Shown here one piece after another: positions 1 to 64,000 of a stretch of 64,000 nt of DNA. Position 1 is the stretch's first letter; every line of letters begins with the position of its first letter. Both the position numbers and the translations under genes were made by a program. This DNA comes from Phyllobates terribilis. Its lineage: Eukaryota. Below the pieces are notes generated by a model, which did no database searches, was not told the DNA's origin, and saw only the letters and a list, made by a program, of their open reading frames with translations. Location of the stretch: assembly GCF_046119375.1 (NCBI RefSeq), contig NW_027362761.1:971416001-971480000 (forward strand), read 5' to 3'.

Positions 1-882
1 ATCCTCCATTATTTTCGTAGAGCCGTTACCTTCCTCCGGGTGAGATGGAGGCAAGGGTTCCACAGACTGTATAGAATTTTGGTTGATAGTATATAATTTG
101 GCTAGCGTAGCATACCGGGGCAGGTATACTTCCCTTTTCCCGATATTTATTATACGAACGGGCACCCTCCCATGGCGTACATCAACTACCCCCCGTGCTG
201 TCAAAATGGTGGGCCTACTGTCTGAGTAGACTGGTTCTACCATGGCCTGGTAATCTCTACCTCTCAGACCAATAGCTGCCCGGCACCAAATCATCATTTC
301 ACTTTTCGGGGGCATGGCAATAGGGAAAGGGTCACACATTCTTACGCTACCAATCTCACCACCGGAGAGTTCCACCTGTTGCCGTCGCATCAGTGCCCGG
401 ATCTCTTTCTGGAGCACTCGCTGCTGGCCGGAGCTGGCGTTCTTGGCAACCTGCTGTAAAATGAAAATCACCTCTGCAAGACAATTTTCAATCACATTAG
501 TTCCTAGAGTTATCTTTTGGTGACTCTCGCGCTTGTCAATGTCTACAATGATCAGTCCCTGTGCTGCCAGTTCGACTCTACCGATTTTAATGGTCATTTC
601 TTTAAATCCGATCTGTGGCACGGGCTGACCATTACTGGCGATGATACTCAAGTCGTCGTCTGGATAGCGGGTTATATCCGAGTCATTCCAGTACTGCTTG
701 AAGAGCACGTACGGGATGGTGGTGACCTGTGACCCGGTGTCCAGTAGGGCACTCATAGGGATGCCATCCAGTACCACAGGCAAGACTGGACATCCTCCCA
801 CATATTTGTCGCGCCAGTTCGATGGGCCTGGTGATCTTTTTCCTGGGGGTTGGCCCTCTACCCCAGGTTGTGCCAGTTTAAA
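1..882 (-). CDS. Gypsy pol N-terminus (aspartic protease plus linker), in the -1 frame relative to gag, incomplete at the window edge
   Basis: Manual translation gives ...PVVLDGIPMSALLDTGSQVTTIPYVLFKQYW...ITLGTNVI... with DTG at 733-741 and no stop between 900 and 1. It is missing from the ORF track, presumably because it has no stop inside the window. Confidence 0.88.
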
Positions 883-1838
883 GGACAGTACCTTGCCATA
901 TGTCCGGGTTGATTGCAGCGGCGGCAGATGGGTTGGCCGTCCTCGTTGTATCGGTCGCTGGGTCTTCCTCTGGCCGGTGGGGTCCTCCTTGGTCGACGCC
1001 ACGGGATGTCCTCCGGTCCGGATGCCAGCTGGATCTTCCCTGGAGTGGAAACCTGTAAAGACTGCACAGTTCGGGTTAGCGCAGCAACGCTTTTAGCTAG
1101 CTCTTGGACCTGATGGTGCAGGTCCGGAGCCGGGTCATTGTTCATAGCCTGCGCATCAGCTCCCACAGGCCCTACCGACAAGGGCGCCGCCTCCTGGTGG
1201 TAAGCGGTAGTAGGGCGCCTGTGGGTCACCACGCCACCCGGTGCCGGTTCTCGGAGCACCCGGATGGCTCTGTCCTTGAACTGTGCAAAGTCCAGATGGG
1301 GATCCTGTAAGGCCATTGCCCGCAACTGGGTTCGGTGGGCATTGCAATATAGTCCCTCTATAAATTGTTCGGTCAACAGCCTGTCCTCGTTTCCCACGCC
1401 GTCAGGGTCGGTCTGTTTAATGGCTCTCAGGGCCTCTTGTAGGTTTAGTGCATAGTCCCTTATACTCTCCTGTGCTCGCTGCTTGCACCCATAGAATCTA
1501 AGCTTAATCTCGGCTGAGGTGCGGGTATCAAAGGTGTCCCTCAGCCGGGTTAGTATCCCTGCGACAGTCCTCCTCCCAGGTGGCCAGGACTTTACCTCCC
1601 TTTGGGCTGCCCCGGTTAGTTGGGCCACCAGGATGCTCACTTTTTGCTCTTCTGTGAGGGGGTACACCTGGAAGAGGCTATCCAGCTTTTCTTTAAAGTC
1701 ATTCAGGGTATGTGACTCCCCTGAGTACTGGGGTAGCCAGGCTGCTCCCGGGATATAGGGCATGGTGAAAGGCATGACTGCAGCAGCGGTGGCGCTGGCG
1801 GGGGTTGAGGCAGTGAAGCTCTCCTCCGTATCCGACAT
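858..1838 (-). CDS. Gypsy Gag (capsid-like region plus CX2CX4HX4C zinc knuckle), 326 aa, intact
   Basis: CRRCNQPGHMARYC knuckle; capsid-type motif KQRAQESIRDYALNLQEAL...QFIEGL; lies directly downstream of PBS and LTR. Confidence 0.92.
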   Translation of the reverse strand: MSDTEESFTASTPASATAAAVMPFTMPYIPGAAWLPQYSGESHTLNDFKEKLDSLFQVYPLTEEQKVSILVAQLTGAAQREVKSWPPGRRTVAGILTRLRDTFDTRTSAEIKLRFYGCKQRAQESIRDYALNLQEALRAIKQTDPDGVGNEDRLLTEQFIEGLYCNAHRTQLRAMALQDPHLDFAQFKDRAIRVLREPAPGGVVTHRRPTTAYHQEAAPLSVGPVGADAQAMNNDPAPDLHHQVQELAKSVAALTRTVQSLQVSTPGKIQLASGPEDIPWRRPRRTPPARGRPSDRYNEDGQPICRRCNQPGHMARYCPLNWHNLG

Positions 1839-2064
1839 CTTTCTCCCCCCCTAGTGGACCGTGGCCTACCTTGCAATGATCCTCTTCCGTAGGCCGCGGC
1901 TCCGCAGTGGATCGTCAGGGTTGAGGACCTTCCGTCGCGCTCCTGTGACATCGGCGTCTGCTGGGCTCCTTCCAGGACCTTACGCAAGTCCTGACGTGAG
2001 GCGGGGCTTCAGTTCTCGCGCGCTTTCAGAGTCCACGCCCCTCTTCTTCCCGCGCGGCGTCTTC

Positions 2065-2211
2065 AAGATGGCGTCCAACGGCGGGAAAACTCCACGGATG
2101 GCGGGAAGAAGGCAGAAGATGGCGCCGGATGGCGGGAAAACTTCGCGGATGGCGGGAAGAAGGTAGAAGATGGCGCCGGATGGCGGGAAACCTCCACGGA
2201 TGGCGGGAATC
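2065..2211. repeat. 51-bp tandem repeat, about 3 copies, in the Gypsy leader
   Basis: AAGATGGCG recurs at 2065, 2116 and 2167 (period 51). Confidence 0.9.
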
Positions 2212-2276
2212 TTCACCACTGGTAAGTTTGAACAGTCTTTTTCAGGCACGCAGTACCCGGTGGTTGCGGGCACAAA

Positions 2277-2294
2277 ATCCTGCCGACTACGCCA
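2277..2294 (-). promoter_or_regulatory. Primer binding site complementary to the tRNA-Ser 3' end
   Basis: Plus strand reads ATCCTGCCGACTACGCCA, the 3' end of vertebrate tRNA-Ser including CCA, 5 nt from the LTR end. Confidence 0.85.
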
Positions 2295-2299
2295 AAAGT

Positions 2300-3284
2300 T
2301 GACGCGCCCCTGGGCCTGCTTGGTGTAGCGTTGCGCACGCGGGGACTACCCGGAGCCGGGCCTGTTGGGGGTAGTAGTCTCGTGGCGGTGACCCGGTCCG
2401 TGCCCAGGGAGTCAAACTGTGTGGCTGAGTATTAGCAGTAGATGTTGGACGACTACGCCACCCGTTGAATGCAGCTATGGAACTGCCGCTGCAGGGCAGA
2501 CCGCTGAGGCCGGTGGTACGATGGTGCAGCGTAGATGGTATAACCCCCAACGGGAGGGGTATGGCCTCAGGGCAGCCGACGTGGATGATGGGGGTAGCAG
2601 GAACCACTCAGAGACGATGCGGTGTAGTTCAGGGTCTTTACTGGTGATAAAGATAGACCCTCCCGGAGTACTGGCTAGCGATCGGGGCCTGGTCAGTCTT
2701 TGAGCAGATGGGATTTCCCCTGGCCAGGCGGAGTTGTAGGCCTCCCCAACTAATTGTACTCTTCTGGCTACCTTGCTAGAGGCGGGTAAAAGTAGCCCAC
2801 GTCCCTGAGTGTACCGTGTGGTGCTCACCCGTATGGCCGGTGACTCGGGGCCTTCTAGTGGCTTCCGCTCCACGACGGCGGTGCTGGTCCCACGCGTGTG
2901 ACCGTGCCTTCGGGTTTCTTGGCCAGAGGACCTGAAATCCCCTGCCGGTCGGTTTCTGCTGCTGGGTAAGGATTAGTCCCCACAGCCTCGGACTCCGGGT
3001 CCGGTGGTAACTCTTCAATCAGGGCGAGCTCTACAGCTGCCAGCCCCTGATTCCTTTTAGCACGACTTCCCCAGAGCTCATGATCTCTCTCTCCTATAGC
3101 TGCTTCTCCTCTTCTTAACTCACTAACCCTGCCTCAGCCCCAGTTTTATATAGGGGAAGTGCTTCCCCTCCCAGGACTGGGCAGGAGGTGTGGCATGCAT
3201 AGGATTCCTGACCAGGAGACCTCCCACCTGCTCTCAGACGTAATATCTCTATTACTGTGGCAACCAGACCCCTGGGGTGTCACA
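2300..3284 (-). repeat. 5' LTR of the Gypsy element (985 bp)
   Basis: Minus-strand termini TGTGACAC...CGCGTCA; TATATAAAA at 3144-3152; candidate AGTAAA poly(A) signal at 2637-2642; homologous to 7308-8340. Confidence 0.88.
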
Positions 3285-3325
3285 ACTGGCATAGAAGGAA
3301 ACCGTATCTACTCCGGCAGTCATTT

Positions 3326-3580
3326 CTCCGCCACCAGGTTCCGGCCATTGTCACACATGACCATGCCTGGCTGTATGTTCAGTGGTGAGAGCCACAGATC
3401 TGCCTGCTCTGTTACAGCTTTCAACAACTCTGCAGCGGTGTGCGGTTTGTCACCTAAGCATATTATCTTCAGCACAGCCTGTTGCCACTTGGCCGAGGCA
3501 GTGCTGCAGTGCTTCCAGCTTGCGACTGATGTTGTCATTTCGGAGATGGAGGCCAAAGAGGAAGAGGTGCAGAAGCTGTA
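3326..3580 (-). pseudogene. hAT (ZBED-like) transposase fragment
   Basis: HTAAELLKAVTEQADLWLSPLNIQPGMVMCDNGRNLVA resembles the hAT RNase H-like region around the second catalytic Asp (xDNxxN). Confidence 0.7.
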
Positions 3581-3785
3581 GAATGTAATTACATTGAGGT
3601 TACATTGGTGAGTCTGGTTTTTATACTAAAGATCCTGCTGTGTTTTTATAGTTTTGTTTGTTTTTTTATGTCTCTTCAAATTTGTATTGGAGTGCGTCCT
3701 AATTTTTGGCAGCCCTTGAAATTGTTGCATACGCAATAATAGTATAGGAGACACACTCCTTAATAATGGGAAGGACAATTCAAAT

Positions 3786-3890
3786 AGTGAGCCCCAATGG
3801 GGACAGTGCCGATAATGTCTGTAAATTGTCAGAATTGTAAAGGGCTGCTGAATATGTTGGCGCTATATGAATAAAAAGATTATTATTATT
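3786..3890 (+). mobile_element. 5'-truncated SINE (3' part of the family at 14085)
   Basis: Near-identical to 14265-14370, ending in an (ATT)n tail. Confidence 0.8.
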
Positions 3891-4329
3891 AAATTGATTC
3901 TATATTCTAATATTATCTGTCTTATCTGAAATTCGGTTACGGGTGAGCAATCGCAGCATGAATAGCGTATTACACCGATCCAGCCAGGTATTATTGCCTT
4001 ATACTGCGTGCTGCTGAAAAAAAAATACAAATCTATTCTATTCCCATTCGATACCACTGTTAGATACATTTACAATAGGGACAGGTGCTGCTAGGTGGTA
4101 TCATCAGCTCGAGATGAGTGTTCATTCTGGTCGCATAAATCTCTTCCACAGTCCATAACTTTTTTTTTTATTATTATTTATTTGGCCTTATATACAAGTC
4201 ATGACCCTGCAAAGAATCTTTCTTAACATTTCTTCCTGGAAAATCCATTTTAGCTTCATTTTTGTATGTTTTATTTTCGGTCTGTAAAAGTGGCGTAATA
4301 CTCTGACAACATTGCTCACAGATATGCTA

Positions 4330-5950
4330 TTGGTCAGCGACCAAGTGTAAATAGGTTTGAACAGCACAACTGGAAGTCTTTAAATGGTGTGTAATATCTG
4401 GTACGCTCCCAATAAATTCTGGATTATTAGCGCAGTAATATCTGATCCCGTCTGATAACAATGGTTTTAGGCAGTGGTCTTGTAGTATGGTATTGGCAAT
4501 GGTCAGCGACCAAGTGTAAATAGGTTTGAACAACACACAACTGGCAGATTTTAAATGGAGTGTAATATCTGGCACTTTCCCCAAAAATTCTGGATTATTA
4601 GCACAGTAATATCTGATCCCATCTGATGACCACGGGTTTAGGCAGGCAGTGGCCTATTAGTATAATATTGGTCAGCGACCAAGTGTAAATGGGTTTGAAC
4701 AACACACAACTGGCCGACTTTAAATGGCGTGTAATATCTGTCACGCTCCCCAAAATGTCACGATTACTACAGCAGTAATATGGGATCACGCCTGATGACC
4801 ACAGTTTTAGGCAGTGGCCTATTAGTATGATATTGGTCAGTAACCAAGTGTGAATAGGTTTGAACAACACACAACTTTCACTGGAGTTTAATATCAGGTA
4901 CGCTCCTAAAAAATTCTGGATTATTAGCTCATTAATATCTGATCCCGTCTGATAACCACGGTTTTAGGCAGTGGTCTTGTAGTATGGTATTGGCAATGGT
5001 CAGTGACCAAGTGTAAATAGGTTTGAACAGCACACAACTGGCAGATTTTAAATGGAGTGTAATATCTGGCACGCTCCCAAAAAATTCTGGATTATTAGCA
5101 CAGTAATATCTAATCCTGTCTGATGAAAATGGTTTTAGGCAGTGGCGTTCGAGATATGGTATTGGTCAGCGACTAAGTGTGAATTGGTTGAACAACACAC
5201 AACTGGCAGACTTTAATTGGAGTGTAATATTTGGCACGCTCCAAAAAATGTTATGATTATTACCGCAGTAATATGGGATCACATGTGATCACCAAGGTTT
5301 TAGGCAGTGGCGTTAGAGATATGGTATTGGTCAGCGACTAAGTGTGAATAGGTTGAACAGCACACAACTGGTAGACTTTAAATGGAGTGTAATATTTGGC
5401 ACACTCCAAAAAATGTCACGATTATTATTGCAGTAATATGGGGTCACGTCTGATGACCACGGTTTTAGGCAGTGGCCTATTAGTATGATATTGGTCAGTG
5501 ACCAAGTGTGAATAGGTGTGAACAACACACAACTGGCAGACTTTATCTGGAGTGTAATATCAGGTACGCTCCCAAAAAATTCTGGATTATTAGTGCAGTA
5601 ATATCTGATCCCGTCTGATGACCACAGTTTTAGGCAGTGGTGTTAGAGATATGGTATTGGTCAGCGACTAAGTGTGAATAGGTTGAACAACACACAACTG
5701 GCAGACTTTAACTGGAGTGTAATACTTGGCACGCTCCAAAAAATGGCACTATTATTATGCAGTAATATGGGATCACATCTGATGACCACGATTTTTGGCA
5801 GTGGCATTAGAGATATGGTATTGGTCGGCAACTATGTGTGAATGTTGAACAACACACAACTGGCAGACTTTAACTGGAGTGTAATATTTGGCATGCTCCA
5901 AAAAATGTCACAATTATTACGGCAGTAATATGGGATCACATCTGATGATG
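4330..5950. repeat. Tandem array of ~165-bp units, about 10 copies
   Basis: Anchor GGTC(A/G)G..AC at 4332, 4501, 4670, 4835, 4998, 5164, 5329, 5493, 5659 and 5823 (periods 163-169). Confidence 0.95.
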
Positions 5951-6599
5951 GACAAGTTTCTCTGCTTCCACAATACAACAATGTGAATAAAATCAAATAA
6001 ATCTGGCTGTATTCTGCTGACAAGCAAATGGAGTAGTAAAATGGTGTACTATATTGCTTTTTAAGCAAATAATCAGAATTAAGAGCAAAAAAAAAAATTA
6101 GCCCTGATATTTAGGGCTATGGATATCTGTAACAGCAGCAGACAGAACATGCAATGGACCCTATTGTGCTGTATACAGTGTCCACAAACTCTGCCTGCCT
6201 AACTCCTGCTATCACCAGTAATACATGCAGCTGGATTAGTTCTTAGGACTGTTAGTCCAGATGGATATATATATATATTAGTGTCTAATACCTATACCTA
6301 ACTAATAAAACGCCAATTCTCTCCCTCACTCAGCAGCTTGAAATAAAAATTATCTTTGAATCCGAATATCAAGTTCCATCATCATCCTTCAGGAGTGCAT
6401 ATTGCTTGGAAAAACATTTACAAATTGGTATCGCCCATGAAAGCACTGTCCAGTGCTCTCATTAGCTCCAAGATTTTTGCAGCACTTAGAAGCCTGCGCT
6501 TCCTATTTTCTCTCCCTATAATCCCCTCTTGTCTCATAACTAATAAAATGCCAATTCTCTCCCTTACTCAGCAGCACCTCTCCCTATTCTGCCTGTTTC

Positions 6600-6887
6600 C
6601 GGGGTAGACTGTGACGAGCATAGGATCACCGGGTCTTATATAGACCTGATAACGCTGTGCGGCCAGCCAATCACTGTAATGCCACAACCAACATGGCTAC
6701 GGCATTACAGTGAGTGGCAGACAATCCCCGCATGTTTATTCGCTGTCTAAAGAGCGCCAAACATGCGGGGCGGGGACCCGAGCTCCTGCCCGAGAATCCC
6801 GGAACTACTCGCCGAGCACCGAGCATCTCGAACAGTGAGATGCTCGGGCGAGTACTGAGCAGTTGCGAGCACGCTCGCTCATCACTA
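6600..6887. mobile_element. Terminal region of a hAT-type element (TAGTGATGAGCGAG terminus)
   Basis: Ends in CTCGCTCATCACTA; CpG-rich subterminal GCTCG/CGAGC repeats; the same terminus recurs at ~29857. The other end was not found. Confidence 0.55.
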
Positions 6888-7307
6888 GATTTCAGTTTGT
6901 TTCTCAATGGATTTGTACAGATTATGGGTGACAATAAAGGAGGAAAATCTTTTGAAATGATTCTTCTTGGTGTGATTTTTTTACATGACTAAAACTTAGT
7001 ATTTTAATAGAAGTGTGTTTAGACTTTTTTTATCCATTGTATAAGTTTTCACCAATTCCAGATTTTTAGAATGTTTGGATATATTTTGAGGGAACGTATG
7101 CAGGGAGTCCTGGACCAAAACTAATGGGGTATCTCCTTTATGTGTACAGCACTAACTTCCGATTTTCCACCAGACAGTTCTGCTATTGGAGTTTATTGTG
7201 CATTTTATTAGTTGCCCTATGTGCAGCCAAAGTGGAGCGTCAAAGAAGACCTCTTCCAGAATGTTGCAATGCAAGTGTCCTTACATAAATGTCTTCATGT
7301 GTACATA

Positions 7308-8340
7308 TGACGCGCCCCCTGGGCCTGTGCTGTGCAGGGGATACCGGAGCCGGATCGCTGGGGGTTGTAGTCCTCTGTGGCGGTGACCCGGTCCGTGCCC
7401 AGGGCGGTCAAACCAGTGGCAGTCTGAGTGTGATAACAAATGTCCGAATACGCCACCCGTGGATTGCGGTCAGTGGGGATCGCCGCTGCGCTGCAGACCG
7501 CTGAGGCTGATGTTGTATGCGCAGCCAAGTATGGGATAACTCCCCACGGGAGAAGTATTGCCTCAGGGCAGCTAGTGTGGATGATGGGAGTGATGGTGTG
7601 AGCGTCCCAGTACTGATGGTGCTGGTGCGGCGATGAAACACAGAGACGTGTGGTGCAGTTCAGGGTCTTTACTGATGGAATAACGCAGACCCTCCCGGGA
7701 GTACTGGTTAGCAGTAGGGGCCTGGTCAGTCTGTAAGCAAGCAGGATCTCCCCTGGCCAGGTGGAGTTGTAGGCCTCCCCGACTATCTACACTCTTTCCT
7801 GGCTACCTTGCTGTGTGCGGGTAGAAGTAGCCCACGTCCCTGAGTATACCGTGTGGTGCTCACCCGTATGGCTGGTGACTTGGGGCCTTCCGTTAGCCTC
7901 CGCTTCACGATGGCAGTGCTGGTCCCTTGCTTGTGACCGTGCCTCCAGGCTTCTATGGCCAGAGGACATGGAATCCCCTGCCGGTTGGATTCTGCTGCTG
8001 GACCTGGATGTCCCCACAGCCTCGGACTCCGTGTCCGGGTTTAGTGTCTTCAGCCAAGGCGAGCTTTCTAACTTCCAGCCTCTGGCACTCGCTCCTGCTC
8101 CTACAGAGCTCCTGTTGTCACTTTCCCTGTGTCTGCTGTCCTCCAGACCTGACTGCGTCTCTGTCTGGGACTTCACTACCTAATCCCGCCCCAGACCCAG
8201 TTTATAAGGGCAGATTCCTCCCCTCCCAGGTCTGGGCGGGCAGTGTTGCATGCTTAGGGCTCCTGACCAGAGAAACCTCCCACTTGCTCTCAGACATAAT
8301 ATTTCTATTACTGTGGCAACCAGACCCCTGGGGTGCCACA
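7308..8340 (-). mobile_element. Solo LTR of the Gypsy family at 1-3284 (diverged subfamily), 1033 bp
   Basis: TG...CA termini; 4-bp TSD CATA at 7304-7307 and 8341-8344; collinear homology blocks with 2300-3284. Confidence 0.92.
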
Positions 8341-9399
8341 CATACATACATAAATGTATTTATATACTGGTAAATATATTTGCATATCCGAATATTTATT
8401 TGCCATTTCAAATTTTTCCAATACCAGATTTACTGAATTCTTAAATATATCCAATATTCTTAATGTTTCTGTCTCCTTATACAGTACCATTGTTTATTCA
8501 TGAGTCTAAGAAGCAATTTCTCTCCACGATCTTCTATAGAAACATTTGTGAATTTTAAGTCACAGGTGTGTTCCTGTTCAGTATTTATGCTTTCATGTCT
8601 GCCAATGAATTTTACATGATTTTTTTATGAATTTGATATAGTTTGATATTTATTATTAATGTTCTGACAGAAGTTGTGAAGCAATTCATTTTTAAAGGCT
8701 TACGCTCTAAAAAAATGTTGAAAACAATAAATTAAAATGCGGGATAATCAGTGAAAATTGTACTGCCACGCACGTAATTTGTGTCAGTAAACTGAAGCTG
8801 TCAATCTTATAAAAAGCATGGCTATGCTGCAAAAAATAAAATGCAAATTCACTGTAATTATATTATATATTTGTAGCCACATCAAATGCAATTGGAACGC
8901 AATGTTTGATAATAAGAGGTCACAAGTAGAAAAACTTTTCTATTCAAGTAAATTTGCAATTTTTGCATAAACCAAAATTACAGATATGGAAACTTTTAAC
9001 AAATATGCTGCTAGGCACTAGCTCATGTCGGATTCACAAATCCATGTGTTGTTGTTCAAGTATGGGCCATGATAAACAAACTAGAAGCTATCTGACGATT
9101 CCTGCCGGTCAACTGCAGCGGCCAGCAGCTACTCTGAGGACTCAACCCAGGGTTCCTGTATAAGTCCATATACAAGTACCTTAACAGGAATTAAAGTGTG
9201 AAGGCCAGGGATCCCTTGGGATCTAATATCAAAAGTAGATACGGCTTAAATGGACAGGCTTTGTGCTATTTAGAGCTGCCAGGCGACCTTGGACAGAGCC
9301 ATGTTAAAGACAGTCAGTCAAGACTTTGAAATGTTTAATTTAGTCTTACAAGCAATTGGTGTTAAAAGTTTAGTTAAACATATGGATACTTTGGGTGCA

Positions 9400-10025
9400 A
9401 TTTTTTATTTTTATTAAATATATGTTTCAAAAATATTTTTTGCAATTTGGTTTTATTAAATATTTTTACACTCTATAGCCTCTCTATTGCACGACTACCA
9501 CCCTCTGGCACCTTACAGCTCGACAAAAGGAAGGCCAAGAATCACCTCTGCTGCAAAGTAAAAGCTCATCAGAGTTATCAGCCAGGTATCTAAGGGGTAA
9601 CATTTCTCCTTGCAGAGAGCGACATGTCACGGTGAGGAGACTTTTAAAGCTGGAATGCTCCTCTGGGAAATATGCAAATTGTCTCTTCAAAGAGGAAGAC
9701 GTTGGCGCTGGTTCAGTTAACGCTCTGACAATACAGAGCAGCGGCTGTAACCGCGCCCCTAACCCTGACTGACCCTGGCTCTGCATTGGGGCCGGCTGTG
9801 ACTCAAGGACCACTGGGGGCGCAGCTACAGCCGCCACTCTGTATTCTCAGAGCGATGACTGAACCCCGAGACTGAAGCCGGAACGCTGTGGGGGTAATAA
9901 AGTTAATTTTCTTCTCGCAGAGTTTGACTAAGTGTGGGCGCTGGGCAGGTTAGTAATACTACTAACCTGCAGATTAACCCCATATCTGCAGGTTAATAAC
10001 ATTTTTTTCTGATGACAGGTTCCCT
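9400..10025. mobile_element. T2/Kolobok-type MITE, right end intact, left boundary approximate
   Basis: Ends GACAGGTTCCCT followed by TTAA (10026-10029); internal palindromic motifs. Confidence 0.5.
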
Positions 10026-10680
10026 TTAAAGTACCGCAAACATAGTATATAACTAATATAACTAGTTGAAGACAATGACAACTTTTGGGAGACATGTTCA
10101 ACGTTCTCTGAGTCTTACAGTGGGGGTACACATAGATTAACAACTGTGAATGTAAAGTTATATAAAAAAGAATGTACCACATTGTAGAAAAGCATAATCA
10201 TACTTGTTACAGACCAGAATAACCTTGGCTACAAGAAAATCCCTGGCTATCCAGGACATGTTAAGGGCAATATTTTTTTTGTCCCATTAGATGAATTTCC
10301 AGTAAGCATACAGTAAGGGGAAAATGCTTCTTAATGAAGTCAAAGTCTAAGGAAAACTCAAACTTGGATTGGAGCCTCTGACATTCCAGGTCAAAACATT
10401 GAAGCATGTCTTTTGAAAATAAGGTTAACTAGGCTGCCATTGGAGACCATTGGGGATTTAATGTGTTGGTGTCTACTAGAAACTAACACATCCACACAAC
10501 AAATGCACCACACTTATACAAGACAGCAAAGTACAAAACCCCAACAAGATGAGGAACAGAACTTACCCATTTTGACCAATCGAAAACTGGCCATAAATGA
10601 TTCATAATGTGAATACACAAATGCCTTACTTTCTGCCAACTTCTCAATAGATATGCATCCATGCATGGTTCGGCAGAAGG

Positions 10681-10857
10681 CAGGGACGGACATACCATTG
10701 GTGCAACCTGTGCAGTCGCACAATGGCCCAAGGGTTAAGGGGGCCCATTTTGACCTCCAAAGCATTTGGAAATGTGCATTATAATGAGCTATTGGACTAC
10801 AAAGGGCTCATTCATTGTTCTTGCACAGGGGCCCTCTTCTGTCTGTGTCCGCCAGTG
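10681..10857. mobile_element. hAT MITE, 177 bp
   Basis: Perfect 8-bp TSD GCAGAAGG (10673-10680 and 10858-10865); imperfect 12-bp TIR CAGGGACGGACA / CACTGGCGGACA. Confidence 0.85.
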
Positions 10858-10962
10858 GCAGAAGGACTTAACATAGGTTGAATAAAGAGGTCCATCTAGT
10901 TCAACTTTCCTCCCCTAATTGTACTCCCTACACTAACACTACATTTACTTATTAACTAACTG

Positions 10963-11819
10963 GGACGGGCCCATCTGAAGTTTGCTAGAGAGCATTTGGA
11001 TGATCCAGAAGAGTATTGGGAGAATGTCATATAGTCAGATGAAATCAAAGTAGAACTGCTTGGTAGAAACACAACTCGTCGTGTTTGGAGGATAAAGAAT
11101 GCTGAGTTGCATCCAAAGAACACCATACCTACTGTGAAGCATGGGGGTGAAAACATCATGCTTTGGGGCTGTTTCTCTGCCAAGGGACCTGGACAACTGA
11201 TCCGTGTACATGAAAGAATGAATGGGGCCATGTATCGTGTGATTTTGAGTGCAAACCTCCTTCCATCAGCAAGGGCATTGAAGATGAAATGTGGCTGGGT
11301 CTTTCAGCAAGACAATGATCCCAAGCACACCACCGGGGCAATGAAGGAGTGGCTTCGTAAGAAGCATTTCAATGTCCTGGAGTGGCCTAGCCAGTCTCCA
11401 GATCTAAACCCTATAGAAAACCTTTGGAGGGAGTCGAAAGTCCGTGTTGCCCAGCGGCAGCCCCAAAACATCACTGCTCTAGAGGAGATCTGCATATAGG
11501 AATGGGCCAACATACCAGCAACAGTGTGTGCCAACCTTGTGAAGACTTACAGAAAAAGTTTGACCTCTGTCATTGCCAACAAACGATATATAACAAAGTA
11601 TTGAGATGAACTTTTGTAATTGACCAAATACTTGTTTTCCACCAAAATTTGAAAAAAAATTCTTTGCAGATCAGACAATGTGATTTTCAGGATTTGTTTT
11701 CTCATTTTGTCTTTCATAGTTGAGGTCTGCCTATGATGTCAATTACAGGCCTCTCTCATCTTTTTAAGTGGGAAAACTGGCACAATTGGTGGCTGACTAA
11801 ATACTTTTTTTCCCCACTG
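10963..11819 (+). mobile_element. 5'-truncated Tc1 transposon with DD34E transposase remnant
   Basis: [24 protein letters not shown] and [15 protein letters not shown] motifs (ORF 11107-11499); right TIR ends CCCCACTG followed by TA. Confidence 0.93.
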
Positions 11820-11821
11820 TA

Positions 11822-12335
11822 TATTAGGTGGTGAACTTTGATTTTTGTCCTGTTGAAAGATCCCTGGAACAGACTGTTTGTTGGTGAACATGGATGAAAA
11901 GTGCCTGTTTAATATCTCAGCCTTTTCTTTGTCCTCTATAATTATCTTGTTATTATCGTCTTTTAAGGCGCTGATAACATTTGTTTTTTTCTTTTTGACA
12001 TTGATGTATTTATAAAAAAATTTGGGAATTATTTTAATGTCGCTGGCAATTTGTTTCTCTGTTAATAATTTTGCTAGCTTTATTTATTTTTTACATTTCT
12101 TATTTAGGTTTTTATACTCCTGAAATGCTATTTCTGTATTCTCGGCCTTCAAGATTTTGAATGTCCTTTGTTTTTGCCTTATTAAACTTTGTACTGTCTT
12201 ATTTGTCCATAATGGTTTATTTTTATTCCTGGACATTTTATTACCAGAGGGTATAAATTTTCTACATGATTCTTGTAGTATTTCCTTAAACATGCCCCAT
12301 TTACGTTCGGTATCCCCAGTTACCATGACATGGTC
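11822..12335 (-). mobile_element. CR1 LINE ORF2 fragment (between endonuclease and RT), disrupted
   Basis: KWGMFKEIL...KPLWTNKTV...NPKFFYKYIN is homologous to the CR1 at 50400-50850. Confidence 0.85.
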
Positions 12336-12836
12336 CCAGCTCCTCCCTTAATTTGTTTAAATCAGCTTTCTTAAGCTGCTACCAAACGTATTTGGTGGTG
12401 GCTTAGCTCTTAAGAGGACAAAAGAAATGGAAATTGAGATTTCACATGCCCAATATTTATTTCCTCCAACATCATCTGTCTGGGTAAGGTTTGCATGTGA
12501 AATCACCAGGTTTGGGTGTCTTTCATACAGTATATGGGCAACTAAAACGCTAACTTAATGTGGTCCTTAAACTAGAACTAAAAGAGAAAATGAAAGTTCA
12601 AAAGGTATAAAATCTAGGAAACTGTTGGATATTGAACCACTTTTGGTAGACGCTAACCACTGCCTACTGGGAAAACCTCACAAGATGTCTTTGGGTCTTT
12701 GTCAAAGCCACTAAGATCTTTATATACTTGGCCATTTTTCCTGCTTCTAAAGCACCAACTTAAAGAAATGAGTGTTCACATGTTGTCTGGTATATCTCAC
12801 TGACATTGTAGTTAATGCTATGGCTGACCAGTGTAA

Positions 12837-13101
12837 ATATGAATTAGTGTAACATGGACAATTTTGCTTTTCACTCATGCGAACAAATTCTCCTAATGAA
12901 ACGTAAAAAATGCTTTATATATGATATTTAACAGCACAATGAACTATATAATTACTTTCACTATGTTTCCAGCATTAGCTTCTATCAGAAAGAATATTCA
13001 TTTATCTATTACCCACTCATGGACGTACAGTCCTAGTATAATAAGACTTGATAACTACAAACTCGTTAAGCAGCTTATTAACTTATGTCAATGCCTAGGA
13101 C
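12837..13101. repeat. Copy 1 of a ~260-bp dispersed direct duplication (copy 2 at 14701-14951)
   Basis: Collinear similarity by eye, including a 12-bp indel. Confidence 0.85.
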
Positions 13102-14084
13102 TTAATTCACAAAAGTAGAACGTAAGTGAAGTAATTAACTTTATTGGTGGAATCTATTCAAAATAGGAAATCAAAGAAAAACAATTTCCATGGTAACAGT
13201 GCCATCCTTGAGAGCTAGTCTCTAAATGATGCTTCGTGTTGTAGTATGAGTAGGATCAGACGTCATAGCAATCTGTCTCCTCCGTACTCTTACTACTGCG
13301 CATATAAAGCTCTCTGCCATCAACCTGCTGTTGTTGACAATTCAAGTCTGTATAAGAATGCGGTTTTATCTATCTCATTACAGGAATATCATGGCTCTAG
13401 ATGCCGAGCTAGCAGAAAGGCTGCACCTATAAAGCTGAATTCAGCACCATCCAAATAATTAAACTTGTAGGAGATCTTATTTTAGTTTTTATTGGAAGTA
13501 AATTAACAAGTCTGTGCTTTTTTCTGCAATAAGACATTAGATACAATTAGCGCAGCTTTGAGAGGAAAGGATTAAGTGCAATTGAATCGGAAAACCTGGA
13601 GACCATTAGCCGGTAGTGAAACTTATACCAACCTTTTTTCAATCCTCCTCTAGTGTACTGTATGTATGCTATCCAATACTAGTCACTGCATTTATTGACG
13701 CATACATCTTGACGCAAACCTCAAGCGAGAATCTATATTTCAGGCAAATGCTACATGTGTATAGTTTAAGTATTACACATCTTTGACAAATGAAAGTCTG
13801 ATCCATTCCTTTAAATTCTTTGGGGTATTATGCAGGCAGTGCTACTTCAGGCTTCGTGACAAACATTTTTAGCATAAAGTATAAAAATATCTACCTATAA
13901 TATACTGCTCCATGGCAGCCCTTTCCTTTTATAATTGGGAGTAAGTGGAGAAAGGCTCACAAAGTTCCAGCACAAAGCAACAAGACATGGGAAAAACAAT
14001 GCAAGTGTTAGATTGAAAGTTATTTACAGTGGGTCTTGGGAGCAAACATAAGAGAAAAGTTTCACTTAAAGGGGACTTTGTATA

Positions 14085-14370
14085 GGGCAGCACGGTGGCT
14101 CTGTGGTTAGCACTGCAGCCTTGCAGTGCTGGGGTCCTGGGTTCAAATCCCACCAAGGACAACATCTCCAAGGAGTTATATGTTCTCCCCATGTTTGCAT
14201 AGGTTTCCCCCAAGTTCTTCAGTTTCCTCCCTACTCCAAAGACATACTGATAGGGAATGTAGATTGTGAGACCCAATGGGGACAGTGCCAATAATGTCTG
14301 TAAATTGTCTGAATTGTAACACGCTGCAGAATATGTTGGTACTATATAAATAAAAAGATTATTATTATTA
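14085..14370 (+). mobile_element. tRNA-derived SINE, V-SINE-like
   Basis: A-box TGGCTCTGTGG and B-box GGTTCAAATCC; central ATGTTCTCCCCATGTTTGC...GGTTTCC...GTTTCCTCCC domain; (ATT)n tail. Confidence 0.88.
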
Positions 14371-14700
14371 GTTAGGTAGACAACATGAAAATAAGAAAGT
14401 TTGAAATTGGCTTACTTCTTGTATCTGCATTAATTTTCTTACTGTGAGAGCTTTTATCTTACATAGTGTACAGATCATTGCCAAAGAGGCCAACCACCAG
14501 ATCCTCGCCAGTATGCACAGTAGTTACATTCCTGACTAAAGAGTTAACTCTTGAGATACCAGTCATCTCTCTCCAGCCCATTGATTTCTTTACAGCAGTT
14601 AGCAGTTCACCTGTTTGTTCCTGTTCCACAGCTATTATCAGTCCTGCAAAAGAACAATCCCCCGTCCCCATCATCAATTTCTAGAGCAGTTGCAGAGTAT

Positions 14701-14951
14701 ATATGAACTAGTGTAATATGGACATTTTTGCTTTTAACTCATGTGAACAAATTCTCCCAATGTAATATAAAAAAATTTATATATGATGTTTAACACTACA
14801 ATGAACTTTATAATTACTTTTACTGTGTTTCCAGCATTACCTTCCATCAGAAAGAACATTCATTTATCTGTTACCCACCAATGGACGTACAGCCCCAACA
14901 TAATAGGACTTGATAACTATAAACTTTTTAACTTATATGAATGCCAAGGAC
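14701..14951. repeat. Copy 2 of the ~260-bp dispersed duplication
   Basis: Aligns to 12837-13101. Confidence 0.85.
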
Positions 14952-17339
14952 ACATGTCTCTGTATAACCTCCAGTACATAGTTCTGCCATGTTCATGAGG
15001 TCTAAATCCAGGATTACAACCACTTTGCACTTAACCATTCTATGCTTATCCTATTTTCAGTCAGATATAAAGTCACGGTGTAAATTACTTAGATTTTAAA
15101 CACTTTAGCTACTAATACAATATGAAATACCCCCTTATTTTTCCAGATACAGAATACTTTAGTTGTACATTTGTCAATGCTAGATTTTGATGGTAATAGA
15201 AGAATTCATTTAGGGAAGTGGTTGTTTCAATATTCAGTACATTATTCAACATCACCACCCTATAGGTTCAATTACTAGTCTCGACATTGAACACATCAAT
15301 AACTCAAGTGCATGTCCCACAAAACACATTTCAATGAAAATTGCAGACTGCCAAGAAAACGTATGACTAAGCAACAGCAGTTCTCTCTCTAGCCACCTTA
15401 ATAAAAGAAACTAAGGAAGAATAGAGCTAATGATCTACTTTAAATGTCACGGTTTACAGACAGGTCATAAGTGGAGAGACCTGAACCTTTATTAGCAATG
15501 TTGAAGCCAGATGTAATATCTCAATGTGGTCAATGTTAAAGAATCATGCGAAACTTCAAAGTCTTATTTCCTTGCTGTTATAATAGTTCCCTGTGCTCCA
15601 TTCCCCTTCACTCTTTTATTGAACATCTCTATAATGAAGTTCTATCCTGCTATGTTTGATTTATTGGCAGCATAGTGGACCAAATTAAATCACTTTGAGA
15701 CCAGCGCCAGCCTGCAGGCCACTGGTGTGAGAGTCCTGCATTAATGAAAGTTGCAAATGAAGGGGGAAAATGCAAGATATAAATTTATGACAACAACAAA
15801 TGCGGCTCACAGAAGTGTTAATGCCTCAATAATACAATAAATATATGTACAGCAGTGTTCTGGGCCAAGACATGAGTCCTTGGAGTATTCCTTACCCTTA
15901 AATCTAGTATAACTCACTGCTCATGTCTACAATCCGGACTATTGTAGAGGCAGAAAAAATATTGCTGTAACATAAAAGTGTACTATAACATGGCATAGGG
16001 GAGTTCAGCACAGACTAAAATTCATAATGTAATGCTCTTTAGTTCATACAAGAATGTGCATATGTAAAAGCAGAGTCTCCAGAATAACTCGTTATCACGG
16101 CCATTCAGCAATTTCCTTTCTATTCTGCTGACAGTGCGTACAGGGCAGTGACCGCAAATTTGATTTCCCTGTAGATTATTATTATATTGCTATTTTTTTT
16201 TGTTAGACATGCAATTCCCTGATGTAATTTTTAAAGCATACCTGATGTTTAGTAAAACGTCTGACATGTCCGAAATTTTGACCGGTAGGGGTTTAAATAC
16301 TGAGTTCCCCTCATCTATCATTGGAATGAATTAGGTCCCATCATTGTTCTGGATGCGATCTTCATTCATTTTTGGTCCCAGTGTCCACTTTTACCATCAG
16401 TGTAACCTCCGTTTTCCTCATATGAAAAAAACTATTTCAAACTTCTCCTATTCATTAAACAGTAAAAAAACATCAATCAGATGTGTCACGGCCAGCATCT
16501 GCTTGCTATCGATTGCTATCTCTTCCACTTAAATGGGTGAGTTTGAGTGCCCAATTCACACGTCCAATTTTCATTTACATGTTCTATCAGTGTTTTTCAC
16601 AGATATAAAACTTACCCATTACAGTCAGTGTCCATGTTCTATTTTGTGCAATGTCAGCTACCCCACTCCCTAAAAAAAAGGAAACGTCCATTTTTATCCG
16701 ACTGGCAGATTAAACTTATTAATTCAAGAATCTGTAATAAAATTGGATATGGCATCCAATATGTAGCTGTTAAATGGGTAGCAGTACAGAAGCTGTACAT
16801 TTTTTTAATTTTTTTAATACTTATGAGTCGGATGCTACATTAAACATAAAAACAGACACACAGATGGATGAAAATTACATCCCGAACACTAATAAAAACA
16901 ATCTGTTTTCTCTCATATGCTAAAAAAATCCTGATGTCTGCATGAGGCCTTAGCACGCTGCGAAATTTCATACAAATTCTATTAACTTGTACGTCACTAA
17001 ACTCCATGATCAGCCAAACAAAGCTAATCAGTACTGAAGGGATACAATGCTCAGCGCACTTCAGCCCCTTCTTTCTGGGGCTATGTCACCACAATCAGTA
17101 TTTGGTAAGTTTTTGATGTGGTAAATTAGGTAAATTACTTTACCTTTATTTTTGTCATTGCATTTTTTAATTTGTTTTTATTGCATTTTTGACGCTGCGT
17201 TTTTTGTCTCTTGTTGGCGTATCATGTTTTAAATAAAGCTGCGTTGTTTTGATACTTCCTGGCATTTGGCTTTGACAAAACTTTATTGATAAAGTCATAC
17301 GTGAATTACATGAGATTTTACTGTTTTCTCAGTGGAAAT

Positions 17340-17728
17340 ACAATACAAGTATCGGCACCGAGATCTCAATCCTAGCATGCGCCGCTTCCGGCGGCCATTT
17401 TCCCGGAGTCCACTGTATAGGACAGTATGGAAGGTGCGGGGCTCCGGCTTCCACAAAATATCGGCGGAGCCCCTGCACCACTGAACACCTCCAGCAGAAC
17501 TTGACAGACAGCATGGGGCCCGTAGCCATCTCCCGACTTCTGCCTCCAAACACCCCGTCTTGCCTCCGCAGCATCTCCGGGACGCCGCAACATCTCCTGC
17601 CTCACCAGTAGCAACCCTGGGACCCCACTCCACCGCAGCCGGTAAGGTGATTTCGCTTTGTAAGACGCACCCCTATTTTCCCCCCAAATCTGGGTGAAAA
17701 AAAAGGGTATCTTATAAAGCAAAAATAC
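17340..17728. mobile_element. pogo/Tigger-like non-autonomous element, one terminus visible
   Basis: CpG-rich body ending in TAAGACGCACCCC...CTTATAAAGCAAAAATAC, typical of such termini; left boundary approximate. Confidence 0.45.
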
Positions 17729-18142
17729 ATTATATTAAACATCCGTGTGCTGTCCGTATGCAAAACTGATTACATACAGACATGATGCTGACCAATGCAA
17801 GTCAATATGGTAGTTCACATGAACATTTTTACACTCGAACTGTTGGTCTGCATGTAAAAACAAAGTTAATAGGTAAATAAAAATATGGATCACATACATG
17901 TTACCATCCATATGTTGTGTTTTTCGTGCATACATTGCAATTATAAAGATGGGAATCAATATTTATCCTTTATTATTTATTAAATTGTTCATATAAAAAT
18001 GAATGCCATACATATGGGCAAAACAGACATGTGGACTGCATACGGATGTAAAAGAAATCACACTGATGCCATATGGATAGCATATGACTGACAATACGGG
18101 AAAAAAAATTTCTGGACATAAAAACGTATGATTTTGAATATG

Positions 18143-18773
18143 TGTCATGCAAGGTGAGGGAAAGACTAAGCGCAACACGAGAGGAAGAGGGGGAGGAAGC
18201 CCAAACACTAGGGAAAGGGAGAGTGGAGACCCCTAGGCAGATCTAATATCACCCTGCCTACCCTACCATCCCTATATAGGTTGCAAACCTATCGCTGAGC
18301 AGGAACCTAAGCCCTGAATGTCCCTAGAGCTTGGCCTTACATAGCAAGGGGACAGGGTGAGCACTAGTCAAGCCCAACTACAAACTAAATACAACAAGGT
18401 AGACAAACAAAGGGGATACATTTAGCTTGAGCAGACAGAAGAGAGATAATGCCAACTGTCCTCCAAGGGCACCAGAGAAGAAACTAGCCAACTGCTAGTG
18501 CCCAAGCCAACACAGAGGTACAGTATATAGAACTATCACCGGCGTCTCTCTCGCTCTCTCTCTCTCTCGAGAAACTGAAAATATTTAACTAGCCACAAAG
18601 GGTGGGTCAATCAGCAGCAGAAGGTGGAGGTCGCTGCTGGGTCCTAAAGGAAGTAGGATGTACCGATACTACAGAGATGAGGGATTCAAGAAGGCGTCTG
18701 CAATGCCAAGCGCAGTGACCTTCTACAGCCGACTCCGGAGCGACTGTCTGTCACACCTGACACACACGTGACA
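18143..18773. mobile_element. Solo LTR (631 bp) nested in a Harbinger-type MITE
   Basis: TGTCA...TGACA inverted termini; 5-bp TSD ATATG / ATACG differing by one CpG-type transition. Confidence 0.78.
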
Positions 18774-21700
18774 ATACGTTCGTGTGAACCCAGCGTGTCA
18801 ATCATGGGCGGACATGTCATAAGTTCTGTAAAATAATAGTGACACCAGATGGCTTCACGTAAACTTTAGGAAGGTCGGCATAAAACCACATTCATATTAG
18901 ATGGATGTTTGCAGATTTCCAGTCCTCGTTTGAAATTTAATGGGAAATATGCCCTGAAAATCCCCAACAAATTCTCTCCAAATTATAGTGTTAGTAAGAT
19001 GTCATTCAGATGGCAGCGATTTTTCTCATATGGACTGTTGTCCATTAGTTTATTTTGGATCTGATTTTCATCAGTGTTTGAGCAATGTGTCAGTTTTTAC
19101 CATCAGTGTTTCATCAGTAATTTTCACCAATGAAAAAATAAGAAAATAAATGGCAAAGCTTCTCCTGCCTATCACAATGTTAATCATGGACAGCACAAAG
19201 ACTATACTCTGATGGCATCCGTGTGCTGTCCGTAATTTTCCCAGACTCATAGACTTGTATGTGAAATTTTGATCCATCAAACACTCCATCAGTAAAACCA
19301 TGGATATGTGAACAATCCCATAGACTAAAATGGGTATGTATTATATCTGTGAAAAAATCAGAGCACATACTGTATGTGTCTCATGGATATATGAATGTGG
19401 CCATAATACAATGTTTAACACCCCATTCACTGGTAAAAACACAGCACGGCATGCGGCATAGATTTTAAAGCATGCTGCAGGTTTTCACATTTTTAAGATT
19501 CCAGCCTGATACAAACCTGTAAAATTACAATAGAACAGAAATCTGCAGTGGAAAATACCCATATAGCCACATAGGTAATTCTTATATTTATCAAAAAGTG
19601 TCATTTTCACAAAGCCCAGCTTTGCCTCTCGTCGTTTCACATCTTGACTAGTACAGACATACTGGCTGTCACCTTTGAATTAGTTTCTTCATAAAATGTC
19701 TGTCATAGATAGAATGTGATCATCAATAGTTCATCAGTTTTTGAGTTAATGTAAAAATGACAACAGATATAGCTGTATTTATTGTTGTGAATGTTATGTC
19801 TGTGTAAATTACTTCTAGAAAACTTTTATCGATTAATTTCTCATACACTTAAGAAGGATGTGGTTGAAAACAAGTGTTAACTTTAGTCCACAGTGCAATC
19901 AGCATTCTTCATTTTCAGGGTAAATAAATACAGGACAGAAATGCTGGGATTTTCTCACAAAAAGAAATCAATGGAAAACAGTAGTGGGTAAGTTTTAACA
20001 AATCTCATCTACATGCTGCTGAAATTTTCTACACGTACATTAACCTGAAGAGCGGAGTTTTAAATCCGCAGCAAGTTAATTTTTTATATGAAAAGAACCA
20101 GCATTTGTTGGAGATTTTCCCCTTTTAAACTAATAGGGAAAAAAAAATCTGCAATAATATGGTAGTGTTGTGGATTACTTGCAAGTAGAAAGACTTGATA
20201 AAATTAGGAAAAACTATATTTGCTTATGCATTCCCAATCTCTAGCTATGACATTAATAAGTGACCGCTGCAGCCAATCTCAGGTTGCATCCCTCACTAGA
20301 GGCCAGGATACAGAGACTGGGGAATATATTGCTAAGGTGAGAAAGCTACTTTTTTTCTTTGCAAAACCGAAAATTTGTAAGATTTGGTGCAGATTTTTTG
20401 TTGCAGAATTAATGAAATATGCTGCAGAAATTTTCCAAATGAATTCTATGCACGGGGATGTACTCATACCTGTCTCAACAAAATATTCAAGATGCTTATG
20501 TGTTTATCAATGTCTGATGTCACCACATACAAAAGCAGCAACAATTTAGGAAAGAAATTAAAATTGGAAATAGAATATGACAATTGTATAATTTTGTGTC
20601 TACGTCAATCAAGAACAAAAATAAAATAATAAAAAAATTAAAAAGCGTAATGCCAATCATTACTTCATTCTGTAAAGTCTAGTACAACTTATGGCAGACA
20701 TGTCAAAAAAGTACTTCTTGAAATCATTAGTAATGTTTAAAAAGGAACAAATTTATAACTGTTGGTTCTGAGACGTCATCATAGACGGTTTAGTCAAGAT
20801 CAGACAGAATAAGAGATAGGACAAAAGTAAAGCAAAATCCAGATTTTTATCTTTCTTTAGAATAAAAAGGAATGTGTTGATGTATAAATATATTCTGGAT
20901 ATATATAAATATATATAGATGCACGTACTTCTATGTTTAACGTTCACCTTTTAATATTATGTCTTTATTGGGTCTAATGTTCTGTTAATAAGGAGCTCTG
21001 CATTTTTTAGAGGTAAAGGTCATAAAGTTTTTCGCCCCTCTGCCACCACTAGGGGCAGCTTACTGCATAGTTTTAGTACTGTTGGTGTTTTCACTGTATT
21101 AACAGTAATCAGTAAGCTTCTCTTAGTGATCCCTGAAGATTAACAAAGACTAACATTTAGCTCTATGTCTTTGTGAAGGAATTTGAAGATTAGTGTCAGG
21201 ATTACAGAAATCAGTGTGATATATGACTCTATTTAGAGTCAAGACAAAATCATGTTCATTAGTGGACATTGACTTTAAGAGGTTGACCAACGAGAGACCT
21301 ATTGAATTCTGTGTTTGCCATAAATTCACAGTGACTCTGTATAGACATGTACATATATTACATTGCATGCTCTGGTAGCCTTATTCCCTTGCATACCAAA
21401 TCAGGACTTGAGGCTCTCCTATGGAGATATGGACATTGCTGGAGGAAGGATCCCAGGTCATGGTTGTGAAACACAGCCAAGTGCATCACCAGGAAACTGC
21501 ATTAAGCCTCATGATAAACCAGAAACATAGTGAGGAGGACGTCACAAGTTAGAACCTGAAGTAGAACATCAGGTATCAGGAACTATACCAACGTCAGGAT
21601 ACGAGTCAGAAGTCAAAACCCTGACAGCAACATAAATGTTTCACCTCTAAATAGGCAGTCAAGGTCTTACATTATGATCAGGCGCTGGTTGCCTTGGCAA

Positions 21701-23015
21701 CCTGAAATTGACATCTAAAGACAGAAGTAAAGCCTCAGACAAAGAACGCAAACATCACCTGAGTAACGCAGATGTCTGTCACAGGAGACTTTCAACAAGA
21801 CCTGAGTAACAGGTGCCTACGACTTAAACACTATGTCCAAAAAAAAAAAGTTTAAAACTGAAAAATGTGAGTGTGTAAATGCAGTCCTATGTTCACCATG
21901 CATTTGTTATTTTAGCCAGCCATTTCCTGAATGACTTTTCTTTCTTTGGTTGCTCTGTGAAGGTTGTTAACTTAGACGAAGATACAGTAAATTAAAGGAA
22001 CAAATCATTGATCGATCTCTGCCACGATCTGTGGTCTAGTCTGGGCTTACTTTTATGCGATTTAGACTAGTCATGAAAATATATTTTTTAACTACAACAC
22101 CAATCATTGACCAAAAAAAATCTAACATAGAATAGTTTTTCTATAGATATTATCTATATTATCTATGGGTCAGCATCTTTCACACTTGTTTTGTCACAAA
22201 TAGGTACTTGAGGTACCACGAATTCATAAGAATGGAGCAGGGACTGTATATACGTACCTCAGCTCTATTCATTCCGTATTGGACTACTGGAGATAGCCAA
22301 GTGCAGCTCTGGGCTTTTTACAGCAATCCCTTAGAGAATGAATTGAGGGGTGGATGCACGTTTCCGGCCACTACTCCATTCAGACAGAGCTCTGCAGAGC
22401 CCCATTCTCAAGATGAGTGGGATTTCCAGCAGTCTGACCTACAATGATCCGCACATTATCAGCTATCGGGAGGATGCTTGATAACGCCTAAAGATGGAAA
22501 TAATCCATTGAACCAAATTTTTAAAAAATTTGTCTGAACTCAAATGTATTGTAAACTTATCAAGATGAAACCATGAAGTGCCAACTGAGCAGAATTCTGC
22601 TTTGTCTATGCTTCAAAGATGTGAACAAAGAAACGTATCAATGTTTGGAAACATACTATGCCAAAGGCAACGGCAAGTCATGTAAGACAATTGAGACATT
22701 TGATGACAGAACATAATTGTCAGAAGAGTAGATTCTTATTTTGGTGCGATCGAAGAAAATATGCAAAATATAATCTAGAGTATGGTTCACAAATTTATCA
22801 CAAAACAAATTGAAACTGTTTAGCATTTACTTTTATAATGCAATAGAAAGTGTTTTATCTTATATGATGCCAACATATTCATCATACAAAGAAGGATATC
22901 AGTTAATGAATGAATTAACATATTGATAAGAAAAAAATTCAGAACAAAAAGTAAAAATTTTGAGTAAATGCAACATACCGCATTAATTTTGTGCATTGAA
23001 AATTATATGCATATC

Positions 23016-23441
23016 TGTTAGAACCCTCCTGTTAGTTTTTTCTATCTTGTGTTTTGCGGTCACGTGACCATCTGCCTATATATTCCAGCTCCGCCCTTCT
23101 GGCTTTGCTGGACTTCAGTGTTATTTGACTGTTTTGCTAGCCTGGTGCTTCGGTGCCTATCTCTGTCAGTTTGCTTGGTCCTCTGGGACCTCTAGTACTT
23201 TTTGTCAGTTTGTCTTTTGTGTTCTACAACAATTTCTGTTTAGGAGGTGTCCCATTTTTGTCCCAGTCCTTAGTTCTTTTAGGAACCCCTCCCTTAATTC
23301 TATAGGTCTTCGTTCAGACTAGCCGAGGACGAAGGCAGGTCTGTTCACTAGGAACCCGCTACATCGTAGGGATTCAGCTTAGTCTTATTGTAGGGACAGC
23401 TTTCCCCTATCTTTCCTTAGTTCTTGTTGCAGATCCTAACA
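23016..23441 (+). repeat. 5' LTR (426 bp)
   Basis: Matches the 3' LTR with about 12-13 substitutions and one 7-bp indel (manual count). Confidence 0.95.
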
Positions 23442-23489
23442 GTAAGTCCAGCCCAAAAAAACTAAAAGGAAAGAAATTCGGGGATCAGT

Positions 23490-24810
23490 ATGGTTTCCGT
23501 CCAGGAGTTGGCTCAACGCCTGCAGGGATTGTCTCTGGAGGTGGCCGAGCTTCAGCAACACGTGAGTAGCTGTCCTGGAGCGCATTTTGTCGAACCCAAG
23601 GTAGGACTGCCTGATGTTTTTTGTGGTAAACAGCAAGATTTTTTTTCCTTTAAAAATGCTTGTTTGTTATATTTTCGTTTGAGACCAAGATCCTCTGGGA
23701 ATGAATCACAGCGCATTGGTTTTATTATGTCACTTTTGCACAAAGAACCACAGGGTTGGGCCTTTTCTCTCCAGCCTAATGATCCGTGTTTAAGTTCTGT
23801 TGAAGATTTTTTTTCTGCTATGGGGCTATTATATGATGATCCTGATCGAATCTCATCTGCTGAATCAGAAGTTAGACGTTTGAATCAGGGGTCTGATGAA
23901 GTTGAAAATTATTGCACACACTTCAGGAGATGGGCTTCAGAAGTTAAGTGGAATGATTCGGCGCTGAGATGTTTATTTCTTGCTGGTCTGAGAGAAAGGG
24001 TTAAGGATTTGCTAATTGCATTCCCTGCACCTGAGACTCTGCAGGAAGCTATGCAGTTAGCTGTTCATATAGACAGGAGACTGAGGTGCAGGCTCAAAGA
24101 GGTAAAGACTCCTGTAATGTCAGGTCCTAGTCCCCAGAAAATCTGCTCTGATGGTGGGGAACCGATGGAGGTTGGGGGGAAGTCACTCCGCTCTCAGGAA
24201 AAAGACCAGAGATTCGCAGAGGGATTGTGTCTTTATTGTGGTAAAGGTGACCATTTGATTAAGTATTGTGAGCGTCGTTTAAGTAAAGAAAAAAAAAAGG
24301 TCAGTTACGCCCGTATAGCTTGTTTACGCTCTGCAGGAGTATTTCTTTCTGGGAGTACTACTCTGCAGGGAGATTTGATTGAATTTCAGGTATTTGTGGA
24401 TTGTGGTTCAACACTTAATGTGTTTGATAAAGGGTTTTTGGAAAACCTTAAATTGAAATCCAAACCTTTGTCATCACCTATTTCTGTGGTTGCAATTGAT
24501 AACACTCCTTTGAAATGTATTACTCACAAGACTGCTGCATTTTCTCTCACTGTCTCTCACTGTCAATGGAGTTCACCAAGAAATTTTGGACTTGGTTGTT
24601 TTGGATAATTTACCCTCTCCAGTTGTTCTAGGATTGCCTTGGTTAAAACTGCACAATCCTTTATTGGACTGGTCTACTAATGTGATTAAGTCTTGGAGTC
24701 CGAAGTGCTATGATAAATGTTGTAATGGTTGCATTGTGGCTGTGGAAAAAGTGGAATTACCTGTACCTATTCAAGATTTTTGGAGGGTTTTTTCAGAGGA
24801 GGAGTCGCAT
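23490..24810 (+). pseudogene. Gag-protease region; frameshifted by a 10-bp duplication at 24544-24563 and truncated at ~24810
   Basis: CLYCGKGDHLIKYC knuckle; FVDCGS protease motif; VVLGLPWL appears in the shifted frame; CTCTCACTGT is duplicated. Confidence 0.9.
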
Positions 24811-26660
24811 GGGGCATAATATGGGGGGGTGACATCCTGCATGGGGCATAATATGGGGGGTGACATCCTACATGGGGCATTATAAAGAGAGGGGGGGTGA
24901 CATCCTGCATGGTGCAATATAAAGAGGGGGGGTGACATCCTGAATGGGGCATTATAGAGAGGGGGGGTGACATCCAGCATGGGGCATTATAAAGAGAGGG
25001 GGGGTGACATCCTGCATGGGGCATTATAGAGAGAGAGGGTGACAGCCTGCATGCGGCATTATAGAGAGAGGGGGTGACATCCTGCATGGGGCATTATAGA
25101 GAGAGGGGGTGACAGCCTGCATGGGGCCTTATAAAGAGGGGGGGGTACATCCTGCATGGGGCCTTACAAAGAGGGGGGGTACATCCTGCATGGGGCATTA
25201 TAAAGAGGGGGGGTGACATCCTGCATGGGGCATTATAAAGAGAGGGGGTGACATCCTGCATGGGGCATTATAGAGAGAGAGGGTGACAGCCTGCATGGGG
25301 CATTATAGAGAGAGGGGGTGACATCCTGCATGGGGCATTATAGAGAGAGGGGGTGACAGCCTGCATGGGGCCTTATAAAGAGGGCGTACATCCTGCATGT
25401 GGCCTTATAAAGAGGGGGGGTACATCCTGCATGGGGCATTATAAAGAGAGGGGGGGGTGACAGCCTGCATGGGGCATTATAAGGGGGGGAACAGCCTGCA
25501 TGAGGCATTATAAGGGGGGGACAGCCTGTATGGGGCATTATGTGGGGGGGTAACAGCCTGCATGGAGCATTATAAGGGGGGGGACAGCCTGTATGGGGCA
25601 TTAGGTGGGGAGTAACAGCCTGCATAGTGCATTATGTGGGGGGAACAGCCTGCATGGAGCATTATAAGGGGGGGACAGCCTGTATGGGGCATTATGTGGG
25701 GGGTAACAGCCTGCATGGAGCATTATAAGGGGGGGACAGCCTGTATGGGGCATTATGTGGGGAGTAACAGCCTGCATGGAGCATTATATAGGGGCCAGTA
25801 TCCTGTATGGAGCGTTATAAGGGGACCAGTATCCTGTATGGAGCGTTATATGGGGGCCAGTATCCTGTATGGAGCTTTATAATGAGACCAGTATCCTGTA
25901 TGGAGCGTTACATGGGGGCCAGTATCCTGTATGGAGCTTTATAAGGGGACCAGTGTCCTGTATGGAGCGTTATATGGGGGCCAGTATTCTGTATGGAGCC
26001 TTATATGGGGGCCAGTATTCCGTATGGAGCCTTATATGGAGGCCAGTATTCCGTATGGAGCCTTATATGGGGGCCAGTATTCCGTATGGAGCCATATATG
26101 GGGGCCAGTATTCCGTATGGGGCCTTATATGGGGGCCAGTATTCCGTATGGAGCGTTATATGGGGGCCAGTATTCCGTATGGAGCCTTATATGGGGGCCA
26201 GTATTCCGTATAGAGCCTTATATGGAGGCCAGTATTCCGTATGGAGCCTTATATGGGGGCCAGTATTCCGTATGGAGCCTTATATGGGGGCCAGTATTCC
26301 GTATGGAGCCTTATATGGGGGCCAGTATTCCGTATGGAGCCTTATATGAGGGCCAGTATTCAGTATGGGGCCTTATATGGGGGCCAGTATTCCGTATGGG
26401 GCCTTATATGGGGGCCAGTATTCCGTATGGGGCCTTATATGGGGGCCAGTATTCTGTGTGGAGCGATTCACCGGTTTCTGAGCTATTGTGGAATTTACAA
26501 TAGATATCGTTCATGTAATGTAAGAAGTGAAATCTTTGCATTGTACTATATATATATATATTTCTCTGCGGTATCTGTGCATCATGAATCGTGGTATGCA
26601 TTAAAGGGGCCCACTGAGACTCTTTCGCCCAGGGCCCAGAAAAACCTGGAGCCGGTCCTG
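24806..26660 (-). mobile_element. Minisatellite-carrying non-autonomous hAT element inserted in Gypsy pol, one end deleted
   Basis: The right ~240 bp are the reverse complement of 32506-32745; TIR-like end GCCGGTCCTG at 26651-26660; 31-bp and 30-36-bp arrays. Confidence 0.9.
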
Positions 26661-26661
26661 A

Positions 26662-29117
26662 GTGAAAGCCAAGTGGTTCTCCAAAATTGATCTCCGGGGG
26701 GCATACAATTTGTTACGTGTGAAGGAGGGTGATAAATGGAAAACTGCTTTTAACACTCCGGTAGGTCATTTTGAGAATCTGGTGATGCCTTTTGGTCTTA
26801 CCAATGCACCTGCATATTTTCAGAACCTTATTAATGACATCCTGAGACCTCTGATTAGTAAGAATGTGGTTGTGTATTTGGATGACATTTTGATTTATTC
26901 ACCAGATCTGGAGTCCCATTGGCAGAGTGTACGTGAAGTTTTGCAGTTATTGGGTGATAATTCACTCTTTGCTAAGCTGGAGAAATGTGAGTTCGCTGTG
27001 CAGAAAATTAGTTTTTTGGGCTACATTGTCTCCAGCGAGGGCTTTGAGATGGACCCTGTGAAGGTTCAGGCTGTGCAGGAATGGCCTAGGCCTATTGGTT
27101 TGAAATCTATACAGAGATTTTTGGGTTTTGCCATTTATTACAGGAAATTCATTAAGAATTTTTCTGTAATTGTTAAACCTCTAACCGATCTCATCAGGAA
27201 AGGTGCGAATACGGCCCAGTGGACTACTGAGGCCATTGAAGCGTTTGAGTATCTCAAAGAGAGGTTCAGTTCTGCCCCTATCCTTAGGCAGCCTGATGAG
27301 AGCAAGCCTTTTTTGGTCGAGGTCGATGCTTCATCGGTGGGGGTCGGAGCAGTTTTGTCTCAGGAGAACAAGGGTGGAGTACATCCTTGTGCCTTCTTTT
27401 CGAAAAAAATTTCGGAATCCAAACTGAATTATGATGTTGCAAATCGGGAGTTGCTGGCTATTAAACTCGCGTTTGAACATTGGCGTCATTTTTTGGAAGG
27501 CGCTAGATTTCCTATTCAGGTTTTCACAGATCATAAGAATTTGATCTATCTGGATGCTGCCAAGAACTTGAATGCCCGTCAAGCTAGGTGGGCACTTTTT
27601 TTTTCTCTGTTTTATTTTTCTGTTACCTATGTCCCTGGTACTAAGAATATTAAAGCCGATGCTTTATCTCGCAGCTTCTCTCCTATGGTCGGTGCTGAGG
27701 AGGGGGAGAGCATTTTACAGAAGGGAGTTGTGGTGGCGGCTTTGGACTCCGTTTTGGAGAATGGGATTCTGAAAGCTCAAGATGATGCTCCATCTAACAC
27801 TCCCCATGGGAGGTTGTTCGTGCCTAGAGTCTTTAGGAGAGATTTGTTTGTGGAGTGTCATGAGTCTCTGTTGGCAGGTCATCCAGGAATTTCGGAGACT
27901 AAGAGACTGATCAGTCGCAGTTTTTGGTGGCCTGGATGGCAGAAGAAAGTCATCAAGTGGGTGCGTCAGTGTACTGTGTGCGCTAGGTCAAAGGCTTCAC
28001 ATACTCCTGCTGCGGGGTTGCTTTGCCCTCTGGAGGTTCCTAGTGCGCCTTGAACGCTTCTCACTATGGATTTTATTACTTATCTTCCTGTGTCCAAGGG
28101 TTTTACTGTCATCTGGGTGGCCGTGGACCGTTTTAGTAAGATGTGTCATTTGGTTCCATTCATTAAGTTGCCCTGCGCCAAGACACTCGCTAAGGCGTTT
28201 GTTAAGGAGATTGTCAAGCTCCATGGCGTTCCCACAGATATTATTTCTCATAGAGGACCTCAGTTTGTGGCTCGCTTTTGGCATGCTTTTTGTGACAGGT
28301 TGGGAGTCCATTTGTCATTTTCATCTGGTTATCATCCTGAGTCTAATGGACAGACTGAAAGAAAGAACCAGGATGTTGAACAGTTTTTGCGTTGTTTTGT
28401 GGGGGACAATCAAGAGGTGTGGTCGGAGTTTCTGCCTCTCGCAGAATTTGCTCTTAACAATCATACATCCTCCTCTGCTGGGTGTTCTCTTTTTTTTGTT
28501 GTACCGGGAGACATCCGTCTTTTGGTTCGTTCTCCAAATTGGGGTCGGCGGTGCCGGAGGAGGAGAATTTTTCCGGTGATTTGGAGAGAGTTTGGACTAA
28601 TGTACGTTGTAACCTTCAAGAGGCTAACAAAAAGTCCAAGAAGTATTTTGACAGGAAAAGTAAAGAGGTTTTGTTTACTCTGGGTGACATGGTTTGGTTG
28701 TCCTCGAAGAACCTGCGGTTGAGGATTCCCTCTAAAAAATTGGGTCCTAAGTTTGTGGGTCCATTTAAAGTGCTTCAGGCTGTTAACCAGTCTGCTGTTA
28801 GGTTGGATGTCCCAACTTCCTGGAAGATTAATCCTGTGTTTCATGTTTCCTTGTTGAAAAAGGCTGACGTATCTGATAGGGACGTCATTGTCACAGTTCC
28901 TCCTGTGGTGGAAGACGGCGAATATGAAATTTCGCGTATCTTGAATTCTAGATGGCATAGAGGGAGATTACAATATCTTGTCTCCTGGAAGGGTTTCGGT
29001 CCCGAAGACAATTCCTGGGTAAGGACGGATGATGTGTCTGCTCCTAGGCTTGTTAAAGCTTTCCACAGGAGGTTTCCGGATAGGCCTGGGCCTGGAGGAT
29101 CCGGAGGATCCTCATAA
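26662..29117 (+). pseudogene. RT-RNase H-integrase-chromodomain remnant
   Basis: YLDD motif; RNase H VEVDAS...RELLAIK...TDHKNL; HHCC; TGA at 28051; frameshift near 28490; chromodomain EYEISRIL...YLVSWKGFGPEDNSW. Confidence 0.93.
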
Positions 29118-29129
29118 AAGAGGGGGTAC

Positions 29130-29562
29130 TGTTAGAACCCTCCTGTTAGTTTTTTCTATCTTGTGTTTTGTGGTCACGTGACCATCTGCCTATATAATCC
29201 AGCTCCGTCCTTCTGGCTTTGCTGGACTTCAGTGTTATTTGACTGTTTTGCTAGTCTGGTGCTTCGGTGCCTATCTCTGTCAGTTTGCTTGGTCCTCTGG
29301 GACCTCTAGTACTTTTTGTAAGTTTGTCTTTTGTGTTCTACAACAATTTCTGTTTTGGAGGTGTCCCATTTTTGTCCCAGTCCTTAGTTTATTTAGGGAC
29401 CCCTCCCTTAATTCTATAGGTCTTCGTTCAGACTAGCCGAGGATGAAGGCGGGTCTGTTCACTAGGAACAGGCAGCTCGCTACATCGTAGGGATTCAGCT
29501 TAGTCTTATTGTAGGGACAGCTTTCCCCTATCTTTCCTTAGTTCTTGTTGGAGATCCTAACA
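29130..29562 (+). repeat. 3' LTR (433 bp)
   Basis: Follows the PPT and is followed by the TSD ATATC (29563-29567). Confidence 0.95.
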
Positions 29563-29582
29563 ATATCCTCCAATGAGATTTA

Positions 29583-29857
29583 CGAGCATGTTCGGGTGTT
29601 TCCTGAGTATCTTCAGTGTGCTCGAGTGTTATGTTTTAGTCGCGCTGTGTGTATGATTTCCGACTGTTTGACAGCTTTAATACATGTGAGGAATGTCTGC
29701 TTCTTAGGCATTCCTCATATGTATTAAAGCTGTCAAACAGTCGGAAATCATGCACACAGATTGACTCAAACATAACACCCGAGCACGCTGAAGATACTCG
29801 GTGAGCACCCGAGCATGCTCGCCGAAAGGGTTAACAGAACATACTCGCTCATCACTA
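29583..29857. mobile_element. Foldback hAT-type MITE
   Basis: ~240-bp imperfect palindrome at 29583-29821; terminus CTCGCTCATCACTA shared with 6874-6887. Confidence 0.7.
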
Positions 29858-31789
29858 ATCAGGAGCTTAATAAACTCAAAAAGTACAGATCTCTGGACAA
29901 AACAGAGAACTCACTAGCCATGGTCATAAAAATGTAGTTGTATGTCCACTGATTCAAGGCCTTATATAGCCAATGTAGTCTCCCCTTCTTATTGATCCTC
30001 TTGATAAAAAAAAATCACAAAATGATGAAACTTCAAGTATCAATTAATCATAAAATGCATAATCTTTTCACTAAGGCCTCATTGAGACATCTGTGTTTTT
30101 CATGGATAGAGCATGTACCGATTGCAGTTCATTTTGCTGATCACATCTGTTTTGTTCTTTTTGCAAAAATAATAATCATGGAGACATATTAGTTTTTGGT
30201 CTGAGTCAAAATCATCCATACAAACCTATAGTTCCATAGAAATGACAGGCAACCCACGGATGCCATCAGTGTACTGTCCGCTTTTAACAATGCAATGGGG
30301 AGAAGAAGCTTAGCATTTTTTTTTCATACAAGGAAATCACTGATGAAACAGTAATGGTAAAAACAGACATGTTAACCAAACACTGATGAAAATCTTATTC
30401 AAAACACTGATCAGGCCTATAGGCTCACCACATGATTTTATGAGATAGATTAGCTATTTCTAAAGGCTCCGATACGTATTAGACAGCGGTCAGCTAAATA
30501 ATAATAATTTCTATTTCAACATATTCTGCAGCGCTTTACATTTCAGAGGGAACTTCTACAGCAATAAAGACATAAACAAGAAAACACATAACTATAGATA
30601 CTGAGAGGAGCGAGGGTCCTGCTCACAAGCTTACAGTATATGAGGATAAATGATCATTTGTTTTTCTCAACTCCCCAATATACAGTAACGCTCGGCTCCT
30701 GTGTTTTCTATGAGAGTGCCACCACTAAACTCCTTTGACAGTAGCTTATTTCAGGGGAGCCCAAAAGAATGGGCCCTTGAAAATCTGACAGGCCAGATTA
30801 TTCTCTCCCACAACATGATCAGTCGGAGGAAAATCTTGAGGCACCCATCACCCTGTTGATATCAGCAGATTCGGACGACTTTAGTCTAATGTGTTTGGGG
30901 GCTTTACAAGTTAAATTGATATAGCAATAGCAGTCCATCTTCCAATCCAACCCATCATATTTATCTTTCAACCCACCTTTGTGGCACTCAGTGGCCATCC
31001 TAACAAGAAAACAAAGAATACATGAGCCTGTACCAAGCACTCAGCCAGTCCTGCGTAATCCAGTTATATGCAATCTGTCATTCTCAGGAGTAGGTAAAGC
31101 ATGTTTCAAGCCAAAAGGAGACATCCTCCAGGGAGCTGAAGAAATGAGTCCAGCTATTGCTCACAATGCCGATGAGAGCCTAGTATACTTGAAGTTGGTG
31201 ACACATAGGGGTGTATTGAGAGTGGTAAAGAAGTCTCACTTCTGGTGGCCGTCAGAAAAAAGTCCAGAAATACTTAAATAAGCACCTATCATCTCTTGGA
31301 AAACCTAATAATGTAAAAGAAGACCAACTGCAAACCTGTTTCAAATATATAAAATTATTGAAAATTAACTTCCCTACTAATTTAGTGATAAAAGCTCTGC
31401 TCTGTAAGAGCAGGAGACTGAAGTGAGTCTTAGTCTCACTATTTGACATCTATGTGAGACTTCCCATTTCTGAGATGAGAGATACCATTGTGTCTCTTTA
31501 TTGCATGCTGAATATAGTGATATATGTGCCAAAATCAGATTGGTCCCTGTATATGACGGAGAATCTGCAGGAGGAGGATATACAGTAGGCACTTGTACAT
31601 GTAAATCCTACCGCCTTCTCTGGGTGGTCTGGCTGCTGCTGGTTTTGTGCAATATGTAATAAGAGGGTCCAATTAACTCTTTACAAGCTCCTATGATCAC
31701 TTTGACCCTTTTTAGTCAGATGTTTCTATGGTATATATGGTATATAATAAGTTTTTACATTTTTATTGACAAATACATCAAGTTCATGC

Positions 31790-32300
31790 AAAGACTCAAT
31801 ATTTACAGTGCTGACCCTTAGTTTTCAAGACTTCTGCAATTTGCCATGGCAGAATGAATATCAGCTTCTGGGCCAAATCCTGACTGATGGAAACCCATTC
31901 TTACCTACAGTAAGTGTTTGGAGTTAATCACAATAATTCTCTGTTTTTCTTTGTTCTCTCATTTTTTGAAGATTGACCATAGGTTCTCAATGTGATTGAG
32001 ATCTGGGGAGTTTCTTGGCCATCTATTCAAAATGTTCACTGAGCCATATAGTTATCAATACTTTTGCTTTGTGAAATGGTGCTCCATGATGCTAAAAAAA
32101 AAAGCATTGGTCATCACCAAATCGCTCCTGGATCTTTGAGAGAAGTTGGTGTTGGGGAATGTTTAGACACCATTTATTTATGGCAGAGTTCTTATACAAA
32201 ATTGAGAGTGAGCCCACTGTCTTTTACGAAAAGCAACCCCACACCCGAATGGTCTTAAGATGCTTTACTCTTGGTATGACACAAAACTCAAGGCAAGTGA
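31790..32300 (-). mobile_element. Degenerate Tc1 transposase remnant; boundaries approximate
   Basis: Minus strand reads VKHLKTIRVWGCFS and WPRNSPDLNHIENLWSIF. Confidence 0.75.
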
Positions 32301-32505
32301 CGTCACTGGTCTCCTGCAGGCCGGGTATTGTGACACTGCTCTGTTGCTGGCTGGTTACTACTGAGCTGAGCCGACAATATAGCATACACTGAGATTGTGG
32401 TTATCGCACAGTGCACGTTGCAATGGGACTTCTCAGCCCCTGAAATGAGCATCACTGACAACACTTAGTTTCAGGGAGGGGGATAGGCTGCGGCAATGTC
32501 CGCAG

Positions 32506-32602
32506 CAGGGCCGGCTCCAGGTTTTTCTGGGCCCCGGGCGAAAGAGTCTCAGTGGGCCCCTTTAACACATACCACGATTCATGATGCACAGATACCACAG
32601 AG

Positions 32603-32657
<55 letters not shown>

Positions 32658-34217
32658 AATGCAAAGATTTCACTTCTTACATTACATGAGTGATATCTAT
32701 TGTAAATTCCACAATAGCTCAGAAACCGGTGAATCGCTCCACACAGAATACTGGCCCCCATATAAGGCTCCATACGGAATACTGGCCCCCATATAACGCT
32801 TCATACGGAATACTGGCCCCCATATAAGGCCCCATACGGAATACTGGCCCTCATATAAGGCCCCATAAGGAATACTGGCCCCCATATAAGGCCCCATACG
32901 GAATACTGGCCCCCATATAAGGCTCCATGCGGAATACTGACCCCCATATAAGGCTCCATATGGAATACTGGCCCCCATATAAGGCTCCATACAGAATACT
33001 GGCCCCCATATAAGGCTCCATACGGAATACTGGCCCCCATATAAGGCTCCATACGGAATATTGGCCCCCATATAAGGCTCCATACGGAATACTGGCCCCC
33101 ATATAAGGCCCCATACGGAATACTGGCCCCCATATAAGGCTCCATACGGAATACTGGCCCCCATATAAGGCTCCATACAGAATACTGGCCCCCATATAAC
33201 GCTCCATACAGGATACTGGTCCCCTTATAAAGCTCCATACAGGATACTGGCCCCCATATAACGCTCCATACAGGATACTGGTCCCCTTATAAAACTCCAT
33301 ACAGGATACTGGCCCCCATATAACGCTCCATACAGGATACCGGTCCCCTTATAACGCTCCATACTGGATACTGGCCCCCATATAATGCTGCATGCAGGCT
33401 GTTACCCCCCACATAATGCCCCATACAGGCTGTCCCCCCCTTATAATGCTCCATGCAGGCTGTTACCCCCCACATAATGCCCCATACAGGCTGCCCCCCC
33501 CTTATAATGCTCCATGCAGGCTGTTCCCCCCCACATAATGCCCCATACAGGCTGCCCACCCCCTTATAATGCTCCATGCAGGCTGTTCCCCCCCACATAA
33601 TGCACTATGCAGGCTGCCCCCCCCCCCTTTATAATGCCCCATGCAGGCTGTTCCCCACCTTATAATGCCCCATGCTGGATGTCACCCCCCCTCTTTATAA
33701 TGCCCCATGCAGGATGTCCCCCCCTCTCTTTATAATGCCCCATGCAGGATGCCCCCCCCTCTCTTTATAATGCCCCATGCAGGATGCCCCCCCTTCTCTT
33801 TATACTGCCCCATGCCTCCATACATTAAAAAAAAAAATCAAATACTCACCTCTCTCCCTCTCCTCACCTGCTACCTGCTGCCCGCTGCTCGGGTCCGAAC
33901 TCCAGCGTTGTCGGCGTCTTCCCGCTCAGCGCTCCCTGTGACGGCTCAGTGGAGGGCGCGGTGTAAAGACGTCACCGCGCCCTCTGACCTGAGACGTCAC
34001 AGGGAGCGCAGAGCAGGAAGACAGCTGATCTGCGGAGGCACGGGGAGAGGTAAGTATCCAGCTGCCGGGGCCCTGAGCAAGCGGCGGAGAAGGGCGGGCG
34101 TTGACACCGCTCTCCTCCGCCCATAGCCCAGCGGGGTGCGCAACCGCCAGTGGGCCGCTTTGCCTGCTCAGGGCCCCGGCATTTGCCCGGGTGCGCCGGG
34201 TGCTGACGCCGGCCCTG
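32506..34217 (+). mobile_element. Complete 1712-bp non-autonomous hAT element carrying minisatellite arrays and (TA)n
   Basis: Perfect 8-bp TSD GTCCGCAG (32498-32505 and 34218-34225); TIR CAGGGCCGGC...GCCGGCCCTG; 31-bp array ~32745-33380; ~30-bp array ~33390-33810. Confidence 0.95.
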
Positions 34218-34874
34218 GTCCGCAGCCTCTACACCCTAAAGACATTTTGTTTGCATATCCGAGCATGCACTAAGATACTCAAATGAACCGTCACTCAGCA
34301 AGTAAAATAAGGTAGAATAGCAGTTAGATAATAGTGTAGTTGGGGGACGATAGGGAAGTACTTTTAGGTGAAGTATATTAGAAAATAGTTTAGATTACAG
34401 CACTAAATAGATAGGGATTTAGGAGGAAAATTACTTTGACTTCGGAACACCCCTTTAAGTTAATTTTCATGGAAAGGAATGACTTGCAAGGAATGCAATT
34501 TTTAGCAATTTATCTGCTCACTCTTCATATCTTCAATCTAAAGTGAATGCAAATTGCAACTATAATTTTGTTTTGCCATGATTGTACTAAGAGACGCAGA
34601 TTAACCCTTTATAGCAGCTATCCCCTATTGGCAGATTAACCTTTTATAAACAGCTATGTACAACTGCTTTAGCTGGTCTGCGGAATACACAGGATATCTT
34701 ATTACATGTATGATAAATAGCAACAGTCGGCATCAAATGAAGTTCAGACTCCTGATTGAAGGGACGAAATTTTTCATTTAAGTTATGTCTCACTGATTCA
34801 CTGGTCATAGGAATGTATTTGTGAAATGTTTCATCATTTATGTATATGTTTAGGAGAATTTACAAGAAAAATAA

Positions 34875-35110
34875 AGGGGTTGTACCAAGTTTGGAAGTAA
34901 TGCCCTACAGGTATCTAAAGGCTAAGGGATAACTTCCCGATTGCTGGGAATCTGATCGGTGGGACCCTCACCAATCCCGATAACCAGGGCTCTAAAGAGA
35001 ACACAACTCCAATTACACTTTTGTAGGGGTCCCAGCGATTTTGACGTTATCCTCTATCCTAAAGTTAGGGAATAGGATAAGGAATAACTTCCAAACTTGG
35101 CACAACCCCT
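34875..35110. mobile_element. T2/Kolobok-type MITE, 236 bp
   Basis: 24-bp TIR AGGGGTTGT(A/G)CCAAGTTTGGAAGT with one mismatch; degenerate TTAA flanks (ATAA / TCAA). Confidence 0.78.
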
Positions 35111-35559
35111 TCAATCGATTCTCCCATTGTATTCAATATATAAGCGACTTGACAAAAGAGGTGAATTGATGAGTTCAAACTAAATGCTGCAGATCTAAGC
35201 ACAAGGCTACGCTCACAATTCAGATGTATAGAATCATCTCCTCAATCCCCCAATTTTCAATTTTTTAAAATATGGAACGCTTTATGAATTTGTCATCTTC
35301 TCTGTATCATTTTAATTTTAGTATATGTGCTGCCGAAGCAAGCTCCTCTCTCACCCAATTTTTTCCATTCACTGTGGAAAAGTTAAAGTACAACCTGCGT
35401 CCCTGTAATAATGAAAGAAATCAACTGGTTTACTAATGAAATGTATTTGGGAAAAGTTTTATAATTTAATCTTCTGTCACTTCTTGTGTTTTTCTCAGAA
35501 CTCATAGCTCTTTAAATCTGTGTCTTGCCATAGCAGAGTGGCCCTTGTACATGGGGAAT

Positions 35560-36110
35560 ACATAGCACAATGTTCCTGTCCCTGCAGTTGACAAATGCAG
35601 TGATTAAAATTCTGAATAGCCCTCCAGGTGGAGATGGTTTAGGGAGGATCCAGTAGGCCCTCTGCATGGCAAACATGGTGGAAAGGTTATCTCGGCTAGA
35701 TGTTTTCCTGGATACACAGATGTTGGGACTTCTCCACATATTTAGAGACTCCGTCCATGACAGCTTGTATAGGGACTTGTCACTCTTCAAGTTCACTGAC
35801 CTGGTGTTTAATTTCAGTAAGAAATTGACATTTCTGTTGACCCATGTTAATTTCCTCTATGCAGGTAGTGAGAATTGACACTGTATAGCAATGGTGGCCT
35901 CTTGCATCTCAAGGTTAATATCCAGTAGAGAGAGTATAAAAATCAGAATAAGAGGTTGTATCTGGTCATCAGAACAGTCAGCCACTGGCATATTCCCCTT
36001 TCTTTGGAGGTGCCATATCAAGTATTGTGTGCAAACGCTGGTTGAGGTAAAGGTAAAACTAGCACATGCGTCCAGCTCAGTAAGAATGGATCATGAACCT
36101 CCAAGCCAAA
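35560..36110 (+). pseudogene. Possible old L1/Tx1 ORF2 endonuclease remnant
   Basis: RLSRLDVFLDT resembles the APE motif SR(I/L)DYFL; otherwise degenerate. Confidence 0.3.
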
Positions 36111-39100
36111 CAGACTGAAATGGAATCTTTCATGAGGTATTGCCACCTAATCTTAGAGCAGAATAATGTAGAGGACCAGTAAACCTGCTGCCATGTAGTC
36201 GTCGATATTTATGGGCTCAAAATAACTCCCGCCCCCAACACTGATTGGCAGCTTTCTGCCTATGCACAGTGTACACAGAAAGCTGTCAATCAGTGATGTG
36301 GGCGGGGTTATACAGGGCTCAGCATCCAGAGAACTGGTAGCCCTGCAGCAGATAAAACTGTGATTTCATGAAAACAGCAGCAAGCAGCCCTGTAAGTGAT
36401 TGATTGTTGGAATCAGGGTCTCTGGCCCTACAACATTCTGCACTAAAATGTGGTAGCAAAAACCTGTTGACAAATTCCTTTTAAGAACTGTCTATACAAC
36501 AAGCAAATAGAGTTAGTGGAAGGGGGGTCTAGTATTTGGGGTGTAGGATGGTCAGCTCAATAAGCTGTCCATTTCCCAAGATGCGAAGGTGATCTTGCAC
36601 CTGTGATGCTCTGAGGACGCGAAGGCAGTTTTTAAATACAGCAGAACTGTATGAATATGGGAGCTGAAAGGCACAATGCAGCAGCAGGGAAGGAGAGTCT
36701 GATCTGAGATGGTGCAGTCTGCAGGTATTATCCTTGGATGGATTCTATCAAGGCGACAGCGCCACTGCGCCTCCATGCTGGTCGTCTTGCATAATAACAG
36801 ATGCCTATCGAATATCATTGATTTTAAGGGGATGCATCAGATTTCTGTTTACCATTTCCATTTCATCACTGGGTAGCAGGAAAGGTTATTTTAAACCCCA
36901 AAGCAATTAAAAAATTACTGTCTGCATAAAAATCTCATTAAAATCTATGGAGATATTAATGGAAACATTTGTCTATAAAGCGGCCGAACAGAAAAAGCCC
37001 AATAGATACTTTAACATCAGGTCTACGTGCATTCCTGTATTGCCGTTTTATATACTATAATGTTCAGTTCAGTGAAGAATAGCGCTAACATCGCTACTAT
37101 TGTGACTTCGGCTGTGTCTCTCCAACTTGTTGCTGCAGGCTCATTATCCCTGGTTCTGGATGATTAACCTTCCAAGCTAACGAGGCACAATGTGACGTCA
37201 TCCACGAGGCAGACTCATAGGGTTTATTGTCATAGTCTTCTTTATAGAAAAGGTGTCTAATCATCACAAATGATGCATTTCTACTGGAGCAGTCATTAAG
37301 CGCTATGTAACATAAAAATGATGATAGACATGTATTGATAGAAGCGCGGAGGGAAACAAAGAGCCCAGGTGTAATAGCTTCCATATGCTGTATCATCTGT
37401 ACTTGAAAGGGTTTTTTCCAAAATTCTATTTCAAGTTACCACACAAAAGCTACAAAAATGTTTTCTCTGCTCCCCCTCTGTTTCTTCCTAAAGTCATCAA
37501 TTTTATCTCCTTCTTCCGCAGCTTAATCCCGCAATAGACATTATGTAACTACCAACAGATTTCCCTATTGATGTGGAGCAACATATGCAGGCAGTTTACG
37601 TATTCTCCTTGTATTTGCAGGGCTCAGTTAATCCAGTTTCAATGTGGACCTGTTGTGTATACTTGTGTATGAGCGGAAAGCACCAAGTATAAAACTTGCA
37701 ATGTGTCAATCTTACAATCAGTTTTATCTGTGCAAAAAAAAATCTGATCGAGGTTTCTCAAGCTTCTCTTATCAGTGAAAAAAAAACAAAGTACTGATGA
37801 AATCTGAGTTCTGTCCGTTTTTTTTCACGGAAGCAACATTGGCATTGTCAAGTTTAATTTGTGACTTGGATCAATATTGGTCATGTCTCTGAGCAACCCA
37901 CTCAGTTGACAGAAATACACGGATATGTGAATAGTTCCATAGACTATAAAAAGTACAAGTTGTATCTATAAAAAACAAAGATAGAGCTCATACAACAAAA
38001 AGTGGCATCTAAATGAGCCCAAACTCTTCTATAATACATGCACAGATCGGTAGCAGTCGCTATCTTGCTGGCAGAATCCAGGAACCAGAAGTGCAGTTCA
38101 TGTATCATCACTGCACCTGGATAAACCGATTTTGGTACTGTCAGTAAACAATCATAGTTAAAAATGGTATAAAATATAAGAAAGACTCTCTAATGAATAA
38201 TTATATGTGAAGTTCTGATAGATACTTACTTTCACAGTATTTAGGACTGTTTTGCAGTCTGTAAAATAAGATGAGCTTAGTCACTCGTGGCTCCTTAAAT
38301 GCTGCTGGCTTCTTTGTGCACTCCCCGGAAGAAGCAAGGCGAAATGCTCGTCGGGGTGAAGCGACACAACGCCCCATATTCCCTGTGCCTTGGTGATTAT
38401 TGCAGAATTAGGTAAATTGTACCAACCTGTATTTTGCTTACACCTCGAGCACAGCGGTGGAAGGTAATCCAGAGTCTAGGCAGGCATCTTAAGGGGAATT
38501 ACAGTATTTTTAATAGACATTTGGTCTGTAATAATAATGACACTATGCTATCTACCTATGTGTTCATCATGTGTTCTATGCCTGGTGTATTTTGTGTTAC
38601 TTTTTTGAGGCATTCCCTTATACACTTTTTAATTTTTTTTAGATTTTTGATTAATAAACTATTTATATTTTACTTATTATTGATCTCTTTATATTCAACC
38701 TGGCTGCAACACAACCTGTTGTATTTGAATATGGCTATCAAATGCAGGAATCTGTCGCCAGATTTTACAGAATAGATGACATACATTATTAAAAACATTC
38801 TAGATCTGATGAGACTAGTATGTTTACTCTAAAATTCATGGCAGAACTGCTGTTTTAATTATTTTTGAAAGTTTCCCTACCTGATATTAAAATGAGCAAT
38901 TTCAATCCAAATCCTAAAATTTGGATTATACAGCCATATTGACATAGGTTTTTAAAGTACACCAGCTTCATCAGACCCAATTTCTATGTAATATTTGTAT
39001 TGTGACAGACTCTTTAAAATCATATTTTGTCCCATATTACAATAAACAAAAATAATCTTCTCTGTGTTGTCTCAGGAACTCACCCATGGCCTTCCTCCTT

Positions 39101-39910
39101 TTCCCTGCCCTGTGTGTCGCTGTAATGGTCCTTTTGCATGCACATTAAAGATAGCTAAACTCACAAATTTGGGCAAAACCACAAATTGGAACCAGCAAAC
39201 CATGTAATATGTGTAGGGGTCTCGTAACTCTTTCCCAACATATTATGTAGGTGGAGAGAAGAATCGGACACATTAAGGTATAATCCTATTGTTCTGCAGC
39301 TTCACATGACCCGTTGGCAAAGCTGAGCATTCATGTGAACAGGGCAATACAGATTTACCACATCAAGTGGGCACCACTAAAAAATGTCAGAATATGTAAA
39401 TTAACATTCTCTCATACTATCTAGATGAAGCTGTACTCACTTGGCGAAATGGGCGTCGGGTTTTAGAACAAATGCATGTAATGGGGATAGAATGAGAGAC
39501 AGTGTAAGGGCTTTTAATACGATCGTAAAATTGGATGAGTGCTATCCATAGTTTTGACGGATAGCACTCGTCACCGTGTTATTCAATGAAGACATGCATA
39601 TGCCCGATTTTTTCCTCGGACAGAGGAACTCCGATATTTGGAATGCATGGGTTTGTGAGAAACATCAGAACACACTCGGATAACATCTGAGTGTGGTCCG
39701 ATTTTCACGGACAGACTGAAGCTGAAACTTTTTTTTTTTCTTTTCTTCTCCACATCCGAGAAAATTGTATCACACTCTGATCAAACTCTAATAAGCATAA
39801 TCGAACAAATTTTGTAGGATAAGAGAAAAATGGTTGTGTGACCCTAGCTTAAGGAATGCCACTCAATAGACAAAACATCTATTAAGACCGCAGCCATAAC
39901 CTAGCATATA

Positions 39911-41278
39911 CAATGGCTTGCAAACTTATTCACTCTTCTTGGCATTTTTTGTTTATTGCTACCTCACAATCTGGAATTTCACTGGTTTCTTTTAAGGGTT
40001 TGCATCAGTTCATGTAAAGAAGATGCCTACAACTGTAAACATTTGGTTTTCTTTTTATTGTGAAGCAAACAACAAATAGGACAAAATAACTGAAAATTTC
40101 AGTGTGTATAATTATTCACCACCCTAAAGTCAGTATTTTATAGAGCCTCCTTTGCGGCAATTACAGCTGCAAGTCGCTTTGGATAAGTCTCTAAGTGTTG
40201 CTTTAGCAGTCTACTTTGGGTCATTGTCTTGTTGGAAGGTGAAACTCCGTCCCAGTCTCAAATCACTGACAGACAGGTTTTGTTCAAGAATATCTCTGTA
40301 TTTCACACCATCTATTGTCCCCTCAACTCGGACCATGTTCCCTGTCCCTGCTTCCGAAAAACATCCCCACAGCATGATGCTGCTGCTACCACCATGTTTC
40401 ACTGTGGGGATGGTGTTCTTGTGTTGTTTTGGTGCCATACATAGTGTTTACCTTGGTGCCCAAAAAGTTAAATTTTGGGCTCAACTGACCACAGCACCTT
40501 CCTCCATACATTTGGGGAGTCTCCCACATGTCTTTTGGCAAACTCAAAACGAGCCTTACAATTTTTGTGTGCAAGTAAAGGCTTTTTTTCTGCCCACTTT
40601 TCCATAAAGGCCACCTCTAACTCTGCAACTCCTACTGGGTTACCTTTGGTCTCTGTCCTACCTCTCTGATTAGTGCGCTCCTTGTCTGGGCTGAGCATTT
40701 TAGTGGGCGGCCCTCTCTTGGCAGGTTTGTTGTGGTACCATGTTCTTTCCATTTGATGATAATGGATTTGATGGTGTTCCGGAGGGGTCATCAGAGATTG
40801 GGATTTTTTTTTTTATAACCCAACCCTGACTTGTACTTCTCAACAACTTTGTCCCTGACTTGTTTGGAGATCTCCTTGGTCTTCATGGTGTTGTGTGGTC
40901 AGTGGTGCTTCTTGCTTAATGATGTTGCAGCCTCTGTGGCCTATCAGAAAAGGAGTGTATATACTGACTGACCATGTGACACTTAGATTGCACACAGTTG
41001 GACTTCCTTTCACTAAGCATGTGACTTATGAAGGTAATTGCTTACACCAGAAATTTTTAGGGGCTTCATCGCAAAAGGGGTGAAGATATATGCACATGCC
41101 AATTTTTAGTTATTTGATCCCATAAATTTAATTTATGCCTATATTTTTCTCACTTCACTTCTCCAACTTAGACTATTGAGTGCTGATGCATCACACACAA
41201 ATCAGATTACAACAATATTTAAACACAGGTTGTAATGTAACAAAATAGAAAAAAAAAGCCAAGGGAGGCAAGCCACTG
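39911..41278 (-). mobile_element. Internally deleted Tc1 element
   Basis: TA flanks; TIR CA(A/G)TGGCTTGC; transposase pieces KARFEFAKRH...KVLWSVEPKI and TVKHGG...[10 protein letters not shown]. Confidence 0.88.
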
Positions 41279-41369
41279 TATGTAGCACTGTCTACCCGTT
41301 GCAGTAAAGGAACCTATTTACATCTGGAAGGCCTGTGACAGAAAGCTCTGAGCAGGAGGGTTCGTTCAT

Positions 41370-41620
41370 GGGCAGCACGGTGGCTCAGTAATTAGCATTG
41401 TTACATTGCAGCACTGGGGTCCTGGGTTCAAATCCCACCAAGGACAATATCTGCAAGGAGTTTGTATGTTCTCTCTGTGTTTTTGTGGGTTTCCTCCCAC
41501 ACTCCAAAGACATACTGATAGGGAATGTATATTGTGAGCTCCAATGGTGATTGCGATAATGTCATCTGTAACGTGCAGTGGAATTAATGTGCTATAGAAG
41601 TGAGCAAAATAAATAAATAT
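41370..41620 (+). mobile_element. V-SINE-like SINE, second full copy
   Basis: Same head (GGGCAGCACGGTGGCTC, B-box GGTTCAAATCC) and body as 14085-14370. Confidence 0.87.
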
Positions 41621-41754
41621 TGTAGGTGTCTTATTGCCACAATATATCTAATATCTTTACAGACCAACGTTAGATGTTCTATGCATACTGAAAGGACACG
41701 CCTAATAGTATTGGGATCAATTTATATAATCAATCTCCAAGTTATTTTTATATA

Positions 41755-42066
41755 CAGTACAGACCAAAAGTTTGGACACACCTTCTCATTCAAAGAAAAC
41801 AATTTCCGGTGACTACCTCTTGAAGCTCATCAAGAGAATGCCAAGAGTGTGGAAAGCAGTCATCAAAGCAAAAGGTGGCTACTTTGAAGAACCTAGAATA
41901 TAAAACATATTTTCAGTTGTTTCACACTTTTTTGTTAAGTATATAATTCCACATGTGTTAATTCATAGTTTTGATGCCTTCAGTGTGAATGTACAATTTT
42001 CATAGTCAAGAAAATACAGAAAAATCTTTAAATGAGAAGGTGTGTCCAAACTTTTGGTCTGTACTG
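41755..42066 (+). mobile_element. 312-bp Tc1 deletion derivative (MITE)
   Basis: Perfect 36-bp TIR CAGTACAGACCAAAAGTTTGGACACACCTTCTCATT; TA flanks; retains the transposase C-terminus (RMPRVWKAVIKAKGGYFEE). Confidence 0.93.
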
Positions 42067-42073
42067 TATACAG

Positions 42074-42104
<31 letters not shown>

Positions 42105-42527
42105 TTTAGAACCTTAAAACAGTCTTTCGCATTTAGATTTAATTAATTTAATAGTATATGAGTCATCATCAAATCTCCTCCAGTATAATCAGATTATTAT
42201 ATATCCTAAATTATGAATTATAATTTTTTTCCCTTTTATAGACAATAGATATAAACCGAACACAGGTTGTCTGACATTACTACACTGAACTTACCATTAA
42301 ATCCTCGTATAAAAATTTAGTAAGGGCATATGCCTATAGTCTCAGGACATAACTGACTATATCACATGCATTTGGAATTGGTGTAAATAATGAAGTATTC
42401 TAATTAAACCATATGTAGTTATTATTTGATAAATATTAGAAGTAATAAAATCTATTTTATCTCAACATCCTTACTTCTATTCCCTATCCTTAGTTTACAT
42501 ATGATTCGGGAGCGATACGTAGCTGCA

Positions 42528-42964
42528 ATGCCTTATTCACACGTACATGTTGTACGTACGTTCTATTCATGTTTTTTCACAGATAGAACTGTTAGAATCT
42601 ATGGTGTTTTTTGTGTTTTTTCATGGACCTTGCTTCTGTGTAATACACACAGATATGTCCAGGATCACAGATAAAAAGGGCCAATACAAGTCTATGGTTC
42701 CGTGAAAAACACTTACAGCATTGGAAAGGTTACTAGAAGCTTTGTCATTTATTTATCAATATATGAAAAACATTGATGAAACACTGATTGTAAAAACGGA
42801 CACATGGAGCAAACACTGATAAGGTACTGATGATAAAAACGGACATACTGATCAAACACAGATGGTAAAAATGGACACATGCACCATAAAGTGATTCTAA
42901 ACACTGAGGACACCGGGTGTCATTTTTCACATACGTGTTTAAACACTGACATGTGAATGAGGCC
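42528..42964. mobile_element. PIF/Harbinger-type MITE (representative; related copies near 16500-16950, 19040-19400 and 30075-30420)
   Basis: Terminal GGCCTCATTCACA-like inverted repeat; symmetrical ACTGAT-rich interior. Confidence 0.55.
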
Positions 42965-43176
42965 TTAGATTAAGTTCACAAGTGACAGCTAAAGTGTAAG
43001 GCTACCGGGAGACAATTAGTAGGGGCAGAAGCCTCCCTACTATGTTCTATCTGCAGTAGAACAAAAGACTACCAAGTCTTGAAAAGAGGGGTTCAGTCAA
43101 CTACCAGCTGCCGCTGAGGCCGATCAGGTTATTAACCTTCGTTTTCTGTCATACTTCTACATGACTGAATGCTTAG

Positions 43177-44051
43177 AGGGAATCTGTCAGCGGCTCTTTG
43201 CTCTGTAATCTGAGAACAGCATGAGGTAGCAGCAGAGATACTGAATTCAATGATCTGTCACTTTTTTGGCTGTGTGCGGTTTATTCACTAGGAAATAATC
43301 AATGCTGAACTACAGCAGCGCGTGAACCCTGGTCTGACCACGCCCCCTCCTGTGATAAACAGCTCACTGTTAATAGACTATGCACATAGAGACCTCCTTA
43401 TGAAACTGTTGTGTGCGGTGAAACGCGTCAGGGCATAAGGGGGGGATCCAGCTCCTTTGGCTTCCACTATAGTTCCACCATGGCTGCAGGTAAATGATAT
43501 GTCCTGTTGCTCTATTTTTGTTTATGGATTAAGGGTACAAGAAGGTGCATGTGATTCTAGGCTGTCAGATCGTGACCATCCTCTATATACATATCATTCA
43601 TATGAGCCTTATATTGTGGCAATATTGCTGACCTTAGTGTTTAGAGGAGGCATCTGTTAAATAATTGTACCTTATAATACTCTATCATAGGTGGAGAGAT
43701 TGATTAAATGCCATACAGTGGTAGCATTTGAGCTGCCCCCTATCACTTGCTAGTTAGTTTGTATTCAGTCTCTCTACATATTGGTATGTTGTTAGTTTTT
43801 AATAGCTTTATAATAAAATGTATATATTTTATATCATCTTTGGGTCTGGCATTCCTTCTTGGTGCTCTATAGGTTATATATGCACATAGAGAGCCTGGTG
43901 TGGGCGGGGTTAGATTTCTCAGCTTTGCTGCAGATTGTGTCACAGCTGCTGCACCCAGGAAGCTAAGTGATATTTTATTGGAATAAGGCTCACTTGCCTC
44001 ATAATATGCTACTCTCAGATTAAATAGCAAAAACCTGCTGACAGATTCCCT
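43177..44051. mobile_element. T2/Kolobok-type MITE containing a 485-bp insertion
   Basis: Perfect 15-bp TIR AGGGAATCTGTCAGC; flanks TTAG / TTAA. Confidence 0.88.
43394..43878 (+). mobile_element. Retroposed 485-bp insert, Penelope/retrozyme-like, starting with a degenerate hammerhead motif
   Basis: Flanked by the 15-bp direct repeat TATGCACATAGAGAG (43379-43393 and 43879-43893); CTTATGA-stem-GAAACGCGTC at 43399-43431; AATAAA near the 3' end. Confidence 0.6.
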
Positions 44052-45844
44052 TTAAGGATCATGCAGAAAATGCTGCCACCTGAAAATTAGGCTATGTGCT
44101 CACGTTGAGTATTTGGTTGCAGAAATTTCTGCAAGGTTTCTGCATCTCCTGGCAGCAAAAACTCTGCTGAAAAAAAATGTGCATTTTTGCAGCAATCAAT
44201 GCGTTTTTGCATGAGTTTTTTGATGCGTTTTTGCATAGCAATGAATGCTTTTTGGAGCTAAATAAAGACATTTGAAAAAAAGAAACGTGGGACATCGCTT
44301 TAACCCTTGGATTACCGTCGGACCTGGGGTGAGTATGTTGGTTAATTTAACCCCTTAACAGACGCCGTAACACATTTTTTACGGCGGTCATTAAGGGTAC
44401 TTATTTCACAGCGCCGTTAAGATGTGTCGCTGTGGAATACGTAAATAGTGCCGCTCGTCGGCAACGACTCCTGCCGGTGCCAGCTGTGTGTGACAGCTGA
44501 CATCCTGCAGTATCGGCCAAGGCAGGTCTCGATGCCAATTGACAGATAAACCCCTTAAATACTGCTGTGAATCGTGACAGCGGTATTTAAGTGCTTACCA
44601 GGGGGTCGCAAGACCCCCTTGGTAATCATCAGACCCCCGCGATGAGAATCGTGGGTCCCGATGGTTACCATGGTACCCTGAGATCATGTGATGATCCGAG
44701 GGTACGGTGGCCTGTGAGATCCAACGAGCTGGATCTCACAGGCAGAGTCAGTGAGCCAGACATGACTCACTGACAGGTCTCATGCACTGCAGTACAGAGG
44801 TACTGTAGAGTATGAGACCAGCTACCAAAGTGACAATTACACATGTCCCGCAGTGAGACTTGGTGAAAAAGTAAAAAAAAAAAAAAAAAGTTAAATAAAA
44901 TATGTAAAAAAAGTAAAAATAAACACAAAATGTGCACACAGATCACTAAAATCTGTTTTGGCGCTCAAAACGCAGCGTTTGTGATAAAACAAAAATAAAT
45001 GAAAAAACATGCACATAATTGGTATCTCTGCGTCTGGAACGACCTGCTCTATAACGGTCACGTTATTTAGTCCGTTTAGCGAATGCCGTTAAAAAAAAAA
45101 CATGCCAAAAATGTCGCTTTTTCATCATACTGACTCACAAAAAAATGAATAAAAAGCGATCAAAAAGTCGTATGTAAAAAAAAAAAAAAATTATATAAAT
45201 AAAAACGCCAATCCGTCCCACAAAAAAAAAGCCATAATATAGCTCATTCGGCAAAAAAATAAAAAAGTTACAGCTCTCAGAATGCGACGATGCAAAATCA
45301 AATTCTTTTTTTGTAAAATACCGCTTTTAGTCTGTAAAAATAGCAAAGCATAAAAAAAATATATAAATCTGGTATTGCTTTTTTGTACCGACCCGGCGGA
45401 CAAATTGGTCATATCACTTTTATCGCACGTAGAACGGAGTAAAAAATAAAAACAATAACTGAATTGCTGTTTTTTGTTCATTCTGTGTCTGAAAAATCTG
45501 AATAAAAAGCAAGCAAAAATTACTATGTGCCCCAAAATGGTACCAAAAAAATCTGCAATTCGTCCCGCAAAAAATAAGCCATCATACAGCTGTGTTCACC
45601 AAAAATTAAAAAAGTTACAGCTCTCAGAATATGGTAACGAAAAGTACTACTTTTTATATATAAAAAAACATTTTTACTGTGTGACAGCAACAAAACTTTA
45701 AAAAAAAAAACATATAAATCTGGTACCGCTGCAATTGCACTGACCCGACATAAATCCGCCTTATCACTTATATCGCGCAAAAATAAAAATAAGAACTATT
45801 CTGGTACTGCTATTTCTTCATTCTGCCTCCAAAAATTGGAATAA

Positions 45845-46233
45845 GGCTCGGCTCACATTTATCCTGTGCGCTCCACTGAGCGCTTACGTCGGGGTTTCCG
45901 TGTAAATTCACCAAAACCGCAATTCAGACAAAAAACCCAGATGGAACCACTGACTTATGAAGCCGATGGAGTCCCTTTGGACTGGTCTCTGTTCCAGCGG
46001 CGTACTATCATTTTAGGCTTTTTTTTATAGCGCACAAGTGTGGATGACCACAGATCTGTCTGCATCTAAAAAGATTGGGGACCACTGGAGCAGACGTCAA
46101 ACGGGCTCCAAGGTGTCTCCATCTGCCTGTTTGTGGTGGGTGGTTCCGTTGGGGGTTTCGTCTGAATCGCATTTTTGTGGGATTTACACATAAACCCCGT
46201 CGTAAGTGCTGAGCGTAGACTGGCGATCCAGCC
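45845..46233. mobile_element. Harbinger-type MITE nested in the piggyBac-like element
   Basis: TAA TSD on both sides; GGCT...AGCC termini; palindromic interior. Confidence 0.75.
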
Positions 46234-46677
46234 TAATTCTGGAAGCAATCAAAAATTATGTACCCTAAAATGTTACCAATAAAACCCCTAATTTATCCCA
46301 CACAAAACTAGCCCCCTCTCAGGTCCGTCATCTGTCGCTGGGACTATAGGGGGTCCCACGTTGCTGGTAGAACAAAAACTCTGTAAAAGCGACAGCTTCC
46401 GCCCCCTCAAATACAATCCAGTGAATTCTGCGCTCCCAAACCCAAATGCCCCCTCTTTCTGAGCCCCACTGTGCCTGAATCGCAGTAAGAGGCCACATGT
46501 TAGGCATTATTGTAGCGGGGAGAGCACTTAATTTATGGGGTGTGTCACCAGGAGAAATGTATGGGGGACTACACTTTATGGGGGCACAATGTATGGGCAC
46601 TAAACTGACATATTTGGAATTCTCCAGAATAAAGCCTGGTGTGGATGTTACATAATAGTCACTGATGTGTAATTTCA

Positions 46678-48330
46678 ACAATGGGGTCACTTTTGGGGTT
46701 TTTCTGCTGTTCTGGCACCTTAGGGGCTCCGCAAATGTCACCCACAAACTATTGCATCAAAATCTATGCTCCAAAAGCCAAATAGTGCTCCTTCCTTCTC
46801 AGCCCTGACTTGTGGCCTAACAGTAATTTCTGATGACATATGGGGCATCATCTCGTTCGGGAGGAATAGCATAACAAATTATGGGGTCCGCTTTCTTCTA
46901 TTATCTATTGCAAAAATTATACATTTGAGGCTAAAACTACATTTTCGTGAAAAAAATTAAAATTTTCAGTAAGACAACCGAATGTTATCAAATTCTGTGG
47001 AGTATTTGTGGGTTCAAAATGCTCCTTATAACCCTGGATAAAATCCTTGAGCGATGTAGTTTACAAAATGGGGTCACTTGGTTTTTTTCCCCACTGTTTA
47101 GGCACATAAGGGGCTCTCCAAACGCGACATGACATCCGCAGACCATTCCATCAAAGTCTGGTTCCAAACGTCACTCCTTCCTTTCCAAGCCCTGCCGTAC
47201 GCCCAAACAATAGTTTTCCCCTATATGTAGGGTATGTCCGTACTCAAGAGCAATTGCACAACAAATTGTGGGGTCCATTTTCTCCTGTTACCCTCATGAA
47301 AAGAAAAAAATTCAGGCTAAAAGTACACTTTTGTGGAAAAAAATGTGATTTCTTAGTTTCACGGCTTTACGTTATAAACTTCTGTGAAGCACCTGGCGGT
47401 TCATGGTGCTCGCCACACATCTAGATAAGTTCCCTGAGGGGTCTAGTTTTCAAAATGGTGTCACTTGTGGCGGGCTTCCACTGTTTAGGCACATCAGAGG
47501 CTCCCCAAACGCGACATGGCTTCCGCTAATTATTTAAGCAAATTTAACATTCAAGAAGTCAAATGGTGCTCCTTCCCTTCCGAACCCTGCCGTGCGCCCA
47601 AAGTGTTTTTCCCCACATATGGGGGGTATCGGCTTACTCAGGAGGAATTGCACAACAAATGGTATGGGGCAATTTCTCCTGTTACCCTTATGAAAATGCA
47701 AAATTGGGGAATGAAAAACATTTTTGTGGGAAAAATGTGAACATTTTATTTTTACAGCTCAATGTTATAAACTTTGGTGAGCACCTTGAACCCCCAGGTG
47801 CTTCACAGCACATCCAGATAAGTTCCCTAAGGGGTCTAGTTTCCAAAATGGTGTCACTTGTGGGGGGTTTCCATTGTTTAGGCACATCAGGGGCTCCCCA
47901 AACGCGTCATGGCGTCGGCTAATTATTCAAGCAAACTTTACATTCAAAAAGTCAAATGGTGCTCCTTCCGTTTCGAACCCTGCCATGTGCCCAAACAGTG
48001 ATTTTCCCCCACATATGGGATATCGGCGTGCTCAGGAGTAATTGCACGACAAATTTTGGGGTCCATTTTCTCTCATTACCCTTGAAAAAATAAAAAAATT
48101 GGGTCTGAAGTAAACATTTTGTGAAAAAAAGTTAAATGTTCATTTTTTCCTTCCAGGTTGCTTCAGTTCCTGTGAAGCACGTGAAAGGTTAATAAACTTC
48201 TTGAATGTGGTTTGGGCACCTTGAAGGGTGCAGTTTTTAGAATGATGTCACTTTTGGGTATTTTCTGTCATATAGATCCCTCAAAGTCACTTCAAATGTG
48301 ATGCGGTCCCTAAAAAATGGTTTTGTAAAT
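46678..48330. repeat. Degenerate ~390-bp tandem repeats inside the piggyBac-like element
   Basis: AATG(G/A)(G/T)GTCAC anchor at ~46678, 47065, 47452, 47845 and 48239. Confidence 0.8.
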
Positions 48331-48528
48331 TTTGTTGGAAAAATGAGAAATCGCTGGTCAACTTTTAACCCTTATAACTTCCGAACAAAAAAAAAATTTT
48401 GGCTCCAAAATTGTTCTGATGTAAAATAGACATGTGGGAACTGTTATTTATTAACTATTTTGTATGACATATCTCTCTGATTTATGGCCATGAAAATTCA
48501 AAGTTTGAATTTTGAACCAAGGAGCAGC

Positions 48529-49488
48529 ATGGCAGATGTGACAACCTACATGGTGAGCTGCAACATGTGCTACATGTTCACAGATCGACCAGAAGCTGAA
48601 ACCAACTTCACCTGCCAGAAGTGTAGACTACTGGCTCTTTTAGAAGAAAAGGTGCGGGGACTAGAAGAAAGAATTGCGACATTAAAACTCATCAAGGAAA
48701 ATGAAGACTTCCTGGACAGAACAGAAGCGTCACTACTGGTCACGGAAAGTGAAGGAAGCGTCAGAGAACCTCCAGAGGCAGACAAGTGGAGGCAAGTGAC
48801 CAAAAGAAACAAGAAGACCATGGAGACACCACCAACCACACAACTGAGAAACAGATTCCAAGGACTTGTGGAGGACGAAGATGGCACACCTAAGGATGAG
48901 GAACTACCAGCAAGCAAAAAAGAAAAGAGTACCCAGAAACACCCAGAAGCGACAAGAAAAAGGACAGCCAAGAAGGGAAGAAGAGTGGTGGTGGTGGGAG
49001 ACTCACTACTGAGAGGAACAGAAGCAGCTATCTGCAGACCGGACATAACCACAAGAGAAGTATGCTGCCTCCCAGGGGCGAAGATCAAGGATGTTACCGA
49101 TAGGATACCGAAGCTCATCAGTTCCAAGGATGTCCACCCATTTCTTCTGATACATGTTGGCACCAATGACACGGCAAAGAAGGACCTACCGACAATCTGC
49201 AAGGACTTTGAAGCATTGGGGAAGAAAGTAAAAGAACTGGATGCGCAGGTAGTTTTTTCTTCTATCCTTCCAGTAGACGGGCATGGCGTCAGGAGATGGA
49301 ACAGGATCCTTGATGTGAACAACTGGCTGAGACGATGGTGCAGACAACAAGGACTTGGATTCCTGGACCACGGTGTGAATTACCTCTATGATGGACTCCT
49401 TGCCAGAGACGGACTACACCTCAACAAATCCGGGAAACACACATTCGCCAGGAGACTCGCAACACTCATCAGGAGGGCGTTAATCTAG
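48529..49488 (+). CDS. CR1 ORF1p: zinc finger / leucine zipper plus SGNH esterase, 319 aa, intact
   Basis: CNMC...CQKC, heptad leucines, VVVGDSLLRG, HVGTND and RDGLHLN; the ATG at 48529 is the first inside the element. Confidence 0.9.
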   Translation: MADVTTYMVSCNMCYMFTDRPEAETNFTCQKCRLLALLEEKVRGLEERIATLKLIKENEDFLDRTEASLLVTESEGSVREPPEADKWRQVTKRNKKTMETPPTTQLRNRFQGLVEDEDGTPKDEELPASKKEKSTQKHPEATRKRTAKKGRRVVVVGDSLLRGTEAAICRPDITTREVCCLPGAKIKDVTDRIPKLISSKDVHPFLLIHVGTNDTAKKDLPTICKDFEALGKKVKELDAQVVFSSILPVDGHGVRRWNRILDVNNWLRRWCRQQGLGFLDHGVNYLYDGLLARDGLHLNKSGKHTFARRLATLIRRALI

Positions 49489-49499
49489 AAGAAGAGGGG

Positions 49500-52445
49500 A
49501 TGGGAAGAAAAACGCCGGACACGAACATGCAACCAGAGAACATACTAATGAAAGATATGAAGTGCGACAAAGAAGGTCCAAGACAAGATACTTGGAAGGG
49601 AGGTAAGAAAATTTCAAATACAATCCACAGGGAGAAGATTGGAACAAAACAAAATCGTGTAAACTGCGTGCTAGCAAATGCCAGAAGCCTGACAAACAAG
49701 ATGGATGAACTGGAAGCAGAAATATCTACAGGTAACTATGACATAGTGGGAATAACCGAGACATGGTTAGATGAAAGCTATGACTGGGCAGTTAACTTAC
49801 AGGGTTACAGTCTGTTTAGAAGGGATCGAAGAAGTCGGAAAGGGGGTGGAGTCTGTCTATATGTAAAGACGTGTCTAAAGCCTACAATACGGGAGGATGT
49901 ATGGGAGGGAAATGAGGAGGTCGAGTCCTTATGGGTGGAGATACATGGGGCAAAAAAACAATAATAAAATTATCATAGGAGTCTGTTATAAACCACCAAA
50001 TATAGCAGAAGCCACGGAAAGTCTATTAATGAGACAAATAGACGAAGTACCAAAAAATAACGAGGTGATTATTATGGGGGACTTCAACTACCCCGATATA
50101 GACTGGGAAACCGAAAGCTGTAGATCTCAGAAAGGAAACAGGTTTCTGTCAATTATCAAAGACAATTATTTGTCACAACTTGTGCAGGAACCAACTAGAG
50201 GGACGGCCCTTTTAGACTTAATATTAACTAACAGGCCAGACTGAATAACTGAGGTGCAGGTCGGGGGGCACCTGGGAAATAGTGACCACAACATTATACA
50301 ATTCCACATATGCTTCAGTAGGGTGCCCAGCAAGGGAGTCACAAAACACTGAACTTCAGGAGGGCAAAGTTTGATCAGCTAAGAGATGCCCTTCACCTTA
50401 TAGACTGGGATAGTATCTTTAGTAATAGGAGCACGGATAGAAAATGGGAAATTTTCAAAACAGTCCTACATAGTCACTGTAGAAGGTACATACCTTATGG
50501 GAATAAAAGGGCTAAGAATAGGAGGAAGCCAATGTGGCTAAATAAGGAAGTCAAGAGGGCAATGAAAAACAAAAAAAGGGCTTTCGGTAAACTTAAACAA
50601 GAAGGCAGCGAGGAAGCGCTAATATCTTATAGGGAAAAACACAAAATCTGTAAGAAACAAATAAGAATAGCAAAAGAGGAGACAGAGAGACTAATTGCCA
50701 AGGAAAGTAAAACGAATCCCAAACTGTTCTTTAACTATATAAACAGTAAAAGAATTAAAACTGATGGAGTTGGCCCATTGAAAAATAACCTGGGTAAAAT
50801 CATAGAGGGCGATGAGGGTAAAGCAAACCTACTCAATAGCTTCTTCTCCACTGTTTTCACAAAAGAAAACAATTTATCGGAGGAAATGCAGAGTGATAAA
50901 GTAAACTCTCCGCTAAATATCACCCACCTAACCCAGGAGGAAGTTCAGAAACGCCTAAATAATATCAAAATAGACAAGTCACCAGGCCCAGATGGCATAC
51001 ACCCCCGGGTACTAAAAGAATTAAGTAATGTGATAGACAGACCGCTGTATCTTATATTCAAGCACTCTTTATGGACAGGGACTGTTCCACTAGACTGGCG
51101 CCAAGCAAATGTGGTACCAATATTCAAAAGGGGGTCTAAAAGTGACCCTGGGAACTATAGACCAGTCAGCTTAATGTCTGTTGTGGGTAAATTGTTTGAA
51201 GGATTTCTTAGAGATGCTATTGTAGAATATCTTAATGATAATAACTATCTAACTCCATATCAACATGGATTCATGAGGGATCGCTCCTGCCAAACAAACC
51301 TGATGGCCTTCTACGAGGAGGTGAGCTCACAGCTGGACCGGGGAGAGTCAGTGGATGTTGTATACCTTGACTTCTCCAAAGTGTTTGATACCGTGCCACA
51401 CAAAAGGTTGGTATATAAAATGAGAATGCTTGGTCTGGGGGATAATGTGTGCAAGTGGGTAAATAGCTGGCTGAGTGATAGAATGCAGAGGGTGGTTATC
51501 AATGGAGTAAGCTCAGGGTGTGTCAGGGTTACTATCGGGGTGCCTCAAGGGTCTGTCTTGGGCCCTATATTATTTAATATATTTATTAATGATCTAGTGG
51601 AAGGGTTGCATAGTAAAATAGCAATATTTGCAGATGATACTAAACTTTGTAAAGTAGTTAATACAGATGAGGATAGGGCACAGCTACAGGAGGATTTAGA
51701 TAAATTGGGGAGTTGGGCCAAAAAATGGCAAATGGGGTTCAATGCCGATAAATGTAAGGTCATGCACATGGGAAAGAAAAACAGCAGTCACCCATACATA
51801 TTAAATGGGAAACCGTTGGGGAAATCTGACATGGAGAAGGACCTGGGCGTCTTGGTTAATAGCAAATTAAATTGGAGTGCCCAGTGTCAGGCAGCAGCTG
51901 CGAAGGCAAATAAAGTCATGGCATGCATCAGAAGAGGAATAGGGGCATATGATGAGAACATTGTTCTTCCTCTGTATAAAGCGCTGGTAAGGCCGCACTT
52001 AGAATATTGTGCACAGTTCTGGGCTCCGGTGCTCAGGAAAGACATATTGGAGCTAGAGAGGGTACAAAGGAGGGCGACTAAGGTAATAAAGGGAATGGAG
52101 GGACTAGAATACCCAGAGAGGTTGTCAAAATTAGGCCTATTTACGTTGGAAAAGAGAAGGCTTAGGGGAGACCTCATAAACATGTATAAATACATCAGGG
52201 GGCAGTACAGAGATCTCTCCTATGACCTGTTTATACCAAGGATGGTGACAAAGACGAGGGGGCACACTATGCGTCTGGAGGAAAGGAGGTTCCTGCACCA
52301 GCATAGAAGGGGATTCTTTACGGTCAGAGCCGTGAGACTCTGGAACTCTCTGGGAGAGGAAGTGGTGATGTCCAACTCACTTAATGAGTTCAAGAGAGGC
52401 CTGGACGCCTTTCTTGAGAACAATAAAATTACATCTTATGCTTAG
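49500..52445 (+). pseudogene. CR1 ORF2 (APE endonuclease plus RT) with three lesions
   Basis: ANARS, GITETW, GDFN, SDH, PQGSVLGP and FADD motifs; +1 A near 49955, TGA at 50242, -1 A near 50345; 50532-52445 is open. Confidence 0.93.
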
Positions 52446-55049
52446 TGATAGTTAATTAATCCAGGGATTTAATCTGACTGCCAGATTGGAGTCGGGAAGT
52501 GAATTTTTCATCAATGACGTAAATTGGCCTATACCGCATGGTTTTTTATTGCCTTCCCCTGGATCAACGCTGTGGAATAGCTGCAGTGCACAAGAAATAG
52601 GCTGAACTCGATGGACGCTTGTCTTTTTTCGGCCTTATAAACTATGTAACTATGTAAACTAACTATGTAACTATGAAAATTGCAAAATGTTCGTCAAATT
52701 TTCGTGTTTTTTTTTTTTACAAGTAAACGCAAGTCATATCGAAAATTTTTCACCACTATCATGAAGTACAATATGTAACAAAAAAACTCAGTGGGATCCG
52801 TTGAAACGTTCCAGAGTTATTACCTCATAAAGTGACACTGGTCAGAATTTTAAAATTTGGCCCGGTCATTAAGTACATAATTGTCTCCATCCTTAAGGGG
52901 TTAAATGATTAAAGAATGTTTCCGTTGTATTTCAAATAATTGTTTTAATCTGTGTTTATTTAACTCTTCACTTACAAGTTTAGTAATGAGGGTGTCTTTT
53001 TGACACCTCTTCATCACTAAACCAAGGGCTTGGTGTCAGCGACCCCTAATCCCATTCAAATATAATATACAGAAATTGACATGCTGCGGTAAATTTATGC
53101 AGCGTCAAAATCAAGCACAGTGAGCATGGGATTTCTTATAAATGAAAGAAAATGAAGAATTAAATTGAAAAAATGGCGTGGGCTCCAGAGTCATTTTCAT
53201 AACCAGCAAAGGGAAACCGGCCACTGGTGGCAGATATTACTAGCCAGGGAAGGAGCCATTACCAAAGATGTTCACTGGCTATTAATAACAGTTCACAGCT
53301 GTTGCTGTTTGGTTAGTGTTTACTATCTAGATTACAGGGGGACCCCAGAAAAAAATTGAAATAGGGTCCCCCTATAAAATCTAACCAGCAAAGGCTAAAC
53401 AGAAAGCTGTAAGCTGATATTAATAGCCAAGGAAGGGGCCATCCATAAGAAGCACCAATTCTGGCACTTAACCTCGCTCTTCCCACTTGTCCTGGTGCGG
53501 TGGCAAGTGGGGTAATAGGGTTGGGGTTCATGTCAGCCTCGTATTGGCAGCCGACATGAAGCCCAGGTTAGTAATGGAGGGCGTCAATAGCAGCAACGGT
53601 GCAGTAAATGAAGTCACCGGAGCTCATCAGCTGATTAACTCATGTGAACTCTGCCCCGGCAGCTCAGCGCTGTACACTTCTGGGAGCGATCACGCTCCTG
53701 TTAGTGTATAGAATGCTGCCGGGTGATCGAATAGCCGTGGGACACTCGGGATTTGGCGAATAGGTGAGTGTAAGGTGTTTTTATTTTAACATTCATTTAT
53801 TTTAACTTTTTTTTTCAGTAGTGGCAGCCTTAGGCTGATCGGATGAGTAGTCTCTCATCAGCTGACATCTGTCACTCACGGTCAATGCTTTGTGCGTTTT
53901 TGACCCATTGACTTTAATTAAGTCAGTCAAATCTGCATATATTTTTAGACCTTCATTTTTGCTGCGGATTTGACGGACTCAATTGAAGTCAATGGATGAA
54001 AAACTCTGTAAAAAACGCACAAAGAATTGACATGCTGCAGATTTAAACGCAATGACAATCCGGACAGGAAAATTCCTGATCATGTGCACAGCACTTCAGG
54101 ATTGTCATTGCATTAGCTGGCACAAAGATTCCCTAGCGTTTTTTGCCCATTTCCACGAGGAAAAAATGCTGCGAAAACGCACCGTGTGCACAAAGCCTTA
54201 GAGTGACTATACTTTTTGTTCATTGATTTCTAGGTTTAGTGTTTTTTTTAAATGAAAAAAAATGTATAACTTTGGGGCAACAAAGTTTGTCATCATGAGA
54301 AAAAAAAAAGATGTGGTTCTCCTGCATTAATTCCCATTAGGCAGAAGCAAGTTTTCCTCATCTTAGGTGAAAAAAAAAAGTTCTTATTGACTCCGAAATA
54401 TGTCAGAAGAAATTCCTGTTGATGAATGGTTCCTTAGAGCAACACAGACGTGAGACAATGGAACTTTTAAGAATAGGCTCCTAAAGCAGTGAAGGAGTTC
54501 AGTGCTGCTCATACAGTTTTACTGAACAGAACATGTGGGTTGCAGTTTAACTGGAAAGCACTATGTCGTTAGCCCTGATGATTTATTAAGGTTCTACACT
54601 TGAAACATCACCCACTCATACTTCTCAACCCCAACTCCCATCCCACGTTATAGGCACTTTAGAAGATTGAGACTCTTTAGGAGAAAAGAATCTAAGACAG
54701 CAGTACTTTAATCAAATTCTTAAGCATTTTGGCTATTTCTAACTATTAAGTATTATCATTGTGCTGCACATTTCAAATGTCTTCCTCCCTGGCTCTTGCT
54801 TTCCTGCCTTAGTATGCAGAGTTGATTGAAATTAGCAATTGCTTTGGCCAGAGCCAGATGTAGTTTGTGGGAGGACAGGCTATGCAGTGGGCAATTAGAT
54901 GTGAAGAATGGGAATTATGTTTTCAGCTCTCTCTGATGAAAGTTTTATTTGCAACCCACAACCCACTTACAAATGTTACCGCTGTTATTTTACAGCACTC
55001 CATTTCCTTTTACACTATGTAATGCTTGTCACTCACAAAACAAAAACTA

Positions 55050-55676
55050 CACTCCTCAACACTGTAATCAAGAACATAAGGTCGTAGAATTATGGATATC
55101 ACAAGATCGATAAACATGTTAATATGCAAATGATGCTAAAAAATGCATATCAAGCATAAACGCAGAAATATATGTGCTTACATGTCTTGCCCTCCATCAA
55201 TGAGGTTATTAATGGTTGTCTGAGCAAAGTTTTGCCACGCTGAATGCACTTGGGCACACAAATCATCAAGATCCACTGCTGGCAGCTCCCTTTGCAATTG
55301 CCAATCAATGACTTGTAATATGTGCTCTATGGGAGCCAAGTCCAGAAATGCCACAGGCCACGGTAGCACTTTTAGGTCACATACGTCACTAACAGTAGCA
55401 CAAGCAACAGGTAGCTTGGCACTGTCATGTTGTAAAACTGCTCCTTTTCATGCCCAAGTGCATTCCTCAAACAACCATTAATTACATAATTGACAAGGCG
55501 TGTAAGTGTGGGGATTTCTGCATGTGGCGCTAATACTTTGCATTGAATAAATCAAGATGTTTTGAACAGTTTTTGTTTCCATTTTTGATCATTTACATGT
55601 CTATCCATCCTGTGATTTCCATATTTGCACAACTTTTCCTTTCTTCTTTGTGTTGCAATTTCATGGTTGAGGAGCG
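55050..55676 (-). mobile_element. Old Tc1/mariner deletion derivative
   Basis: TIR CACTCCTCAAC / GTTGAGGAGCG; LPWPVAFLDLAPIEHIL resembles the WPxxSPDLxPIE motif. Confidence 0.7.
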
Positions 55677-56870
55677 TTATTGATGCTCAAGTAGTACATT
55701 ACACCCGAATGATCCATATGACAGAAGAAATCAGTACTTCTTTTCTGGTCGCTCCACCATGATGCTGGACGCTGCAGCTGAGCATTAGGGTTAAATCCTC
55801 TCAATAGATAAGCACAGTAACAGTGATGGCTAAACACTATGGGCCAAGACTAATGTCCTGCTTAGACTGGCCTAACACTTCCATGTGCACAGAACGAGTG
55901 TTCCTTTGAGTGCTTTTTTATGACTATTGGTCTAATTGGATCTTTACATTATTTGATGTAATGTAGATGTAATTTGTAATGGAATATGATAAATGTAGAT
56001 GTCATTTGTAATGGAATATGATAAATATAGTTTTATATGTTGCCCTATATTAGCAGTAGGTATTTAAAACTATAAAAGGGAAATAGTTGCTTGGCCACTA
56101 CCATTATATCAATATAAGTCTGCGTCCACGGCTATGGGGATACTCTGCTATTCGATACCACTGGGGGGGGGGGGGGCAGATTGTGGGATATGGCCTTTAA
56201 CTTCTGACTGAACATTTTATATTAGTTCAACAGAGAGGTTTGTAGCTTAGATACTAATGTTTCTCGTCTTTATACAATGGCATCTCCATCATTGTACATT
56301 AAAATTGCCCAACTGCTTCTTGATGAAGAATTGCAAGATTGAGTATTCAAAGATTACAAAGAAATCGAAAGTCTTCTTTATGGCCTTACGCAAACTTCTA
56401 ATCCCACAATTTGATGATTGTCAAAAGCTCATCCAATAAAAACCTATCATTTGGACCAGATTCCTGACACATGACATATTAGGTCGTGGGCTTAGAAGTT
56501 CAGCCTGCATTTTTGCAAGCAGATGATGGCTGTTATTCAGACATCATCTGCCTCTAACAAGGTGGAGTGGAGCTCAGTCCACTGCTGTTAACTCCTTATA
56601 GGGGTATTTCCCATCTCCAAAGATCCTATCCCAAAATGTAGTAGGTGTAATAATAATATTAGCAAATACCTCCAATTAGTAATGTAGTATAGTTCTTCTG
56701 ATTCTGTCTCTTTCCTTATGTGCAGGCATTGCAGGTCCTTTAGGTATCCATGATTATGACCACTGATATAGTGACAGTTAGCGAGTTGCCATAACCATCG
56801 ATACCTAAGGTCCTGCAATGCCTGCACATGAGGAAGGACATAGACTTAAAGGGGTATTACCATCTCCATT

Positions 56871-57804
56871 CGCTATGAGCCCACGATGCAGAAATGCTCT
56901 GGATTTTTTTCCTGAGCGTTTCTGCATCTCCCTGGCAGAAAAAACGCATGCGGATTGTACATGCGGATTGTACATGCGTTTTTCCTGCCAGGGACATGCG
57001 GATGTGAAGCGCTCTTCACATGCATTTCCGCATGCGGGTTGTCAATCGCTTTCCAAGCGATTTTAGCATCACTTGGAAAGTGCTTGACAACTTGGTCACA
57101 CTATATAAATCCATACAACTAGCATGGATTTATATAGTGTGACTGTAAAAGAATGGTAAAAAATAAAATATTATACTTGCCTTCTGATGGATCCCGGTGT
57201 CCTTATCCGATCCATCCAGTGTCCCGCGGTGGTCTAAAAGGACCTTCCATGACGTCATTCAGTCATGTGACGGGACACGCGACCGCCGACGTCAGCGGTC
57301 GCGTGACCCGTCACATGACTAAATGACGTCATGACAGGTCCTTTTAGACCATCGCGAGCTGCCGGGGAGCCAGGACGAATCGGATAAGGACACTGGAGGC
57401 CATCAGAAGGCGAGTATAATGTATATTTTTTACTTTATTCTTTTTTTATTTAATTATTTATTTATTTATTTTTACAGGTACTAAAGTCTCCTTCTCCAAA
57501 CCCGGGTACCATCCGCACATTGACTCGCTTAATATCCGCATTTGCACATGTAGTCATGCGGATATTATGCGATTCAACACAAGTCAATGGTGGCGAAACG
57601 GCCACGATTCCGCAAAATAATTGGTAGTGCTGCGGATTTTTCCGCAATGATAATCTGCAGCGGAAATTTCCGCAGCATGTGCACAGCACATGGGGATTAT
57701 CATTGGGGAACATGGCAGACCTTCTACCAAGCATTTTTTAAGCGCTTCTGCAGCGGAATTGCCACTGCGGAAACGCTTAAAAAACACATAGTGGGCACAC
57801 AGCC
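56871..57804. mobile_element. Harbinger-type MITE with a central ~250-bp palindrome
   Basis: TIR (C/G)GCT(A/G)TG(A/T)GCCCAC (11/14); inverted arms at 57170-57420. Confidence 0.7.
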
Positions 57805-58744
57805 TAACAGTGATCAAAATGTCATACCGAAACTAAAATGGTATGAGTAAAAATTTCAAATCCGGGTGCAAAAAAACAAGAAGTAACATGGCTCCATTTT
57901 TTTTTACCATTTAAAAAAACAAAAACATACAAGTTGGGTATCCTCACAGTCACAAGGACTTGGAGAATCAAGTTGCTAGCTCCATTATTTTCTCCCCGTT
58001 TTACAGAACACTGAATGGTAAAATAAATGCAGGCATTGGAAACCTACAACTCGTTCCGCAAAAGACATGCCCTCTTACTGCTATGTGGACAGAAAAATAA
58101 AAAAAAATAAAAAAGTTAGGGCTCTCAGAAGGAAACTGAGGAAAAAACACAACGCAAAAACTGAAAATCGCCATGACGGGAACAGGTTTACTAAAAAAGA
58201 TTAGTGACCAGGATGAGATAGTTCCTTATGTCTAGTTTAGCACGTCCTTTTTGTTTTTTAGCTCCAGAATGATAATATGCCATTTATAGATTACTAGCTG
58301 AACTATTAAAAGCAGGTCAAGTTTTACAGGATATTCTGGTGCTGTACTCGACTATCTCCGGCAGTCCAATAAAGAATTAATGAAGCAATGGTTGATCATG
58401 TGTATCTGCTGATCCATTGAAAGGGAGACAGAAGTGCCCTGGTCAGTGAAAAGGTGATACAATTCATACTGGAATACCCCTTTAAATAGGGTGTACAAGA
58501 TTAACAATACACATTAACAATCACATGTCAACAAGTTGTATCTGATATTGCAGCTCAGCCCAACTCCCTCTGAAATTAAGGTGTAATACCATACAAATCC
58601 AAGAACATGGGTACTGATTTTTTTTTTTAGAATGTCGCCATGTAAAACATTATTAAAATTTAATGTGTAATCTCCAATGGGATTTTACATGTGTAATGTT
58701 TTAGAAGTTGTTAAAAAAGCACCAATAAAAGTCTGTAACATGAA

Positions 58745-60401
58745 AAAAAAAAAAAAAAACACATTTTATTGCACTTAAGTTATAAGAAAATAAAATTTCT
58801 AAGTGAATCAAACCATAGACACAATCCCTTTAAACATTGTTTTCCTCCATCACATCATGTTGTTACAGAACTGGAAAATGAACCAAATGGAATCGGATTA
58901 TTTTAAAACCAGACTATAAATAATGAAACAAAAAATAGGATGAGGAGGAACAAAAAAAGAAAAAAAAAAAAAATTTGTTGTTTTTCTTTTTCAAAAAGTC
59001 GCATAGGATACAGTGTTAAACCACTTTTCACAGTTCGGCTTGAGTTGTGATTCTTGGAACATGAGGCAAATTATATGACATTTGCAATTTGTATTACATT
59101 TGCACGTGAAGCTCGCACTGCAAAAAAAAAAAAAAAAAAAAAACTTAAAACTCTTGCCTTCTGCTTCATTTGTCAGCATGCCCTGTTGGACTGTAACAGC
59201 TGTTTTCCCCCAAATACTGTCATCTATGGAGTCTGATCAGTTTTGTTTTTGTCAGTTGTGTTAAGTACTTTTTATTTTTATTTAAATATATATTTTAACA
59301 TTCACCACAGCCTCACAACAAAAAAGTTCCCAAAAGAACAGGCTACAACTCCTCTGTTCTAAGGAATGTGTTTACATTTTGCTCAAAAAAGAAAAGAAAA
59401 AAAAAAAGAAAAAGAAAGAAAATAAGCTTTACACACTCAAATCTTTTTTCATTTTTTCTTTGCAAGCAAACTTCACTCTTAATTATCTGAAACTGGCCCA
59501 CATTCGGCCTCTTAGAGGCACAGTGGATTCAATTTTCAGTGGCAAAAAAGTTTTGTTTTTTTTTCTGTATCCAAACTAGAAGAAATTTGGAATTCAGTCT
59601 GGGACTAAAACGTCACAGCAGTAAAATAATAATAAAAAAAAAAAATTTGCTTTTTTTTTTTTTTTTCCCCTCTCCTTTCATTTAGCAGCATAAATATGTT
59701 TGGCCACTGGGAATACAGTACAGCTGTGGGACAACAATCCCATTTAGAAAAGACCTACTTTGCTAGCACCAGCATCAAGATTTATATCCATCTGAGATCG
59801 TAAGGACAAGCTTGTCACCCCAGAGCAACATATACATTGAAACATGTAGATGGAAGCAACAGGAAGTAGAGAAACAGAGGCTAATACTGTGATTGATTGA
59901 CATTGGCAATAGTCCACAACAAAAAAAAGTGATGAAACTGTACAAAAAAAAAAAAATTCACAGTTATTTTTTTTTTCAGCATTTGAAAAACAAGAACATG
60001 ACTTTGTTGCAACTGCTCTCTTCTGAAGTCAACCAGTAATTTGTGAAGCGTTTAGTTAGGGTCTAGCTTTTAGGACAGCCCAGCTACTTAGGCTGCCCTA
60101 TGACCAATTGGAGACTGCTAGAAATAAATGCACCTGGTTTGGAGAGTCCTACTTTTTGCAAAGGAAAAAAAAAAAAAGGTAGCCCACGTCAAAATGGAAA
60201 GTCATTTTGTGACAAGATGTCTTCTCGTACACCATGTGTAGGTCTTTGCCGTATGTTGTCCCAAGCCTAGATCCTGTTTTGCCAAGGCCAATGGATATTT
60301 TTGGAGGGAAGGGCTGGGTAAGAAGTGGGAATCATTTAAAAAAAAAAAAAAAAGGGAAATTATGCAGTCTAGAAATTTGGACAAATTTATATCCCGAGCC
60401 T
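58745..60401 (-). other. FBXW7: FBXW7 3'UTR (~1.65 kb); 3' end approximate
   Basis: Follows the TGA; free of recognisable TEs and U-rich; AATAAA at 58765-58770 (minus strand). Confidence 0.75.
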
Positions 60402-60670
60402 TCACTTCATGTCCACATCAAAGTCCAGCACCAGCAGCTTTGTCTCCTCAGTCCCATTTCTGCTTCCGACAGCACATACAAGCTTCGTGTTGGAGGCCCG
60501 AATTCGCCACACAACACCTCCACTTCCTCCACTTTCTAATGTGACCAGGTTCCTAATAAATTCACCTGTTTTCAAGTCCCACAGTTTTACAGTCCCATCA
60601 TCTGAGCTGGTTATTACAAAATTCTTGTTGAACTGTAGACAAGTCACAGCACTTTGATGTTTGTTGGGAC
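60402..60670 (-). CDS. FBXW7: FBXW7 last coding exon (269 bp; final WD40 repeat and C-terminus)
   Basis: (G)PNKHQSAVTCLQFNKNFVITSSDDGTVKLWDLKTGEF...LLVLDFDVDMK*; acceptor ttctatag|GT; phase matches the upstream exon. Confidence 0.98.
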
Positions 60671-62312
60671 CTATAGAAATAAAAATAAAAAAAGAAGTTT
60701 AGTGGGTTATTGTAGTTAATTTAAAAAAAAAAGAAAAAAGTTACAAAAAAGACAGTGCAGAATTCTACATCTGCTCACATTATACAGCCAAATCAGAAGG
60801 TGGGGGGGAGAGTCCATTATGACCAACTCTATTTTTTTGGAGACTTGAAATGATGCAAGTCTACTGCTGACTTTCACAGGGTTCATCAACTCAATCGGAA
60901 GCCATTTCAGACACTAGGATTAGTAAAACAGCTTTATAAAAGACACCACATTGGGGGGGGGGGAGAGATGTAGGAATATAACCCTACCATAATACTGGGG
61001 TAATTTGCCCCCCAAAATTACCATACCAGTCTTGTGTCAGCTTTGTTTTCTGCACCTACTCAACAAGGAGACCTGCCCTAGTGGGCCGAGGGAGTGGCAT
61101 AAAATGTGACTAACCATACTAAAATTGCATCAATACTTTGGCATAAGAAAGTCAACCAGCAGGTAGTGTAGACAAGTTTCTTACCTATGTCGAAGTTATA
61201 ATTGTTTGTAATATAGATTATATTTGTCCGTTAATGGCCACAGTGTATACCTGTGTCTACTTATTATAGTAACAGGTGTGCTGGCCCTGCTTTTCGGTTT
61301 TTCTACAAGTTTGTTGTACTCTATACATTTGGAAGTGCAGCCGCCCCCTTGGGCAGATCAGGACCTGGGCACCTGTCTGTAAGTAGATAAGCTGCATAGC
61401 CCATGTCTATTGAGGCCCGCTAACACAAAGCGAGGTGAGTTACTAGAGTTAGGGACTATCCCGATTGGGTACACCTTGTCGCAGTGGGATGCTTTTGTGC
61501 TTTTTTGATATAAAAAAAAAAGTCAACTATACCCTATGTTTTTTACTTACTGTAGTGTACCTGCACATTATGTTTTTATTCTAAGTTATCTCAAATTTAT
61601 GATCTAGAATGAGCTGCTGCCATACATTTGCCAAAGGATAAGCCAGTCTAGTTGAAGGTTACAATGTCTAAACATTAGATCGGAATAAGGTTTGCCCCTT
61701 TATTCCCAAATAATAAATGGGAAATGAAAATCTGACCTCATTAACATGAAACAAGTTTTAGGCTCTAAAAAAAGTAAAAATATGAAAAGAATTCAACACT
61801 GCAATAAAGATAACTTTGGCTAGCAGACCATAAAAAAATCTCAAGAATGACATATCAAAAATCAAATCTCTTCCATTACTCGGGGCTTACTAGCGCCTTA
61901 TTAGACCCAATGACTTAATTAGACTGGGAAGCAGCATAAGCTGTCTAGTCAAATAAATCAAGAGACTGGAATGGGGAGGATTCACTCTCCGAAGATTAGA
62001 TGCAGAGAAGTGCAAAGGACAACTGAGCTTTTTATTTCCCTGCAAATATTTTCCTTCTGAACCAAAATGAACTATTTTTATGGCACTTTAAATGACTTTA
62101 TTCAAAGCATCTGGTATTAAATCTAAATTCTAAACTATGTTAATGCAAGTTTCACAGCAGACACTTATCGCCGAGATTTCTAGAGCGTGAACAGATTTGA
62201 CATCTCCAAACACAAATAGTTATTTTATAGACTTAATATATTAATCTGTTTGGGCTTTGTGAACTACAGGTAACATCTTGTATGAGCTACATACAGGCAG
62301 AAAGCTGCTCTA

Positions 62313-62599
62313 CAGTGGGTACGGAAAGTATTCAGACCCCTTTACATTTTTCACTCTGTTTCACTGAAGCCATTTGGTAAATTCTAAAAAGTTCTTTTTT
62401 TTTCTCATTAAAGTACACTCTGCACCCCATCTTGACTGAAAAAAACAGAAATGTAGAAATTTTTGCAAATTTATTAAAAAGAAAAACTGAAATATCACAT
62501 GGTCATAAGTATTCAGACCCTTTGCTCCTTTACCAAATGGCTGCAATGAAACAAAGAGTGAAAAATTTAAAGGGGTCTGAATACTTTCCGTACCCACTG
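62313..62599. mobile_element. 287-bp Tc1-type MITE in the last FBXW7 intron
   Basis: Perfect 30-bp TIR CAGTGGGTACGGAAAGTATTCAGACCCCTT; TA flanks; inner repeat AAGTATTCAGACCC near 62507. Confidence 0.93.
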
Positions 62600-62745
62600 T
62601 ATATAGTGGATCTCTGTACTAAACACTGAAAAGAGAAAAAGACCACCAAATCAGCCATCAATGGTCACTACATTATAGGCCTCGTCTCTTGGCTTACTTC
62701 ATATCAAGAGGAGGGGGTTTAGCCAAAGATTGGAGAGCTTATTAC

Positions 62746-62956
62746 CTTGCAATGTCTGTAAACACTGTCCTGTTTTAATGTCCCAGATTTTAACAGTAGA
62801 ATCTGCATTTCCAGACACAAGGATGTTGTCCTTCAGTTCCATTCCACTGGTTAATGACTGGTGCCCAGTAAGAGTGTGGATACAATTCCCAGTCTCCACA
62901 TCCCAGACTCTGATTGAGGTATCCAAAGATCCACTGACAACATGGATGCCATCAAA
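62746..62956 (-). CDS. FBXW7: FBXW7 penultimate coding exon (211 bp; WD40 repeats)
   Basis: [70 protein letters not shown](G); acceptor ttcctgacag| and donor CAAG|gtaat. Confidence 0.98.
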
Positions 62957-64000
62957 CTGTCAGGAAAAAAATAAGTGTGTTAGATTATAGGGACATTACA
63001 TCAGGGTATGAAATGCAGGTGCTTCAACCAGCAGACCTGTAATTCACAAGTAACATTAGAAGTTGGGCAAATAGTAGGAAAAGCAAGATAAGTAGTAGAC
63101 GTTGGCCGAGGACCTTGGGCTTGAATCCAAAAGTTTCCAAAATCAGTGGGAAAACTTAATACACTTCACCCATATAACCTTTGAGACACAATTCCTGTAT
63201 TTCTCTCTATCCAAACTTGTCTGGTACTAGAGCTTCAATTAAGGCACCAATGAAGGTACTGGCTCTCCAGGATGGTTGAAGGTTTGCAGAGTGATACAAG
63301 TATCCATTCAATTTGAAAAGTGTTTCTTTTGATGGGCATTTGACATAAGTAAATTTACTTCCATTGGAGAAAAAGAGAAAACATTTTTCTACCTTTCAAT
63401 TTGGAAAGAATAAAGGAAATTAAACAGGAAGGATTAGTATAAACTGGTAGAATAATGGCGTAGGAAATCACTGCATGGACGGTCACCAATATTTTAGGAG
63501 CAGAAACATTTTATTATAATATAGAGATATATCTCTATCACTACTATTTTTCCCATACGTCAAGAACGAGTAGCATGCACAAAACTAGCCATACAATGCC
63601 ATTCCTACATGCCACCGTGGCATTGTTTTTAACACAAATTCCAATCTTATCATTCCAGATCAAGTTTATTCACCTTACATGACACACAGGTCGGCTCGTC
63701 TTGTAATTATACCAATATATTCCCTGGTTCCAAAACACAAGTCAAAAATAACATGACCCATGACGCAAAAAGGGATGCTCCCTAGATCTCAAAAATGTAA
63801 AATTAAATTAGGTCACAAGTACTCATTGTACAGTAATGCAATGGAAATAAGGCAGATAATCAGTGACCTACAATGGTACAGCCAATCACTTTGAGAAATC
63901 AGATGTTCCCTGTAACCAGAGGGCATGTCTGCAGACAGAATGAAGACAGCAGAGTCTGATGGTAAGGGCACGAAGTAATGAGCTATGAGCAAAGTAAAGA

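What the first reader, a model, noticed from the sequence alone, without database searches (positions are those of the whole stretch)
824..882. Complete -1 ribosomal frameshift cassette: UUUAAAC plus predicted H-type pseudoknot
Seen: pol is in the -1 frame to gag, and its first ATG lies only 5 codons before DTG, too late to encode a whole protease. Gag reads CCT TTA AAC, a correctly phased U UUA AAC heptamer (876-882). After an 8-nt spacer comes a 7-bp stem CCUGGGG/CCCCAGG (861-867 with 842-848). Its loop GGGCC (852-856) can pair with GGCCC 13 nt downstream (824-828), and the gag UAG sits in loop 1. Known: UUUAAAC plus pseudoknot is the coronavirus-type signal, and the Gypsy-derived gene PEG10 uses GGGAAAC plus pseudoknot. 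Inference: a functional -1 PRF element in an amphibian Gypsy family whose gag and visible pol are both intact.
Basis: partly seen in the sequence, partly recalled or inferred. Interest (0 to 1): 0.7.

Follow-up and report, generated by a model that had tools for sequence, protein, structure and literature searches.

The report
Frog retrotransposon gag-pol frameshift signal
This is the gag-pol ribosomal frameshift signal (slippery site plus a conserved RNA stem and probable pseudoknot) of a very abundant frog retrotransposon; the signal looks real, but it is an ordinary kind of signal for such elements.

Summary

- **Reading frames:** gag (1838-858) overlaps a -1 pol frame that is open from 1092 to the window start. 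That frame has no ATG until 5 codons before the protease DTG.
- **Slippery site:** U_UUA_AAC (882-876) is the only in-phase slippery heptamer in the 235-nt overlap.
- **Structure:** an 8-nt spacer is followed by a 7-bp stem. Five nt of its 12-nt loop can pair with GGCCC 13 nt further on.

The single-sequence folding energy is no better than shuffles. The support is comparative. I fetched eight relatives (gag 37-57% identical to the window's), one of them from a run listed for the tree frog Litoria. All keep the same layout.
- All 107 testable base-pair cells are paired.
- Three pairs show compensatory double changes, two in stem 1 and one in stem 2.
- Shifted registers drop to 68% paired or less.
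- The heptamer varies among UUUAAAC, UUUAAAU, UUUAAAA and GUUAAAC, the last being the equine arteritis virus type.

Stem 1 is well supported. Stem 2, and so the pseudoknot, is probable, with one covariation event.

The element is a PNMA-like Ty3/Gypsy (Metaviridae) retrotransposon, present in very high copy in this genome's sequencing runs. It is a new member of a known kind. The scan noted the same cassette on another piece of this genome (s1-230123, unchecked).

The parts
858..1838 (-). gag ORF (326 aa): PNMA-like or Retrotrans_gag capsid region plus a CCHC zinc knuckle. Its stop, UAG, is at 860-858.
1..1092 (-). pol reading frame, -1 relative to gag. It is open from the stop at 1095-1093 and runs off the window start. 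It encodes an aspartyl protease with DTG at 741-733. Its first ATG is at 756-754.
858..1092 (-). gag/pol overlap (235 nt), the only stretch where a -1 shift can join the two frames.
876..882 (-). Slippery heptamer U_UUA_AAC, correctly phased; the only in-phase XXXYYYZ in the overlap.
   Evidence: the same position is kept in 8 relatives
868..875 (-). 8-nt spacer (UGGCACAA). Its length is fixed across the family and its sequence varies.
861..867 (-). Stem 1, 5' arm (CCUGGGG).
857..860 (-). Loop 1 (UAGA), which contains the gag stop codon.
852..856 (-). Stem 2, 5' arm (GGGCC), inside the stem 1 loop.
849..851 (-). 3-nt junction between stem 2 5' arm and stem 1 3' arm (AAC).
842..848 (-). Stem 1, 3' arm (CCCCAGG).
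829..841 (-). Loop 3, 13 nt and purine-rich (AAAAAGAUCACCA). It is 13 nt in 8 of 9 lineages and 16 nt in L006.
824..828 (-). Stem 2, 3' arm (GGCCC).
2065..2209 (-). Context: 51-nt tandem repeat (2.8 copies) in the 5' leader of the element.
2300..3284 (-). Context: probable 5' LTR of the element. It is followed at 2294-2276 by a TGG-initiated candidate primer-binding site.
   Evidence: the LTR call is an inference from the repeat match and its position

Best explanation
The stretch is the programmed -1 ribosomal frameshift signal of a high-copy, PNMA-like Ty3/Gypsy (Metaviridae) LTR retrotransposon of a poison-frog-related genome.

Proposed mechanism:
1. Ribosomes translating gag reach U_UUA_AAC with the Leu and Asn tRNAs in the P and A sites.
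2. Eight nucleotides downstream a 7-bp G+C-rich stem sits at the mRNA entry channel and resists unwinding.
3. A fraction of ribosomes slip one base back (UUA to UUU, AAC to AAA).
4. Those ribosomes read on into protease-RT-RNaseH-integrase and make Gag-Pol. The rest stop at the UAG five codons past the heptamer and make Gag.
5. The stem is probably reinforced into an H-type pseudoknot. Five loop bases pair with a segment 13 nt downstream, and the purine-rich 13-nt loop 3 lies along stem 1.

Shown here: the frame layout, the heptamer, both pairings, their conservation and their covariation. Inferred: the slippage itself, its efficiency, and the tertiary fold.
For: **Frames.** pol is -1 to gag and has no ATG from its upstream stop to 5 codons before DTG. 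The only in-phase heptamer in the overlap is TTTAAAC.

**Family layout.** Nine lineages with DNA (the window plus L001-L008; relatives' gag 37-57% identical to the window's) all have pol in -1. All have a heptamer at the same place. In L006 and L007 the -1 frame opens only 3 codons before it. In the window gag stops five codons past it. A shared shift site is therefore confined to about 34 nt.

**Spacings.** They are fixed at 8 / 7 / 4+5+3 / 7 / 13 / 5, with loop 3 of 16 nt in L006.

**Pair counts.**
- 107 of 107 cells form standard pairs.
- Double changes occur at S1 columns 30/51 (CG, UA, UG), S1 columns 32/49 (AU, GC) and S2 columns 41/72 (AU, GC).
- No shuffle reaches the observed pairing or covariation score.
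- Slid registers give at most 68.5% paired.

**Independent events.** On the gag tree the S1 position-3 change needs at least 2 independent events. S1 position 5 needs one and S2 position 3 needs one. Several C-G to U-G changes keep pairing.

**Not gag coding alone.** In the window gag stops inside loop 1, yet the downstream arms are kept. The constraint there is not on the gag tail.

**Third codon positions.** In the pol frame they are 0.76-0.80 identical in the first 20 codons, against about 0.4 afterwards.

**Heptamer variants.** UUUAAAC, UUUAAAU and UUUAAAA fit the classical XXXYYYZ pattern; that they work as shift sites is from memory. GUUAAAC is the listed shift site of equine arteritis virus.

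**Abundance.** 23,381 contigs were laid from one run, 6,094 of them at 99% or more alike. None of the 40 best-supported differences falls in 793-935.
Against: - No translation data exist here, and the one run labelled RNA is only a guess.
- MFE z-scores are not significant.
- Rfam has no matching family.
- Only nine sequences were compared. Seven belong to one clade, so the shuffle control overstates independence.
- In eight of the nine members, all but the window copy, the cassette is also coding in the gag frame. Part of the conservation could therefore be due to protein.
- S2 has a single double change, and a G-U pair would have sufficed there.
- The 3-nt junction between the stems is longer than the 0-1 nt I recall for classical coaxially stacked H-type knots.
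- An 8-nt spacer is at the long end of the usual range.
- Five lineages have G_UUA_AAC, which is not a strict XXXYYYZ.
Confidence: 0.8

Rival explanations
1. The -1 frameshift is stimulated by the stem 1 hairpin alone. The GGRCC...GGYCC complementarity is kept for coding reasons (Asp/Gly and the invariant Gly-Pro of the pol N-terminus, plus the gag tail), and no pseudoknot forms.
For: - S2 shows only one double change, in the window lineage.
- Its 3' arm encodes an invariant Gly-Pro in pol.
- The 3-nt junction is atypical for an H-type knot, as I recall them.
- A paper title and abstract listed (PMC3203594, not opened) state that stem-loops can substitute for a pseudoknot in -1 frameshifting.
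Against: - All 44 testable S2 cells pair.
- The Gly third position, a synonymous site in pol, is U in all 8 relatives. It is C only where the partner is G.
- The distance from stem 1 to the S2 3' arm is exactly 13 nt in 8 of 9 lineages, although the loop 3 sequence varies.
- The pol-frame codon before S2 always ends in G, although the amino acid varies among E, K and R.
Confidence: 0.17
2. The conserved block reflects only dual coding (gag tail and pol N-terminus in overlapping frames). Any slippage depends on the heptamer alone, without an RNA stimulator.
For: Eight of the nine members, all but the window copy, read the block in both frames. Third-position conservation is expected under overlap.
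Against: - Compensatory changes at three pairs change amino acids in both frames yet always restore pairing.
- The window copy ends gag before most of the block and still keeps it.
- The spacer and loops vary while the arms do not.
Confidence: 0.02
3. There is no programmed frameshift. This copy is a dead element with a 1-nt indel, or pol is made by internal initiation or from a spliced RNA.
For: Degenerate or fused copies exist. P0006 of D. tinctorius is an in-frame gag-pol fusion, and P0042 of P. terribilis has a shifted gag end.
Against: - The same -1 arrangement occurs in nine diverged lineages. Three of them have pol-frame reading frames of 1,333-1,385 codons that are open from the heptamer.
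- The pol frame has no ATG until 5 codons before DTG.
Confidence: 0.01

Closest known systems
-1 frameshift signals of PNMA3 (Ma3), PNMA5 and PEG10, mammalian genes domesticated from Metaviridae
   Same: All are Ty3/Gypsy-derived, with a gag (CA-NC) frame followed by a -1 frame. All have a classical heptamer ending in AAAC followed by an H-type pseudoknot (PMC5009743; PMC11299033). The window's gag hits the Pfam PNMA model, and the relatives carry PF14893.
   Different: - Those genes use G_GGA_AAC. This family uses U_UUA_AAC, U_UUA_AAU, U_UUA_AAA or G_UUA_AAC.
- Those are immobile host genes. This is a very high-copy mobile family whose -1 frame encodes PR, and in relatives a full PR-RT-RH-IN.
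- Homology of the pseudoknots was not tested. No mammalian DNA was compared.
gag-pol -1 frameshift sites of animal LTR retrotransposons in general (2003 survey cited in PMC5009743)
   Same: pol is in -1 relative to gag with a classical tandem-shift heptamer in the overlap. The survey reported this for 28 of 51 animal elements.
   Different: That survey was mostly of Drosophila elements. This is a vertebrate (anuran) PNMA-like lineage, and its downstream structure has covariation support.
Arterivirus and coronavirus ORF1a/1b frameshift signals
   Same: The heptamers are the same: UUUAAAC in coronaviruses and several arteriviruses, GUUAAAC in equine arteritis virus. All have an H-type pseudoknot after a short spacer (PMC3835772 Table 1).
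   Different: In most of those viruses S1 is 10-14 bp with a spacer of 3-7 nt and long connecting loops. Here S1 is 7 bp (10 bp with a bulge in one clade), S2 is 5 bp, the spacer is 8 nt and loop 3 is 13 nt. There is no sequence relation.
Small retroviral frameshifting pseudoknots (SRV-1 and MMTV gag-pro)
   Same: Small H-type knots with 5-7-bp stems and a purine-rich loop crossing stem 1. This comparison is from general knowledge; one search supplied paper titles and abstracts only.
   Different: Here 3 unpaired nucleotides separate the stems and loop 1 is 4 nt. No structure or mutagenesis exists for this cassette.

Membership tests
Programmed -1 ribosomal frameshift signal | Downstream ORF in the -1 frame, overlapping the upstream ORF, with no start codon of its own | tested here: met
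   pol is -1 to gag with a 235-nt overlap and no ATG until 5 codons before DTG. The same holds in 8 relatives.
Programmed -1 ribosomal frameshift signal | In-phase slippery heptamer X_XXY_YYZ inside the overlap | tested here: met
   U_UUA_AAC at 882-876 is the only one in the overlap. Relatives have UUUAAAU, UUUAAAA or UUUAAAC, and five have G_UUA_AAC, which is not strict but is the listed EAV site.
Programmed -1 ribosomal frameshift signal | Stable RNA structure starting about 5-9 nt after the heptamer, supported by conservation or covariation | tested here: met
   8-nt spacer and 7-bp stem. 63 of 63 S1 cells pair, with two pairs showing double changes. The hairpin scores -7.1 to -13.7 kcal/mol across the family.
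Programmed -1 ribosomal frameshift signal | Measured frameshifting or a detected trans-frame Gag-Pol product | not testable with these tools
   No reporter, proteomic or ribosome-profiling data were available. The run labelled RNA is only a guess and is held as contigs.
H-type frameshift-stimulating pseudoknot | Loop of stem 1 pairs with sequence 3' of stem 1 (stem 2), kept across relatives | tested here: met
   44 of 44 testable S2 cells pair. There is one pair with a double change (AU in 8 sequences, GC in 1), and the loop 3 length is fixed. This is modest support resting on a single event.
H-type frameshift-stimulating pseudoknot | Near-coaxial stems (junction of 0-1 nt) and tertiary loop-stem contacts | tested here: inconclusive
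   The junction is 3 nt in all nine sequences. Loop 3 is purine-rich, with two invariant A positions. The 3D fold cannot be tested here.
Coronavirus-type frameshift element (Rfam families) | Match to a curated covariance model; S1 of about 11-14 bp | tested here: not met
   No Rfam match at E up to 1. S1 is 7 bp, against the 11-14 bp listed for most coronaviruses in PMC3835772.
Metaviridae (Ty3/Gypsy) LTR retrotransposon, PNMA-like gag lineage | gag with capsid and a CCHC nucleocapsid knuckle; PNMA-type domain | tested here: met
   zf-CCHC scores above its cutoff. PNMA (22.4 bits against a cutoff of 25) and Retrotrans_gag score just below theirs. Relatives carry a precomputed PF14893 hit.
Metaviridae (Ty3/Gypsy) LTR retrotransposon, PNMA-like gag lineage | pol domain order PR-RT-RNaseH-IN, flanked by LTRs | tested here: inconclusive
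   In the window only PR is visible, because pol runs off the start. Relatives L003, L006 and L007 have PR-RVT_1-RT_RNaseH-Integrase_H2C2-rve. The 5' LTR at 2300-3284 is inferred, and the 3' LTR lies outside the window.
Domesticated PNMA3/PNMA5/PEG10 genes | Immobile host gene with a G_GGA_AAC shift site | tested here: not met
   The family is high copy and the heptamer differs.

The most novel reading that the evidence does not exclude
The cassette may be the ancestral frameshift module of the whole PNMA-like metavirus lineage, homologous to the signal that mammalian PNMA3 and PNMA5 still carry. Under this reading the pseudoknot scaffold stays fixed at 8/7/12/7/13/5 while the slippery heptamer is swapped freely (UUUAAAC, UUUAAAU, UUUAAAA, GUUAAAC, GGGAAAC). 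That would give a natural series for studying how shift-site identity and stimulator co-evolve. It would also date the PNMA3/5 signal to before domestication.
Probability: 0.2. Interest if true: 0.55.

Novelty: new member of a known kind. Interest (0 to 1): 0.4.

Why it matters
Programmed -1 frameshifting between gag and pol is textbook biology for retroviruses and many LTR retrotransposons, so the mechanism is not new.

What this adds:
- A well-delimited, covariation-supported stimulator for the PNMA-like metaviruses. Henriques et al. (PMC11011659) reported these as still active in amphibians, reptiles and fish. No paper found here's literature searches describes their recoding signal.
- Retrotransposon lineages that use the non-canonical G_UUA_AAC heptamer.
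- For genome annotators, it explains why gene predictors call 'uncharacterized protein' gag ORFs in poison-frog genomes. It also marks where a ribosomal-slippage join belongs.

Tried and rejected
- **Rfam** scan of 1-3000 at E up to 1: no match.
- **MFE folding** of 61 nt and 141 nt: not better than shuffles. This was rejected as a test, because the region is G+C-rich and pseudoknots are not modelled.
Only their protein ends could be read.
- **Profile-guided scans** for more loci in metagenome and viral contigs: none confirmed.
- **Degenerate DNA pattern** of the invariant cassette positions in metagenome contigs: 0 matches.
- **Second copy in the window:** none.
- **Wills et al. 2006** (Ma3 pseudoknot): not held. 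The PNMA3 structure therefore could not be compared, and no mammalian or human DNA was fetched or compared.
- **RNAalifold consensus**: it proposes a 3-bp extension of stem 1 past a bulged A. This holds in the L002-L005, L007 and L008 clade but not in the window, and two small inner pairs compete with S2. I kept it only as a clade-specific feature.
- **Transcriptional slippage:** rejected, because there is no homopolymer run.
- **Not used:** the large representative protein search, structure prediction and complex prediction. The proteins were not the open question.
- **Consensus:** The consensus lines that the alignment tools print were not used.

Full report
**1. Observation**

Read on the minus strand, the window carries a 326-codon gag ORF at 1838-858. 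Pfam finds a CCHC zinc knuckle above its cutoff. PNMA and Retrotrans_gag score just below their cutoffs.

The frame one base back (-1) is open from the stop at 1095-1093 to the first base of the window. It encodes an aspartyl protease with DTG at 741-733.

Gag reads CCU UUA AAC, so U_UUA_AAC (882-876) is correctly phased. It is the only in-phase XXXYYYZ heptamer in the 235-nt overlap.

The downstream layout is:

| Part | Window coordinates | Letters |
|---|---|---|
| Spacer | 875-868 | 8 nt |
| Stem 1, 5' arm | 867-861 | CCUGGGG |
| Stem 1 loop | 860-849 | 12 nt; begins with the gag UAG (860-858) and contains GGGCC (856-852) |
| Stem 1, 3' arm | 848-842 | CCCCAGG |
| Loop 3 | 841-829 | 13 nt |
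| Stem 2, 3' arm | 828-824 | GGCCC |

Every coordinate of the finding is right.

**2. Is it more than chance?**

On this sequence alone the answer is mixed.
- ViennaRNA returns the 7-bp stem as the centroid. The free energy is no better than dinucleotide shuffles (z +0.70 for 61 nt, +1.49 for 141 nt), because the region is G+C-rich.
- A positional test is more favourable. Only 0.8% of shuffles of the 100 nt after the heptamer have a Watson-Crick stem of 7 bp or more at spacer 4-9. Only 0.13% also have a 5-bp pairing between loop and downstream sequence.
- An in-phase A/U-type heptamer somewhere in a shuffled overlap occurs in 12% of shuffles.
- Rfam has no match.

**3. Relatives**

The gag protein finds relatives in poison frogs and allies: Phyllobates terribilis at 87%, Anomaloglossus baeobatrachus at 65% and Dendrobates tinctorius at 61-64%. 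A profile search adds more distant members from Logan and ENA assemblies.

Eight smaller contigs were served, L001-L008. Their gag is 37-57% identical to the window's.

One of them, L007, comes from a run listed in the data statement of the Litoria verreauxii alpina genome paper (PMC12171712). The hosts of the others are unknown to me.

Three relatives (L003, L006, L007) carry called pol genes of 1,303-1,360 codons with PR, RT, RNase H and integrase domains in that order. The element is therefore a Ty3/Gypsy (Metaviridae) LTR retrotransposon with a PNMA-like gag. Henriques et al. report this lineage as still active in amphibians, reptiles and fish (PMC11011659).

**4. The cassette across the family**

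In all nine lineages pol is -1 to gag, and a heptamer lies at the same place after the last Cys of the zinc knuckle.

| Heptamer | Lineages |
|---|---|
| UUUAAAC | window, L006 |
| UUUAAAU | L001 |
| UUUAAAA | L003 |
| GUUAAAC | L002, L004, L005, L007, L008 |

GUUAAAC is not a strict XXXYYYZ. It is the shift site listed for equine arteritis virus (PMC3835772 Table 1).

In L006 and L007 the -1 frame opens only three codons before the heptamer. In the window gag stops five codons past it. A shift site common to the family is thus confined to about 34 nt around the heptamer.

The spacings are the same everywhere:
- spacer 8 nt;
- stem 1 of 7 bp;
- a 12-nt loop made of 4 nt, the 5-nt stem 2 arm and 3 nt;
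- loop 3 of 13 nt (16 nt in L006);
- stem 2 arm of 5 nt.

**5. Base-pair test**

- All 107 cells with letters form standard pairs.
- Stem 1 position 3 is C-G in six sequences, U-A in two and U-G in one.
- Stem 1 position 5 is A-U in six and G-C in three.
- Stem 2 position 3 is A-U in eight and G-C in the window.
- No shuffle of the 3' partners reaches the observed pairing or covariation score.
- Sliding the partners by 1-3 columns drops pairing to 18-68% and removes nearly all double changes.

On a gag tree the window groups with L001 and the dendrobatid proteins. L006 groups with the other clade.
- The U-A/C-G exchange at stem 1 position 3 therefore needs at least two independent double changes.
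- Stem 1 position 5 needs one, and stem 2 position 3 needs one.
- Several C-G to U-G changes keep pairing.
- No change breaks a pair.

The spacer, loop 1 and most of loop 3 vary freely.

**6. Coding as a confounder**

The block is coding in pol, and in eight of the nine members also in the gag tail. Third codon positions of pol are 0.76-0.80 identical over the first 20 codons, against about 0.4 further on, even where amino acids are better conserved. By itself that could reflect the overlap.

Three things argue for an RNA constraint:
- The compensatory changes alter amino acids yet always restore pairing.
- In the window lineage gag ends inside loop 1, so everything downstream is outside gag and is still kept.
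- The Gly codon in the 3' arm of stem 2 has U at its synonymous third position in all eight relatives. It has C only in the window, where the partner is G.

**7. How strong is each part?**

Stem 1 is well supported. Stem 2 rests on complete pairing, fixed distance and one double change. A G-U pair would also have been tolerated there, so the likelihood gain from that event is modest.

The three unpaired bases between the stems are more than the 0-1 nt I recall for classical coaxial knots. I put the frameshift site with stem 1 at about 0.9 and the pseudoknot at about 0.65-0.7.

In the L002-like clade stem 1 can extend by three pairs past a bulged A, which shortens the spacer to 5 nt. That extension is absent in the window.

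**8. Abundance**

One DNA run of the window's organism gave 23,381 contigs on the first 2,400 bases. Of these, 6,094 were 99% or more alike. Runs of three other coded organisms hold the stretch too.

This is therefore a very abundant family, probably recently active in these frogs (inferred from the many near-identical contigs). None of the 40 best-supported differences from the window copy lies between 793 and 935, so the cassette here carries the family's common letters. A further 216 weaker differences were not shown.

Whether the element is transcribed is not shown. The runs labelled RNA are guesses and are held as contigs.

**9. Comparison with what is known**

- -1 frameshifting between gag and pol is common in animal LTR retrotransposons: 28 of 51 in a 2003 survey cited in PMC5009743.
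- The domesticated relatives PNMA3, PNMA5 and PEG10 use G_GGA_AAC with an H-type pseudoknot (PMC5009743; PMC11299033).
- The heptamers here are those of coronaviruses and arteriviruses. The structure is much smaller than theirs and, from what I recall, resembles small retroviral knots.
- I could not compare it with the PNMA3 knot. The original paper is not held, and I fetched no mammalian DNA.

**10. Verdict**

This is a new member of a known kind of signal. It has unusually clean comparative support for stem 1 and probable support for the pseudoknot.

The scan noted the same cassette on another piece of this genome (s1-230123). It also noted a copy said to keep the signal although gag and pol are in frame (s1-198951). 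Both are unchecked.

Noticed in passing
window 2276-2294 (minus strand): TGGCGTAGTCGGCAGGATT follows the probable LTR end and looks like a primer-binding site. From memory it is complementary to the 3' end of a vertebrate tRNA-Ser. No tRNA-Ser gene is in the window to check against. A partial copy, TGGCGTAGTCG, also lies at 2460-2450.
   Followed up: partly
window 2065-2209: A 51-nt tandem repeat, 2.8 copies at 89% match, lies in the leader between the LTR and gag. Family contigs show many length variants and joints here (tables 4 and 5).
   Followed up: partly
window 2300-3284 and 7308-8340: The probable 5' LTR matches a second stretch about 5 kb away at 74% identity in the same orientation. 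This may be a solo or neighbouring LTR of a related family.
   Followed up: no
window 4320-5950: Array of mutually similar units (77-87% identical, offsets of about 165-170 nt), satellite-like, with short ORFs on the minus strand that repeat the same peptide.
   Followed up: no
window 14074-14161: ARAGORN calls an odd tRNA-like gene with an undetermined anticodon. It may be a tRNA-derived SINE. Nearby, 14263-14370 matches 3784-3891 at 90%.
   Followed up: no
P0006 (Dendrobates tinctorius) and P0042 (Phyllobates terribilis): Annotated frog proteins that are altered family copies. P0006 reads from gag straight into the pol frame, joined right at the cassette. P0042 has a shifted gag C-terminus. 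P0003 has Asp where the heptamer's Asn codon would be.
   Followed up: partly
window 1845 and 1987: In the three smaller runs laid (X12, X9, X10), almost all contig depth lacks one base at 1845 and has an extra C after 1987. In the large DNA run X1 only a minority of depth shows either change. Both sites are in the 5' leader just upstream of the gag ATG (table 4).
   Followed up: no
L002 1673-1686: In L002 the GUUAAAC heptamer is followed directly by GGGAAAC, the PNMA3/PEG10 heptamer. It is out of phase for a -1 shift, and only this copy has it.
   Followed up: no
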